Shown one piece after another: positions 1 through 64,000 of a stretch of 64,000 bases of DNA. Where the stretch lies: positions 640,001 to 704,000 of the forward strand of contig CP147778.1 in the NCBI GenBank assembly GCA_037305845.1. The letters run 5' to 3'. Under the pieces are notes generated by a model. It ran no database searches and was not told where the DNA came from. It saw only the letters and a list, made by a program, of their open reading frames with translations. The stretch comes from Candidatus Freyarchaeum deiterrae. GTDB lineage: Archaea > Asgardarchaeota > Jordiarchaeia > Jordiarchaeales > Jordiarchaeaceae. The position numbers were made by a program, and so were the translations under genes. Within the stretch, counting starts at the first letter, position 1. Each line of letters starts with the position of its first letter.

Positions 1-1
1 G

Positions 2-208
2 GATGAATTAAACAGGAAAATTTACAGACTTAAGAGAGAAAACCCCTCAATGGAAGCATTCTTCACTCTGGCAGAAATACTTAGAACAACTAAACTGCAG
101 CCTCCAAAATCAGATTTTGAAGAAAAACCCACAGGAATTAAAAAAAGAATTGGAATAAAAACAGAATTTCAAAGTTATATGAAAACTCTTAGAGAGGAAA
201 AAAAGTAA
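2..208 (+). CDS. 3' end of a paralogue of the 514..1641 protein (runs off window start)
   Basis: Frame 2 reads DELNRKIYRLKRENPSMEAFFTLAEILRTTKL...KTEFQSYMKTLREEKK*, closely matching the C-terminus of 514..1641 (DELNKKIYQLKRANPSMEAFFALAEILRSTKL...KTEYQSLIESLRKKEK). Confidence 0.85.
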   Translation, partial: DELNRKIYRLKRENPSMEAFFTLAEILRTTKLQPPKSDFEEKPTGIKKRIGIKTEFQSYMKTLREEKK

Positions 209-371
209 AGGGACTGAACATACTTTACAATTAGAGTTTTTTAAAGCATAAAATTAAACAGAGCGCGATAAATTATACTCTCCGATTTAAGAGTTTTGGA
301 ATTATCCTAAGCACAACATAAGTAGCTTTGTTAAACAGTATCCCCTGTGCAGTATCTGCCTAACTACAAAA

Positions 372-513
372 GTTTTTAGATTTTCTCAATAAGTTTATAT
401 CAGGGTGTTATAAGAAGAGTTACTATTACTTTTATTAATAATAGGAGTATTCAGAAAACATTTAATACCAATGCTTGTTGCCTTTTATTTAAGGGAAAAG
501 CGAGAGTGATAAT
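372..513 (+). promoter_or_regulatory. Duplicated promoter/leader region (copy at ~1760-1894)
   Basis: Shared blocks caataagtttatatc, gaaaa(c/a)atttaa and taagggaaaag..gtgat.atttgtttgaaaa upstream of both paralogues. Confidence 0.55.
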
Positions 514-1641
514 TTGTTTGAAAAACGCGGTGTTTGCTTTGCTATTTTCGATGAAGAAACCGGTCCAACTAGTGTTTATTTTAAGGGAATCAGCAAAACA
601 ATTGCCGATAAGATCGCTTTGAAGACCATAGTTGGTGCACTTTCTTTGAGCCAGCAAGTGGATGAGGGAGAATCTATAATTCCCATTCAGGAAGAAGAGA
701 AGAACGTTTTTGTCTACTATTTCTCCGTAGCCGACGAGAAAGCGAGAGGGAAAGAGAGAGTCGGAACACTCAATTTCGTTGTTAACAGGGAGGATGGTGA
801 TGTGCTTTACCGTTTTGCTCCGATTCTCTCAGAGCACTCGAAAAAAGCGGTGGAGGACATTAAAAAATACTACGTTTACAGGCAGCCGATTCCTCAAGTC
901 CTAGTGAATAGCTTGGAAGGTATTTTATCAATCGAAGACTTTGAGAGAGCAGTTCTGCCTGATAGTTTTAAAGAGTATCTAATTAGAAGCTATCTTTCAA
1001 GGGATACTACTTTCCATCGTTCAATAGTGGAAAAAACAAGCAGTATTTCTCGGCATGAAGAAAATTTGGAGGAAATAGTGGATATCGTGGGAAGAGACAA
1101 AAACAAAGATATTGTTTGGGTGCTTCTTTTTCGTAATTTTTCTAGAATGAGTGATGAAGAGAAAAGAAGTCTATATTTGTATTTAGATAAGCTTAGAGAG
1201 AATATTTCTTCTCTGGAGGTAATATTTGTTCTTAACGAATTGGGTCTTAGAAGAGGGGGCGCATTCGACGATAAAACAATTGAAGAAATTACTCGAATTT
1301 CCAGAACCAGTGAAGCTGATGGAAAAGATTTTGATTTATACGGAACAGACAATAACGATAATATTGTTTGGGCCCTTTTATCGAAAAACTTTCTAACCAT
1401 GAACGAATCAGAAATGGATGAATTAAACAAAAAAATTTACCAACTTAAGAGAGCGAACCCCTCAATGGAAGCTTTCTTCGCCCTAGCTGAAATACTCAGA
1501 TCAACCAAACTAGAAACTCCACCACCAAAAAAACCGGAATTTGAAGGAAAACCCATAAGACTTAGGAGGATTATGGGAGCAAAAACAGAATATCAAAGTC
1601 TTATAGAATCGCTTAGGAAAAAAGAAAAAGAAAAAAAGTAG
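514..1641 (+). CDS. Folliculin/uDENN(longin)-like N-terminal domain protein with duplicated C-terminal domain
   Basis: FAIFDEETGPTSVY resembles the uDENN/NPR2 opening strand-GP motif; YYFSVADEKARGKERVGTL resembles FLCN/SMCR8 DxxARGxxR; two internal repeats D-x-x-G-x-D-x-N-x-x-IVW-x-LL-x-x-NF. Confidence 0.6.
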   Translation: MFEKRGVCFAIFDEETGPTSVYFKGISKTIADKIALKTIVGALSLSQQVDEGESIIPIQEEEKNVFVYYFSVADEKARGKERVGTLNFVVNREDGDVLYRFAPILSEHSKKAVEDIKKYYVYRQPIPQVLVNSLEGILSIEDFERAVLPDSFKEYLIRSYLSRDTTFHRSIVEKTSSISRHEENLEEIVDIVGRDKNKDIVWVLLFRNFSRMSDEEKRSLYLYLDKLRENISSLEVIFVLNELGLRRGGAFDDKTIEEITRISRTSEADGKDFDLYGTDNNDNIVWALLSKNFLTMNESEMDELNKKIYQLKRANPSMEAFFALAEILRSTKLETPPPKKPEFEGKPIRLRRIMGAKTEYQSLIESLRKKEKEKK

Positions 1642-1894
1642 TTTTTTAGACCCAAAATTAAGCATAGAAGAGCGAATTGGGCCTATTTATAAAGGGCGGG
1701 GATTTATCCTGAGCATTTATCATAATCAGCAATTCTAAATAATATTACTCAAATTATAAAGTTTTAAGATGCTTTCAATAAGTTTATATCTGTGTATGCA
1801 AAAAATAACATAATTACAATGTTTGCAGGATTTCGAAAAATATTTAAGACGATGCTCGTGAGCCCTTAATTAAGGGAAAAGTGGGCGTGATGAT

Positions 1895-2395
1895 TTGTTT
1901 GAAAATCGTGGAATTTGTTTTGCTATTTTCGACGAAACGGCGGGTCCAACAAGTGTTTATTTTAAGGGAATCGATAAGACAATTGCGGATAAAATCGCTT
2001 TAAAAACTATGGTTGGTGCACTTGCTTTGAGTAGGCAAGTGGACGAGGGAGAATCTATAATTCCCATTCAGGAAGAACAGAAGAATGCATTTGTGTACTA
2101 TTTTTCGATAGTCGATGAGAAAGCCAGGGGAGGAGTTAGAATAGGTGTACTTAGTTTCGTTGTGAATAAGGAAGATGGTGACGCATTATACCGTTTGGCT
2201 CCGATTCTCTCAGAGCACTCGAAAAAAGTTGTGGAGGACATTAAAAAATACTATGTTTACAGGCAACCGATTCCCCAGGTTCTAATGGACAGCGTGGATA
2301 GTATTTTGTCAATCGAATTTGAGAAATTATTATTAAAAAAAGATAAAGAATCCAGAATTAAGGGTGCTCTAAAACACGAAGAGGATATTTGGTAG
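1895..2395 (+). CDS. Stand-alone folliculin/uDENN(longin)-like domain protein, paralogue of the 514..1641 N-terminus
   Basis: Highly similar to the first ~140 aa of 514..1641, with DEKARGGVR; upstream DNA also duplicated. Confidence 0.65.
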   Translation: MFENRGICFAIFDETAGPTSVYFKGIDKTIADKIALKTMVGALALSRQVDEGESIIPIQEEQKNAFVYYFSIVDEKARGGVRIGVLSFVVNKEDGDALYRLAPILSEHSKKVVEDIKKYYVYRQPIPQVLMDSVDSILSIEFEKLLLKKDKESRIKGALKHEEDIW

Positions 2396-2657
2396 CCTTG
2401 AACTTGTATCCTGATTTTATCCAATTCTATCTACGAACTGTTTTAAAAACACCTCTCAAACTTTTTGGCAGTGGGACTTTTCAATCTTTATAAAAACTAT
2501 AAGAACATTAAAAAGTCGAGTAGCGTCGGGTAAGCTTTAACTATTATAAGAAAACTATATTACCGTTGAATAAAAGGATTTGAAAGAAATTTATGGGAAA
2601 AGTTATCCTTTAGTTTCTAGGAACGCCAAAACGCTTCAATAACGGAGGGCTATCTGG

Positions 2658-3578
2658 TTGAATTTAAATAAACGCCTCTTATCATATTCGCTTGTTATTC
2701 TTGCTCTCGAAGCTTTAGGATTATTCGGTTCTTTTTTCATTTTGTGGCAGTCCGTATTCTACTTTTATTCGGCAAGTTTAATTTACGAGAATGTTTACGG
2801 AGTTTTCACCACTTTTTATTACATTAGTTACTCTGTTGAACCCTTGCCTACGTTACTGGCTTATTGGTTGTACAGTAGGTCTGCTCTTCCAATGCTATGG
2901 ATCGCTATTCCAATATATGTAATTTTAAAACTGGTTTTATTAGCCTTAAAAAGATTTAATTTAGCCGGCTTATCAATACTTATGCCATTACTCTTCGCTG
3001 GGGAAAGGTTCTTTACCACCCTGAATATTTCTGATATTCAAAAATGGCTGTTCTCGCTTTCAGGGATCTTTATTTATCAGCAACAAGGGATAGGTCCAAT
3101 CGTATTAATGGTAGTACTCTTTCTAGGAGTCTACGGGGTTAGTTTCTTTGAGAACGCCCTCAGGCTTCCAATGATTAAACGAGTTATAAAACTCTTGAAG
3201 GAGAATCCGGAACTTGAGCTTTCCGAGATTGCTAAGGGTAGTGGATATAGTGTAAAGCAGTTATACAATATACTCACCAAAACTATTTACCAGGGAATGA
3301 TTCTCGCAGTTCTAACTGAAAAAGAATTAGTAGCATACGAAAAACCTAAGGCTCAGGAATTGATTGTCGAAGCCTTTAGAAGGGTTCTTCAGAAAAATGA
3401 AAGACTAGACATTAATGATTTACGCTATGTCATGCAGAACTCAAAAATATGGTTTTCTCCAAAAGGAGAAGATGCTCTAGGTATCATCAAAAATGCTCAG
3501 GAAGAAGGAAAGCTCTTGGCACTTATTATTGATAACAAAATAATTATACGACAATCAGAACCAAAATTCTCATACTAA
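2658..3578 (+). CDS. Membrane protein with C-terminal tandem PCI-like winged-helix domains
   Basis: ~4-5 hydrophobic helices, then LELSEIAKGSGYSVKQLYNILTKTIYQGMILAVL and a second similar unit ending EEGKLLALIIDNKIII. Confidence 0.55.
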   Translation: MNLNKRLLSYSLVILALEALGLFGSFFILWQSVFYFYSASLIYENVYGVFTTFYYISYSVEPLPTLLAYWLYSRSALPMLWIAIPIYVILKLVLLALKRFNLAGLSILMPLLFAGERFFTTLNISDIQKWLFSLSGIFIYQQQGIGPIVLMVVLFLGVYGVSFFENALRLPMIKRVIKLLKENPELELSEIAKGSGYSVKQLYNILTKTIYQGMILAVLTEKELVAYEKPKAQELIVEAFRRVLQKNERLDINDLRYVMQNSKIWFSPKGEDALGIIKNAQEEGKLLALIIDNKIIIRQSEPKFSY

Positions 3579-3621
3579 ATTCTAGGCTTCCGATTAGATA
3601 AAAACTCTATAAAATTATTTT

Positions 3622-4356
3622 TCAAATGTAGTACTGGTCGTTCTCTGGGAAAATTCTGTTTACTGAAGCAATCATTTTTTCAGCTGCTTCTGGTTTACCA
3701 GCGTTCAGGTAGCTCTGGGAGGCCCAAATGTATTTATCTCTTGCTTCATTCACATCACCCATTTCTTCAAAGAGTTCTCCACTTTTGAGATAGAGAGCTG
3801 CCGCTTCTTCATGCCTGTTCATTGCGTCCCCGTATAATATACCCAAGAGCCCGAGTACTATAGCTTGCTGGTATTTATCACCCAGCTCTTCAGATAATTT
3901 TAGCGCTTTTTTGTAGCAGCTTTCAGCTCTTTGATAATCCGCCTGTTGCTTGTATGAGAAACCTGCCCGCCAATAGCTTTCAGTCGCGTTTTTGAATGAT
4001 TTCTCCTTATCATAAATTTTCGCTGAGGTCATATAACTTTCTGCTGCCTTCTCGAACTTTTCCAATATAAAATAATTAAATCCCAAATGGCTGAGATAAA
4101 ACGCAGTGTTTTCATTTTCAAGATTCAGGTTTTGTAGTATGGTTACCGACTTTAGAAGGTATTCTAATGCCTTCGCATTTTTTTGAACAGATTCTGATAA
4201 TAGTCCTGCTTTTGCAAAGGCTGTGCTGCATTTTTCCAATTTATTATCTTCTTCAAGCTTTTTTGCAGAAGCCAGGTAAAGTTCTAAGGCTTCTCCGTAG
4301 TTTCCAGACTTCTCCATTCTCTCAGCTTCAGAAAAGAGTTCATCTGAATCCGTCAA
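3622..4356 (-). CDS. TPR / alpha-SNAP-like helical repeat protein
   Basis: Repeated A-x-x-Y-x-x-(A/S)-(A/G) TPR units (KAAESYMTSAKIY, ATESYWRAGFSY, AAALYLKSGELF). Confidence 0.7.
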   Translation of the reverse strand: MTDSDELFSEAERMEKSGNYGEALELYLASAKKLEEDNKLEKCSTAFAKAGLLSESVQKNAKALEYLLKSVTILQNLNLENENTAFYLSHLGFNYFILEKFEKAAESYMTSAKIYDKEKSFKNATESYWRAGFSYKQQADYQRAESCYKKALKLSEELGDKYQQAIVLGLLGILYGDAMNRHEEAAALYLKSGELFEEMGDVNEARDKYIWASQSYLNAGKPEAAEKMIASVNRIFPENDQYYI

Positions 4357-4882
4357 ACATTTCCGCCTCTAGCCTCTGTTCACTTAACACCGTGCACAAG
4401 AATTATTAAATTTTTATTATCTCTCTAAAAAACTAATCTAATAAAATAATGTACTATACACATAACATAAGGATAAGTGGTGAGTAACGTCAACTATCAT
4501 TGCTAAATTAATTAAAAACTGGACAACTGTGTTCCAGAATTAGATAACAGCCCATTAAATTTGAATAAGATAAACCATAGTATATACAGAAAACACAAAT
4601 GAATAATAGAGAAAGAGGTTAAGAATAAAAATTTCCAGTGATAATAGGTACTAAAGAAACCGAGTGTTGTTATGCCCTATTAGGGGGACTCTTTAAAACT
4701 GGTGGGTTACAAACCAATAGATAACTTATCCAGAATCTAAGGGAGCACCTTTAGGAAAAAAAGAAAACAAACAATTTAAAAAGCAGTAGATAGTCGTTCA
4801 GATGAGGATTCCTAATAGGTTTATGAATACAAAAATCTTAAATTCACATCGAGAATAATCTAAATAAACATTTCAAAATTCG

Positions 4883-6409
4883 GTGAAATTTATGAAATTT
4901 GCGGAAAAGTTGGGAATGCGTTATGATAATAACATCAACGAGCATCTAGCTTTTGATGATGTTTCTCTGCTGCCGGGAAGGAGTGACTTTGAACCAAACG
5001 AAGCGGACATTTCAGTATTAATAACACCTGAGCACCTGTTAGCTATTCCCTTTATAGCTTCTCCCATGGATCGTGTTACTGAGTCGGAAATGTGCATAGC
5101 CTTAGCTAGGGAAGGAGCATTGGGTGTACTTCACAGGAACTGCCCCATGCAAGTGGAAGTGGACATGGCAAAGAGGGTTAAGCGTGAGGAGATATCTGGA
5201 ATAATAAGAGACCCTCTGACTGTAACACCTGATACTCAAATATCAACAGTAATTAGAATGATGCGTGAAAAAAACATTTCAGGATTACCAGTTCTGGATA
5301 AATCCGGCGAATTAGTGGGAATAATCACAAACAGAGACGTTGTCACCGCTAATCCAGAAACTCTTGTAAGTAAGGAGATGACTCCCAAGGAAAAACTAGT
5401 AACAACCTTGGAGAAGGATATACTCGAAAATGGAAAGCTCGACACAGAGAAAGTTAAACAATTACTCCACCTTCACCGAATCGAGAAACTTTTGGTTCTG
5501 GATGAACTCCTAAAACTCACTGGTCTAATAACTCTCAAAGACCTCAAAAGATTAGAGGATTCACCACATGTCTCTCGGGACGCGGAAGGACGATTAACAG
5601 TGGGTGCAAGCATTAGCCCCTTCGACCATGAGAGAGCTATAAGATTAGATCTAGTGGGAGTAGACATCCTAGTCATAGATATCGCCCACGGAATGAACGT
5701 AAACGCAATAAACGCGGTAGAAAAAATCTCAAAAGACGTAAACGCATGGATTATGTACGGCAACATAGCAACAGACGAGGGCGCAAACGAAGTAATCACA
5801 AGTAACATAGACAAACTAGCAAGTCTACGAGTGGGACTAGGCGGAGGAAGCATCTGCCAAACAACACAAGTTACAGGAGTAGGAGTCACAACGCTCTCAG
5901 CAACAGCACTCGTCGCGGACGCCGTTCAGGAACACGATGCAAACATTAGTGTAGTTGCAGATGGCGGCATTCGATCGAGCGGAGACATAGCAAAGGCGCT
6001 AGGTGTTGGTGCGAGCGCCGTTATGTGCGGCTACCTATTCGCAGGCACGGACGAGGCTCCAAGTGAGAAGGTCTACATCAGAGGCGTCCCAATGAAAAGG
6101 TACCGCGGAATGGCATCCCCATCGGCCATCAGAGAGCGATACGCAGTTGACAGATATACAAGGGGCTCCAAGAGGATAGCTGAAGGTGTTGAGGGTATGG
6201 TACCTTATAGGGGTTCTGTTAGAACTCTGGTCAGAGACCTAGCATCAGCAGTTAAAGCGGGTTATGGTTATGTAGGTGCGAGGAACACGAAGGAAATGTG
6301 GGAGAAGGCACGTTTCTCAAAGAGGACAATGATTGGTGTTAGAGAAGGACTTCCACACGATGTAATCCCAGAATCGCAGTTCCAAGATTTACATGACACA
6401 TTCTTCTAG
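4883..6409 (+). CDS. guaB: IMP dehydrogenase with CBS pair
   Basis: SPMDRVTE, CBS domains, catalytic GSIC, ADGGIRSSGDIAKAL, YRGMAS, flap RY, EGVEG. Confidence 0.93.
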   Translation: MKFMKFAEKLGMRYDNNINEHLAFDDVSLLPGRSDFEPNEADISVLITPEHLLAIPFIASPMDRVTESEMCIALAREGALGVLHRNCPMQVEVDMAKRVKREEISGIIRDPLTVTPDTQISTVIRMMREKNISGLPVLDKSGELVGIITNRDVVTANPETLVSKEMTPKEKLVTTLEKDILENGKLDTEKVKQLLHLHRIEKLLVLDELLKLTGLITLKDLKRLEDSPHVSRDAEGRLTVGASISPFDHERAIRLDLVGVDILVIDIAHGMNVNAINAVEKISKDVNAWIMYGNIATDEGANEVITSNIDKLASLRVGLGGGSICQTTQVTGVGVTTLSATALVADAVQEHDANISVVADGGIRSSGDIAKALGVGASAVMCGYLFAGTDEAPSEKVYIRGVPMKRYRGMASPSAIRERYAVDRYTRGSKRIAEGVEGMVPYRGSVRTLVRDLASAVKAGYGYVGARNTKEMWEKARFSKRTMIGVREGLPHDVIPESQFQDLHDTFF

Positions 6410-6521
6410 AAATTGAGACCCCAGCCAACATCATACATTACCCAATTTTTCTCTTCGGTTAATTTTTATCAAGATTTCTGGTTTTGACAGAAATTAGAGA
6501 CGAAGGGGAGAGAATTAAATC

Positions 6522-7367
6522 TTGAAGTTAATGGAGACACTCAGAGGGGTGGTTCCAGAAAATTATCGGCACCTGGTTCCTAGTGGATATGAAGAGATTG
6601 GGGATATTTGTTTATTGAGACTTCCCGAGGAATTATCAGATTTTTATCCCGATATAGGTAAAGTCATTCTTGAACGCCGCCCTCGCTTGCGAGTAGTTGC
6701 TGTGCGAACCGGACGTATAACAAATGAGGAGCGGGTTGGGGACGTAAAAATTATTGCTGGAGAGAATAGAACCGAAACCATACACAGAGAGCATGATTGC
6801 AGGTATAAGATTGATTTGGCAAAGGTGTTTTTTACTCCTCGTTTGAGTTATGAACACGACCGGGTATCAAAACTCGCTAGAAGCGGAGAAGTTGTGCTAA
6901 ACATGTTTTCGGGAATGGGGGCATTCTCAATACTGATCGCAAGGAGGGTAAAACACTGTAAAGTGTTTTCGGTTGACATTAACTCCTCTGCGGTTGAATA
7001 TTTAAAAGAAAACATCCGACTTAACAAGGTAGAAGATAAGGTCTTCGCCATTCTCGGAGACGCAGCCGAAATCAAAGAGCCTACTCTAGCTGATCGGATA
7101 ATAATGCCCTTACCAATCAAGGCTTACGACTATTTGGAAATCGCAGCCAAAAAAATCTCTCCAGGAGGAACTATTCACTACTACGATACTGTACTGGCAA
7201 GAGGGACAAAAACCCAACAATTAGATAGGCTAAGTGAAAAGGTTACCAATAGACTTAAAGAATTAAATTTAGAGATTGAAATCCCGTATAAGAGGCGGAT
7301 AAGGAGTCTAAATTCTGGTTTTTATTTGAGTGTTTTGGATATTTTGGCGCTAAAAAAGGCTATATGA
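6522..7367 (+). CDS. Trm5/Tyw2 (Met-10+ like) tRNA-modifying SAM-dependent methyltransferase
   Basis: ETIHREHDCRYKIDLAKVFFTPRL, NMFSGMGAFS, ENIRLNKV, IIMPLP, IHYY. Confidence 0.85.
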   Translation: MKLMETLRGVVPENYRHLVPSGYEEIGDICLLRLPEELSDFYPDIGKVILERRPRLRVVAVRTGRITNEERVGDVKIIAGENRTETIHREHDCRYKIDLAKVFFTPRLSYEHDRVSKLARSGEVVLNMFSGMGAFSILIARRVKHCKVFSVDINSSAVEYLKENIRLNKVEDKVFAILGDAAEIKEPTLADRIIMPLPIKAYDYLEIAAKKISPGGTIHYYDTVLARGTKTQQLDRLSEKVTNRLKELNLEIEIPYKRRIRSLNSGFYLSVLDILALKKAI

Positions 7368-7472
7368 TATACTCGTAAATATCTGCGGATGAAAATACTA
7401 AAATGTTTAAAAATAGGCAGTTGTCCTCGGTTCTCATATATAACCCTTTAGGAATTACTCAGGGTGTAAACC

Positions 7473-7976
7473 TTGGAAGACACAATAGGAAAAAAGCAGG
7501 AAAACAAGACAGAGGAGTTGGACCCATTAATTCAGGATGACTGCGTTAGAGCACTTATTTCAGGTTACACATCCGATGTGGGAGAATGCCGCTTCTTTTC
7601 AGATTCGGTTGAATCAAAATGTTTTCTCGACCCTTACTCAAGAAGGCCATGGAACTGCGAGGGCAAGTGCTTCGTTAAGGGGTACAGATGCGAGTATATT
7701 AGCGACGCTTTCTCTTTCAAGAGTTCTCTTGAAGAAATTTACTTTCTGATATCGTTAATCGGACAAAACGGAACAAACATTATTAGCAGTCTAGGCTGGA
7801 GCGTTTTGTCAACGGAGGAGGTTTTAGCCGTTAGCGGCATTAAGAAAGAAGAAGCAGACTTTACAGTAAGCGTTTTAAAACTTCTAAAACTCATTTGTCA
7901 AAAAAATGGAAAGTTGACATTAACGGATCGGGGAAGAACAGTGCATGATTATTTACTAACCAGAAATTTAGTATGA
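7473..7976 (+). CDS. Hypothetical protein, Cys-rich N-half and winged-helix-like C-end
   Basis: Six Cys in the N-half; LTLTDRGRTVHDYL wing motif. Confidence 0.55.
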   Translation: MEDTIGKKQENKTEELDPLIQDDCVRALISGYTSDVGECRFFSDSVESKCFLDPYSRRPWNCEGKCFVKGYRCEYISDAFSFKSSLEEIYFLISLIGQNGTNIISSLGWSVLSTEEVLAVSGIKKEEADFTVSVLKLLKLICQKNGKLTLTDRGRTVHDYLLTRNLV

Positions 7977-8022
7977 GGACAAATAAAATAAAAAAGGGAA
8001 TTTTTATCTGTTTAATGATTGT

Positions 8023-8694
8023 TTACCTTAGATTGATGTATTCTCGTATTTTGCTTGGTGTTAGGTGGTCTAGTATCATATCTTTGTGTGCCATTACGAA
8101 TCTGCATGTTTTTCCACCGATTGCTTTGCACATTATTTCTTTTGCTTCGAGTGGGACACCGAAGCTCTCTGAACACCAGCCGGCAGAGTAGCCGGCGTTG
8201 AAGTGGCAGACGGGTTTAGTTGGTTTATACCCGCTCGGCAAAGCTAACTCAAAGGAGTTTGGGTGGTCATAAATTAGAAAGTATTTCTCATCAGGGGATG
8301 GAGCGGATTCGGGGAATATGTCAACAAGGGCGAAGCCTCGGAAACTGAACTGGATGGGGCCCACACTTAGCTTTTCCATCGGGTCGGTTAAGCCCATTCT
8401 CTTGTTAAAGACTTTTGCCTCACGAGTTCCACAGGCTTTCCCGAAATTGTAGATTAGCATATTTGCAGTGTTTTCACCCAGCATCTTTTCCATATTGACT
8501 CTGGCTTCTGGTAGCGAATCTGCGCCTAGTAAGATAAATCTCTGACCGCTGATTTGTATAGTACCCTTTGATCGTTCTTTAGATTCATCAGTAAAGAACT
8601 TCTCTACGTAGCTCTGAGCTTTAAGAAAAGCATCGACCATTTGTTCAGGAACCTTAGCAGAGTACAACACTTTTACTTCTTTGCCTTTAATCAT
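8023..8694 (-). CDS. V4R (XylR-N/V4R) domain protein
   Basis: GTIQISGQRFILLG; CHFNAGYSAGW...EAKEIMCKAIGGKTCRFV V4R signature. Confidence 0.85.
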   Translation of the reverse strand: MIKGKEVKVLYSAKVPEQMVDAFLKAQSYVEKFFTDESKERSKGTIQISGQRFILLGADSLPEARVNMEKMLGENTANMLIYNFGKACGTREAKVFNKRMGLTDPMEKLSVGPIQFSFRGFALVDIFPESAPSPDEKYFLIYDHPNSFELALPSGYKPTKPVCHFNAGYSAGWCSESFGVPLEAKEIMCKAIGGKTCRFVMAHKDMILDHLTPSKIREYINLR

Positions 8695-9107
8695 TTTTTT
8701 ACCTCAAAGCCTTTTTGAAAATATAATAAAATTATAAAATAGTTTACATTTTGACTTCTACATCTGGATGTGCATCTGCTATAAATTTGGGTTAATTTTA
8801 GGTATCTTTCAGTTTAACCCCGCACTTACACTTGCATCAAAATTTCCAATTGCTAATTGGATAAGAATACATGTGCAAAAATAATATTAAAATGTTTCTA
8901 AGCAAACCAATTATCTAAAGAAGGCAGCCTTTAGATAAAAGATTAGATTGCTATGAGAGAAGAGGTGTTAGAAGGACAGGATTTAAGGCGTCTTAATTGG
9001 GTGCTTATAGCGCCCCCTTTTTGTGGATTTCTTGCGACATAAAGCTTATATTTTTTGACAACAAGGTTTTACTTGTTTTGCTGAGAGTTATAGCGGGCTG
9101 TGAAGTG

Positions 9108-9305
9108 ATGAGTAGCGATTCTGGTAAATTAAAGCTGTTTAGGTTTGTGAGTAATAGGGGCATTATGGTTAAGCAGCTTCTTGAAGAGTTAGGGTTGAGT
9201 GAGGGTTACTTTGCAGTTTTTGTGGGCGGTAAGAGAGCTAATCTTGATTCTTACGTTGACGAGGGAAGCTTTGTTATTGTTCTACCACGCATAGCTGGAG
9301 GCTAA
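9108..9305 (+). CDS. MoaD/ThiS/SAMP-type ubiquitin-like protein
   Basis: MVKQLLEELGL...AVFVGG...VIVLPRIAGG with terminal GG; likely ATG at 9108 (ORF track starts 8997). Confidence 0.85.
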   Translation: MSSDSGKLKLFRFVSNRGIMVKQLLEELGLSEGYFAVFVGGKRANLDSYVDEGSFVIVLPRIAGG

Positions 9306-9323
9306 ATATTTAGAGGGGCTAAT

Positions 9324-18971: not shown

Positions 18972-20189
18972 TCAACCCACGCCCCTTAGTATATTATTAT
19001 AAACATCGATGCATTTCATAGCTGATTTGTTCCAATCAAACTTTTTTATCTCCATACTTCCATTCTGCCTTAGAGTATTCTGCAATTCTTGATATCTTAG
19101 GACACCCAGTATTTTGTCCACCAGTTGATTAATATCCCAGAAATCAACTTTCAAGCAATGCTTTAGCACCTCTGATACGCCGCTTTGTTTTGATATTATA
19201 ACTGGTGTTCCGTTCTTCAAAGACTCTAATGGAGCTATCCCGAACGGCTCGGAAACAGAAGGCATAACATACACATCAGCCATCCGGTAAAGTCTATCCC
19301 GCTCTTCATCCGTCACAAAACCCGCAAAAAGAACCTTATCTGCTATCCCCAGCTCTGCAACTCTCTCTATGAGACGCCATTCCATACTCCCTGTCCCCGC
19401 TATGATGAACTTTATATTGGGATCAAACTCGAGACATTTCTTGGCGGCTTCCACAAAGTAGTCAGGACCCTTCTGAAGAGTTAATCTTCCTAAAAATAGC
19501 ACTATCCTGTCCTTTTTATTTATTTTAAAGTTGTTTTCAAACGGGGTAGATTCAACATCTATAGCATTATAAATTACAGTTACTTTATCTGGATTTATGT
19601 CATAATGCCGTACAATCTTATCCTTGGTAAATTGTGAAACTGCAATAATTTTATCAGCCTCATGCATGCCTCTTCTCTCTGCGTCATAGACTAGCGGATA
19701 AACATTCCCTCCGGTTCTATCAAGTTCCGTAGCGTGCACCTGAACTATGAGAGGTTTGCCTGACGCTTTTTTAGCTCTTATTCCAGCTTGAAAGGTCATC
19801 CAGTCATGGCAATGTATCACGTCAAACTCTTCTTTTTCAGCTAATAGAGCAGCCTTCGTAGAGAACCTATCGACTTCCTGAAAAAGATCTTCCCCGTACA
19901 ATATTCTCTCTTTGGGATTTCTCGAGTATTTCAGATAGGCATTTCGATATTGAGAAGAGCTTATGTAAGCGCGTAAAGGTGAATTAACACCTATAATCTT
20001 CATCCTATTCGGATTATTGGTTGAAACAAGCCTAACGTACTCCGCTTCCGTGTTTTCCGCGGCGTAAGGCATAACAAAAGTAATTTCAGCACCTTGATTA
20101 CTTAAACCTCTGGTGAGTCCGTAACATGCTGTTCCTAAACCTCCCGAACTCATAGGAGGAAATTCCCAACCAAACATTAGTATTTTCAA
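18972..20189 (-). CDS. GT4 glycosyltransferase (glycogen synthase-like)
   Basis: WEFPPMSSGGLG, HCHDW, GRLTLQKG, PSVSEPFGI; likely TTG start at 20189 (ORF track 20237). Confidence 0.9.
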   Translation of the reverse strand: MKILMFGWEFPPMSSGGLGTACYGLTRGLSNQGAEITFVMPYAAENTEAEYVRLVSTNNPNRMKIIGVNSPLRAYISSSQYRNAYLKYSRNPKERILYGEDLFQEVDRFSTKAALLAEKEEFDVIHCHDWMTFQAGIRAKKASGKPLIVQVHATELDRTGGNVYPLVYDAERRGMHEADKIIAVSQFTKDKIVRHYDINPDKVTVIYNAIDVESTPFENNFKINKKDRIVLFLGRLTLQKGPDYFVEAAKKCLEFDPNIKFIIAGTGSMEWRLIERVAELGIADKVLFAGFVTDEERDRLYRMADVYVMPSVSEPFGIAPLESLKNGTPVIISKQSGVSEVLKHCLKVDFWDINQLVDKILGVLRYQELQNTLRQNGSMEIKKFDWNKSAMKCIDVYNNILRGVG

Positions 20190-20696
20190 ATTACATCCTT
20201 CCCATAGATTATAGAAGACCACCCTCCACACACGCACACTAAATTGATGATTTGGTGCGAGTGCTGTCTGGATAAATTATAGGTAAACATCAATTTTTAG
20301 TTATACATTATATGGGGTTTCCCTAGAAATTTTACTTAAGGAAATTAATTACTCCAAAAGTCTTCCTCGCATATGAAACCCTTTTTTATATTATCAAGAA
20401 ATGCTTGGTAATTCTTAAGCTTTTCGCAATTCGAAGTTGTTTGACAGACACCGTGCCCAGTCGGTGAGCGCGTAATATTTTTGGGAAGCGAGTGAAAAAA
20501 GGTCGAGTTTTCCAACTAGAACCTTTCGATCTATTCGCTAACACTTGAATGGAGCTCGGAAATATTGAAATTAATAAGAAAGAGGTTTATCTCCTCTCCT
20601 ACGAGTTGAGAGGGGAACTTCATACATGGAGAGGCAAGGATTTAATCTGAGGGTTTAAGGGTGGATAGAAAAAAAATTTAATATAGTTAATAGAAC

Positions 20697-21413
20697 TTGT
20701 TGAGGAATAATCTAGGAATCAAAATAAGGTGTTCACAAATGCGCAGAATGGAGTTTGAGGGCAAAGAATTAAGAATGGTAGTTTTCGATTTCGACGGAGT
20801 TTTGTATGATGGAGATAGCCACAGCGTGGAATTGGCTGAAAAGCTGGGAATACGTGGAGAAGTCACGAAGATCTTTAAAGATATGCGAGGGGGAAAAATT
20901 TCTGTTGAAGACGCCATAACCAGATCCGCACTCTACTGGAAGGACATTGACGTAGACAGAGTTCTGAAAATGATGAGAGAAATGAAGCTACGGAAGGGCT
21001 CTAAGGAAACCATTCAAAAACTGAAGAAAGCAGGATACTTAACAGCTCTTGTCAGCTGCGGTGGAAGTAACACCGGATTTCAAGCAACCAAGGAAAAACT
21101 AGGACTTGACTATGTTTACAGTAATTCCGCCGAAGTGGTGAATGGAAAGTTTACGGGAATGCTTACAGCGCCACCTGTAGGAGCCAAGGAGAAAGCAGAA
21201 CTATTCTTAAAAGTAGCCCAAGAGGCTGATGTTGACCCCTCAGAGTGCGCCGTGATTGGCAACGACGAAATGGACATACCAATGTTCTTGAAGGCGAAAT
21301 ACAGCATAGCCGTAAATCCTTCTGAGGGCCTAAAAAAATATTCCAAGTTCATTTTAAATTTAAAGGATATGAGGGAAATACTCCCTTACTTAATTGTGGA
21401 AAATAAAAAATAA
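20697..21413 (+). CDS. HAD phosphatase, phosphoserine-phosphatase-like
   Basis: FDFDGVL motif I, VSCGG motif II, K...IGNDEMD motifs III/IV. Confidence 0.8.
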   Translation: MLRNNLGIKIRCSQMRRMEFEGKELRMVVFDFDGVLYDGDSHSVELAEKLGIRGEVTKIFKDMRGGKISVEDAITRSALYWKDIDVDRVLKMMREMKLRKGSKETIQKLKKAGYLTALVSCGGSNTGFQATKEKLGLDYVYSNSAEVVNGKFTGMLTAPPVGAKEKAELFLKVAQEADVDPSECAVIGNDEMDIPMFLKAKYSIAVNPSEGLKKYSKFILNLKDMREILPYLIVENKK

Positions 21414-21503
21414 AAAAAGATTTCATCTTTCTCAGCTTTGAGAAAGTTTAACGGATTTTCTTTCTCTTTTTGGGAATTATTTCTTCTGGTCTGCTTTGTT
21501 TGG

Positions 21504-22370
21504 TTATTTGATGTTTAGTATTTTTTGTGCGTTTTCACCCAAGATTTTTCTTTTGAAGCTCTCACTTATTGGTAGATCCTCGACGGCTTTTATTCCCGCA
21601 TCGAATGGAGAGAATGGAAAATCGGTGGCAAAAAGTAGCTTGTGTTCTAGCCCATTGTCGGTAAACGCTTGCCAAGGAAAGTACTGGTATAGGCTAAGCC
21701 AGACGGAAATGTCCAGATACGCGTTTTCGTGGCGTAGACAAATCGACCAAGCGTCCATGTACCAGGGTGCGGCGAGGTGCCCCATAATGATGGTTAGGTC
21801 GGGGTATTTTAGTGCTACTTCATCCCAGAGCATGGGTTGCCCGTATTTCGCCACGGATGTGGGAACGGAGGCTTGGTGGCCTGTGTGCGACCACACTGGT
21901 ATTTTCAGTTCTAGTGCCTTTTCCCACAAGGGATAGTATTTTTCATCGTTTGGATAGAATTTTTGCAGTGGTGGAACTAGTTTTAATCCCCTTAACTTCA
22001 GTTTGTGGACTCCGTACTCAAGGACGTTTACGGCGAATTTTCGGTTTGGGTCAACGGAGGCGAATCCTATTAGTTTGTCGGGGAATTTACTCGCCATTCT
22101 GGAGATATCTTCGTTTGTGCCCAGTTGGCATCCGTAGGAGGCTGATAGGTCCATGGGAACTATTACCGCCTTGTCTATTCCCGCGGCGGTTAAAGCCTTT
22201 ACAAAGTCTTCGATGGTTTGGTTTTGGTGTAGGAACAAGAAACCGTTTATGACCATTTGAGATTTTTCAGTTTTCGCTCTTTCTCCAAACATGCTCTTAA
22301 TAAGCGTATTCTGGTCTGGTAAAGGCGTCAAATCTTTACATACCGGATGCGTGTGAATATCAATTATCAT
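21504..22370 (-). CDS. Amidohydrolase_2 family protein
   Basis: IIDIHTH, SHTG, MGH, FATDFP; likely start MIIDIH at 22370 (ORF track 22502). Confidence 0.88.
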   Translation of the reverse strand: MIIDIHTHPVCKDLTPLPDQNTLIKSMFGERAKTEKSQMVINGFLFLHQNQTIEDFVKALTAAGIDKAVIVPMDLSASYGCQLGTNEDISRMASKFPDKLIGFASVDPNRKFAVNVLEYGVHKLKLRGLKLVPPLQKFYPNDEKYYPLWEKALELKIPVWSHTGHQASVPTSVAKYGQPMLWDEVALKYPDLTIIMGHLAAPWYMDAWSICLRHENAYLDISVWLSLYQYFPWQAFTDNGLEHKLLFATDFPFSPFDAGIKAVEDLPISESFKRKILGENAQKILNIK

Positions 22371-22554
22371 CCAAGAGGCTCTCCCTTTTTTCAAGTACAT
22401 TAATAGAATATTTTTTGAACTCTTATTTAAGCACTCTGCATCGAGGTAAGTTAAACCAAACATTTTTTCGGCGAATTTGTGGAGAAAATTCGAATTTCCC
22501 AAACAGAAAAATAAATAAATTTAGAAGAAAGATAAGTATAAGACGTTTATAATC

Positions 22555-23610
22555 TTGGTGAGTTGGAACCGTATGGACAGGCGGAAGTGGAAAAGGAATG
22601 TCACTATAATGGTGTTGGGTGCTTTCAATGCAGAATCACTCTCATCATCAACTCCGCCTTACCAGTGGGTTTCTAACGGGTGGGCTATTTTTGTTACGTT
22701 TATGTTCTACGGGCTAATGCTGCTTGTTATTGAGGATTTGGTTTCCCGTTACTCTTTGGATTACCGCAAACTGCTTCTGATAGGATTCATATACGGCATA
22801 CTGGAAGAGGGGTTTTTAGCTCTCACCAATGAATTACCAGCTCCACCAGGATTTATGGCGGGGTTTGGGCGTTACTATGGGTTGAATGTTCCTTGGACCA
22901 TTTTTATTTCGGAGTTTCACGCGATATACACTGTGGTTTTAACCTTCATGATTGCGGATCTCATTATTCCCAGGGAGAAAACGGGCCCCGTGCTTTCCAA
23001 AAAACAATATGTCCCTGTCCTAGCGTACTTAGCATTTCTTTACCTGTTTGTACCAAACGCTGTGATAAATATGGTTAGTACGAAAAGCAATTTTGCTATG
23101 CTTCTGTTTGAGCCCCAGTTTTATCTGAGTAACTTCTTCCTGATTAACTCAATTAAAATTTATCCAACAGGGGAGTCTGTTGTAATTCAGTTGGTTGCTA
23201 TTCTGGTACTGTCTGTACTGGTGATACGGTTACCGAGATTGAACATGGATGGTTCTGGGAAGGAGGTTGTCAGCAGAAGAAGTTATGCAATTCGAGTATT
23301 GGCATTTGAGCTAATGTTTTGGGTTCCCTATATGATACAGTTTCTGCATGGTTCTGATTTTTTAGCTGTGATTTACTATCTACTGCTCCCGATTGTTTTC
23401 TGGAGGTTGATTCTATCCAAAATTAGGAGAGACAATCTATTTGACACTAAGAAGATTGCTGCGATAAGTTTGACTCTACTGCTATTCTTTGGAGGGTTTG
23501 GCGTCTTCATCTACTTTTTGAGAGGCGACCTTCTCGATGGTTTAATAGTTATAGCAGCTTTGGGGATTGAAGTTTGGTTAATAATCCGTAAATCTTCACA
23601 TAGCAATTAA
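22555..23610 (+). CDS. Polytopic membrane protein of unknown function
   Basis: ~9 hydrophobic segments; YGILEEG motif. Confidence 0.7.
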   Translation: MVSWNRMDRRKWKRNVTIMVLGAFNAESLSSSTPPYQWVSNGWAIFVTFMFYGLMLLVIEDLVSRYSLDYRKLLLIGFIYGILEEGFLALTNELPAPPGFMAGFGRYYGLNVPWTIFISEFHAIYTVVLTFMIADLIIPREKTGPVLSKKQYVPVLAYLAFLYLFVPNAVINMVSTKSNFAMLLFEPQFYLSNFFLINSIKIYPTGESVVIQLVAILVLSVLVIRLPRLNMDGSGKEVVSRRSYAIRVLAFELMFWVPYMIQFLHGSDFLAVIYYLLLPIVFWRLILSKIRRDNLFDTKKIAAISLTLLLFFGGFGVFIYFLRGDLLDGLIVIAALGIEVWLIIRKSSHSN

Positions 23611-23746
23611 GCGATGAAGCAAAAATAAATGTGAACCTAAGGGGGGGATAAAACATTTTTTAAAAGAAGATATGTCCGAAGGATTTGCCTCCTCGGACGA
23701 GTATTAGCTTACGAACCTTTTACTTTTTTTAAAAAGTGGAGAGTTA

Positions 23747-24829
23747 CTATTTGATATGTTCCCAGTATTCCGAGTTGATTATCACTTTTGAGTAATCACG
23801 AACGTATTCAAGTGATTGTTTAAGAGCGCAGTTGATTACTTCTAGATTTAGTAGTATTTTTGGCTCAATGGATTTTTCCGATTCTGCCTTTCTTATTTCG
23901 CTACGTGTTTTGAATATTTTATCTATTTTCCTTATTATTTCGTGAGCAGCCTTAGGATCTTTTTGAGTTCCAGCCGTTAGAACCTCGTCTATTAGGGTGA
24001 TTGCCTCATCACTGAGTTTCGAGTAGAGTTTTTGAATATCGCTCGGAATCTTAATGTTCTTGAAAGATTCTGTTTGTTGGGATATTTCCATCGAGGCATC
24101 AGCAATTCTTTCTATGCTCCTTACTACAACGCTCCAACCCATCGCGGCTCCGCCATTGTCTAAACCAATTTTTCGGGCAATAGCTTTATCGCGTATTCCC
24201 AGGGTTAGTAATCTTTGTATGAGCAGGTATAGTCGGTCGACCTCATCGTCCTGCGCTTCTATTTCTTTCATATTTTCGAGATTCGTGTCTACAATGCCTT
24301 TTATTGCTTTTTTGAACATGGACGAGGCGACTAGTGCCAATCGATTAACAACCTCTTCCAAGTTGAAGTCGGACGGTTCTAAAAGATTTTTGACTTTAAT
24401 TGAATTGGCGGATTCCGAGATGACCTCAAAACCGATGAGGTTGCGTATAGAGTCCACTGCTGCCCTTTTTTGTGAGGAATCCATATCCTTTTTCTTGGAA
24501 ATTATTTCCAGATTATCAACGCCCATCACATAGTTACCCAGAATTGTTGTTACTAATTCCGAATCGGAAAGACTATCCAAGAGTATTTTCGGAGCTGGTT
24601 TCTCTTTCTTTTTGGTTTCAAGAACTTTATTTATTCTCAGTTGACCTTCTTCTTCCTGTGTTATGGCGATAGTGTCTCCCCTCTTGATATTGTTAATTTT
24701 TATCCAATTTTTGGGGAGAGATACAATATAGGAAGACTTGCCAGTTATTTGCACTTTCCGAAATTCGATGTTTTCCTTTCCATCACTACTATCCATCGGC
24801 GACACCTTAATTATAACAGTGATGTACAA
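23747..24829 (-). CDS. AbrB-domain PhoU-family phosphate uptake regulator
   Basis: RKVQITGKSSYIVSLPKNW, DDEVDRLY, ERIAD. Confidence 0.88.
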   Translation of the reverse strand: MYITVIIKVSPMDSSDGKENIEFRKVQITGKSSYIVSLPKNWIKINNIKRGDTIAITQEEEGQLRINKVLETKKKEKPAPKILLDSLSDSELVTTILGNYVMGVDNLEIISKKKDMDSSQKRAAVDSIRNLIGFEVISESANSIKVKNLLEPSDFNLEEVVNRLALVASSMFKKAIKGIVDTNLENMKEIEAQDDEVDRLYLLIQRLLTLGIRDKAIARKIGLDNGGAAMGWSVVVRSIERIADASMEISQQTESFKNIKIPSDIQKLYSKLSDEAITLIDEVLTAGTQKDPKAAHEIIRKIDKIFKTRSEIRKAESEKSIEPKILLNLEVINCALKQSLEYVRDYSKVIINSEYWEHIK

Positions 24830-25056
24830 AATATATACAATATATATATAAAGTTTTTTAAAAAAAAGAAGCGTGAAAATCTATAGACTCCTTGGTGTAC
24901 GAACCCGAAAATGCAGACAAGAACCCAGCTTCAAATTTGTAACCCAATAGTTTGTCATTATCCCGTGAAACTATAAGCTCAAAGCAAAGTATTCCTCTTC
25001 AAGAACTAGAATAGAATTATAATTTAACAGAGCAGAGGAGCTTTGGGGAAGAGTAT

Positions 25057-25752
25057 CTACAAGAAACTAGGGCCAAGCAGGGGATAAAATAGGACATAAA
25101 CACCTAGTGTAACAAGTGTTCCAACTATTGCTCCCGCTATTGATTGCCAAGTTGTATGCGCTTTTAATTTGATTCTGCTCCAAACAACCAACACTATCAA
25201 AGCGACAACCGGAAGCGCTACCAGTCCAAAAACGCCCACGAGAGCAGTTGAAGGCCCAGAAACTCCGGCTGTATGCACACTAATTTTCCATTTTAGATTA
25301 ATTATAGCAACACTCAGAGTAACGAAAACATAAGACAGGGAAATAGCATACATAGCGGTTGATTTTCCGTAAAAAAATATCAGTGAACCAATTAAATAAA
25401 TCAAGATAGCAAAAATGAAGAAAGGAGTTCTACGAGTACGAGAAGACACCCAAATATCAACTCTTCCCAGAGCATATGCAACCAATACCGGAGAAACCGG
25501 GAGGAAAACAATGAAGATTATTCCAAGTAAAAAGCAATATAAAGAATTCAGTATGGGCCCGGTGCCAATGGGTGATGCAAAAGCTAAAATTAAGACAACT
25601 AAAAAAGCAAAGGGCTGAGGTGCAAGAACCTTAGAAATCAAGTCCGCAGCACGGTAAGCGGTGTCCCTCCTATTTCCCACAGTAGACTTGGTTCTTCGAA
25701 TTTTTTTAGCCTTATTATATCCATCATTTTTCCTTGTGGAATCAGGATTCAA
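25057..25752 (-). CDS. PAP2-like membrane protein
   Basis: WKISVH, WSRIKLKAHT, multiple TM helices. Confidence 0.72.
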   Translation of the reverse strand: MNPDSTRKNDGYNKAKKIRRTKSTVGNRRDTAYRAADLISKVLAPQPFAFLVVLILAFASPIGTGPILNSLYCFLLGIIFIVFLPVSPVLVAYALGRVDIWVSSRTRRTPFFIFAILIYLIGSLIFFYGKSTAMYAISLSYVFVTLSVAIINLKWKISVHTAGVSGPSTALVGVFGLVALPVVALIVLVVWSRIKLKAHTTWQSIAGAIVGTLVTLGVYVLFYPLLGPSFL

Positions 25753-25939
25753 ATACTTGCCTCCAAATTGTCTTAAAATATTCTCAATAATGTAGATTTT
25801 AACAGATAAAAAAATATTGCGAAACGGAGAGGGAAACCGGAACTTGTTGATAGTCTAACTAGTTGAATTGACGCTTCCTAAGATTTATATAAAATAAACG
25901 GATAGAGCCAATTTCTATTGCAGTTACTAATTGGGGTTT

Positions 25940-26146
25940 TCACTTTCCAATTATGACTTCTGTACTCTTTATTATTGCCTCTACCTTGTCTCCCACTTTC
26001 AACTTCATTTCTTCTGCGGAATCCTTGGTTATAACCGCGGTTATTGTTACTGGTGCATCAATTTTTATTTTGATTTTTGCGGTGATAACTCCCAGTTCAA
26101 CTTCTGTAATGCTACCTTTCATTTGGTTTCTTGCACTTAACTTCAA
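25940..26146 (-). CDS. mop: Molybdate-binding TOBE protein (Mop/molbindin)
   Basis: SARNQMKG, AVITKDSAEEMKLKVGD, IKSTEV; GAGGAG RBS. Confidence 0.9.
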   Translation of the reverse strand: MKLSARNQMKGSITEVELGVITAKIKIKIDAPVTITAVITKDSAEEMKLKVGDKVEAIIKSTEVIIGK

Positions 26147-26170
26147 TTTCGATCTCCTCCTCTATTCATA

Positions 26171-26719
26171 CTAAATCTGTTCGGGTTTATCTATCATTAC
26201 CTCTGTGGACTTTATGAATATTTTTACCTCACTACCCTTGTTAATTTCGAGTTCCTTAGTTGATTTCGTGGTAATCATGGATGTTATTGTAAAAGGTTTT
26301 TTCAATTCTACCTGAACAAAGGCGGCATTGTCTCCGACTTCCACATTGACTATTTCACCGCTTAATCGATTTTTATCAGGAATGGAAAAACCACAGGCCT
26401 CCCACAACTCAGAATTCTCCATAGCGTGTTCGATAAAGCTTTCAAAACGTTTGTATTTTTTGAGAAGATACTTCCCCATGGGAGTAAGCTTCATACCACC
26501 TCCGCCTTCTCTTCCACCCTTAAAGGGTTCGACTATTGGTTTGCCTATTCTTTTTTCGATTTTTTTTAAGTATCCCCAAGCGTATCTATAAGAAAGATTC
26601 AGGTTTTTCGCAGCTTTGGTGAGGGATCCCTCCTTCTCAATCTTTTCCAAAAGTTCAGCTCCGCCTTTTCCTAGAAGAGATTCGCCCTCTAATTCCAACC
26701 AGATTTTGGTCTTAATCAT
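26171..26719 (-). CDS. modE: ModE-family molybdate-responsive regulator (wHTH + TOBE)
   Basis: LLEKIEKEGSLTKAAKNLNLSYRYAW, GGREGGG.KLT, C-terminal TOBE; start uncertain (ORF track 26830). Confidence 0.85.
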   Translation of the reverse strand: MIKTKIWLELEGESLLGKGGAELLEKIEKEGSLTKAAKNLNLSYRYAWGYLKKIEKRIGKPIVEPFKGGREGGGGMKLTPMGKYLLKKYKRFESFIEHAMENSELWEACGFSIPDKNRLSGEIVNVEVGDNAAFVQVELKKPFTITSMITTKSTKELEINKGSEVKIFIKSTEVMIDKPEQI

Positions 26720-26840
26720 TACTTCCAAAAGCATCACCAACCCGAAGGCACCTATAAACCAGGAGGCCAGAATAATACTATATTTTCTTTCCGCTATTTC
26801 TACATATCTGCGATAAGAGAAGTTTTCCAAGTTATAAAAT

Positions 26841-27233
26841 CTATTTCGTAGTTTTTCCCTTGATTCTGTTCAGTCCCCTATCTATGAGTATGTCTCCTGT
26901 TTCGTTGTTTTTAATCTGAATCACTCTGTGGAAGGGGATTGGGGCCTCGTCCCCCATGTAGGAGTATGTGAAGAAGCCGCCAGCGATTTCAGTGATACTT
27001 GAGTAGGGGATTTCCTTTATGTTACCCTCATCAGTTCTGTGGATAAAAATTACAGAGTATGAATCCGGGTCGTGTCTCTTATCCCATCTAATCTCGTTGA
27101 GTAGGTCTCTAATGGTGATTCTCTTTCCTTCACGGCAATTCCTGCAGAGTAAAACAGTTCTACCCTTTTCTTTTACTTCCTCCACATCGAGGGTGCTGCC
27201 ACACTTTTCACAATGAATCTTCAAATCAGCCAC
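26841..27233 (-). CDS. Zn-ribbon + DUF504 (MJ1316-like) protein
   Basis: CEKC...CRNC, then IRDLLNEIRWD...IPFHRV. Confidence 0.78.
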   Translation of the reverse strand: MADLKIHCEKCGSTLDVEEVKEKGRTVLLCRNCREGKRITIRDLLNEIRWDKRHDPDSYSVIFIHRTDEGNIKEIPYSSITEIAGGFFTYSYMGDEAPIPFHRVIQIKNNETGDILIDRGLNRIKGKTTK

Positions 27234-27367
27234 TGAAACAATTTTTCAAGAGAGAAACATACTTCTGACAAAAATAAACCTTAGCCAAAGAAGGGAAATG
27301 ACTGAGGGTTAAGCAGCTCAAATTAATGTTTGATAACTCCTCTCAGATACATAGTTATTATTTAATT

Positions 27368-27934
27368 TTAGGAATCTTCTCCTTCATTTAATTTTTGCTC
27401 GGAGTTGTTACTGTCTGTTTTTTGTTCCGGTTTTTCGAATCTTTGTCGAATACTACCTGGAAGGTAGAATAATATCACAAAACCGAATGCTAGAGGAATA
27501 TAGTATGAGATTTGTACTAGTATTAAGTTAGAAGTTAGCGAGGATAGAAAGTATAATACGTTCAGATTTAACCCAGCGGGTATGAAGGGAAGAATTAGGT
27601 TAAACGCAGCATAGCAGCCCGTGAAATAGAAAGCCCATCTTTTCTGCCTGTAAAATCCTATGCCAGATACAAACAGGCCAACTCCCAAAACGAAGAGAGC
27701 TATCATAATTACAAGAATTTGAGGGATTGAGGGTAACTGAAGTAAGTAACTCAAGATCCAAGAGGATAAAAGATCCGGGGAATAAACATAAACTAGAAAA
27801 CCTGTCTGAAAGCTCATTACCTGCCAATTAAGCACAGGCAGCAGAGAGGAAAGATACCCGCTCAGTATAGTCATAAAAGACATGAAGAATAAGAAGATGG
27901 AAATTATCATTATATCCCAAGGTTTTGCGACCAT
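27368..27934 (-). CDS. Membrane protein of unknown function
   Basis: 4-5 hydrophobic segments; GIGFYRQKRWA. Confidence 0.7.
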   Translation of the reverse strand: MVAKPWDIMIISIFLFFMSFMTILSGYLSSLLPVLNWQVMSFQTGFLVYVYSPDLLSSWILSYLLQLPSIPQILVIMIALFVLGVGLFVSGIGFYRQKRWAFYFTGCYAAFNLILPFIPAGLNLNVLYFLSSLTSNLILVQISYYIPLAFGFVILFYLPGSIRQRFEKPEQKTDSNNSEQKLNEGEDS

Positions 27935-28160
27935 AAATAAAGCCTCAAAACAGTTTCAATAAACTACGATTATTTATGTATGAGGTAATAAAGTAGTGCT
28001 ATTGTTTAATAAGTGGGAAGAACCTTTATTTACTTTCTTGTTTATAAAAACCGATAAAAACGTTGTTAATTTTGTAAGCGAATCATGCTTGGTTAGATGT
28101 TTGGGAAGATGTTATAATTGTTTAATATAAAATGATTATATTGCTGTCCAAGAGGGTTTT

Positions 28161-28553
28161 GTGATGACTTTGGATGAGTTGGAGTATGGCGAGGTTGTTT
28201 CTATTATAAACGGTAATTTGACTCATGCCCAGCGATTATATGGAGAGGCGAAGATAAATTGGGTTGAGAGGGATATCCTTATCGCCGCCAGTGGACTTGC
28301 AAGGAGAGATAGGGGTGCTGAAGACCAGCTCCTTAAGCTTTCTGAGTACGTAGATGAGAAGAATTTTAAACAATTGAAAGATTTCGTGGAAAATCAGAAC
28401 AAAGTTACATGGCTAATTTTCGCGAAATCGTGCAGAGTTCACAGGGACGTACCTCCAACGGAGGAGAAGAAATGGAATTTAGTGGAGTATCGTAAGAAGA
28501 GCGTGATAGTTAGAGACTCCCTTGTTGAGGTTGTGGAGAAGAAACGCATGTAA
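28161..28553 (+). CDS. Hypothetical protein
   Basis: GAGGG RBS, coding-like composition, probably co-transcribed with the next gene. Confidence 0.6.
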   Translation: MMTLDELEYGEVVSIINGNLTHAQRLYGEAKINWVERDILIAASGLARRDRGAEDQLLKLSEYVDEKNFKQLKDFVENQNKVTWLIFAKSCRVHRDVPPTEEKKWNLVEYRKKSVIVRDSLVEVVEKKRM

Positions 28554-28575
28554 GTCAAATTTGGAGGGATTTGGT

Positions 28576-30225
28576 TTGGCTTGCAGGGAGATTGCAGAAA
28601 AAGCAAAACAAGCACAGGAAAAAGGAGAAAGTAAAGAAGCAATTGAACTCTACAAACAAGCCGCCGATTGCTTTGATAAAGCCGGAGAAAACGAACAGGC
28701 AGCCAAGACATTGTACCTCTTAGCTGAGGTATACCGCGGAAAAAAGGATTACTTTAGCGCGGCTAACGCTTTAAAAGACTCGATAATGCGCTATTCATTA
28801 TTGGGCAATGTAGAAGCAGCGGAAGAAATCTCGAATAATATCACTGAAAAAGAAATAAAGTCATCCCAGACTTTTCAGTTTGCAATTAACTTTATGAAGG
28901 AGAGAGCGAGAGCCTCAGGCTCAGATGGGGGAACCTATGAGGAACCCCTAACAAATGAAGGAATGGAAACCGCTCTGAAAGAGATTGAGAAGAAATTTGA
29001 AGTCGTACCAGTGGATGACAAAATTTATGGTATCCTCGGTGATAAAACTGCTAATTTTATTCCAGCCATAGAAAGAATTCGGCTAAAAGGCAAACCAACA
29101 ACAAACCAGTTACAGAAATTAATCGGAACTGCTCTGGAGAGCAAAAGAGTAAGAGTAAAAAACGAGATCATTTCTACAATTACGGCTAAAAGGGAAAAAG
29201 AAGACTTCGAAGTGAGCTTCAAAACCAACATTGAAAAAGAGGATACTCAAGGCATGGCCCGGGTTTATTTTGATAATAGCTACGAATCGCTCTTGAGGGA
29301 CGCCGTCCTCACGTGCTTTATCCCTGCTTGCTACAATGTGGAGAAAATAGATTCCCCAGTTCGACCGAAAACGCGCCCGGTCCTTGAAGGAATGGAAGCA
29401 TCGTTCGACTTGAAAAAATTATCATCTGGGGAAAAAATTAATGTCAATTTTACACTAAGAAGAAACCTCTCCCGTACGATGATAATGGGGCAGGGTAAAG
29501 AAATATGGGTGATTCGAACGCATGTTCCAATCATTCAGGAAACACCCACTCGTTTCAGAGCAAATCTAACCACCCTAAATAACACGGGAAAAGTGATGGA
29601 TAACGTTATTCTGGAGGATGTAATTCCTCTAGAATTATCGGTTGTAGAGATCTCCCCGAGTGATGTTCAACTATATGCGAAGGATATGGAAGACACTCTA
29701 TTACAACGGATAACATCCAGCTTTGGGAAAAATGAAAAATTGGAAATTACATATCTGTTGGAGCCACGAAAAACATTCAGAATAATTGAAAAACAGATTC
29801 AGTTAAAGGATGGGCGAAACATAGGAAAGTTGACAAAAATCATCGAGCCAATTAGCACGCAAAACAAATTTCTGGTAAACATAGAATTTCAAAATCTCAC
29901 ACACACCGACCTTGAGAATGTTATAATAAAAGACAAATTGCCTACAACCCTAAAGCTGCCAAAAGCAACCATTGACGCAGAGATAACAACTATCGAAAAA
30001 GGGTACCACTTAACATGGAAGTTCCCCAAAATTATGGAAGGGCAATCAATCGAAATTTCCTACCTAACAGAGGGAGAAGAAGCAACGTATAAAGAAGTAC
30101 CAGAAATCGAGCTAGAGGGATACCAGAGCTACGAGGACAGACACATATCCTCAGACCGATATCAAGGCATTATAAGAGAATCAAAGGGATTAATGGAATT
30201 CAAAAAAGCAAGTCGCTTAACTTAA
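28576..30225 (+). CDS. N-terminal SNAP/TPR-like domain plus three beta-sandwich (DUF11/mu-homology-like) repeats
   Basis: AIELYKQAADCFDKAG TPR; repeats N....l.nv.l.d.iP......W/F....l..ge...i.y; likely TTG start at 28576 after GGAGG (ORF track 28522); no signal peptide. Confidence 0.65.
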   Translation: MACREIAEKAKQAQEKGESKEAIELYKQAADCFDKAGENEQAAKTLYLLAEVYRGKKDYFSAANALKDSIMRYSLLGNVEAAEEISNNITEKEIKSSQTFQFAINFMKERARASGSDGGTYEEPLTNEGMETALKEIEKKFEVVPVDDKIYGILGDKTANFIPAIERIRLKGKPTTNQLQKLIGTALESKRVRVKNEIISTITAKREKEDFEVSFKTNIEKEDTQGMARVYFDNSYESLLRDAVLTCFIPACYNVEKIDSPVRPKTRPVLEGMEASFDLKKLSSGEKINVNFTLRRNLSRTMIMGQGKEIWVIRTHVPIIQETPTRFRANLTTLNNTGKVMDNVILEDVIPLELSVVEISPSDVQLYAKDMEDTLLQRITSSFGKNEKLEITYLLEPRKTFRIIEKQIQLKDGRNIGKLTKIIEPISTQNKFLVNIEFQNLTHTDLENVIIKDKLPTTLKLPKATIDAEITTIEKGYHLTWKFPKIMEGQSIEISYLTEGEEATYKEVPEIELEGYQSYEDRHISSDRYQGIIRESKGLMEFKKASRLT

Positions 30226-30326
30226 TAAAAACCTAGAGAACTCAAAAGGCAATTTTAAAAAAATAAGAAAATAAAAAAAAGAAACAAGCTTATAGTGGTA
30301 TCTAATATATACCGGCCCAAACAAGT

Positions 30327-30650
30327 CTACAAATGCAATGGCGATGATGATTTAGCTGCTTTTGGTTTTGCCGACGCCTTTGCTTTAGCCGCCTTTTCTC
30401 TTTCTATCTTCGCTTTTTCTCTCTGCTTAGCTTCGTCTTTTTTAATGCTCTCTGAGGTGCTCTCGATGTTTTTTACATGTTTCTCCGCATCGCTTCTCAG
30501 ACCACGGAAAAGGCTTATTTCCTTACTCTTGTTCTTCTTTGTAGCGTCGGCTTCCATTTTCTGGTAGGTGGCTACACTTGCCTTCTCCCTAGAGAGGGCG
30601 GTAGCTAATGGGCCTGTAGGCTTAGGCTTTGATTTTGGTTTCGCTGCCAT
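30327..30650 (-). CDS. Small basic Lys/Ala-rich protein with ferritin/rubrerythrin-like helix pair
   Basis: ALSREKASVATYQKM...LFRGLRSDAEKHVKNI flanked by KPK/AKAKA tails. Confidence 0.6.
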   Translation of the reverse strand: MAAKPKSKPKPTGPLATALSREKASVATYQKMEADATKKNKSKEISLFRGLRSDAEKHVKNIESTSESIKKDEAKQREKAKIEREKAAKAKASAKPKAAKSSSPLHL

Positions 30651-30965
30651 TCTATTACCCCAACAAATTTTATTTTTTTGTAATTGTTTGTATAATTTTA
30701 GTTAGGTTATACAATTTATTATTATGGTGTCTTATAAGTTCTTCGATTTTTAAAAAGGTTTCTATTCCCAGTTGAAAAATCTCTAAAAAAATTGTGTTAT
30801 CATCTCGCGCTTCGAGGTGAAAAATCCTTCCAAACGTTCCCTCCAAAAATTTTTGCTACCTGAATCAGAAAAACCATTTGAATACTATTCGAAATAGCCT
30901 CAACAGCCTCTTTTATGATTGGATTTCGAATAAGAGGCTTTGATTTTCTAATTTAGGCGCCCATT

Positions 30966-32738
30966 TTATAAGTCGAATCTTTTCTCAATCTCTGGGAGTC
31001 TCAAGGTGTTAATCAAGTTGTTTTTTGTGCACCATCCTCTCCTAGCCTGGTCTACACCGTACTCCATAAAATCTAAATGGTTTTTATTATGAGAATCCGT
31101 TCCAATAGCCAGACCCACGCCTCTATCCACAGCGGATTTGATTTGGATATCTCTGAGATCCAGTCTATCTGGAAATGCGTTTATCTCCAGAATTATTCCA
31201 AGTTCCTTGGCCCTCTCTATTATAGTAAGCAAATCTATCTCGTACGGGATTCTCCTGTTGATTATTCTCCCAGTTGGATGTACCAGTATATGCATTAAGC
31301 CGCTTTCCATAGCTTTTATTACTCTTTTTGTGGTAACCTCTTCGCTAGCTTTGAAGCCGGAATGCACTGCCGCGAGAACCACGTCTAGCTCTTCAAGGAG
31401 ACCTCGGCTTAGATCGAGCTCCCCGTCCGCTTTTATGTTAACCTCAGCCGACTTTAGAATTCTGAAATCGCCAAACTTGTTATTAAGCTGGTCTATTTCC
31501 TTCATTTGTTTTTTTAATTTCTCATCATCCATAGCTCCAGCGATTTTGAGGGAGCCCACATGGTCAGAAATGCTGATGTACTCGTATTTTCTTTCCCGGG
31601 CGACCTGTGCTAAATCGGATATGGAGTCCACTCCGTCGCTCCATTGGCTGTGGACATGAAAATCTCCCCGAATATCGGATAGCTGCACTAGGTTGGGCAG
31701 TCTGTTTTTCGCAGCGGCCTCGACTTCACCCATGTCCTCCCTAAGCTCGGGCTCAATGTAACCTAAGCCTAGTGCACTATAGCATTCTTCCTCGGTTCTC
31801 CCAGCTATTCTGGTATCGTCTCTGAATACTCCGTATTCGCTCAGTTTTAGACCCTTTTCTATGGCTATGATTCTCAACTTAACGTTGTGCTCCTTAGACC
31901 CGGTGAAGTAGAGCAGAGCCGAACCATAGATTTCCTCATCAAACACTCGGATATCAACCTGCAAGCCTTCCTTTAACACAATCGAAGATTTCGCGGCTCC
32001 CTTACCAAGAACCCGTCCAACCTCATCCATACTGGTAAAAAAGTCCATGACGCTCTCCGGTTTCTTGGATATTACCAGAATGTCCAAGTCTCCCACGGTT
32101 TCCTTCCGCCTCCTGTAAGAACCCGCGATGGTGACGCGCTCCACAGAGCTGAGCGACCTCAGTTTGTTTTCTAGCTCTCTCGCGATTTGAGCAGCGTACA
32201 CTATGGAGACTCTTTCCCTGCTTTTTTTAGCGAATTCCACTCCTTGAAGCAAATTTTTTTCAGTTTTCAGACCGAGTGTTTTGATTCTCCTTATTCTGTG
32301 CTCCTTAGCCGCTTTCTCCAGTTCCTCCAAGTTTTTAATTTTCAGCTTATCGTAGAGAAGTTTAACCCTTTTCGGTCCCATCCCCTCAACCATTGTGAGC
32401 TCCTCTAAGTTAACAGGATACTTTGACTTGAACTCATCATAAGTTTTCGCGGAGCCTGTTTCAACAACCTCACCAATAATCTCAGCTATCGCCGGGCCTA
32501 TTCTAGGAATGCTGCGCAGTTCCCCTCTTCGGTAAATTTCCGTTATTTCCTCCGGCAAGGACTCTATAATCTTAGCCGCATTCTGGAAAGCTCTTACCTT
32601 AAACTTGATTTCGTCCTGCATTTCCAAGTAAAAGGCTATTTCCTCCAGTATTCTCGCGATTTCAAAATTCTTCGTAGTAAACCTCTCCTTAACACGATAA
32701 GGCAAGTGTAACTGAACTAGCTCTGACACCTCGGGCAA
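30966..32738 (-). CDS. polX: DNA polymerase X / PHP 3'-5' exonuclease
   Basis: AGSYRRRKETVGDLDIL, YFTGSKEHN, DFHVHS, ISDH, GTDSH; homologous start position is 32675 (ACG). Confidence 0.93.
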   Translation of the reverse strand: MPEVSELVQLHLPYRVKERFTTKNFEIARILEEIAFYLEMQDEIKFKVRAFQNAAKIIESLPEEITEIYRRGELRSIPRIGPAIAEIIGEVVETGSAKTYDEFKSKYPVNLEELTMVEGMGPKRVKLLYDKLKIKNLEELEKAAKEHRIRRIKTLGLKTEKNLLQGVEFAKKSRERVSIVYAAQIARELENKLRSLSSVERVTIAGSYRRRKETVGDLDILVISKKPESVMDFFTSMDEVGRVLGKGAAKSSIVLKEGLQVDIRVFDEEIYGSALLYFTGSKEHNVKLRIIAIEKGLKLSEYGVFRDDTRIAGRTEEECYSALGLGYIEPELREDMGEVEAAAKNRLPNLVQLSDIRGDFHVHSQWSDGVDSISDLAQVARERKYEYISISDHVGSLKIAGAMDDEKLKKQMKEIDQLNNKFGDFRILKSAEVNIKADGELDLSRGLLEELDVVLAAVHSGFKASEEVTTKRVIKAMESGLMHILVHPTGRIINRRIPYEIDLLTIIERAKELGIILEINAFPDRLDLRDIQIKSAVDRGVGLAIGTDSHNKNHLDFMEYGVDQARRGWCTKNNLINTLRLPEIEKRFDL

Positions 32739-33496
32739 TAATACGAGGTTCTATTACTCATTTTAAGAGTTTCTATAGCACCACCACATCTCGGACATTT
32801 TGCGCTCTTCTCTCTGAAAAGGAAAAGAAAGCCTTTCAACAGATTAAAATCCGCGTTTGCATCGATGACCTTTCTTAAAACCTCTTTGGTTTCGAAGAAT
32901 ATTCTAACCCTTTCATCTTCATTTAAGTTTATCAACTTTCTATCGGGTCTAACGCCTGCTTGAAAGAGTATCTCATCGGAGTACATGTTGCCGATTCCCG
33001 CGATTATACTTTGATCCATGAGAAAACTCTTAACCATTCTTCTCGGATGCCTACTGCATAATTCCAAGAAATCTTTTTCATCCATTTCCAAAGGCTCAAG
33101 ACCCATGTTTCTAATTGTCTTAACGTCATCAGCGCTCTCCACCAAGTATACCCTCCCAAACCTCCTCTGATCAATTACCCTCAACTCGTAACCGTTAAGA
33201 AAAAGAAACACTAATCGAACATACTTTTCTTCAGGCACACCGGATTTCGTGTAATTCAAGTCACCCGTCATACCAAAGTGAAAAACCAGTTTTAGGGAAT
33301 TAGTATTCAAATTCACGATAAGAAACTTACCCCTTCGGTCTATGGATTCAAAATGTTTACCTATTAACTTTTTTCTGAAATCTTTAATGGATGTTACAAA
33401 AAATTTCTCATCCCGAACCTCTAACTTCTTAATTTCAAGGAGGAGACACTGCTCGATATAAGACTTGAAAGCTTCAACCTCTGGTAATTCAGGCAA
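32717..33496 (-). CDS. mutM: Fpg/Nei family DNA glycosylase
   Basis: N-terminal PELPEVE, RRGKF, HFGMTG, GIGNMYSDE, CPRC...CPRCQ zinc finger. Confidence 0.92.
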   Translation of the reverse strand: MPELPEVEAFKSYIEQCLLLEIKKLEVRDEKFFVTSIKDFRKKLIGKHFESIDRRGKFLIVNLNTNSLKLVFHFGMTGDLNYTKSGVPEEKYVRLVFLFLNGYELRVIDQRRFGRVYLVESADDVKTIRNMGLEPLEMDEKDFLELCSRHPRRMVKSFLMDQSIIAGIGNMYSDEILFQAGVRPDRKLINLNEDERVRIFFETKEVLRKVIDANADFNLLKGFLFLFREKSAKCPRCGGAIETLKMSNRTSYYCPRCQS

Positions 33497-33623
33497 ATCA
33501 ATAGCAACCTTCCATGATGGGTAAAAGCGTAGATAATATACTTTTAAGAAGTGATTTCAGGATTTAAGTCTAATTTTTCATTAGGGTGGGAAAATATAAA
33601 AAAAGTTAGTGGTAAGTTAGTGT

Positions 33624-33740
33624 TTATATGACACGGGTGAGGAACAACAACAATATAATGAGAACTACCACTATAAGGCAGATTATCAGAAGCAGTTCAA
33701 CTGTACTCAGACCTCTACTGCGGCTTCTTCTTCTCGGCAT
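33624..33740 (-). CDS. 38-aa membrane microprotein with class III (prepilin-like) signal
   Basis: MPRRRSRSRG|LSTVELLLIICLIVVVLIILLLFLTRVI*; GGAGG RBS 8 nt before the ATG; below ORF-track cutoff. Confidence 0.65.
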   Translation of the reverse strand: MPRRRSRSRGLSTVELLLIICLIVVVLIILLLFLTRVI

Positions 33741-33855
33741 TTGTTTGGCCTCCTTTTCCCTTATTTTAAGTATTATAACGGGCATATAGCATAAAAAGAT
33801 TTTCGCTTAAAAAAAGGGCGGAAAAACTGAATCCTTGATTATGGTGAGGCTGTTG

Positions 33856-34977
33856 TTATTCAAGGCTTTGAGCTACTAGCTCCGTAACATCACAGACTTC
33901 TATTCCATCTCCGGAGACTTTTATTAATTGTCTCTTACAGAAAGGGCAAGTTGTAGTTAAAATTTCAGCCCCGGTTTCTTTAGCTTCTTCCATTCTTCGG
34001 CTTCCAGCTGCGTTCGCTATTTCGGGGTAGGTAGCCTCCATTCCTCCACCGCTTCCACAGCAGTGGGCGTTTTCCCTATTGAATTCCATTTCCACCAACT
34101 TTACCCCGGGAATTTGCTCCAAGAGTTTTCGGGGAGCATCGTAAATTTCCGAGTGTCTTCCCAGATGGCATGAATCGTGGTAGGTTACCAGTTTTTTAAT
34201 TTTTTTATCTAGTTTGATTTTCCCTTCATCCATTAATCTCTGAATATACTCCGATACATGAAGAACTTCGGCGTCTAGAGGAAAACCATGCTCAGGGTAA
34301 TCCTGCTTAAGGGTCTTATAGCATCCAGCACAGGAGCTTATAATTGTTTTAGCCTTCAAACTGTTAATCGTTTTCTGGTTATGTTTCATTAACTCCTCAG
34401 CCTGTTTCCGATAACCAGTTCTGAGAATAGGAGATCCGCAACACCACTCATCATTTAGAATAGTGTAATTAACCTTCGCCTTATCAAGAATCTTCAAGAC
34501 AGCCTCAGCAATCTCGGGATTTCGGTAAGCACTAGTGCAGCCAATAAAGTAAATCACTTCGGGGTTTCCCTTTTCTTTTTCCTTTTTGGCAGCCTTTATC
34601 TTTAAGAAACGCCCCGAGTGAGGCTCACCATAAGGATTATGCTCTTTTTCTACATTTTTCGCAAGCCTATCCGCATTCTCGTTGGCGAAACCCTTCTCAA
34701 CTAGATCCGCGCGCAGTTTTTCGACTACCCTAGGAATATCATATTTTAAGAGACAGTTGGCTTGACATAAACCGCAGGTGGTGCACTGATACATGATATC
34801 AAGTATCTCTTTGGTGGGTTCAAGCTGCCCATTCTCAATATAATAAGCAAGCAAGCATCTACCATAAGGAGTTGCAGACTCAGACTTAGTGATGGTACCC
34901 GAGGTGCAAACATGACGACACATCTTGGCACATGAAGCACAGAATCTTATTTCATCAGCGTACTTTTCTGTTGCCAT
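33856..34977 (-). CDS. Fe-S oxidoreductase, HdrD/GlpC-like with CCG domains
   Basis: CASCAKMCRHVC, CTTCGLCQANC, GC..WCCG..CAGC, HDSC..HCCG..CPFC. Confidence 0.88.
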   Translation of the reverse strand: MATEKYADEIRFCASCAKMCRHVCTSGTITKSESATPYGRCLLAYYIENGQLEPTKEILDIMYQCTTCGLCQANCLLKYDIPRVVEKLRADLVEKGFANENADRLAKNVEKEHNPYGEPHSGRFLKIKAAKKEKEKGNPEVIYFIGCTSAYRNPEIAEAVLKILDKAKVNYTILNDEWCCGSPILRTGYRKQAEELMKHNQKTINSLKAKTIISSCAGCYKTLKQDYPEHGFPLDAEVLHVSEYIQRLMDEGKIKLDKKIKKLVTYHDSCHLGRHSEIYDAPRKLLEQIPGVKLVEMEFNRENAHCCGSGGGMEATYPEIANAAGSRRMEEAKETGAEILTTTCPFCKRQLIKVSGDGIEVCDVTELVAQSLE

Positions 34978-35328
34978 TTACTCCCGTCTCCATGATTTAT
35001 ACTTTTATCCAAATGATAAGAGAATTGTTCCAAATTTAAGAGTTATGATAAAGCAGAACATGATTAAAAACCCGAGAATAAAGGGTACAGTTTTTAATAA
35101 ACTTTAACTCATCTGAGGGCTACTGCCCTTTTGGAGTATTTTTTTATGGTTTAGATGTTGCGTATTAATATGAGAATCTCTTGCTAAAGAAAGCTTGCTA
35201 GTCTGAAGTTTGATTAGTTGGGGTTTCGATTCGTTTGCCGTTAAATCTGTTTTATATTCTTTTATTGAGAATCATCATGTTAGATTTCGAATCTAAAACT
35301 TTATATTTTTTCAAAGCCTTTTATTTAA

Positions 35329-35799
35329 TTGATAATGCATGCATTGATGGAGGATAAAGTAAGTATGTCATTCTCAGATACTGAAAGATTAGAAATTGCA
35401 AGAACTTATTGCCTTGCTGCGATTGTGAACGGTTACCAATTCTCCCAAAAATTGGGGAAAGCGGAAGAATATGCTAAATCTCAGGGTGTTAACGCCGCTC
35501 AAATCGTTAAGAGGATTTTTGGTAAAGACAAAAATTATGCTATGCGCTATCTTCTGATGCTCGGAGTATCCTTGGGTGTTCCTCAGCCCAAAGAAACGAA
35601 GGGAAAAAAATTCGAGGCGGAGTGCAACCCTGACAACTGCGGATACTATCTCACAGCGAGAATTAACGGTGTAACTGATTTCTGTCCCAACTTCTGCGAG
35701 CCCTTCTTGAACACTTATTGTGAAGAGTTTGGCATATCGGTGAAAGTGGAACCACCGAAAAATGGAAAGAACGGAAAAATCGAATTCAAGGTGGGCTAA
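35329..35799 (+). CDS. Hypothetical protein, possible V4R/MetOD1-like fold
   Basis: Helical N-half, then C.PDNCGY...FCPNFCEPF; same layout as other V4R-like proteins here. Confidence 0.5.
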   Translation: MIMHALMEDKVSMSFSDTERLEIARTYCLAAIVNGYQFSQKLGKAEEYAKSQGVNAAQIVKRIFGKDKNYAMRYLLMLGVSLGVPQPKETKGKKFEAECNPDNCGYYLTARINGVTDFCPNFCEPFLNTYCEEFGISVKVEPPKNGKNGKIEFKVG

Positions 35800-36178
35800 C
35801 ATACCACACGAACTCTAAAAATCAGCTATTTATATTGACTGCTCTGAATCGAGGTATAGACCAAGTTTTTTGGCGTCCGCCCCTCGTTTCCACGTTTTTA
35901 AATAATGCTTCATCAAAAGTTGCACTCAGTAGCATTATATTTGCGAGATAGTAAGGCTGTTTCAGTATCTACTACTTTGCATTAGTTTTCCTATTGAATT
36001 TTTAATCTGGTTTTTCTAGTATGCTTTTTGCTTATGTATTAGTATTTTGGTATGAATGACATAATCTTTATTAATCATTATATTGTTTTACTTTATTTAG
36101 GGAGGTTGACGTTCACAACCAAAATAGCACTGTGTTATATCGTACTCTGATAAGTAACATTATAACGCGAGGAGTGAA

Positions 36179-36808
36179 ATGTTCATGGAAATGGGAGACC
36201 CTATTATTTCTCTTCTAGTTGGTTTGGGCTTGGATGCTCAGGATGCTTCTAATTTGGTCATTCAGTTGGAGTCCTTTTCACCGTTGCATCGTAGGAGGCT
36301 TTTAGAAGATGCGGGGCTTCCTGGTGAAATCCATTCGACTTTGCTACTTTTATTTGATGAGAGAGATAATGCAAAGCGGTCAGAATTGAAAAAAACAGCA
36401 AGGAAATTTGAGAAGCCCGTAGGGGAACAGTTGAAGGGAAAAGTGAAGGAAGGAAAATTAGAAGAATTGAAAAAAATTTCGGGTGAAGAGAAAAAAGTCA
36501 TTAAGCCCTACCGAGTGAAGGAGGAGATTCCGAGCAATGAGCCTGATCAATTGCCGGGATACATTTCATCTAAAAATTACTTCGAAAATAAGGAAATGGT
36601 GGAGAAATGGTTAAGCAGCACAGAACGCAGCTTTAAGGATATGTCGTCAGAGATGCAAGAGGAGACTATATTACGCTATACCCAAGTAAGAACACTCATC
36701 TGCAAAAATAAGGTGGAGATGAGTTCCTCCTGTATAGGATGCCTTATCGGTAGTACAATAGATTGCCCACTCTTCAAAACTCCTAAACTTAAAAGAATGG
36801 CAAAGTGA
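36179..36808 (+). CDS. Hypothetical protein with C-terminal Cys4 motif (paralogue 1)
   Basis: GGAGTG RBS; ICKNKVEMSSSCIGCLIGSTIDCPLF. Confidence 0.75.
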   Translation: MFMEMGDPIISLLVGLGLDAQDASNLVIQLESFSPLHRRRLLEDAGLPGEIHSTLLLLFDERDNAKRSELKKTARKFEKPVGEQLKGKVKEGKLEELKKISGEEKKVIKPYRVKEEIPSNEPDQLPGYISSKNYFENKEMVEKWLSSTERSFKDMSSEMQEETILRYTQVRTLICKNKVEMSSSCIGCLIGSTIDCPLFKTPKLKRMAK

Positions 36809-36950
36809 CCGCCTGATATATGCCTGAAAATTTGAATTCTTTTTCTTATGATTCTCACTAATATGTGGAGAATTTTGTCTTATAGCTACATAATTTTTAT
36901 ATAATCACGTTGCATAATTATAACTAAAGATGAAATTATAATCAGACCGG

Positions 36951-37871
36951 GTGAAATTGAAATTGACCAACACGATTGTCGAGGATAAAGAGGTAGGTAA
37001 CGAACCGCTTACCAGATTAGAAATAGCCAGTGTTTGTCTACTAGTTGAATTAGGTATAGACCCCATTGATGCGTATAATTTAATTTATGAACTGAAGGAG
37101 TTTTCACCAGAGTATCATGGAAGGATCCTAGAATGTACAGGACTCTATATCGAAGCCCGTTCCGCTTTACTAAATATACTCAAAGAGATAGATAAAACCA
37201 AACCGTTAGAAAATACGAGAAATCAGGAAACTTTCACAAAGATTCCTTACGGTGGGAAAGCTATAACCAAAGCCAATATCCAAACTGGTGCTGTAGAAAC
37301 GGAGGCATATGGTAATCTTCAACAGGCTGAAAAAACATTTAACAAAAAAGCAGAGAAAATTGAAGTAACCGTGGAGAAACAGCCTGTGGAAAAAGTTGAA
37401 AAAATATTAGAGGAACTACGTAAACTTAAACAGGAACAGGAAACAGTCAGTGTACCACAAGAAGTGAAACAGGAAGCAATCAGTGTACCACAAGAAGTGA
37501 AACAGGAAGCAATCAGTGTACCACAAGAAGTGAAACAGGAAACAGTCAACGTGTCTCAGGACGTGAAAGTGGATATCCCGCCTGCTGAGCAAGTTCCTAT
37601 TCCCGAATCTGCTTCACAAGAGATTGACTTAGATAATAAGGAAGAGATAGAGAAATGGTTGAGAAACACGGAAAGCCGTTTTGAGGAGATGCCTGTAGAA
37701 ATGCAAGAGGAGACTATGTCGCGCTACATTCAATTAAGAACGAACATCTGTAAAGATAAGATGGGGACGGATTCCTCCTGCATAGGATGCCTTATCGGCA
37801 ATACCATTGATTGCCCACTCTTCAACCGAACCTCGAAAAAAAATGGTAAGCCCAAAATTATGAAGCAGTAA
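36951..37871 (+). CDS. Hypothetical protein with C-terminal Cys4 motif and 11-aa tandem repeats (paralogue 2)
   Basis: N- and C-terminal domains align to 36179..36808; ICKDKMGTDSSCIGCLIGNTIDCPLF. Confidence 0.75.
   Translation: MKLKLTNTIVEDKEVGNEPLTRLEIASVCLLVELGIDPIDAYNLIYELKEFSPEYHGRILECTGLYIEARSALLNILKEIDKTKPLENTRNQETFTKIPYGGKAITKANIQTGAVETEAYGNLQQAEKTFNKKAEKIEVTVEKQPVEKVEKILEELRKLKQEQETVSVPQEVKQEAISVPQEVKQEAISVPQEVKQETVNVSQDVKVDIPPAEQVPIPESASQEIDLDNKEEIEKWLRNTESRFEEMPVEMQEETMSRYIQLRTNICKDKMGTDSSCIGCLIGNTIDCPLFNRTSKKNGKPKIMKQ
37437..37568 (+). repeat. In-frame 33-bp tandem repeat x4 (QE[T/A][V/I]SVPQEVK)
   Basis: caggaagcaatcagtgtaccacaagaagtgaaa units at 37437, 37470, 37503 and degenerate 37536. 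Confidence 0.92.
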
Positions 37872-38082
37872 TAAATAAAATGAAAGCGGTTAAAATATCG
37901 AAAACTCCTCTTTCAATTTTTAATTTTAAGCATCAGGAAATTTTGATGCCAGCTCGGATTTAATAGATTACTTTACGAGTTTTAGAAGGGGGTTTGTGTT
38001 TTTTTTAATTATGGATTTTTACGGTTGGTTTTCACTGCTAAAAGAGGTCAGCCCCTTTCCATATTTTCGGGATGGGATTTAC

Positions 38083-39522
38083 CTATTTTGCTTGGAATCC
38101 CATTTTTCCCGGGTTCATTATGTTGTTTGGGTCGATTGCTTTTTTGATTGCTTCTAGGACTTGAAATCCTGCTTCTCCGTACTCTTCTCTCATCCATTTT
38201 GCTTTGAGCAGGCCGACGCCGTGATGATGGGCTATTGATCCGCCTAGCTTGTGGCAGGCTTCTAGGCCGTCGTTCCAGATTTCTGTGTACATTTTAAGGG
38301 CCTTTTCTCTGTCCGGTTCTTGAAATGCGAATATTATGTATATGGAGCCTCCTTCCGCGTAGAAGTGGGAGAAGTGGCACATTATGAATACTCCGGGGTG
38401 TTTATCCATTATAGCTTTCTTGACGTTGTAGTAGAGGTCTTCGAGTCTATCCCAGGTTGTTACCACGTCTATTGTGTCTGCGACTAATCCCATTTTCGCT
38501 CGGTCGGGTTGTGGGAAGTACATGTCGTATCTGTGGTCCCACCAGAACTCGGCTAGCTCCTTATCTACCCCTTTGCCTTCGTTTTTGATGCAGATTTCTG
38601 TTATCATTTTTTCCTCAAAGTCTACGAGTTCTTTTACTCCATCTGAGGCTAGGATTAGGTAGCATCCTCCGGGGGGTAGTTGAACCTTACCCTTTAGTGT
38701 GAATACTGTGTCCAGTTCATCGTATAGTCTTATGACTGCGGGTTTTAGCCCTTTTCTAAAGATTTCTCTTATGGTCTCCAGTCCTGTTCGTAGATCCTTC
38801 ATTATGAATGCTCGGAATCGCCTCTCCTCGGGTAGGGGATGTAATCTCAGGGTTACCTCGGTTATTACTCCTAGCGTTCCCTCGGATCCTATGAAAAGCT
38901 GATTTAGGCTGGGCCCGGTTGAGGTTCTGGGGGTGGTTTTGGTGCGCATGATTTCTCCGTTTGGTAGGACTACCTCCATTGAGATTACCATGTCCTCCAT
39001 TTTGCCGTACTTGGAGGAAAGGGAGCCCGCTGAGCGGCAGGCGACAAAACCTCCCAGACAGGAACAGAACATGGATGCGGGAAAGTGTCCCGTGGTGAAG
39101 CCCCGCTTGTTTAGTTCCCTCTCCAGATCTTCCCCTAGTATTCCTGGTTGAACAGTTGCTGTAGCAGATTTTTCGTCTACTCTCAGAATTTTGTCCATTT
39201 TTTTGACGTCGAGTATTATTCCTCCCTGAATGGGTATAATTTGCCCGCAGGCTCCAGCTCCTCCCGCAAATGGGATAACTGGAACATTTTTTGTGTTGGC
39301 CAGTTGCAAAACTTTTGCTATTTGTTCCTTGTTTTCAACATGGACGATGAAGTCTGGTGTGGGCAGTTTTCTACCCAAATCAATCCACATCAAAACCATG
39401 GGCCACGCATCCCTTGAGTAGGATATTTTATCAACTTGAGATACGGAAACATTATCGACTCCAACGATTTTCACAAGCTCGTCATAAATTATACTTTTCA
39501 CAAAATCCAAGTTTTCCTTCAT
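38083..39522 (-). CDS. FAD-linked oxidase, alkyl-dihydroxyacetonephosphate synthase-like
   Basis: GHFPASMFCSCLGGFVACRSAG..S.KYGKMEDMV, GSEGTLGVITE, HFSHFY..G.SIY, AHHHGVG, NPGK. Confidence 0.8.
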   Translation of the reverse strand: MKENLDFVKSIIYDELVKIVGVDNVSVSQVDKISYSRDAWPMVLMWIDLGRKLPTPDFIVHVENKEQIAKVLQLANTKNVPVIPFAGGAGACGQIIPIQGGIILDVKKMDKILRVDEKSATATVQPGILGEDLERELNKRGFTTGHFPASMFCSCLGGFVACRSAGSLSSKYGKMEDMVISMEVVLPNGEIMRTKTTPRTSTGPSLNQLFIGSEGTLGVITEVTLRLHPLPEERRFRAFIMKDLRTGLETIREIFRKGLKPAVIRLYDELDTVFTLKGKVQLPPGGCYLILASDGVKELVDFEEKMITEICIKNEGKGVDKELAEFWWDHRYDMYFPQPDRAKMGLVADTIDVVTTWDRLEDLYYNVKKAIMDKHPGVFIMCHFSHFYAEGGSIYIIFAFQEPDREKALKMYTEIWNDGLEACHKLGGSIAHHHGVGLLKAKWMREEYGEAGFQVLEAIKKAIDPNNIMNPGKMGFQAK

Positions 39523-39664
39523 TCTAATTCACCCATTCTCCAAATCGACTCATATTCTTCTTTAATATAAATAATAATATTATAATTAATCAGAGATTTA
39601 TCGGGAAGAGGAATAAAGGGTATAAGAAAAGTGTTATTTTTGTTTTTTCTTTTTAAGTTACGGT

Positions 39665-40888
39665 TTAGGCCTCGTATAATCTTTTCGCTAGAAAGACTGT
39701 GTAGTCAAGGGCTCCGGTATTGGCTTTCTTTTTGAATAGGGCTTGGTCTAACTGTACTAAACAGAGGGGGCAGGGAGTTACAACTGTTTGGGCACCAGAT
39801 TTTTGAATGCCCTCTATTTCTTTTTTAACAATCGCTTTTGATATTTGGGGATTATACAGGTTTAGTAGTCCACCAGCGCCGCAGCATCTTCCCGGGTCTT
39901 CCAGTTTTTTTAAATCCACGTTTGGCAGCATTTCCAGAATTTCTTCAGCATAATCTGTAGTGTATTTGCCCAAGTGTCTATCTAAGTGGCATGGTGAGTG
40001 TATGGTTACACTTACCTGTTCTGGATGATTTTGGAGCAGCTTTTTGAATTTTTCTTCCCCAATATCCTCGATAATGTATTCTATTATATGTTTCACTTTA
40101 AAGTCAGCATTATTTCTTTGTCTTATATCTTCAAGGGTGGCGGTGCAACCCGCACAGGTGGTAACAACCGTTTTTACGCCTAATTTTTTTACTTTTTCAA
40201 TGAAGTCTTTTTCCAGCTTATCAACCGTTTCCGAGTCACCCATTAGAATTGAGGGAAGACCACAGCACTTTAGGTCGGGGAGTAAGGTGTAATCGGCTCC
40301 CAGTTTTTCCAGCACCAGTTTGGCACTCTCTCTTATTTCTGGGAGAAGATTATCCGCCTGACAGCCCGGAAAATAGAGAACCTCAGCACTGGATTTAACC
40401 TTGTCCGGCACGTAGGGAAGACCCAGTATTTCAAGCCTCCCTTTGGCACTCTCGACTCTTGCATCTTCATCCATTGGTTCAAATGCTAAGCCGTACTTCT
40501 GTAAGTTTTCAAACATAGTCTCAAAGCTTTTGGGAACCAGTTCTCTTCTCTGCTGGAACAGTTTTGACCGGATTAGGCTTACCACTTTTGGTACCGGCAC
40601 GTTTTTTGGGCAGATTTCTTGGCAGCGTCCACACTCTGTGCAATAGTACACTACGTCTTTCGCTTTCCAGAATTCTCTCACGGTTCGCGAGAGTTCGCTG
40701 GTTATGCTTCTGGGACCAGGGTAGGATTCGTGTTGAAGAACTTCCAGGATTGGGCAAACTGTTAAGCATAATCCGCAGTTTTGACAGGCTTCAACTTTTC
40801 TGCATATCTCATTCTCTTCTGGTTCTATCAGCGTTATGTCTTCTTCCTTCATTACGCCCTCTATTTGTTTCATCTCTTTTTCAGGCAT
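39665..40888 (-). CDS. glpC: Anaerobic glycerol-3-phosphate dehydrogenase subunit C-like Fe-S protein
   Basis: Two CxxCxxCxxxCP ferredoxin motifs plus two CCG domains; downstream of glpB. Confidence 0.75.
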   Translation of the reverse strand: MPEKEMKQIEGVMKEEDITLIEPEENEICRKVEACQNCGLCLTVCPILEVLQHESYPGPRSITSELSRTVREFWKAKDVVYYCTECGRCQEICPKNVPVPKVVSLIRSKLFQQRRELVPKSFETMFENLQKYGLAFEPMDEDARVESAKGRLEILGLPYVPDKVKSSAEVLYFPGCQADNLLPEIRESAKLVLEKLGADYTLLPDLKCCGLPSILMGDSETVDKLEKDFIEKVKKLGVKTVVTTCAGCTATLEDIRQRNNADFKVKHIIEYIIEDIGEEKFKKLLQNHPEQVSVTIHSPCHLDRHLGKYTTDYAEEILEMLPNVDLKKLEDPGRCCGAGGLLNLYNPQISKAIVKKEIEGIQKSGAQTVVTPCPLCLVQLDQALFKKKANTGALDYTVFLAKRLYEA

Positions 40889-40910
40889 TCTTTTTCTCCT
40901 CCTAAACCAA

Positions 40911-42245
40911 CTAACTTGATGCGTTCAGCCCAGCTAGGTAACCCGTGGCTATGGCTACACCCATTCCGCTCTTCTCCGCGATGTAATTGTACCCGGAGAG
41001 TATAGAACCTGCCGCGTACAAGTTACTATATACTGGTTCCCCATCAACAGATATGGGTTGCAGTTTTTCGTTAACATTGATTCCACTGGAAAATAGCTGA
41101 TGTCCTTCCTTTGGAAAGACGTTCCTATTCAGCAATTTTTCCAAGTTCACTTCCGCCAAGTTTTCACCCTCACTACTGTAAACTGGCAGATTGAATATTG
41201 ACTCCTTGAGGAAATCTTTTTCTTCTTTTAGTCCTCCACCGAGGAAACCGCCCGAAGCTAGTATGTACGCGTCGGCTTCGATTTCATCTATTTTTCTGCC
41301 CATCTCCACTTTTAGACTTTTCACCATTTTATTATAGCTTGCACCAACAACTTTGTATCCCCGCCTAACACTCGCACCAGCAATCTGGGCCGCCTTTTCA
41401 AGACGCGTCGCAAGCCGGTATCCTGGGACGGATGGGGGAAAGGATGTGAGCTCGAAAATGTTTGCTCCCGTGGCCTCTGCTAGGGTCTTAAGGTTCTCCT
41501 CGGGAGATTCAATTCCCGCTGTAGGGATGGCGATGTGGTCTGCGGGCTTTGCACTTTTTTGAAGGTTTTGCCCTATCTTTTCAAGTTTCTCCGGATCATC
41601 CATTATTCGTGCGATTTCTATAGCCAGTATGTCACTTCTTCCCTCTAGACCAGGAATATCCAAATATGCGTGGTTCACAGATTTGGGTTTAATTTCAAGA
41701 TGGGGCGCTATATCGGAGAATGATTGAGCGCAGAACTTTGAATCATAGTCGGGGAAGCCTTTCACTCCTACAAAGACTACCGAGGAGTTGTCGAGTTTTT
41801 TTAGGTTACCATGATAGATTGTCGATTGACAGAGACAGGTGGGCTTAAACGTACCCACAAAATTTGTCACCAGAACGTTTTCATCGAGGGAACCCATAAA
41901 ATTGGCTCCCGCAGAGTTCATACTTTCAACAAAATCCTTCAAAGCTTTCCGTACTAGTTCTTCGGATTCCTTCGCTCTTTTCTCCGGCTCAGTTTTTGGG
42001 CCCCCGCCAATAATTGAGTACGGGTGATTCTTATTCTCGCGGGCAATAGTGCGTACTCCCTCGGATGCGGAGGAGAACATATTGCTGCAGGGAAAATATC
42101 CCGCTACATCAATCACGCCCGATGATTGTATGGTGGCTCCAGAACCCTTTTCCACAACGAGAACTTTGAGACCCTCTTCCGCCACTTTTCTTGCGGCTGT
42201 TAGCCCAGCGGCTCCGGCTCCTATAACAAGGACATCAACTTTCAT
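40911..42245 (-). CDS. glpB: Anaerobic glycerol-3-phosphate dehydrogenase subunit B-like
   Basis: VIGAGAAG, SSGVID, GTFKPT, PPSVPGYRL, NLYAAGS, GVAIATG. Confidence 0.85.
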   Translation of the reverse strand: MKVDVLVIGAGAAGLTAARKVAEEGLKVLVVEKGSGATIQSSGVIDVAGYFPCSNMFSSASEGVRTIARENKNHPYSIIGGGPKTEPEKRAKESEELVRKALKDFVESMNSAGANFMGSLDENVLVTNFVGTFKPTCLCQSTIYHGNLKKLDNSSVVFVGVKGFPDYDSKFCAQSFSDIAPHLEIKPKSVNHAYLDIPGLEGRSDILAIEIARIMDDPEKLEKIGQNLQKSAKPADHIAIPTAGIESPEENLKTLAEATGANIFELTSFPPSVPGYRLATRLEKAAQIAGASVRRGYKVVGASYNKMVKSLKVEMGRKIDEIEADAYILASGGFLGGGLKEEKDFLKESIFNLPVYSSEGENLAEVNLEKLLNRNVFPKEGHQLFSSGINVNEKLQPISVDGEPVYSNLYAAGSILSGYNYIAEKSGMGVAIATGYLAGLNASS

Positions 42246-42248
42246 CGC

Positions 42249-43901
42249 TCAGTCCTCCTTCCAGAAGAAGTCTGGTAGATTATCGTAGTTTGCGATGCCG
42301 GCGTATATGGCCTGGTTGAGTTCTTCCTCGCTTACCTGGTCTCCGCGGAGGAGGACACATTTTCCCTTCCATCTTTCTTGGGCGAATTCTAAAGCATCCC
42401 TGTGGGCTTGCTCTGGACTCAGATTAAGCTCCTCGGCGATGACGCTCATAGCTTTGAAGTCGCAGAAAGTGCTCTGGCAGGGACCCATCCCCAATCTCAC
42501 TCTTCTGCGAAGATCGTTCAGGCAGGTTACGAACTCATTTCGTATAGAATATCGTATCTCAGCCTCTGTTATGGATTCGCATACGCAGATGGTGGACTTG
42601 TATTCGGGGTTTTCTCGAGTGAGCTTGAGGATTTCTGGAGTGTTGGATCCGTGCCTGCTTGCTATCCGACCTACAGTGTATGTGGGCATATTATATTCCT
42701 CTGCCAATAATTCTATGTCAACATCCCCTTCTGCGCCGGGTAGGGGTTCTATGTGAGTCCTACACTCTGCCTCAACTCCTAGTTTCTGGCATATGAGGTC
42801 GGTCATTTTTTCAGCCATTATACGGTAGATTACCAGTTTTCCTCCCTCAAAACTCACGATTCCCGATACTCCATCGCGTTCATCATGATCGATTAGCTTG
42901 AAATTGCGTGTGGCTTCGTCTTCGGTTATCCACCATTCGGGTAGCATGGGTCGCACGCCGCACATGGTTCGAGTAATCCGTGCGTCCCTGATGGAGGGTA
43001 CGGCTGCCTCTATACTGGATATGAGATATTCCGCATCATCGTAGCTGGTTTCTGCATCGTCCGGGTTTCCGAAAATGTCCCAGGCGGTGGTGCCCAGAAG
43101 CGTGGTGGAGAAATGGGGAAATAGATAAACGGTTCTTCCATCCAGAGCTCTGCAGACTACCCCTACCCCGGTTATTCTTCGGTCGAAGATAATGTGCGAT
43201 CCCTTGTTGAGTCTGAGGGGCTGATTTATGTCAGCCATTTTTGAAATTCGGGGCACCCAAGGTGCCGCACAGTTAGCGACAAACTTCCCACGAATTTCTT
43301 GGACCTCTCCGGTTTTTTTGTCCTTTACTCTAACGCCCTTAACTCGGTCGCCCTCTCTAATAACATCGATAACTTCGGTGTAATTGCGAACAACGGCACC
43401 GTGGTTCTTAGCGGATAGGGCGTTCAGCATGCAGAGCCTGAAGGGGTCTATAAACATCTCATCAAAATAGGCGGCTAGAAGTATTTTGTCGCTCAGTTTG
43501 GGTTCGATTTTCCTCGCTTCCTCCTTACTTATCAGCGTAATCGGACTTCCGCCTCGAAGAGCGGTGAACTGACTGTAATCCGTTTTCTTTGAAGTTCTAG
43601 CCTTTAGGTCGATATCATTCAGGATCGCGGTAATGATAGGAAGGCGGAAAACAATGTGTTTCGCAATCTTCTGCAGGTGCACAACCTCTTTGGTACACAG
43701 GGCAACCATTTCCGGCTCATCCAGATACTTGACACCGCCCGATATCATGCCCCCACAGGCACCAGCGGTACCTGAAGCGAAATCGTTTCTCTCAAATAGA
43801 ATAGTTTTCAGTCCACGCATAGCGCAGTCACGAGCAGTACCAGCACCAGAAGACCCGCCACCAATTACAATAACATCATACTCATCATTCAAGCAAGACA
43901 T
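42249..43901 (-). CDS. glpA: Anaerobic glycerol-3-phosphate dehydrogenase subunit A-like
   Basis: IGGGSSGAGTARD.AMRG, GVRP, GGKL..YR.MAE, C-terminal CVCE...RLGMGPCQ..FC (BFD-like). Confidence 0.85.
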   Translation of the reverse strand: MSCLNDEYDVIVIGGGSSGAGTARDCAMRGLKTILFERNDFASGTAGACGGMISGGVKYLDEPEMVALCTKEVVHLQKIAKHIVFRLPIITAILNDIDLKARTSKKTDYSQFTALRGGSPITLISKEEARKIEPKLSDKILLAAYFDEMFIDPFRLCMLNALSAKNHGAVVRNYTEVIDVIREGDRVKGVRVKDKKTGEVQEIRGKFVANCAAPWVPRISKMADINQPLRLNKGSHIIFDRRITGVGVVCRALDGRTVYLFPHFSTTLLGTTAWDIFGNPDDAETSYDDAEYLISSIEAAVPSIRDARITRTMCGVRPMLPEWWITEDEATRNFKLIDHDERDGVSGIVSFEGGKLVIYRIMAEKMTDLICQKLGVEAECRTHIEPLPGAEGDVDIELLAEEYNMPTYTVGRIASRHGSNTPEILKLTRENPEYKSTICVCESITEAEIRYSIRNEFVTCLNDLRRRVRLGMGPCQSTFCDFKAMSVIAEELNLSPEQAHRDALEFAQERWKGKCVLLRGDQVSEEELNQAIYAGIANYDNLPDFFWKED

Positions 43902-44053
43902 CTCCCAAAATTAAAAACAGAGTATGTAATAATAAATTGATGTTGGAAACGGATAAAAATTTCGGAACTTCCAACCATTTGGGTGGGAGCCACATGTAGC
44001 ACCCCCATTTGGCTATTTATTTTATTCCTTTAAAAAGTTAATTACACTAACAC

Positions 44054-44170
44054 TTAGCTTCCTCTACAGAGAAACTCATCTATTCTCTCGGATGCGTCTT
44101 TTACTCCCCAATCCTTTGGTTTTTTAGGAATTTTCCACGCATAATCCTCCACCAGAGGAGCTAAATCGCG
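44054..44170 (-). pseudogene. Probable antitoxin C-terminal remnant
   Basis: KPKDWGVKDASERIDEFL resembles the D.G..D.SE..D.YLY ending of archaeal antitoxins; no convincing N-terminus or toxin partner. Confidence 0.4.
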
Positions 44171-44273
44171 TAATAGAAATTCATCCTTTCGTTTTACCGC
44201 AAAAAAATGGAAAAATATGGAGAATACGGATAGTTTGTTACGTATTCTCAATTGTTTTGAATTTTTGTATTTA

Positions 44274-45752
44274 TTATTCTCCCGCCATTACTTTTGCGAA
44301 TCCACCAAGCAGTCGCTCCATGAATTTGGGTTGGTACGCGTTGTAGATTTTTTGGTTCTCGGGTTGGGGCATTCTTTCTTCAAGTATTTTTATCATAGAA
44401 TCCACAGCTGCGTCTATTCCGCTGTAGCAACCAGTTCCACTGCTGGTCAGTATGGCTGCTCCTACGGAGGTTGAGTCGGCTAATTGGGGTACCACGACTT
44501 TCTTTCCTACGATGTCTGCTTGTATCTGTCTCCAGAGGGGGGATCTGGCTCCGCCGCCGTCTATGCGTAGCTCGTTGATATTGACTCCCATTCCTGCCAT
44601 AAGGTCTGTCATTCCACGCATTCCGTATGATGTTCCTTCCATTATGGCTCTGGCGATGTGTCTTCTGGTGTGTGCGAAGGAAAGGTTCACGATTTCTCCC
44701 TTAGCGAAATTGAATAGGGGAATTACGAACAATCCTGCTGCTCCCGGTTTCACGGTTTCTGCTTGGTCTTCGATTATGGCGTAGGGGTCTATTCCCATGT
44801 TTTGTGCCAGAGTTTTTTCCTGATGACAGAATTCGTCGCGGAACCATTTCAGAATGGCTCCTGTGCCAGGTAAGACTCCCTCCAGAACCCAGCGGCCTTT
44901 TAAAACGTGAGGCAGCGTGAATAGGATATTCAGTGGATCGTATATGGGTTTTTCTAGATTCGCGTCTACGAATGTTCCAGTCCCGGTGGTCGCCTTAGCC
45001 ACGCCTTCATTGATTGCCCCCACACCCAAGCATGCACATTGCTGGTCGCCTCCACCAACTACGACTGGGGTCCCAGCAGCTAAACCGGTGTAGTCTGCAG
45101 CTTCTTCGATCACCTCTCCAATGACGGTTCCTGCTTGGTAGAGATCCGGCCACATGTCTACGGGTATTCCGAATTCTTCTGCCATGTCGTCGGACCATTT
45201 CATGGTTTCTGGGTCTAGGATGCCGTATGTGGAGTTTGAGTAGTCTGAACCGTAATTTCCGGTGAGTTTGAAGTATATGTAGGAGTCGGTGCTTACCAGC
45301 TTGTGTGCTTTTTCGAAAATGTGAGGATAGTTATCTTTTATCCAGTAAATTTTTTGTAGGGAGATTCTGACGTTCTTTTGGGCAACCTTTTGTCTTATAG
45401 CCTTGTATGAGTCGGATTCCCTGGCATCCATCCAGGTGAGCGCGGGATATAGCACCTCACCGTTTTTATCTAGGGGGCTTATAGCTGCTCTCTGGGTGCA
45501 AACGCCGAGTCCCACTATGTCTTTGGAGTTTATTCTTGCTCTTCTTAAGGCTTCTTTCATAGTTTCTCCGCTGGTTCTCCACCAATCCTGAGGATTCTGT
45601 TCCGATTGCTGAGGGATGTCGGACTTGGTTGGGTATTCGGTGTAGGATGTGCCTATTGTTCGGGCTTCAAGGTCGTATATAATGGAGCGGGTTCCTGTTG
45701 TTCCAATATCCAGAATTGCTATGTATTGACCTCTCTCACTCATGAATTTCAC
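44274..45752 (-). CDS. FGGY-family carbohydrate kinase (glycerol kinase/xylulokinase-like)
   Basis: LDIGTTGTRS, EQNP, QRA, W.DAR, GDQQ, GTGTF, DGGGARS. Confidence 0.9.
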   Translation of the reverse strand: MKFMSERGQYIAILDIGTTGTRSIIYDLEARTIGTSYTEYPTKSDIPQQSEQNPQDWWRTSGETMKEALRRARINSKDIVGLGVCTQRAAISPLDKNGEVLYPALTWMDARESDSYKAIRQKVAQKNVRISLQKIYWIKDNYPHIFEKAHKLVSTDSYIYFKLTGNYGSDYSNSTYGILDPETMKWSDDMAEEFGIPVDMWPDLYQAGTVIGEVIEEAADYTGLAAGTPVVVGGGDQQCACLGVGAINEGVAKATTGTGTFVDANLEKPIYDPLNILFTLPHVLKGRWVLEGVLPGTGAILKWFRDEFCHQEKTLAQNMGIDPYAIIEDQAETVKPGAAGLFVIPLFNFAKGEIVNLSFAHTRRHIARAIMEGTSYGMRGMTDLMAGMGVNINELRIDGGGARSPLWRQIQADIVGKKVVVPQLADSTSVGAAILTSSGTGCYSGIDAAVDSMIKILEERMPQPENQKIYNAYQPKFMERLLGGFAKVMAGE

Positions 45753-45930
45753 CTAAAAAGTTTAATACACATCTTTTTATTTATTGCATCAGATATTTAA
45801 CAATTCTTATTCATCGTGCTTCTATTGATGGAAATGATATTAGCGTGTCTTTACTCAAACAACCTGATTTGTAAAACACGAATGAGTTTCTTCCAGCCTT
45901 TAAAAAAAGATGGATTCTCCTTGAAGTGGT

Positions 45931-46629
45931 TTGATGAGGATAGTAGATGAGTTAATTGACGGAGTCTTTCTAGAGAGGGTCAACAAGTTTCTCACAATAA
46001 TCGAGGTAAACAAAACCAGAGTCCCTTGTTTCTTGCCTGACCCGGGTAGATTGCAGGAGTTACTTTACCCAGGCGTGAGGGTTCTATTAGCAGATAGACA
46101 AAAAGAGAATAGGAAGACTCGTTATGATTTAATCGCGGTCTATTACGGTGACCAGTTGATATCTATGGATTCTAGGATACCGAACAAGCTTGTTTTAGAG
46201 GCCCTAGAAAACAAGTTTTTTGACGAGTTCCGGGAGTATTCAACCATTACTCCCGAGTTTAAATTTCATGAAAGTAGACTCGACTTCTTATTGGAGAATG
46301 GAGACAAAAAATGTTTAATCGAAGTGAAATCTTGCACCACTGTCATAGACGGGGTGGCTCTTTTTCCCAGTGCTCCCACTCTTCGGGGCAGGAGACACCT
46401 AATGGAGCTTATGAGGGCCCTGAGGGAGGGTTACAGGAGCTGTATTCTTTTTGTGGTGCAGAGAACTGATGCTAGTGTACTGCGGCCCTATGATTTAATC
46501 GACCATAAATTCGGTGAAACATTAAGAGAAGCATCCAGCCGAGGCGTAGAAGTTTATGCCTATTTTTCAGAATTTGGGGGAAAAGAAATAACTATTAGGG
46601 GAAAAATTCCTGTAGATTTAACTATATGA
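45931..46629 (+). CDS. sfsA: DNA/RNA nuclease SfsA
   Basis: RVNKF, PDPGRLQELL, SRLDFLL, IEVKSCT, FPSAPTLRGRRHL. Confidence 0.92.
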   Translation: MMRIVDELIDGVFLERVNKFLTIIEVNKTRVPCFLPDPGRLQELLYPGVRVLLADRQKENRKTRYDLIAVYYGDQLISMDSRIPNKLVLEALENKFFDEFREYSTITPEFKFHESRLDFLLENGDKKCLIEVKSCTTVIDGVALFPSAPTLRGRRHLMELMRALREGYRSCILFVVQRTDASVLRPYDLIDHKFGETLREASSRGVEVYAYFSEFGGKEITIRGKIPVDLTI

Positions 46630-46646
46630 AAAAAATTGGGTGGCGT

Positions 46647-47327
46647 TTAGACCTCGAATATTTTTCCTCTGCATTCTGACTCACCGCATTCGTCCAGTTT
46701 ATAGTCCAAGTGTTTCTTTGTAATGATTTCCGGCCCAAAAATGGTGATTGATAGATATATGCATTCCACACCTCCAACTCGGCGTAATATACCCTCGTTC
46801 AACAAAGCATCGCAGGCATCCTTGTACATGCAATTAGGTACTATTATGATTGCTTGATTGTTTTCTCCCCTAATGTGACGTGGCGGAAAAGCTGTTTTAA
46901 CTGCTTTAAACACAACTGGTTCAAGTGTCTTCTGAGCCTTGTAATCGGCTTCGAATATATCTTCGGTGGCCCCGATTAAACTGTTTAACAGACCACTACT
47001 CTCAAGTACAGTTTTCATACCACCATATGCGGCTCTTCTGGAACCCGACCCTGAGGCTCCCTGGAGTTCGCTGTCCGCTCTGATGACACCGTAGCAAAAG
47101 GCGTTGTATCCGAGGGGATACCGGTCCAGATTCGCTATTATGTAGTTTATGACTTCCTCTAGGCCTTGGATGTTTTCAGGCTGCTTTTCTTTCAGCTTCT
47201 CCGCTTCGAATTTTAACGCAAACTCTGTCATCATCCGTATAAAAATGGGACCGAATAGTTTTGCGGTCTCCTCGGCCGCGATTTTTATAGTAAGTAAAAT
47301 ATTTTGGCTATCAGGCTCACTATCCAT
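46647..47327 (-). CDS. V4R/MetOD1-like Cys4 protein, array copy 1
   Basis: Conserved LxGPIF.RM..E.AL.FEA, CxYKDAC, GG.EC, DY.L....ECxG.IFEV; frame stays open up to ATA at 47375. Confidence 0.75.
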   Translation of the reverse strand: MDSEPDSQNILLTIKIAAEETAKLFGPIFIRMMTEFALKFEAEKLKEKQPENIQGLEEVINYIIANLDRYPLGYNAFCYGVIRADSELQGASGSGSRRAAYGGMKTVLESSGLLNSLIGATEDIFEADYKAQKTLEPVVFKAVKTAFPPRHIRGENNQAIIIVPNCMYKDACDALLNEGILRRVGGVECIYLSITIFGPEIITKKHLDYKLDECGESECRGKIFEV

Positions 47328-47745
47328 GATAAATTCATTTTTACTATTAAACGTGATAACCTCACCTTCTGCTATAATTTAGGGATATTTTCTCTCACTT
47401 TTTGTGTTGTTGGTGGTATATTACTTAATCTATATTTATTAATATTCAATATCAATAATATAATCTTCTTATAATGCATTTAAAATTTTATCACGAGTAG
47501 ATTCTTCTATATTTTCGTTATTACTCCTTAATCATGAAGATATCATCAGGGATTAAAATTAAGTCCCCTCCAATTGGAATCCCCTCACTGGGAATCGGAT
47601 TTTCTCGAATTGTTATTCCAGATTCTCTTTTTTGATATTGATTTTCTCTTCTTCTAGTTTGTTGCTTGTTTTAATTATGAATGGCATAGGTTTTTCTCTT
47701 TTTGGAGAACCACTCTCTTCAAATTGCTTTCTTCTTTGAGGGTTA

Positions 47746-47907
47746 TTTTAGGCATAAAATTATTTAATGGGGGGTTGTTCAGTTTTGAAGTGTATGTTTT
47801 CGGTGAAACGAAATGAAGAAATTCGATTTCCATATGCCTATTTTTCAGAATCAGTGGGAAAAGAAATAGCTATTCGAGGGAAGATACCATGGACCTATTC
47901 AAATGAG
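47746..47907 (+). repeat. Array spacer element copy 1 (PHP 5' region fused to sfsA 3' end)
   Basis: ttttaggcataaaattatttaatggggg...atgaagaaattcgatttccat joined to atgcctatttttcagaa...gggaaaagaaata. Confidence 0.85.
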
Positions 47908-47942
47908 TTACTTTAAATAATCATAAATCCCTTAGCGTGTGT

Positions 47943-48659
47943 TTAGACCTCGAACATTCTTCCCTTGCACTCGGGTTTATCAAGTTCTTCCAGTTTATAA
48001 TCTAGGTGTTTTTTTGTTATGATTTCCGGTCCAAAAATGGTAAGTATTAGATATATGCATTCCATGCCTCCTACTAGGCGTGATATACCTTCGTTAAGCA
48101 GAGCTTCGCAGGCATCCTTGTAAGCACAATTGGGTACTGCTACGATTACCTGATTATTCTTTCCCCTGATGTGGCGTGACGTAACAGCTGTTTTAATCGC
48201 TTTGAATATCTCCAGAGACTTGCAATTGGCTTCGAATATATCTTCGGTGGTTCCGATTACACCGTTCAACAGACCGCTGCCCTCGAGTACAGATTTCATG
48301 CCACTGTAGGCGGCTCTTCTGGAACCCGACCCTGTGGAACCTTGGAGTTTGCTGTCCGCTCTGGCTATGCCGTAGATCAGGGCGTTGTATCCTCTGGGGT
48401 ACCGGTTTAAGTTCGCTGTAATGTAATTCGTTACTGCGTCCAGTCCCTGGATGTTTTCTGGTGGTTTTTCTTTCAGCATTCTAGCCTCAAACTTGAGTGC
48501 GTACTCCGACACCATGCGGGTAAAAATGGGACCGTATAGTTTTGAAGTCTCCTCGACCGCAGTTTTTGCGGCAAATAAAACAGTTTGGCTATCGGGCTCG
48601 CATTCCACAACATATTCATTTTTACTATTAGACGTATTGATAACCTCACTTTCTTCCAT
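47943..48659 (-). CDS. V4R/MetOD1-like Cys4 protein, array copy 2
   Basis: Same motifs as copy 1. Confidence 0.8.
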   Translation of the reverse strand: MEESEVINTSNSKNEYVVECEPDSQTVLFAAKTAVEETSKLYGPIFTRMVSEYALKFEARMLKEKPPENIQGLDAVTNYITANLNRYPRGYNALIYGIARADSKLQGSTGSGSRRAAYSGMKSVLEGSGLLNGVIGTTEDIFEANCKSLEIFKAIKTAVTSRHIRGKNNQVIVAVPNCAYKDACEALLNEGISRLVGGMECIYLILTIFGPEIITKKHLDYKLEELDKPECKGRMFEV

Positions 48660-48791
48660 AATTTGGGCAGATATTTTCTCTCACTTTATGTGTTGTTGGA
48701 TAGTCAATATTTAATAGGGTTAAAAATGACTTAAATTTTGTTATCACTGAGTAGTGTCTATATCCAAATTACTTAATTATTTGGAGATCGT

Positions 48792-48953
48792 TTTTAGGCA
48801 TAAAATTATTTAATGGGGGGTTGTTCAGTTTTGAAGTGTATGTTTTCGATGAAGTGAAATGAAGAAATTCGATTTGCATATGCTTATTTTTCAGAATTTG
48901 TGGGAAAAGAAATATCTATTCGGGAGAAAATTCCAGTAGATTTAACTGTATGA
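48792..48953 (+). repeat. Array spacer element copy 2
   Basis: Near-identical to 47746 element; its tail matches the sfsA end (aaaattccagtagatttaactgtatga vs aaaattcctgtagatttaactatatga). Confidence 0.85.
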
Positions 48954-48980
48954 TAAAAAAGGAGAAATTTTGGGTGGCGT

Positions 48981-49691
48981 TTAGATCTCGAATATCATTC
49001 CTCTGCATTCGGGCTTGTCGAATTCTTCCAGCTTATAGTCGAAGTGTTTCTTTGTAATTAGTTCCATACCAGCGGTGGGAATTATCAGATTTACGCATTC
49101 CGAGCCTCCAACCATGCGTGATATTCCCTCGTTTATAAAGGCTAGGCACGCATCCTTGAAAAGACAGTTAGGTACTACCATGGTTAAACCATTGTTTTCT
49201 TCCCTGATGTAGCGCATAGGAATAGTCATTTTAGCTGCCTTTCCTATATCGCAAACCTTTGTAACGGCTTCTAATGCATCTTCGGTAGTTCCTATTGCAT
49301 TGTTTAGCAGACCGCTGATCTCGATTATGGCTTTCATGGCCCTGTAGGCTGCTCTCTTGGCTCCTGCCGCCGTGAATCCTTGGAGTTTGCTCTCAGCTTT
49401 GCCTATGCCGTATATTAGTGAGTTGTATCCTTGGGGGTACTTTTCGAAATTTACTGTGATGTAGTTGTAAACATCATCCACTCCCTGTATGTTTTCGGGT
49501 GGTTTTTCTTTCAGCTTCTCCGCTTCAAACTGTAGCGCATACTCTGCCACCATTCTTGTAAATACGGGTCCGTATAGCTTCGATGTTTCCTCTACCGCAG
49601 ATTTTATGAAAAATAAAGCGTTCTGGTTATCGAACTCGCCAGACTGAATAAATTCATTTTCAATCTTAGTCGTAAGAAGTTCACCTCTCAT
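48981..49691 (-). CDS. V4R/MetOD1-like Cys4 protein, array copy 3
   Basis: Same motifs (CLFKDAC, GGSEC, ECRG). Confidence 0.8.
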   Translation of the reverse strand: MRGELLTTKIENEFIQSGEFDNQNALFFIKSAVEETSKLYGPVFTRMVAEYALQFEAEKLKEKPPENIQGVDDVYNYITVNFEKYPQGYNSLIYGIGKAESKLQGFTAAGAKRAAYRAMKAIIEISGLLNNAIGTTEDALEAVTKVCDIGKAAKMTIPMRYIREENNGLTMVVPNCLFKDACLAFINEGISRMVGGSECVNLIIPTAGMELITKKHFDYKLEEFDKPECRGMIFEI

Positions 49692-50061
49692 ACCCTAAAT
49701 TATTATACTACGCATCTTTCGTTGTTGGTCGCAAATTATTTAATATAGCTCTGTTATATAATTTAGGTTTTGAGTAATTTAAAGCTTATTAATTGCGATT
49801 AGTATCTACTTTTTAACATTATTCTCTGATTGGATATTTTTTCATCATATATTGAAATTTATAAACCCTTCTAATTGGAACTCATTATTTTGAAATTAGA
49901 TTGTCTAGAACTTTCTATCTTGTAGAGCCTGTTTTAATTAGGAATAGCATTAATTCTTTTCTTTTTTGGAGAACTATTTTGCCCCAATGATTGCAAACTA
50001 ATTAAAAATTTATTATATTCTAACTATTAGAATATCAAGTTAATTTCTTCTCCGAGAATCA

Positions 50062-50219
50062 TTTTAGGCATAAAATTATTTAATGGGGGGTTGTTCAGTT
50101 TTGAAGTTTATGTTTTCGGTGAAGTGAAATGAAGAAATTCGATTCCCACATGCTTATTTTTCAGAATTTGTTCAAAAAGAAATAGTCATTAGAGGAAGAA
50201 TACCAGTGAACTTAATGAG
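50062..50219 (+). repeat. Array spacer element copy 3
   Basis: Near-identical to the 47746 and 48792 elements. Confidence 0.85.
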
Positions 50220-50260
50220 TATGAACTATTTTAAACAATGAGAAATTTTGGAGCTTGTAT

Positions 50261-50977
50261 TTAGAACTCGAATATTCTTCCTCTGCATTCGTCCTCTTCG
50301 AATTTATCCAGTCTGTAGTCCAGGTGTTTTTCGGTAACAATTTCCGCCCCAACGTCGGTGACTACTAGAAATACACATTCCGAACCACCGATTAGGCGTG
50401 ATATTCCCTCCTTTGCAAAGGCTTTGCAGGCATCCATGAAAATGCAGTTAGGTACTACTACGATTACTTGATTATTTTCTCCCCTAATGTATCTTGCTGG
50501 AGATGTTGTTTTAAGTTCTTTATTTATCTCCTCGTTCGTGTATATGGCTTCGAATGGATCTTTAGTTTTTCCAATTATGCTGTTCAGCAGACCGGTGCTC
50601 TCGATTACGGATTTCATCGCGCTATACGCGGCTTTTCTAGCTCCTGCTCCTGTAGAACCCCAGAATTTGATATCCGCCTTGGCTATGCCGTAGAGTAGAG
50701 CGCAGTATCCTCTGGGGTACCGGTTCAGGTTTGCGGAGATGTAGTCTGTGACCGCTTCCAGTCCCTGGATGTTTTCGGGCGGTTTCTCGTTCAGTTTCTC
50801 CGCTTCGAATTTGAGTGCGTACTCTGAAACCATGCGTGCGAAAATGGGGCCATATAGTTTTGCTGTCTCATCAGCCGCGGTCTTTGCAACAAGTAAAACA
50901 GTTTGGTTATCGGTCTCGCATTCTACGGTAAATTCATTTTCTTTGCCTTTAGGTAAGATACTCTCACCTTCTTCTAT
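50261..50977 (-). CDS. V4R/MetOD1-like Cys4 protein, array copy 4 (no canonical start at the homologous N-terminus)
   Basis: Homology continues 48 codons above the ORF-track start 50833 to ATA at 50977, giving 717 nt, the same length as copy 2. Confidence 0.7.
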   Translation of the reverse strand: MEEGESILPKGKENEFTVECETDNQTVLLVAKTAADETAKLYGPIFARMVSEYALKFEAEKLNEKPPENIQGLEAVTDYISANLNRYPRGYCALLYGIAKADIKFWGSTGAGARKAAYSAMKSVIESTGLLNSIIGKTKDPFEAIYTNEEINKELKTTSPARYIRGENNQVIVVVPNCIFMDACKAFAKEGISRLIGGSECVFLVVTDVGAEIVTEKHLDYRLDKFEEDECRGRIFEF

Positions 50978-51222
50978 AATTTAGAGGTTTTTTCTCCAAA
51001 TTCTTGTGTGCCGATATGCATTATTGATACTATTATTAATATTTGATTAAAATTTGAAGGATTTAAATTTTAGTATCGCTAACTAGTATCTATTTTTTTG
51101 TTATTATTTTAACTGTTGAATATCGTGTTACTTTCTGTATTTGGGAAATCATTTTTAGGTGGAAAAAGCATTTTATAGAAGGTTGCTTCGTTTGAGATTT
51201 GAGGCTGTTTCGGTGATATTAA

Positions 51223-51927
51223 ATGAAGAAATTTGATTTCCATATACATACCTGCTGTTCCAAGCACTGGATATGGGGAATAGACGGCTTGAGTACACCG
51301 CGAGAAGTTGTGGAAACCGCCATCAGTCGTGGACTGGATGGAATAGCGGTGTCGGATCATAACACTACTAAGGGCGGCTTAATCGCTGCAAGAATCGCTA
51401 AGAAAATAGATAAAAATTTCCTGGTTATTCCCAGCATGGAGGTAAAGTCCAAAATCGGGGATGTTCTGGCAATCGGTGTTGCTGAAGAATTGACTATCAG
51501 GAGCAGGTCCCTGACCGCTGAGGAAGCTGTTGAGCAGATGAGAGAAAAGGGTGCGGTGATCATCGCTCCTCACCCTTATGGCAGAGAGGGGCTAGGCTCA
51601 CTGGTTGAAAAGTTGGGATTTGATGCTCTTGAGGGTTTTAACGCCAGGATTCTTCCGCGCTTTAATAGGAAGGCGAAGGAACTGGCGACAAAATTGGGTT
51701 TACCTATGGTTGCAAGCAGCGATGCACATATAGCGGATGAAATCGCAAACGGGATAACTGCTTTAAACATTAACGAGCTCTCAATAGATGCCGTGAAGGA
51801 TGCGATAATTAAGGGGAAAACGAAAATTTATCAGGAAAGACGTACGAAGAGCATGGGCCGTGTCTATACCAAAAAATTTGGCTTGCTACTCCACGTGGCA
51901 AAACGACCATTATGTGAACAAACCTGA
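51223..51927 (+). CDS. PHP-domain phosphoesterase
   Basis: DFHIHT, AVSDHN, IAPHPY, SSDAH; GGTGA RBS. Confidence 0.9.
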   Translation: MKKFDFHIHTCCSKHWIWGIDGLSTPREVVETAISRGLDGIAVSDHNTTKGGLIAARIAKKIDKNFLVIPSMEVKSKIGDVLAIGVAEELTIRSRSLTAEEAVEQMREKGAVIIAPHPYGREGLGSLVEKLGFDALEGFNARILPRFNRKAKELATKLGLPMVASSDAHIADEIANGITALNINELSIDAVKDAIIKGKTKIYQERRTKSMGRVYTKKFGLLLHVAKRPLCEQT

Positions 51928-51968
51928 ACCGCATTTCCGAAAAACTTCCACTTCAAACTGGTGGTTAT

Positions 51969-52046
51969 ATGAGAAAATTCGACTTGCACATTCACACTAC
52001 TTGTTCGCAGAATGAATTGGGGAAGTGGCGCAGTAAGCTCCCCTAA
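51969..52046 (+). pseudogene. PHP-domain N-terminal fragment
   Basis: MRKFDLHIHTTCS then premature stop; matches MKKFDFHIHTCCS. Confidence 0.7.
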
Positions 52047-52174
52047 CTGGAATTATTTTTGAAAAATTTTTGCCGAAGATTTAAATGTTTTATAATCCTG
52101 TTATATTATTGGTAGCGATTATTATTGTATATAGATTAATTAATATTCGACCAACAACGCAGAAAGGTGAGTAA

Positions 52175-52897
52175 ATGACTAAAATTGGAGAAAATGGGAT
52201 TACTATTTCCATTGGTAAAAATGAAATTATCGTGGAAAGTGAACCCGATGCTCAAATTACTGTGTTTTTTGCAAAAAGTTCTGTACAAGAAATGGATAAG
52301 ATTTACGGACCATTATTCACAAGAATGGTGTCAGAGTACGCGCTACAGTTCGAAGCCGAAAAACTAAACGAGGAGCCGCCCGAAAACATCCAGGGACTGG
52401 ACGCAGTAACGAATTACATTACAGCGAACCTGAACCGGTACCCCAGAGGATACTGCGCCATATTTTACGGCGTAGCTAAAACTGAAAAAAACCTGCAAGG
52501 GTCTATAGGCTCAGGATCTAGAAGAGCTGCCTTCAATGCGATGAAATCCATAATCGAGAGCAGCGGCATGCTAAGCAGTGTAATCGGAACCACCGAAGAC
52601 ATATTCGAAGCCATTGCAAAGGCTGTAGAGATAGTAAAGGCAGTTAAAATAAATATTTCGATGCGCTACATTAAGGGCGAAGACAAGGAGATAACCATGG
52701 TAGTACCTAACTGTCCTTACAAGGATGCTTGCCGAAGTTATATTAGAGAGGGAATATCACGTTTGGTCGGCGGCTCGGAGTGCACAAATTTAACGTGCCA
52801 AGCAGTTATTTCAGAACTCATTACCAAAAAACACCTGGACTACAGACTGGAAGAATTCGATAAACCCCAATGCAAAGGAACAATATTCGAAGTCTAA
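52175..52897 (+). CDS. V4R/MetOD1-like Cys4 protein, array copy 5
   Basis: GGTGAG RBS; CPYKDAC, GGSECTNLTC, QCKG. Confidence 0.8.
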   Translation: MTKIGENGITISIGKNEIIVESEPDAQITVFFAKSSVQEMDKIYGPLFTRMVSEYALQFEAEKLNEEPPENIQGLDAVTNYITANLNRYPRGYCAIFYGVAKTEKNLQGSIGSGSRRAAFNAMKSIIESSGMLSSVIGTTEDIFEAIAKAVEIVKAVKINISMRYIKGEDKEITMVVPNCPYKDACRSYIREGISRLVGGSECTNLTCQAVISELITKKHLDYRLEEFDKPQCKGTIFEV

Positions 52898-53121
52898 ACG
52901 CGACATCATCTCCTCCTATTTTTTTGAGTTATCATTATTTATTGGAATTCTTTTTGAGCGATTTAGAACTTAACTTTTGTCGGCAAGCCTCCTTCCAATA
53001 GGGAGGGGATAAGCGGTGGTGGTGGTTGCGCCTGCACTAAGAACTTTAATGTTCTTTATATCTTCCAACTTCGATTCTCCATCACTAATTTTTCGTTTAT
53101 ATTTGACAGGCGTAAATTGAA

Positions 53122-53375
53122 AGAAGGGACTGGCGACAAAATTGGGCTTACCTATGGTTGCAAGTAGCGATGCTCATATAGCGGATGAAATCGCAAACGG
53201 GATAACTGCTTTAAACATTAATGAACTCTCAATAGAGGCCGTGAAAGATGCAATAATTAAGGGGAAAACGAAAATTTATCAAGAAAAGCGTACGAAGAGC
53301 ATGGGCCGTGTCTATACCAAAAAATTTGGTTTACTGCTCCATGTTGCAAAAAGGCCGTTATGTGAACAAACCTAA
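53122..53375 (+). pseudogene. Duplicated 3' third of the PHP gene
   Basis: GLPMVASSDAH...RPLCEQT nearly identical to the C-terminus of 51223..51927; lacks the N-terminal metal ligands. Confidence 0.85.
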
Positions 53376-53413
53376 ATCATTTTTCGAAAAATTTTCACTT
53401 TTATGATGATTCG

Positions 53414-53510
53414 ATGAAAAATCGACATCACATTTACACTACCTGTTCGAAAAAAGAATTTGGGGACCTGACTCAATAAGCACCCCAAGGCTGTTGATGA
53501 AAGTGCTATG
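53414..53510 (+). pseudogene. Frameshifted PHP N-terminal fragment
   Basis: HIYTTCSKK followed in a shifted frame by IWGPDSISTPR (cf. HIHTCCSK..IWGIDGLSTPR). Confidence 0.65.
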
Positions 53511-53691
53511 CTTTAAAATTAGGCAAACATCGAAAAAAGAATGTTAAATTCTAAAATAAGTGTTGTTTCGTTAAAATTAACTATTATTTTCAATCTGTTT
53601 TTTTCTGCGTTTTTACGTTTAAACGATATCTTGTAAAAAGAGCTTGGTGGCTAAAATTTAAATACATTCAATAACAGTGTTATATTAACTA

Positions 53692-54483
53692 TTGAGATTT
53701 ACGACCAACAATGCAAAGTGGAGAAAATATCACAAAACTAGAGAAGAAGGTGAGATTATCCCAGCTAATAGTACAGATGAATATAGTAAAAATGAATGCG
53801 GCAAAAAGGAAATTATTGTGGAAAGCGAGCCCGATAGCCAAATTTCTGTACTTTTTGTTAAAAGTGCGGTTGAAGAGACTGCAAAACTATACGGCCCCAT
53901 TTTCACCCGTATGGTTTCAGAGTACACACTCCAGTTTGAAGCCGAGAAGCTGAAAGAAAAACCGCCAGAAAACATCCAAGGCTTAGACCAGGTAACAAAC
54001 TACATCCTAGCAAATCTAGACAAGTATCCCAAAGGGTACTGCTCCTTAATGTACGCTATAGGCAAAGCTGAGAGCCAACTGCAAGGATCTACAGGGTCAG
54101 GGGCCAAGAGATCCGCCTATAGTGCAATGAAATCCATAATAAAGGCGAGCGGTATGCTAAACAGTATAATCGGAACCACGGAAGAGGTCTTCGAAGCCCT
54201 TACCAAGTTTGAGGAAATAGGGAAGATGGTTAAAACAGCTATTCCTCTACGTTTCATCGGTGGAAAAAATAATGACGTAACCATGGTAACGGATAAATGT
54301 CCTTACAAGGATGCCTGCAGAGCATTCGTGAGGGAGGGAATATCACGCATGGTTGGAGGCGCGGAGTGCATAAATATAATATGCCACGCAGCGGTTTCAG
54401 AAATCGTTACCAAAAAACAATTCGACTATAGACTGGATGAATTCGATAAACCCGAATGCAAGGGAAGAATATTTGAAGTTTAA
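53692..54483 (+). CDS. V4R/MetOD1-like Cys4 protein, array copy 6
   Basis: Same motifs (CPYKDAC, GGAECINIIC, ECKG); true start probably downstream of 53692. Confidence 0.78.
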   Translation: MRFTTNNAKWRKYHKTREEGEIIPANSTDEYSKNECGKKEIIVESEPDSQISVLFVKSAVEETAKLYGPIFTRMVSEYTLQFEAEKLKEKPPENIQGLDQVTNYILANLDKYPKGYCSLMYAIGKAESQLQGSTGSGAKRSAYSAMKSIIKASGMLNSIIGTTEEVFEALTKFEEIGKMVKTAIPLRFIGGKNNDVTMVTDKCPYKDACRAFVREGISRMVGGAECINIICHAAVSEIVTKKQFDYRLDEFDKPECKGRIFEV

Positions 54484-54734
54484 ATTCTACCTCATTTTTT
54501 TCTTTGTTTTTTGTATTATTCCTGATTAGAATTCTTTTAAGCGATTCAGAGCCTTTGTCGGCAGTCATCTATTCTTCGTTCGCTAATTTGATGTTTGGGG
54601 AGCCGCCTGTTAGGATAATGTAAGTTTTTCGGAGATGATGGAAAATGGGCTGATGAAGGTTTATTCTAGTTATCGGTGTTTTGTTTTTCTGGAGTATTGA
54701 TTGTGGTCTAATTAAAAAAGAGGTGAAGTGTGTT

Positions 54735-56222
54735 CTATGTTTCTTTTTCTTCTGTTTCTTCTGGTTCCACGATGAGTGTTAGTCCTTGTACTTTTACTAC
54801 TTTTATTTTTGTTTCTTCGGGAATGGTTTTGCCGTCTTGGGATTTTGCGCTCCAGGTTTCTGATTCTACTAGTACCTGTCCTTTTGGTGTTAGTTCGGTT
54901 GTTGTTTTTCCCTTTTTCCCAATGAGGGCTTCGATGTCTAGTTCTTTTGCTATCTTTCTGGTTTGCCCCACTTTGTATACGAGGTAGCCGAAGAAGGCTG
55001 AGATGAAGAGGGATACGATTAATACGGAGGCAATCACGGTTTGTATGAAATTGTATGTGATTAGCCAGTTTGATGTAGGAAAGATCAGGAGCGCTCCTAG
55101 TATGAAGCAGGCTACACCGCCGGCTGCCAGCACGAAGGCGTGAGTCTTCAGTTCCAGTAGGAATAGTATGAAACCGAAGACAAAGAATAGTATGGATGCA
55201 AAATTAAAGCCTAGTACCCCTAATCCAGCCAATCCGAGTATGAAAGAGATTGCTCCAAGTGTTTCTGCACCGAAGCCGGGTGTCTTAAGACCTATGACAA
55301 TGCAGAAGAGACCCACTACGAGCAAGATATAGGTGATATACGGGTTTACTATGATGCTTAGAACGTTATACTGTATGGGTGGTTGATAAAAGTATATGAA
55401 CGGAGAATCGCTTATACCTGCAAAGTCCACTTCACTGACTATGGTATAATTTGAAACGTTGGCTTTCGGTATTAGTTTCCAAGCTAATACGCCGCTGGGT
55501 GCGTTATACCTTATTAGTGTCATATTATCTAATTGTTGAAGAAGTCCAAATAGATCGTTGGCTACTATGTCTATCATCCCAGTATCCTTGGCGTTGTCGG
55601 GTAGTAGGTTTAGATTCATGGTAACGAATTGCTGAGCGATAGTTACATTTCTGTCATGAAGACTGGCGTGAGCACTCATTAACGCGGTCATTTCGGCTAC
55701 ATAGGTTAGATCATAGATCGGCTGACCCGCCTGTACTGGTTGGGCGGCGCCTATGAGGGTACCGCTGGACATAACTGCTATGTGACTAGACATAAGCAGA
55801 TATGTTCCTCCGCTCCAGGCTGTTGAGCCTAAGGGTGCCACAAAAACGCATACTGGTATGCTGCTTACCTCAAACATGTTCATAATGTCCTCTACGGCGC
55901 TTAATTCGCCGCCGGGAGTGTTTATGAAGACCACTATTAGGTTGGCTTGAATTGAGAATGCTTGGAACATGGCGTCCTGAACCATAAGTTCTGTGGAGCG
56001 CGTTATTTCATTGTCTATGCTTAGTACCACAATTCTCTGGGGAGCCTGTTTTGTTCCGATGCCTTGGGCGCTGTAGCGGCTTGCGGTAAGGTATTGCTGG
56101 AAACTTGAGATTAGTTGTTGTTGTTGTTGATTATGCTGATTTTGTGTTAGTACTCCTAACCCTAGCGGGAATAAAATCAAAAGTGCCAAAAACAAAATGA
56201 TAAGCTTCCGCAAACGCTCCAC
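54735..56222 (-). CDS. nfeD: NfeD-family membrane protein (ClpP-like domain + TM + OB fold)
   Basis: INTPGG, AWSGGTY, IGAAQPV, TPGFG, LFLLE, G.V.V.SETWSA. Confidence 0.88.
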   Translation of the reverse strand: MERLRKLIILFLALLILFPLGLGVLTQNQHNQQQQQLISSFQQYLTASRYSAQGIGTKQAPQRIVVLSIDNEITRSTELMVQDAMFQAFSIQANLIVVFINTPGGELSAVEDIMNMFEVSSIPVCVFVAPLGSTAWSGGTYLLMSSHIAVMSSGTLIGAAQPVQAGQPIYDLTYVAEMTALMSAHASLHDRNVTIAQQFVTMNLNLLPDNAKDTGMIDIVANDLFGLLQQLDNMTLIRYNAPSGVLAWKLIPKANVSNYTIVSEVDFAGISDSPFIYFYQPPIQYNVLSIIVNPYITYILLVVGLFCIVIGLKTPGFGAETLGAISFILGLAGLGVLGFNFASILFFVFGFILFLLELKTHAFVLAAGGVACFILGALLIFPTSNWLITYNFIQTVIASVLIVSLFISAFFGYLVYKVGQTRKIAKELDIEALIGKKGKTTTELTPKGQVLVESETWSAKSQDGKTIPEETKIKVVKVQGLTLIVEPEETEEKET

Positions 56223-56398
56223 CTCGAACTATTCTCTCCATCTTGTAATCTTTATGTTTGACTAATAATCTTTTTCCTTCTTTTTATATTTTTGGAAAGA
56301 GGAAGTGGTGGAGTTAGTGTAACCTGTTGTTATAGGTTGAGGTCTCCATTCTGAATGGGGAGGTTTTCAGAGACTCTTTTTTCAAAAAAAGAAGATGT

Positions 56399-58108
56399 TT
56401 AAGGTAGTGTGTTAATTTTGAGAATGCACTTATTTTGAAGAGCAGCTTCTTCGTCCATGCGGATTCTGGTTTTTATGCCGGCAGCTTCCAGTACTGCTTC
56501 TATAAATGTGGTGCAGATATTGTGTAGGATTTTTTCACTGCTTTGGTAGCGGCAATCGCTAATCTGGTATGTTGAATAATTTTTCCCTTTTTTAAGGAAT
56601 TTGGCATTGAAGCCGCAGCTTTTTAGTAGGTCGGGCAGTTTTTCGGGAAGCTTTTCGAATGTTAGTTCTGTTTCTGAGTATTGTTGCTTACTTTTTTGAA
56701 TCACATTTTCTTTAAATTCCTCTAGTTTTTCCTCGGATGCAGCAATTAGTGGCATTACTAGTTCGATGGATTCCAAATTGGTTATGTGGGGAAGTGATTC
56801 AACAACCTCGGCTTTTGTAGCTACGAATTCGCAGCATTCGTCTCCCATTCCCACACACTTGGTTTCTTCTATTTGGTAGTGAGAATCGAAGGCTGTTTCT
56901 ACAACTCCCCTAATGAATCCTTTCTGAATGAAGCAGATTGGCTTGTTTAATGTTCTTAGACTCGAAATAATTGGTGAATTTTTAATCATAATTTTAATTT
57001 CGAGTTTATCTTCAAAGTTGGAAGAGATGCTTCCCCATCCGAGGATGGTGGATGCGATTATGCATTTCTCAGCGATTTCTTTTTCTTGGAGCTTGTATTT
57101 TTCTTTGAAAATCTTGGCCAAGGCCTTGCCATTTTGGTACCCCGCATATTCAAAAGCATCTTTTGTTTCGTTTAAATGGTTATTTTCGGCCGATTTTTTT
57201 ATAATGTTCAAAATTTGGTTGGCAGGCATCACGAGATACCTGGTAAGCTCGTCGTAGAGGGGTATTTTTAGTATTCCCGATGTATCCATGTTGAACATCT
57301 TTCTCAATTCCTCAAAGGAGGTTACCATTTCACTTGCCAGCCGGAAGTTCCTGTTTTGAACGTCTACTGAGTATGTTACTAAATCCGTTATGCAGGGTAA
57401 GCCGGCGTTTTTTAGAACTCTGAGATATTTTATTTGTGCTCCATCCTTTTCAATTGTTTTAAGTTCTATTACCGTGTCGAATATGTGTTTGGCGGTTTCC
57501 ACAACTGTTTTGGGATGCATATCCGCATTCATCACGGTGTACATTACGTCTCGGAGCGTTTTGATTTTTGACCTGAGATTCCAAATGAATCTTAGCACCT
57601 TTTCGGAGTCTCCCACCGTAAATATAGTGGTTGAGAGCTGATGGTAGATCCAGGACACTTTTAGACCTGGTGCGGGAATTCCCTTCAGTTTGTCGTCTCT
57701 AAACATACTAGTGTGGTAAAAAACATGGTTTAGGTCGTGTGGCTTTTCTACCACTACGATGTTTGATTCTTCTGAGGTTTGAACGCCCATGGACGCGCTG
57801 AACAGGTCTATGTAGAAGAGACGATTCTCCCTTAACGCTTTGGCTGTAACATTCGGGGCGTAGAGTTGAGGGTAGGTTTCTGTGGGAGGATCGGTGCTTA
57901 GGAGTATTATGTTTTCGTCTCTTTCCAAGAGGTTCAGACTGATTATTCCCAAAAGTGCAGATGCATCTTGGGCGTTTTGACCCTCACAAAGGATTAAGGC
58001 TGTTGATCCGCGGGGTATGCCTCCGCTAAGCAGTCTATCCAACTCATCTATTCCGGTGGTTGTAAGCAACATATTATTGTTGTTTATTGTTGTTGTTTCA
58101 AGTGACAA
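56399..58108 (-). CDS. KaiC/RAD55-like domain (no Walker A) fused to V4R and a second V4R-like domain
   Basis: TTGIDELDRLLSGGIPRG, DTVIEL, LRVLK; V4R ICF..GFIRG...EETKCVGMGDECCEFV; C-terminal C.Y...IC...C. Confidence 0.8.
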   Translation of the reverse strand: MSLETTTINNNNMLLTTTGIDELDRLLSGGIPRGSTALILCEGQNAQDASALLGIISLNLLERDENIILLSTDPPTETYPQLYAPNVTAKALRENRLFYIDLFSASMGVQTSEESNIVVVEKPHDLNHVFYHTSMFRDDKLKGIPAPGLKVSWIYHQLSTTIFTVGDSEKVLRFIWNLRSKIKTLRDVMYTVMNADMHPKTVVETAKHIFDTVIELKTIEKDGAQIKYLRVLKNAGLPCITDLVTYSVDVQNRNFRLASEMVTSFEELRKMFNMDTSGILKIPLYDELTRYLVMPANQILNIIKKSAENNHLNETKDAFEYAGYQNGKALAKIFKEKYKLQEKEIAEKCIIASTILGWGSISSNFEDKLEIKIMIKNSPIISSLRTLNKPICFIQKGFIRGVVETAFDSHYQIEETKCVGMGDECCEFVATKAEVVESLPHITNLESIELVMPLIAASEEKLEEFKENVIQKSKQQYSETELTFEKLPEKLPDLLKSCGFNAKFLKKGKNYSTYQISDCRYQSSEKILHNICTTFIEAVLEAAGIKTRIRMDEEAALQNKCILKINTLP

Positions 58109-58357
58109 ATTGTCATCCCCAAAAATATTCCTTAATTTATTTTTTATCGTCGTTGGTTTTTAATTGTGGGTGACGGTAATTTTTAGTATCGCTAATTATT
58201 ATTTTGCCAAGGTTTTTGTTAAAGCTTATGCTTACCCTAACAATACGGTTGTATAAATAGCTTTTATTACTTTTTAAAAACAAGTATAATTAGGGTGTTC
58301 AAAAAACATTTAGTTCCATCCCTTAGTTTTAAGACTATTATAAAAAATAAGTAAAAA

Positions 58358-59704
58358 CTAGATGTTCAACCCAGCCGCCTGATTTACAGTCTTCAAAAAG
58401 CTGAGATAATCACTCTTGGTAGGAGTAACCTGCTTCGCCTTCTCCACGGTTTTGAACCAGTCTTCATTCTTCTCGACCACAGTTTTAACGCATTTATTCG
58501 TAAAGTCCTCAAGCAGTTGAATAGCTTCACCAAGAGTAAGATCTAAAGCATCCTTCCTAGCCTTATCAGCATCCTCCAAAAAGGAGGACTGAAGCTTCTC
58601 AATCTCATTAACTATTAAGCCCGCGCGCTGAGGGTAATCCTCCTCAATCTTTCGAACCAGTTTTTCGTGATCCCACCAGTAGGAATCAGTATCGTATTTT
58701 TCTCTACCCTTGGTGAGAATTTCCGGAAGCTCGGTACCAAGATAGAAAGGCATGTAAACACTAATGCAGGGACTGGAGCCCGCGGTCAACCAGTGGGTAG
58801 GTATCTCCTCTGTGAGATGCCCCACGAAGCTCGCAGTAGATTGACTTGCAACCGCGGATCCCGCGTGCATGCAAACGGTGTTTATCTGCTTATCGGGATT
58901 CCAATCTTTCACACCGTATCCCTCGTGGTCTCTGAGATAATTCATCATACTCTTTACGGTTACGTTTTCCTTGTTGCCTTGCAGAAGTTTGGTGGACCTC
59001 TTAACGCGTTCAACACAATGAACTATTTCTCTCATTGTTGGTTCCCCATAGCACAGAGCAAAATCAAAATTCTTTGCAGAGTTACACCAACCCTTCTCAA
59101 TAGCGTGCTCCACCAAATTCTGTGAGGATAAGTCCCACTCCTTACCTATGGTATAACCGTTTGAAATAGAACGAACATCCTTGACACACTCCGCAACCCA
59201 GTACTTGTCGGCGGTTTCCAAAACCCAAGCTTCGCTCGGATCCGCTATAATAAAGGAATTGTGATATTTCAGGGATTGGTCAAAGAAACAGTTTCCACCC
59301 TGACCGTACTCTTCCAAGAGGTCAACCATCACCTCTAGAGCCCTTCTCGCGGTCTCCCCACGCTCCAGCCCCAGTCTAAGAAGATCCATACCAAGTAGAC
59401 CGGTGTCCGCGTAGCTTTCCTTAGACCAAACAGCTTCGTTGCCGATAGCCACACCGTACTCGTTAGCCCCCATTTCTGCGCCCCAAATCCAAAACGGACA
59501 TGACAGAAGAACTTCGAGTGTCTCCGTTACCTGGGGAATCTCAATGTAGGTGCACTTGACCTTTGAGCCCTCAGGATGCTCCTTTCTTGGAAAATATCTG
59601 AGAACCTGCGCCTCGTTTAATGGTCTGTCGCTGTTCTTCCCCAAAATCACCGAACCATCCTGAGTGGAATTTCCTAAGGCTACAAGCGTGTCACACACGA
59701 CCAA
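58358..59704 (-). CDS. C69 family peptidase (secernin/dipeptidase-like)
   Basis: N-terminal CDT nucleophile, GKNSDR, WGAEMGANEYGVAIGNE, GMDLLRLGLERG; likely GTG start at 59698. Confidence 0.9.
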   Translation of the reverse strand: MVVCDTLVALGNSTQDGSVILGKNSDRPLNEAQVLRYFPRKEHPEGSKVKCTYIEIPQVTETLEVLLSCPFWIWGAEMGANEYGVAIGNEAVWSKESYADTGLLGMDLLRLGLERGETARRALEVMVDLLEEYGQGGNCFFDQSLKYHNSFIIADPSEAWVLETADKYWVAECVKDVRSISNGYTIGKEWDLSSQNLVEHAIEKGWCNSAKNFDFALCYGEPTMREIVHCVERVKRSTKLLQGNKENVTVKSMMNYLRDHEGYGVKDWNPDKQINTVCMHAGSAVASQSTASFVGHLTEEIPTHWLTAGSSPCISVYMPFYLGTELPEILTKGREKYDTDSYWWDHEKLVRKIEEDYPQRAGLIVNEIEKLQSSFLEDADKARKDALDLTLGEAIQLLEDFTNKCVKTVVEKNEDWFKTVEKAKQVTPTKSDYLSFLKTVNQAAGLNI

Positions 59705-59951
59705 TCACCTTACAAAGTGTACCTTTTGAATTTAATATACTTATCTAAAAAATAAAGAAAATAATAATAATAAGATAAACAGAGAGAACCGGACGATTTC
59801 TAACAACAAGAGATTCACTAACACACAATTATAATAAATATAGCAATTGGGGGATTTTACATTTTAAAGAGACAGGGCGTCAAATTTAAGAATTTCTACC
59901 TTAAGCAGGTTTACTCGGGTTCTTCGATGAAAACATTAGACTGCTGAATGA

Positions 59952-61478
59952 TTATTCCGTTAACTCGTAGGCGAGGTTCTCTATTTTTATTTCTATTCCT
60001 TTTTCGGTTAGGGAGTAAAGTCTCTTCTTGTATTTTCGGTATTCGTCCAAAGTCATCAGTATAACGTGTTCTCCCTCTTCTACCGCGTGGAAGAGTCTTC
60101 CAGCCCTCTGCCCTTCTTGTCTACGTGACCCAAACAGATAATCGTATTCTATTACTCTCTGTATCTCTGGGAGGCTGATTCCCTCGTCGCCCACGCGGCT
60201 AAGTATGACGAATCCATCTTTATCCAGTGCAGACCGTACGGTTTCGAGACGGTTTTTCGTTTCGCCGTTGATAAATGTTCCACTGAACCTGTTGGCTATT
60301 GCTTCCCCTTTTTTGAGATTGTCGCAGTATACTAATGTGACTCTCGGCACCATCATCAAGCTGTCTAACTGGGATAGTTTCTCAGTTTCTTCCCTAACAA
60401 TTATTAAATTCACCGTAGGCTTCTTAACCAGCCCCTTCTTGAAAAAGTAGCCCCAAGACACACCGATAGGATATCCTGTGAGGGCGAATATTAACTCGGA
60501 ACGCCCATCCTCCCTGTAGGGGCTGCCACTTAGTCCTATGGTGTACTTTCTCTTAAGAAAGCTGATTATGCTGAAAACATTGCTGGGCAGGTGATGCACT
60601 TCATCGAATACAATAAGACTGTAGGCCTTCTCCGCAGATTCTTTAACAGCGGAATGATAAGTCACTATTTTTACCTCACTAGGATCCACATCCAATTGAT
60701 TCTTTATACGCTCCGCCCATTGCTCCCTCAGTGTAACTGTTGGAACAACCACCAGTTTTTCACCTCTGATTTTCCCAATAGCATAGAGACCAAGCATACT
60801 CTTACCGGCACCATAAGGATAGAATATGCCTACGTGACTATATTTAAGGAAAAGCTCCCAAGCCTCCTTCTGATAATCCCTCAGCTTAAACTTGACCCTT
60901 TCCTCCCCAAGGATATCGTCAGCATTCACTGGAGTAGGACTAAACGGCATAACTCCATCTTTCAGAAGCTCAATCACCAGCGAGAACTTCTTAGGACTCT
61001 TAATCTGGAACGATTTTTCATCTATTTGTCGGCCGATAAAGAGCTGGTACTTCTTTTTAAAAATTTTAACGTCTCCTTCTTCCAGTACTGCGATATTGTG
61101 TTCCGAGTCCAAAGCCACCCTGAATTCAGGCAGCTCAATACCAAGTTCATCCTTAAGTACAGCCGGCAGGGGAGTGAGCCAGTCAACGTATCGGTTAACT
61201 CGATAAACGTTATATGATTCCGTCTGAAATTCCAACCACCCCACTTCCAAGGGTATGAAGCGCGGGATAAAGAGCCGCCACTCTCCCTGCTTGTATGGAA
61301 CAATAGCGTAGGGCTTCCTTACAAATGCTAAAACCTCATCACTCCTGATTTCCTGCCAGAGCGAAGCGTTAAATTGCCTGCTGACTGCCTGCACCGCGTC
61401 TTTCTCGGTTTCCTCCATCTGCTTCTTGAATTCGTCCAGCCTCAACCTAATTTCTGTCAAACCGTCCATACATTGCAC
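59952..61478 (-). CDS. SF2 helicase, XPB/Rad25-like
   Basis: LRDYQ, GAGKS, DEVHH, GLSGSPYREDG, SRVGDEGISLPE, GSRRQEGQRAGR. Confidence 0.85.
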   Translation of the reverse strand: MQCMDGLTEIRLRLDEFKKQMEETEKDAVQAVSRQFNASLWQEIRSDEVLAFVRKPYAIVPYKQGEWRLFIPRFIPLEVGWLEFQTESYNVYRVNRYVDWLTPLPAVLKDELGIELPEFRVALDSEHNIAVLEEGDVKIFKKKYQLFIGRQIDEKSFQIKSPKKFSLVIELLKDGVMPFSPTPVNADDILGEERVKFKLRDYQKEAWELFLKYSHVGIFYPYGAGKSMLGLYAIGKIRGEKLVVVPTVTLREQWAERIKNQLDVDPSEVKIVTYHSAVKESAEKAYSLIVFDEVHHLPSNVFSIISFLKRKYTIGLSGSPYREDGRSELIFALTGYPIGVSWGYFFKKGLVKKPTVNLIIVREETEKLSQLDSLMMVPRVTLVYCDNLKKGEAIANRFSGTFINGETKNRLETVRSALDKDGFVILSRVGDEGISLPEIQRVIEYDYLFGSRRQEGQRAGRLFHAVEEGEHVILMTLDEYRKYKKRLYSLTEKGIEIKIENLAYELTE

Positions 61479-61835
61479 CTCTCACTAGGCATACAATTTT
61501 GAAATATAGCAGTTGGTAACATCCCAAGATGCATCATATCTTCCTAGTCTCCCAACGAGCATACCATCTCGTATGCAGAACAAAATTGAAAAAACGCCTT
61601 CTTTTTCTCCCTCAGGTACAAGTCCAACACTTAATTCTCCACTAGAATATTTAAAGCTAATCAAATTAAAACATGTTTTTAATTTGTCTTAGCGAGGATT
61701 TATTTTAATCTTAAACTTGCGGATAGATTAGCCAGAATTAACAACGCTCAAGCATGTATGAAGCATGAAAAGCTGACCAGCGGCATCTTTAATTGGCAAG
61801 ACACACCCAAAAGATAGCTAAAGAAGTGAGAAGAG

Positions 61836-62390
61836 ATGACGGAAGAAGAAATTGATCTGAGTGATATCTTAAGGGAGATTGTAAAAGAGTCAAAGTCCGA
61901 GACCGTGGACCTTGTCGTTGAACATAAGTTACGGGGTGTTACACCAGAGATGATTGACTGGTGGTGGGACCACATCGATAACACGGAACGCTACAAGTTG
62001 TGGAACCCCGAAGACCACGTTTCGTTCAGATGGGAAGCCCCACCAAGCAGGCATAGACACGTCGGAGCTATTCAAGTCGCTGTAGAAAAAATTGGTGAAA
62101 CCCCACCCATCAAATTACGCATCCGCTGGGAGGATCCAGGTTCGGTGCCCATTTCCACAACTTACAGCCATGTCAATGCGGGGAGCATCATAGACCAAGA
62201 CAATAAGCCCTTAATTTGGTTAGTTCACGAGTATGAGGCGGAGACCAATGGAACACGGATGCGTTCAACATTTCGATTTCCAGCACTGATACCTCCATCT
62301 ATCCTAGACGATATGCGCAACCATAATAAAGAAGAAATGGGGCAATTCCCTAAATTCCTTCCAAAACTGTACAAGCAAAAAGCCAGATGA
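61836..62390 (+). CDS. DAPG hydrolase (PhlG)-like, Bet v1/SRPBCC fold
   Basis: GVTPEMIDWWW, ERYKLWNPEDH, MRSTF, HNKEEM. Confidence 0.72.
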   Translation: MTEEEIDLSDILREIVKESKSETVDLVVEHKLRGVTPEMIDWWWDHIDNTERYKLWNPEDHVSFRWEAPPSRHRHVGAIQVAVEKIGETPPIKLRIRWEDPGSVPISTTYSHVNAGSIIDQDNKPLIWLVHEYEAETNGTRMRSTFRFPALIPPSILDDMRNHNKEEMGQFPKFLPKLYKQKAR

Positions 62391-62670
62391 AATTATGAAG
62401 CAAATCTCACATCCATGTACCTTGCAAATACTTAACCTGCTTATAGGGAACAATGGAAGTAGTCTTATTTACAATGGTTAAAGCCTCATCACTTTTTAAA
62501 CCCCTGCCAGAGCGAAGCGCAGCACCTGATTATTGAATCTTGTAAACCTTTTTTGAGGCTTATTTTTTGTTTTTTGGGAGGAAAGGCTATTATTGGGCTT
62601 TTTTAATTGTATCTCACTTTTCATTGCTAACCAAAACCTTTGGATTCTCTCGTACCTTTCATTGTGGTGA

Positions 62671-63828
62671 TTGCTTTTGAACGCACGTGAACGGGTTCTG
62701 TGTGCTTTGAATAGGGAGGAGCCGGACAGAGTTCCAACTTTCGAGGTCGGCATCACAAATGATAGTATCTCAGAGAAGGTTGCGGGCACCAGTTTAACTA
62801 AGGGCACCATAAGGGCAGCCTGGGACATGAGGCACACTCTTTTCTGGCGATACAAGAGACACAAACGCACCATGAAGTATTCACCCGACCTATACGCGAA
62901 AGTCATCGCAGTCTTATCGAAAATCGGCTTCGACAGCTGCTCCCTAGGAGTACTGCCACAGTTCACCAAGTGCAAGTACCCGACATGGGACACTTACATC
63001 GACGAGTACGGGAGAAAATTCCAGCTCATGGAACTAAATGAAACCGAGATGGGATTCTACACGGGAGGAGCCTTCAAATCACCCAACGACTACTACGCCT
63101 GGGGAAACATCGACCCACACCACCCGATAAGGGAGAGAATCTACAAGAAAGCCGTGGAAGCTGTGGGGGACAGAATCTTCATAATGCCGGGAATAATGGG
63201 ATTCTTCGAATCCACCTGGGAAATATTCGGGTTCAAAACCTTCGCCAAACTCTTCTACCAGAACCAAAAATTCATACAAAGGGTTTTCGACGACCACAAG
63301 AGACTGGCGATTGAAACTGCAAAATACATGATGGACCTGGGAGCCGAGGCGCTAGTAGTATATGACGACTACGGCTACAAAACCGGACCCTTCATTTCAC
63401 CCAAAGATTTCCGACACTATGTATACCCCTGCCTAAAGGAATTCACACGAACCTGCCACAATCGAGGAGTCAAAGTTCTCCTCCACAGCGACGGCAACCT
63501 AAACCAGATACTCGAAGACATTGTTGACGCGGGAATAGACGCCCTTCACCCCTGGGAGCCACAGGCAAACATGGACATAGTAGAGGGTAAAAAGAAGTAC
63601 GGAAACAAAATCTGCGTCGTGGGAAATGTGGACCCCATGTACACCTTAAGCGAAGCTCCAGTAGAATTCGTAAGGGAAGAAGTGCTCAAACTGCTGAAAA
63701 ACGTGGCACCAGGAGGAGGCTATATCCTGAGTTCGGGTCACAGCGTACATCCAAGAGTGAAGTATGAGAATCTCATGGAAATGATGAAAACAGTGCAAAG
63801 GTATGGAAAGTACCCAATCCAAATCTGA
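62671..63828 (+). CDS. Uroporphyrinogen decarboxylase / MtaA-CmuA methyltransferase family protein
   Basis: RERVLCALNREEPDRVP, DDYG, LHSDG, GNVDP, GGGYILSSGH. Confidence 0.87.
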   Translation: MLLNARERVLCALNREEPDRVPTFEVGITNDSISEKVAGTSLTKGTIRAAWDMRHTLFWRYKRHKRTMKYSPDLYAKVIAVLSKIGFDSCSLGVLPQFTKCKYPTWDTYIDEYGRKFQLMELNETEMGFYTGGAFKSPNDYYAWGNIDPHHPIRERIYKKAVEAVGDRIFIMPGIMGFFESTWEIFGFKTFAKLFYQNQKFIQRVFDDHKRLAIETAKYMMDLGAEALVVYDDYGYKTGPFISPKDFRHYVYPCLKEFTRTCHNRGVKVLLHSDGNLNQILEDIVDAGIDALHPWEPQANMDIVEGKKKYGNKICVVGNVDPMYTLSEAPVEFVREEVLKLLKNVAPGGGYILSSGHSVHPRVKYENLMEMMKTVQRYGKYPIQI

Positions 63829-64000
63829 GAAAATTATCCAGTTTGAGAATATTTACCACTAAATTCAGTGTAACTGGTTCCACATATATTAGAGAAGCCT
63901 TATTCCAGAGCATCTAATCCTCTTGCACACTCAACCACAAATCTGATTTTGAAATATGGGAATAATCAGGTTTCCCAGACCTCTTAATCGTCTTAGAACC

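What the first reader, a model, noticed from the sequence alone, without database searches (positions are those of the whole stretch)
2..2395. Tandem array of folliculin/SMCR8-like longin proteins retaining the GAP arginine-finger motif
Seen: at least three tandem paralogues, two with duplicated upstream regions; both complete copies have FAIFDE.(T/A)GP..VY and YYFS(V/I).DEKARG..R. Established: eukaryotic FLCN (HTFFIKDSLARGFQRWY, Arg164) and SMCR8 (DLEARGFVR, Arg147) use this ARG arginine as the catalytic finger against Rag/ARF GTPases, and NPRL2/uDENN longins begin with a strand-F(D/H)-x3-GP motif. Inference: these are archaeal longin-type GAP candidates, one a minimal 166-aa stand-alone domain, diversified by C-terminal domain gain or loss. 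That would be a prokaryotic small-GTPase regulatory module related to the Rag/TORC1 machinery.
Basis: partly seen in the sequence, partly recalled or inferred. Interest (0 to 1): 0.8.

Follow-up and report, generated by a model that had tools for sequence, protein, structure and literature searches.

The report
Tandem folliculin-like GTPase off-switch genes
An Asgard archaeon (Freya/Jordarchaeia) carries three neighbouring copies of a gene for the small domain that human folliculin uses to switch off Rag GTPases; this domain class is already published for Asgard archaea, but here a short soluble copy and a likely Rag-like partner make the idea easy to test.

Summary
There are three intact tandem paralogues (368, 375 and 166 aa; the first starts 898 bases before the window), all under purifying selection. 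All match Pfam Folliculin and keep the GP motif and Arg78; the modelled copy has a longin fold whose closest eukaryotic match is FLCN (Z 13.8). The central idea is published: Novak Vanclova et al. 2025 (PMC12290439) report Asgard FLCN/SMCR8-type longins with GP motif and arginine finger. This scan's notes hold 69 similar findings from at least 31 genomes. New here: (1) the long forms end in two degenerate NucS-like repeats found only in this order; (2) the 166-aa form is most likely a derived truncation, not an ancestral minimal domain; (3) in Lokiarchaeia the same longin is fused to a Rag-like GTPase, and that fusion points to one unlinked Rag-like GTPase in this genome. A predicted complex of two longins with that GTPase scored 0.74 against a best control of 0.01, in FLCN/SMCR8-like GAP geometry; it may be recalled from solved complexes. 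No activity has been shown, no GTPase gene lies next to the array, and nothing ties it to TORC1.

The parts
2..208 (+). 3' end of paralogue A (368 aa, longin plus two NucS-like repeats; gene starts 898 bases before the window, G000:C1:639102-640208)
   Evidence: PF11704, E 2.7e-6
369..513 (+). upstream region of paralogue B, duplicated with that of C; TATA-like and Shine-Dalgarno-like stretches
   Evidence: (69% identity, E 2e-8)
514..1641 (+). paralogue B, 375 aa: FLCN/SMCR8-type longin (residues 1-147) plus two NucS-like repeats and a C-terminal helix
562..567 (+). GP motif (Gly17-Pro18) of paralogue B, between strand 1 and strand 2
745..747 (+). Arg78 codon of paralogue B, candidate arginine finger in the loop between strands 4 and 5
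1030..1257 (+). C-terminal repeat 1 (residues 173-248), degenerate PD-(D/E)xK / NucS-like, E-x-K replaced
1282..1512 (+). C-terminal repeat 2 (residues 257-333), 35% identical to repeat 1
   Evidence: (hhalign probability 99.6, E 3e-24)
1758..1894 (+). upstream region of paralogue C, duplicated with that of B
1895..2395 (+). paralogue C, 166 aa stand-alone longin with a short basic tail; derived truncated form
1943..1948 (+). GP motif of paralogue C; Gly17 touches the switch-II Gln of the Rag-like GTPase in the predicted complex
2126..2128 (+). Arg78 codon of paralogue C; touches switch I of the GTPase in the predicted complex

Best explanation
The three genes encode soluble FLCN/SMCR8/NPRL2-type longin proteins that act as GTPase-activating proteins for a Rag-like small GTPase. 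Two longin domains (the same or different paralogues) form a bowl. The GTP-bound G domain sits on it through switch I and II, the GP loop packs against the switch-II glutamine, and Arg78 completes the active site. The most likely substrate is the unlinked Rag-like GTPase-roadblock protein at G000:C1:1258278-1259231 (-). The order's ancestor had one long gene with two catalytically dead NucS-like repeats as a binding or regulatory tail. In one family it duplicated and one lineage lost the tail, giving singlets, doublets and triplets at this locus. Shown: genes, predicted fold, motifs, selection, distribution. Inferred: dimer, partner, catalysis, role of the tail.
For: PF11704 at or above its cut-off, and matched by 45 of 89 family members. 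Model pLDDT 80; structural matches: Lokiarchaeal longin dimer 8YQG Z 16.6, FLCN 6nzd_H Z 13.8 (rmsd 2.4, 135 aligned), Lst4 13.2, C9orf72-SMCR8 12.5, GATOR1 chain B 11.2; other longins and roadblocks 10.2 or less. Arg78 is kept in 36 of 37 close homologues and is invariant across distant families. Profile position 81 maps to SMCR8 147 if ungapped (E only 0.24). Among 145 distant representatives, 31 of 31 fused to a small GTPase keep the Arg, against 58 of 114 unfused (kin are not independent, at least 3 changes are forced). A profile of the fused Rag-like domains picks one genome protein at E 6e-23, the next at 1.6e-7. That protein is Gtr1_RagA family and has an orthologue in all 10 other genomes of the order. 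Predicted complex of 2 longins + G domain + GTP + Mg: ipSAE 0.74, best of 3 controls 0.01 (mark reached by 58 of 80 solved complexes and 2 of 110 mismatched pairs; runs agree in at least 90% of contacts; partner pLDDT at least 86). Gly17 touches Gln60 of DxxGQ, Arg78 touches residues 35-36 next to switch-I Thr37, and both longin copies contribute. This is the geometry described for SMCR8-C9orf72-ARF1 and FLCN-RagC.
Against: No biochemical data exist. Similar complexes are solved (FLCN-RagC, CSW-ARF1, GATOR1-Rag), so the pass may come from memory, and close cousins of a true partner also pass. The genome has about 25 small GTPases, including a second Gtr1_RagA protein, and only one was tried. 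The longin dimer itself was not scored, and the distance from Arg78 to GTP was not reported. No GTPase gene is adjacent. About half of the unfused family members lack the Arg, as does the solved member 8YQG, so family membership alone does not imply catalysis. Other relatives are fused to Rab-like GTPases.
Confidence: 0.58

Rival explanations
1. They are arginine-finger GAPs, but for a different GTPase (one of about a dozen Rab-like proteins, the Arf-like or longin-fused ones, or the second Rag-like protein), or they are promiscuous.
For: Seventeen or more relatives are fused to Rab-like G domains and all keep the Arg. SMCR8 acts on ARFs and weakly on RAB8A. Only one partner was modelled.
Against: The fused profile singles out one Rag-like protein by 16 orders of magnitude. 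GTPase-fused longins with the highest scores to this family's profile are the Rag-like ones. The modelled pair passed.
Confidence: 0.17
2. They are GTPase-binding platforms without catalysis (scaffold, effector, GEF or inhibitor, as for most longin and roadblock proteins); the arginine is structural or only binds.
For: Most longin dimers act as GEFs or scaffolds. Half of the unfused family lacks the Arg. A predicted interface cannot separate GAP from effector binding.
Against: The Arg is retained in every GTPase-fused member and in 36 of 37 close homologues, in a loop whose flanking residues vary. The GP motif is reported to mark GAP longins and to be absent from non-GAP longins.
Confidence: 0.17
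3. The main job of the long forms lies in the NucS-like repeats (binding nucleic acid or another ligand), with the longin as a dimerisation or sensing module unrelated to GTPases.
For: Two-thirds of the long protein is the repeat region, conserved in 9 of 10 other genomes of the order and under purifying selection.
Against: The E-x-K catalytic motif is replaced in both repeats, and the Asp of repeat 2 is lost in the sister family. A tail-less form has been kept under selection in many genomes.
Confidence: 0.08

Closest known systems
Asgard 'Folliculin/SMCR8 longin domain-containing' proteins with GP motif and arginine finger (Novak Vanclova, Jackson, Dacks 2025, PMC12290439, section 2.6)
   Same: Fold, GP motif, arginine finger, and the proposal of GAP activity on Rag or Arf-related GTPases
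   Different: That paper shows a heimdallarchaeial reference and 14 others, and in the passages read names no partner. It does not describe Jordarchaeales arrays, the NucS-like tail or a truncated paralogue.
Human FLCN longin domain (FLCN-FNIP2, RagC/D GAP, Arg164; PDB 6NZD, 8DHB; PMC9473554)
   Same: Longin fold (Z 13.8, 18% identity), PF11704 match, arginine in the same loop, predicted docking mode
   Different: No DENN domain, no obligate FNIP partner identified, no lysosome or TOR context
SMCR8-C9orf72 (ARF GAP, Arg147; PMC8213707) and GATOR1 NPRL2-NPRL3
   Same: Longin-dimer bowl, GP loop, Arg register with SMCR8 147
   Different: Eukaryotic complexes are heterodimers of one catalytic and one non-catalytic subunit; here all three paralogues keep both GP and Arg
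Lokiarchaeial longin-Rag-like GTPase-roadblock fusions (Tran et al. 2024, PMC10933270) and the solved Lokiarchaeal longin dimer 8YQG
   Same: Same longin family (E 6e-17 to 8YQG; fusions at E about 1e-38)
   Different: Here the longin and the GTPase-roadblock are separate, unlinked genes; 8YQG lacks the Arg
NucS/EndoMS catalytic domain (PF01939, PD-(D/E)xK fold)
   Same: Profile similarity of each C-terminal repeat (probability 84-88%, pairwise E 3e-6 to 7e-6), first Asp kept in most
   Different: E-x-K replaced by L-L-S/F; duplicated; fused to a longin; found only in this order

Membership tests
Asgard FLCN/SMCR8-type GP/Arg-finger longins | Longin fold closest to FLCN/SMCR8/NPRL2 | tested here: met
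   Z 13.8 to FLCN, rmsd 2.4, 135 aligned; PF11704 at or above cut-off
Asgard FLCN/SMCR8-type GP/Arg-finger longins | GP motif at the strand 1-2 junction | tested here: met
   Gly17-Pro18 at the start of strand E17-24; Gly17 invariant in 89 sequences
Asgard FLCN/SMCR8-type GP/Arg-finger longins | Arginine at the finger position | tested here: met
   Arg78 in the loop between strands E63-73 and E81-91; maps to SMCR8 147 if ungapped in a weak match. Residue-level superposition on FLCN Arg164 was not printed by the tools.
Longin-domain GAPs (FLCN, SMCR8, NPRL2) | Arg-dependent stimulation of GTP hydrolysis | not testable with these tools
   needs an assay
Longin-domain GAPs (FLCN, SMCR8, NPRL2) | GTPase bound on a longin dimer through switch I and II | tested here: inconclusive
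   prediction passed, 0.74 against best control 0.01 (58 of 80 solved, 2 of 110 mismatched); may reflect memory of solved complexes; dimer not scored
Folliculin proper (FLCN orthologue) | C-terminal DENN domain after the longin | tested here: not met
   The 166-aa copy ends about 20 residues after the longin; in the long copies the region is two internal repeats with NucS-like profile similarity
Folliculin proper (FLCN orthologue) | Heterodimer with a non-catalytic FNIP-type longin | tested here: inconclusive
   Only a weak candidate in the genome: a WD-GP longin fused to TackOD1 at G000:C1:3337404-3338840, E 0.05
TORC1 pathway | TOR kinase and Raptor downstream of Rags | not tested
   Liu et al. 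(bioRxiv 10.1101/2020.10.19.343400) report no TOR catalytic-domain homologue in Asgard archaea
Active PD-(D/E)xK nucleases (NucS) | D ... (D/E)xK catalytic motif | tested here: not met
   NucS consensus IELK aligns with LLS/LLF in the repeats; none of 22 sequences shows E-x-K there
PD-(D/E)xK fold | Restriction-endonuclease-like topology | tested here: inconclusive
   Best Z only 5.5, though most of the top 50 rows are of this fold; Foldseek top hits NucS/EndoMS at E 0.03; NucS_C E 0.011 in 4 of 22; hhalign score 35 against 15 for the best of 40 shuffles

The most novel reading that the evidence does not exclude
The 166-aa protein is a self-sufficient, symmetric homodimeric arginine-finger GAP for the genome's Rag-like GTPase, with paralogue mixing and the NucS-like tail tuning it. 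It would be a living model of the homodimer from which the heterodimeric FLCN-FNIP, NPRL2-NPRL3 and SMCR8-C9orf72 GAPs could have arisen, and the first prokaryotic Rag-GAP pair to be demonstrated.
Probability: 0.35. Interest if true: 0.75.

Novelty: new variant of a known kind. Interest (0 to 1): 0.45.

Why it matters
Whether Asgard longins with the folliculin arginine really switch off Rag- or Arf-like GTPases is an open question posed in 2025 (PMC12290439), and no assay turned up in the papers searched. Most candidates noted elsewhere in this scan are membrane proteins, large receptors or fusions. This locus offers a small soluble 166-aa protein, two natural variants with an extra tail, and a named candidate substrate conserved across the order, so the test is two small proteins and one point mutant. 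The tandem array itself is ordinary lineage-level gene duplication.

Tried and rejected
Single-sequence search of solved structures found nothing useful. Trimmed profiles did not give a printable alignment to FLCN or SMCR8, and a search for longer homologues returned no eukaryotic protein, so the Arg164 register rests on fold and loop position. ESM Atlas gave no usable hit for the C-terminal part by features and only TM below 0.5 by structure; no DENN structure appeared among its matches, which does not exclude it. No paper on 8YQG was found. Assembly artefact rejected. Pseudogene status rejected. 'Ancestral minimal domain' rejected: the sister family has only long forms and short forms nest among long ones (rooted by the sister family, and short forms are not one clean clade). 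A gene cluster with a GTPase rejected: neighbours are endonuclease IV, galactokinase/GalT, a membrane protein, thiolase or ABC ATPase genes. The family tree of 147 distant longins was only a quick tree and poorly resolved, so no origin or donor is claimed. The host genome could not be tied to a named published genome.

Full report
OBSERVATION. The window is bases 640001-704000 of a single-contig 3.58-Mb genome. Close homologues are labelled Ca. Jordarchaeum and Freyarchaeota, so the host is an Asgard archaeon of the Freya/Jordarchaeia. Three paralogues lie head to tail: A (368 aa, starting 898 bases before the window and ending at 208), B (514-1641, 375 aa) and C (1895-2395, 166 aa). They are the only PF11704 Folliculin matches in the genome and score at or above Pfam's cut-off as proteins. 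The upstream regions of B and C are 69% identical over about 150 bases and match nothing else in the genome. All copies are under purifying selection (dN/dS 0.14-0.29). An independent contig has the same triplet and another a doublet. Other genomes of the genus have one long gene at this locus and often a short gene elsewhere.

THE LONGIN DOMAIN. The AlphaFold model of B (pLDDT 80) has a five-stranded longin domain at residues 1-147. Its best structural matches are the Lokiarchaeal longin dimer 8YQG (Z 16.6), FLCN (Z 13.8, rmsd 2.4 over 135 residues), Lst4 (13.2), C9orf72-SMCR8 (12.5) and GATOR1 chains (11.2, 10.6). Adaptin, TRAPP and SNARE longins score 10.2 or less. Gly17-Pro18 opens strand 2 and Arg78 lies in the loop between strands 4 and 5. 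Arg78 is invariant in 16 sequences spanning several Asgard families and kept in 36 of 37 close homologues. In a weak profile match to SMCR8 (E 0.24), the arginine's profile position falls on residue 147 if there is no gap before it. A residue-level superposition on FLCN Arg164 was not available from the tools.

THE FAMILY. A profile search found 248 clusters at 50% identity, and matches in 68 of 151 Asgard genomes searched, patchy by family. Architectures vary widely. Of 145 alignable representatives, 31 are fused to a small GTPase, either Rag/Arf-like (Lokiarchaeia) or Rab-like. All 31 keep the arginine, against 58 of 114 unfused ones. These rows are related, so the contrast is a lead and not a statistic; the tree forces at least three changes of the fusion label.

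THE C-TERMINAL PART. The long forms end in two repeats of about 77 residues (hhalign probability 99.6, E 3e-24) and a helix. This region was found in 9 of the 10 other genomes of the order and in none of 190 other Asgard genomes searched. Structural matches are weak but mostly of the restriction-endonuclease-like fold (Z up to 5.5; NucS/EndoMS top in Foldseek at E 0.03). A profile comparison with NucS catalytic domains gives probability 84-88% and score 35, against 15 for the best of 40 column shuffles. The first Asp is mostly kept but E-x-K is replaced, so these are most likely dead nuclease folds reused for binding. This assignment is moderately supported; the function is inference.

HISTORY. 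In a tree of 45 longin domains from the order, the sister family has only long forms and short forms nest among the long ones of this family. The 166-aa form is therefore most likely a derived loss of the tail. Short forms do not form one clean clade; repeated loss or gene conversion between neighbours could explain that, and neither was tested.

PARTNER. No GTPase gene flanks the array. The genome encodes about 25 small GTPases. A profile built from the Rag-like domains that are fused to this longin in Lokiarchaeia picks one stand-alone protein, G000:C1:1258278-1259231 (-), at E 6e-23, with the next at 1.6e-7. It is a Gtr1_RagA-family G domain with a roadblock-like C-terminal part (the roadblock reading is by architecture). 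Its best solved relatives are Rag/Gtr-type GTPases, and it has an orthologue at 66-90% identity in all 10 other genomes of the order. A predicted complex of two longins, this G domain, GTP and Mg scored ipSAE 0.74 against a best control of 0.01. The mark was reached by 58 of 80 solved complexes and 2 of 110 mismatched pairs; these counts hold only roughly for this job. Runs agreed in at least 90% of contacts and the partner's pLDDT was at least 86. The GP loop (12-19) touches switch II including Gln60 of DxxGQ, Arg78-Gly79 touch switch I residues 35-36 beside Thr37, and helix 1 of both copies contributes. That matches the published geometry of SMCR8-C9orf72 on ARF1 and FLCN-FNIP2 on RagC. Because those complexes are solved, the pass may show likeness and not binding. 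Specificity among the genome's GTPases and the longin dimer itself were not scored.

MECHANISM. Most likely (0.58) these are soluble arginine-finger GAPs that work as longin dimers on the Rag-like GTPase. Rivals are a different or broader substrate (0.17), non-catalytic binding (0.17) and a role centred on the NucS-like repeats (0.08).

PRIOR KNOWLEDGE. Novak Vanclova et al. 2025 already report Asgard FLCN/SMCR8-type longins with GP motif and arginine finger and propose GAP activity on Rag or ArfR proteins. Liu et al. describe FLCN-like and NPRL2-like Asgard longins and the absence of a TOR kinase. Tran et al. describe longin-GTPase-roadblock fusions. This scan's notes list 69 similar findings in at least 31 genomes; they are unchecked AI notes and are not counted as evidence. 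My partner search and complex prediction were done before I read them.

VERDICT. Real, and a new variant of a published kind. The additions are the order-specific tail, the derived stand-alone form and a named candidate substrate with a passing model. Interest 0.45; it would rise to about 0.75 if the short protein proved to be a homodimeric Rag GAP.

Noticed in passing
window 9324-10274 (+): 316-aa protein with a Rab/Roc-like G domain (PF08477 E 1e-7, PF00071 E 7e-6) whose P-loop and DxxGQ motifs are degenerate, followed by a Cys-rich tail: a candidate pseudo-GTPase 7 kb from the array.
   Followed up: partly
G000:C1:3337404-3338840 (+), locus L021: 478-aa protein with an N-terminal longin-like domain carrying a WD..GP motif like C9orf72 and no ARG loop, then TackOD1 and a restriction-endonuclease-like end by eye. 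It lies in a cluster with KaiC-like ATPases, a Rab-like GTPase, a second Rag-like GTPase (3329513-3330631) and three tandem longin-GTPase fusions. Possible non-catalytic partner.
   Followed up: partly
L051, L052, L053 (three Lokiarchaeia-type genomes): Conserved cluster: Rag-like GTPase-roadblock gene, zinc-ribbon roadblock gene, a restriction-endonuclease-like gene, then the longin(Arg)-Rag-roadblock fusion.
   Followed up: partly
L007, L008, L009 (sister family): The single long gene lies directly after a GalT-like gene (and a galactokinase-like gene in L008 and L009) on the same strand; in the genus of the window a galactokinase gene also lies nearby. A possible link to sugar status, untested.
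   Followed up: no
window 2658-3578 (+) and 3622-4356 (-): Conserved downstream neighbours: a multi-pass membrane protein with a weak PCI/winged-helix tail (E 0.004) and a SNAP/TPR protein.
   Followed up: no
P0037, P0038: A long-form variant whose last helix is replaced by a four-cysteine zinc ribbon.
   Followed up: no
P0024: The only close homologue with Met in place of Arg78, a natural candidate inactive variant.
   Followed up: no
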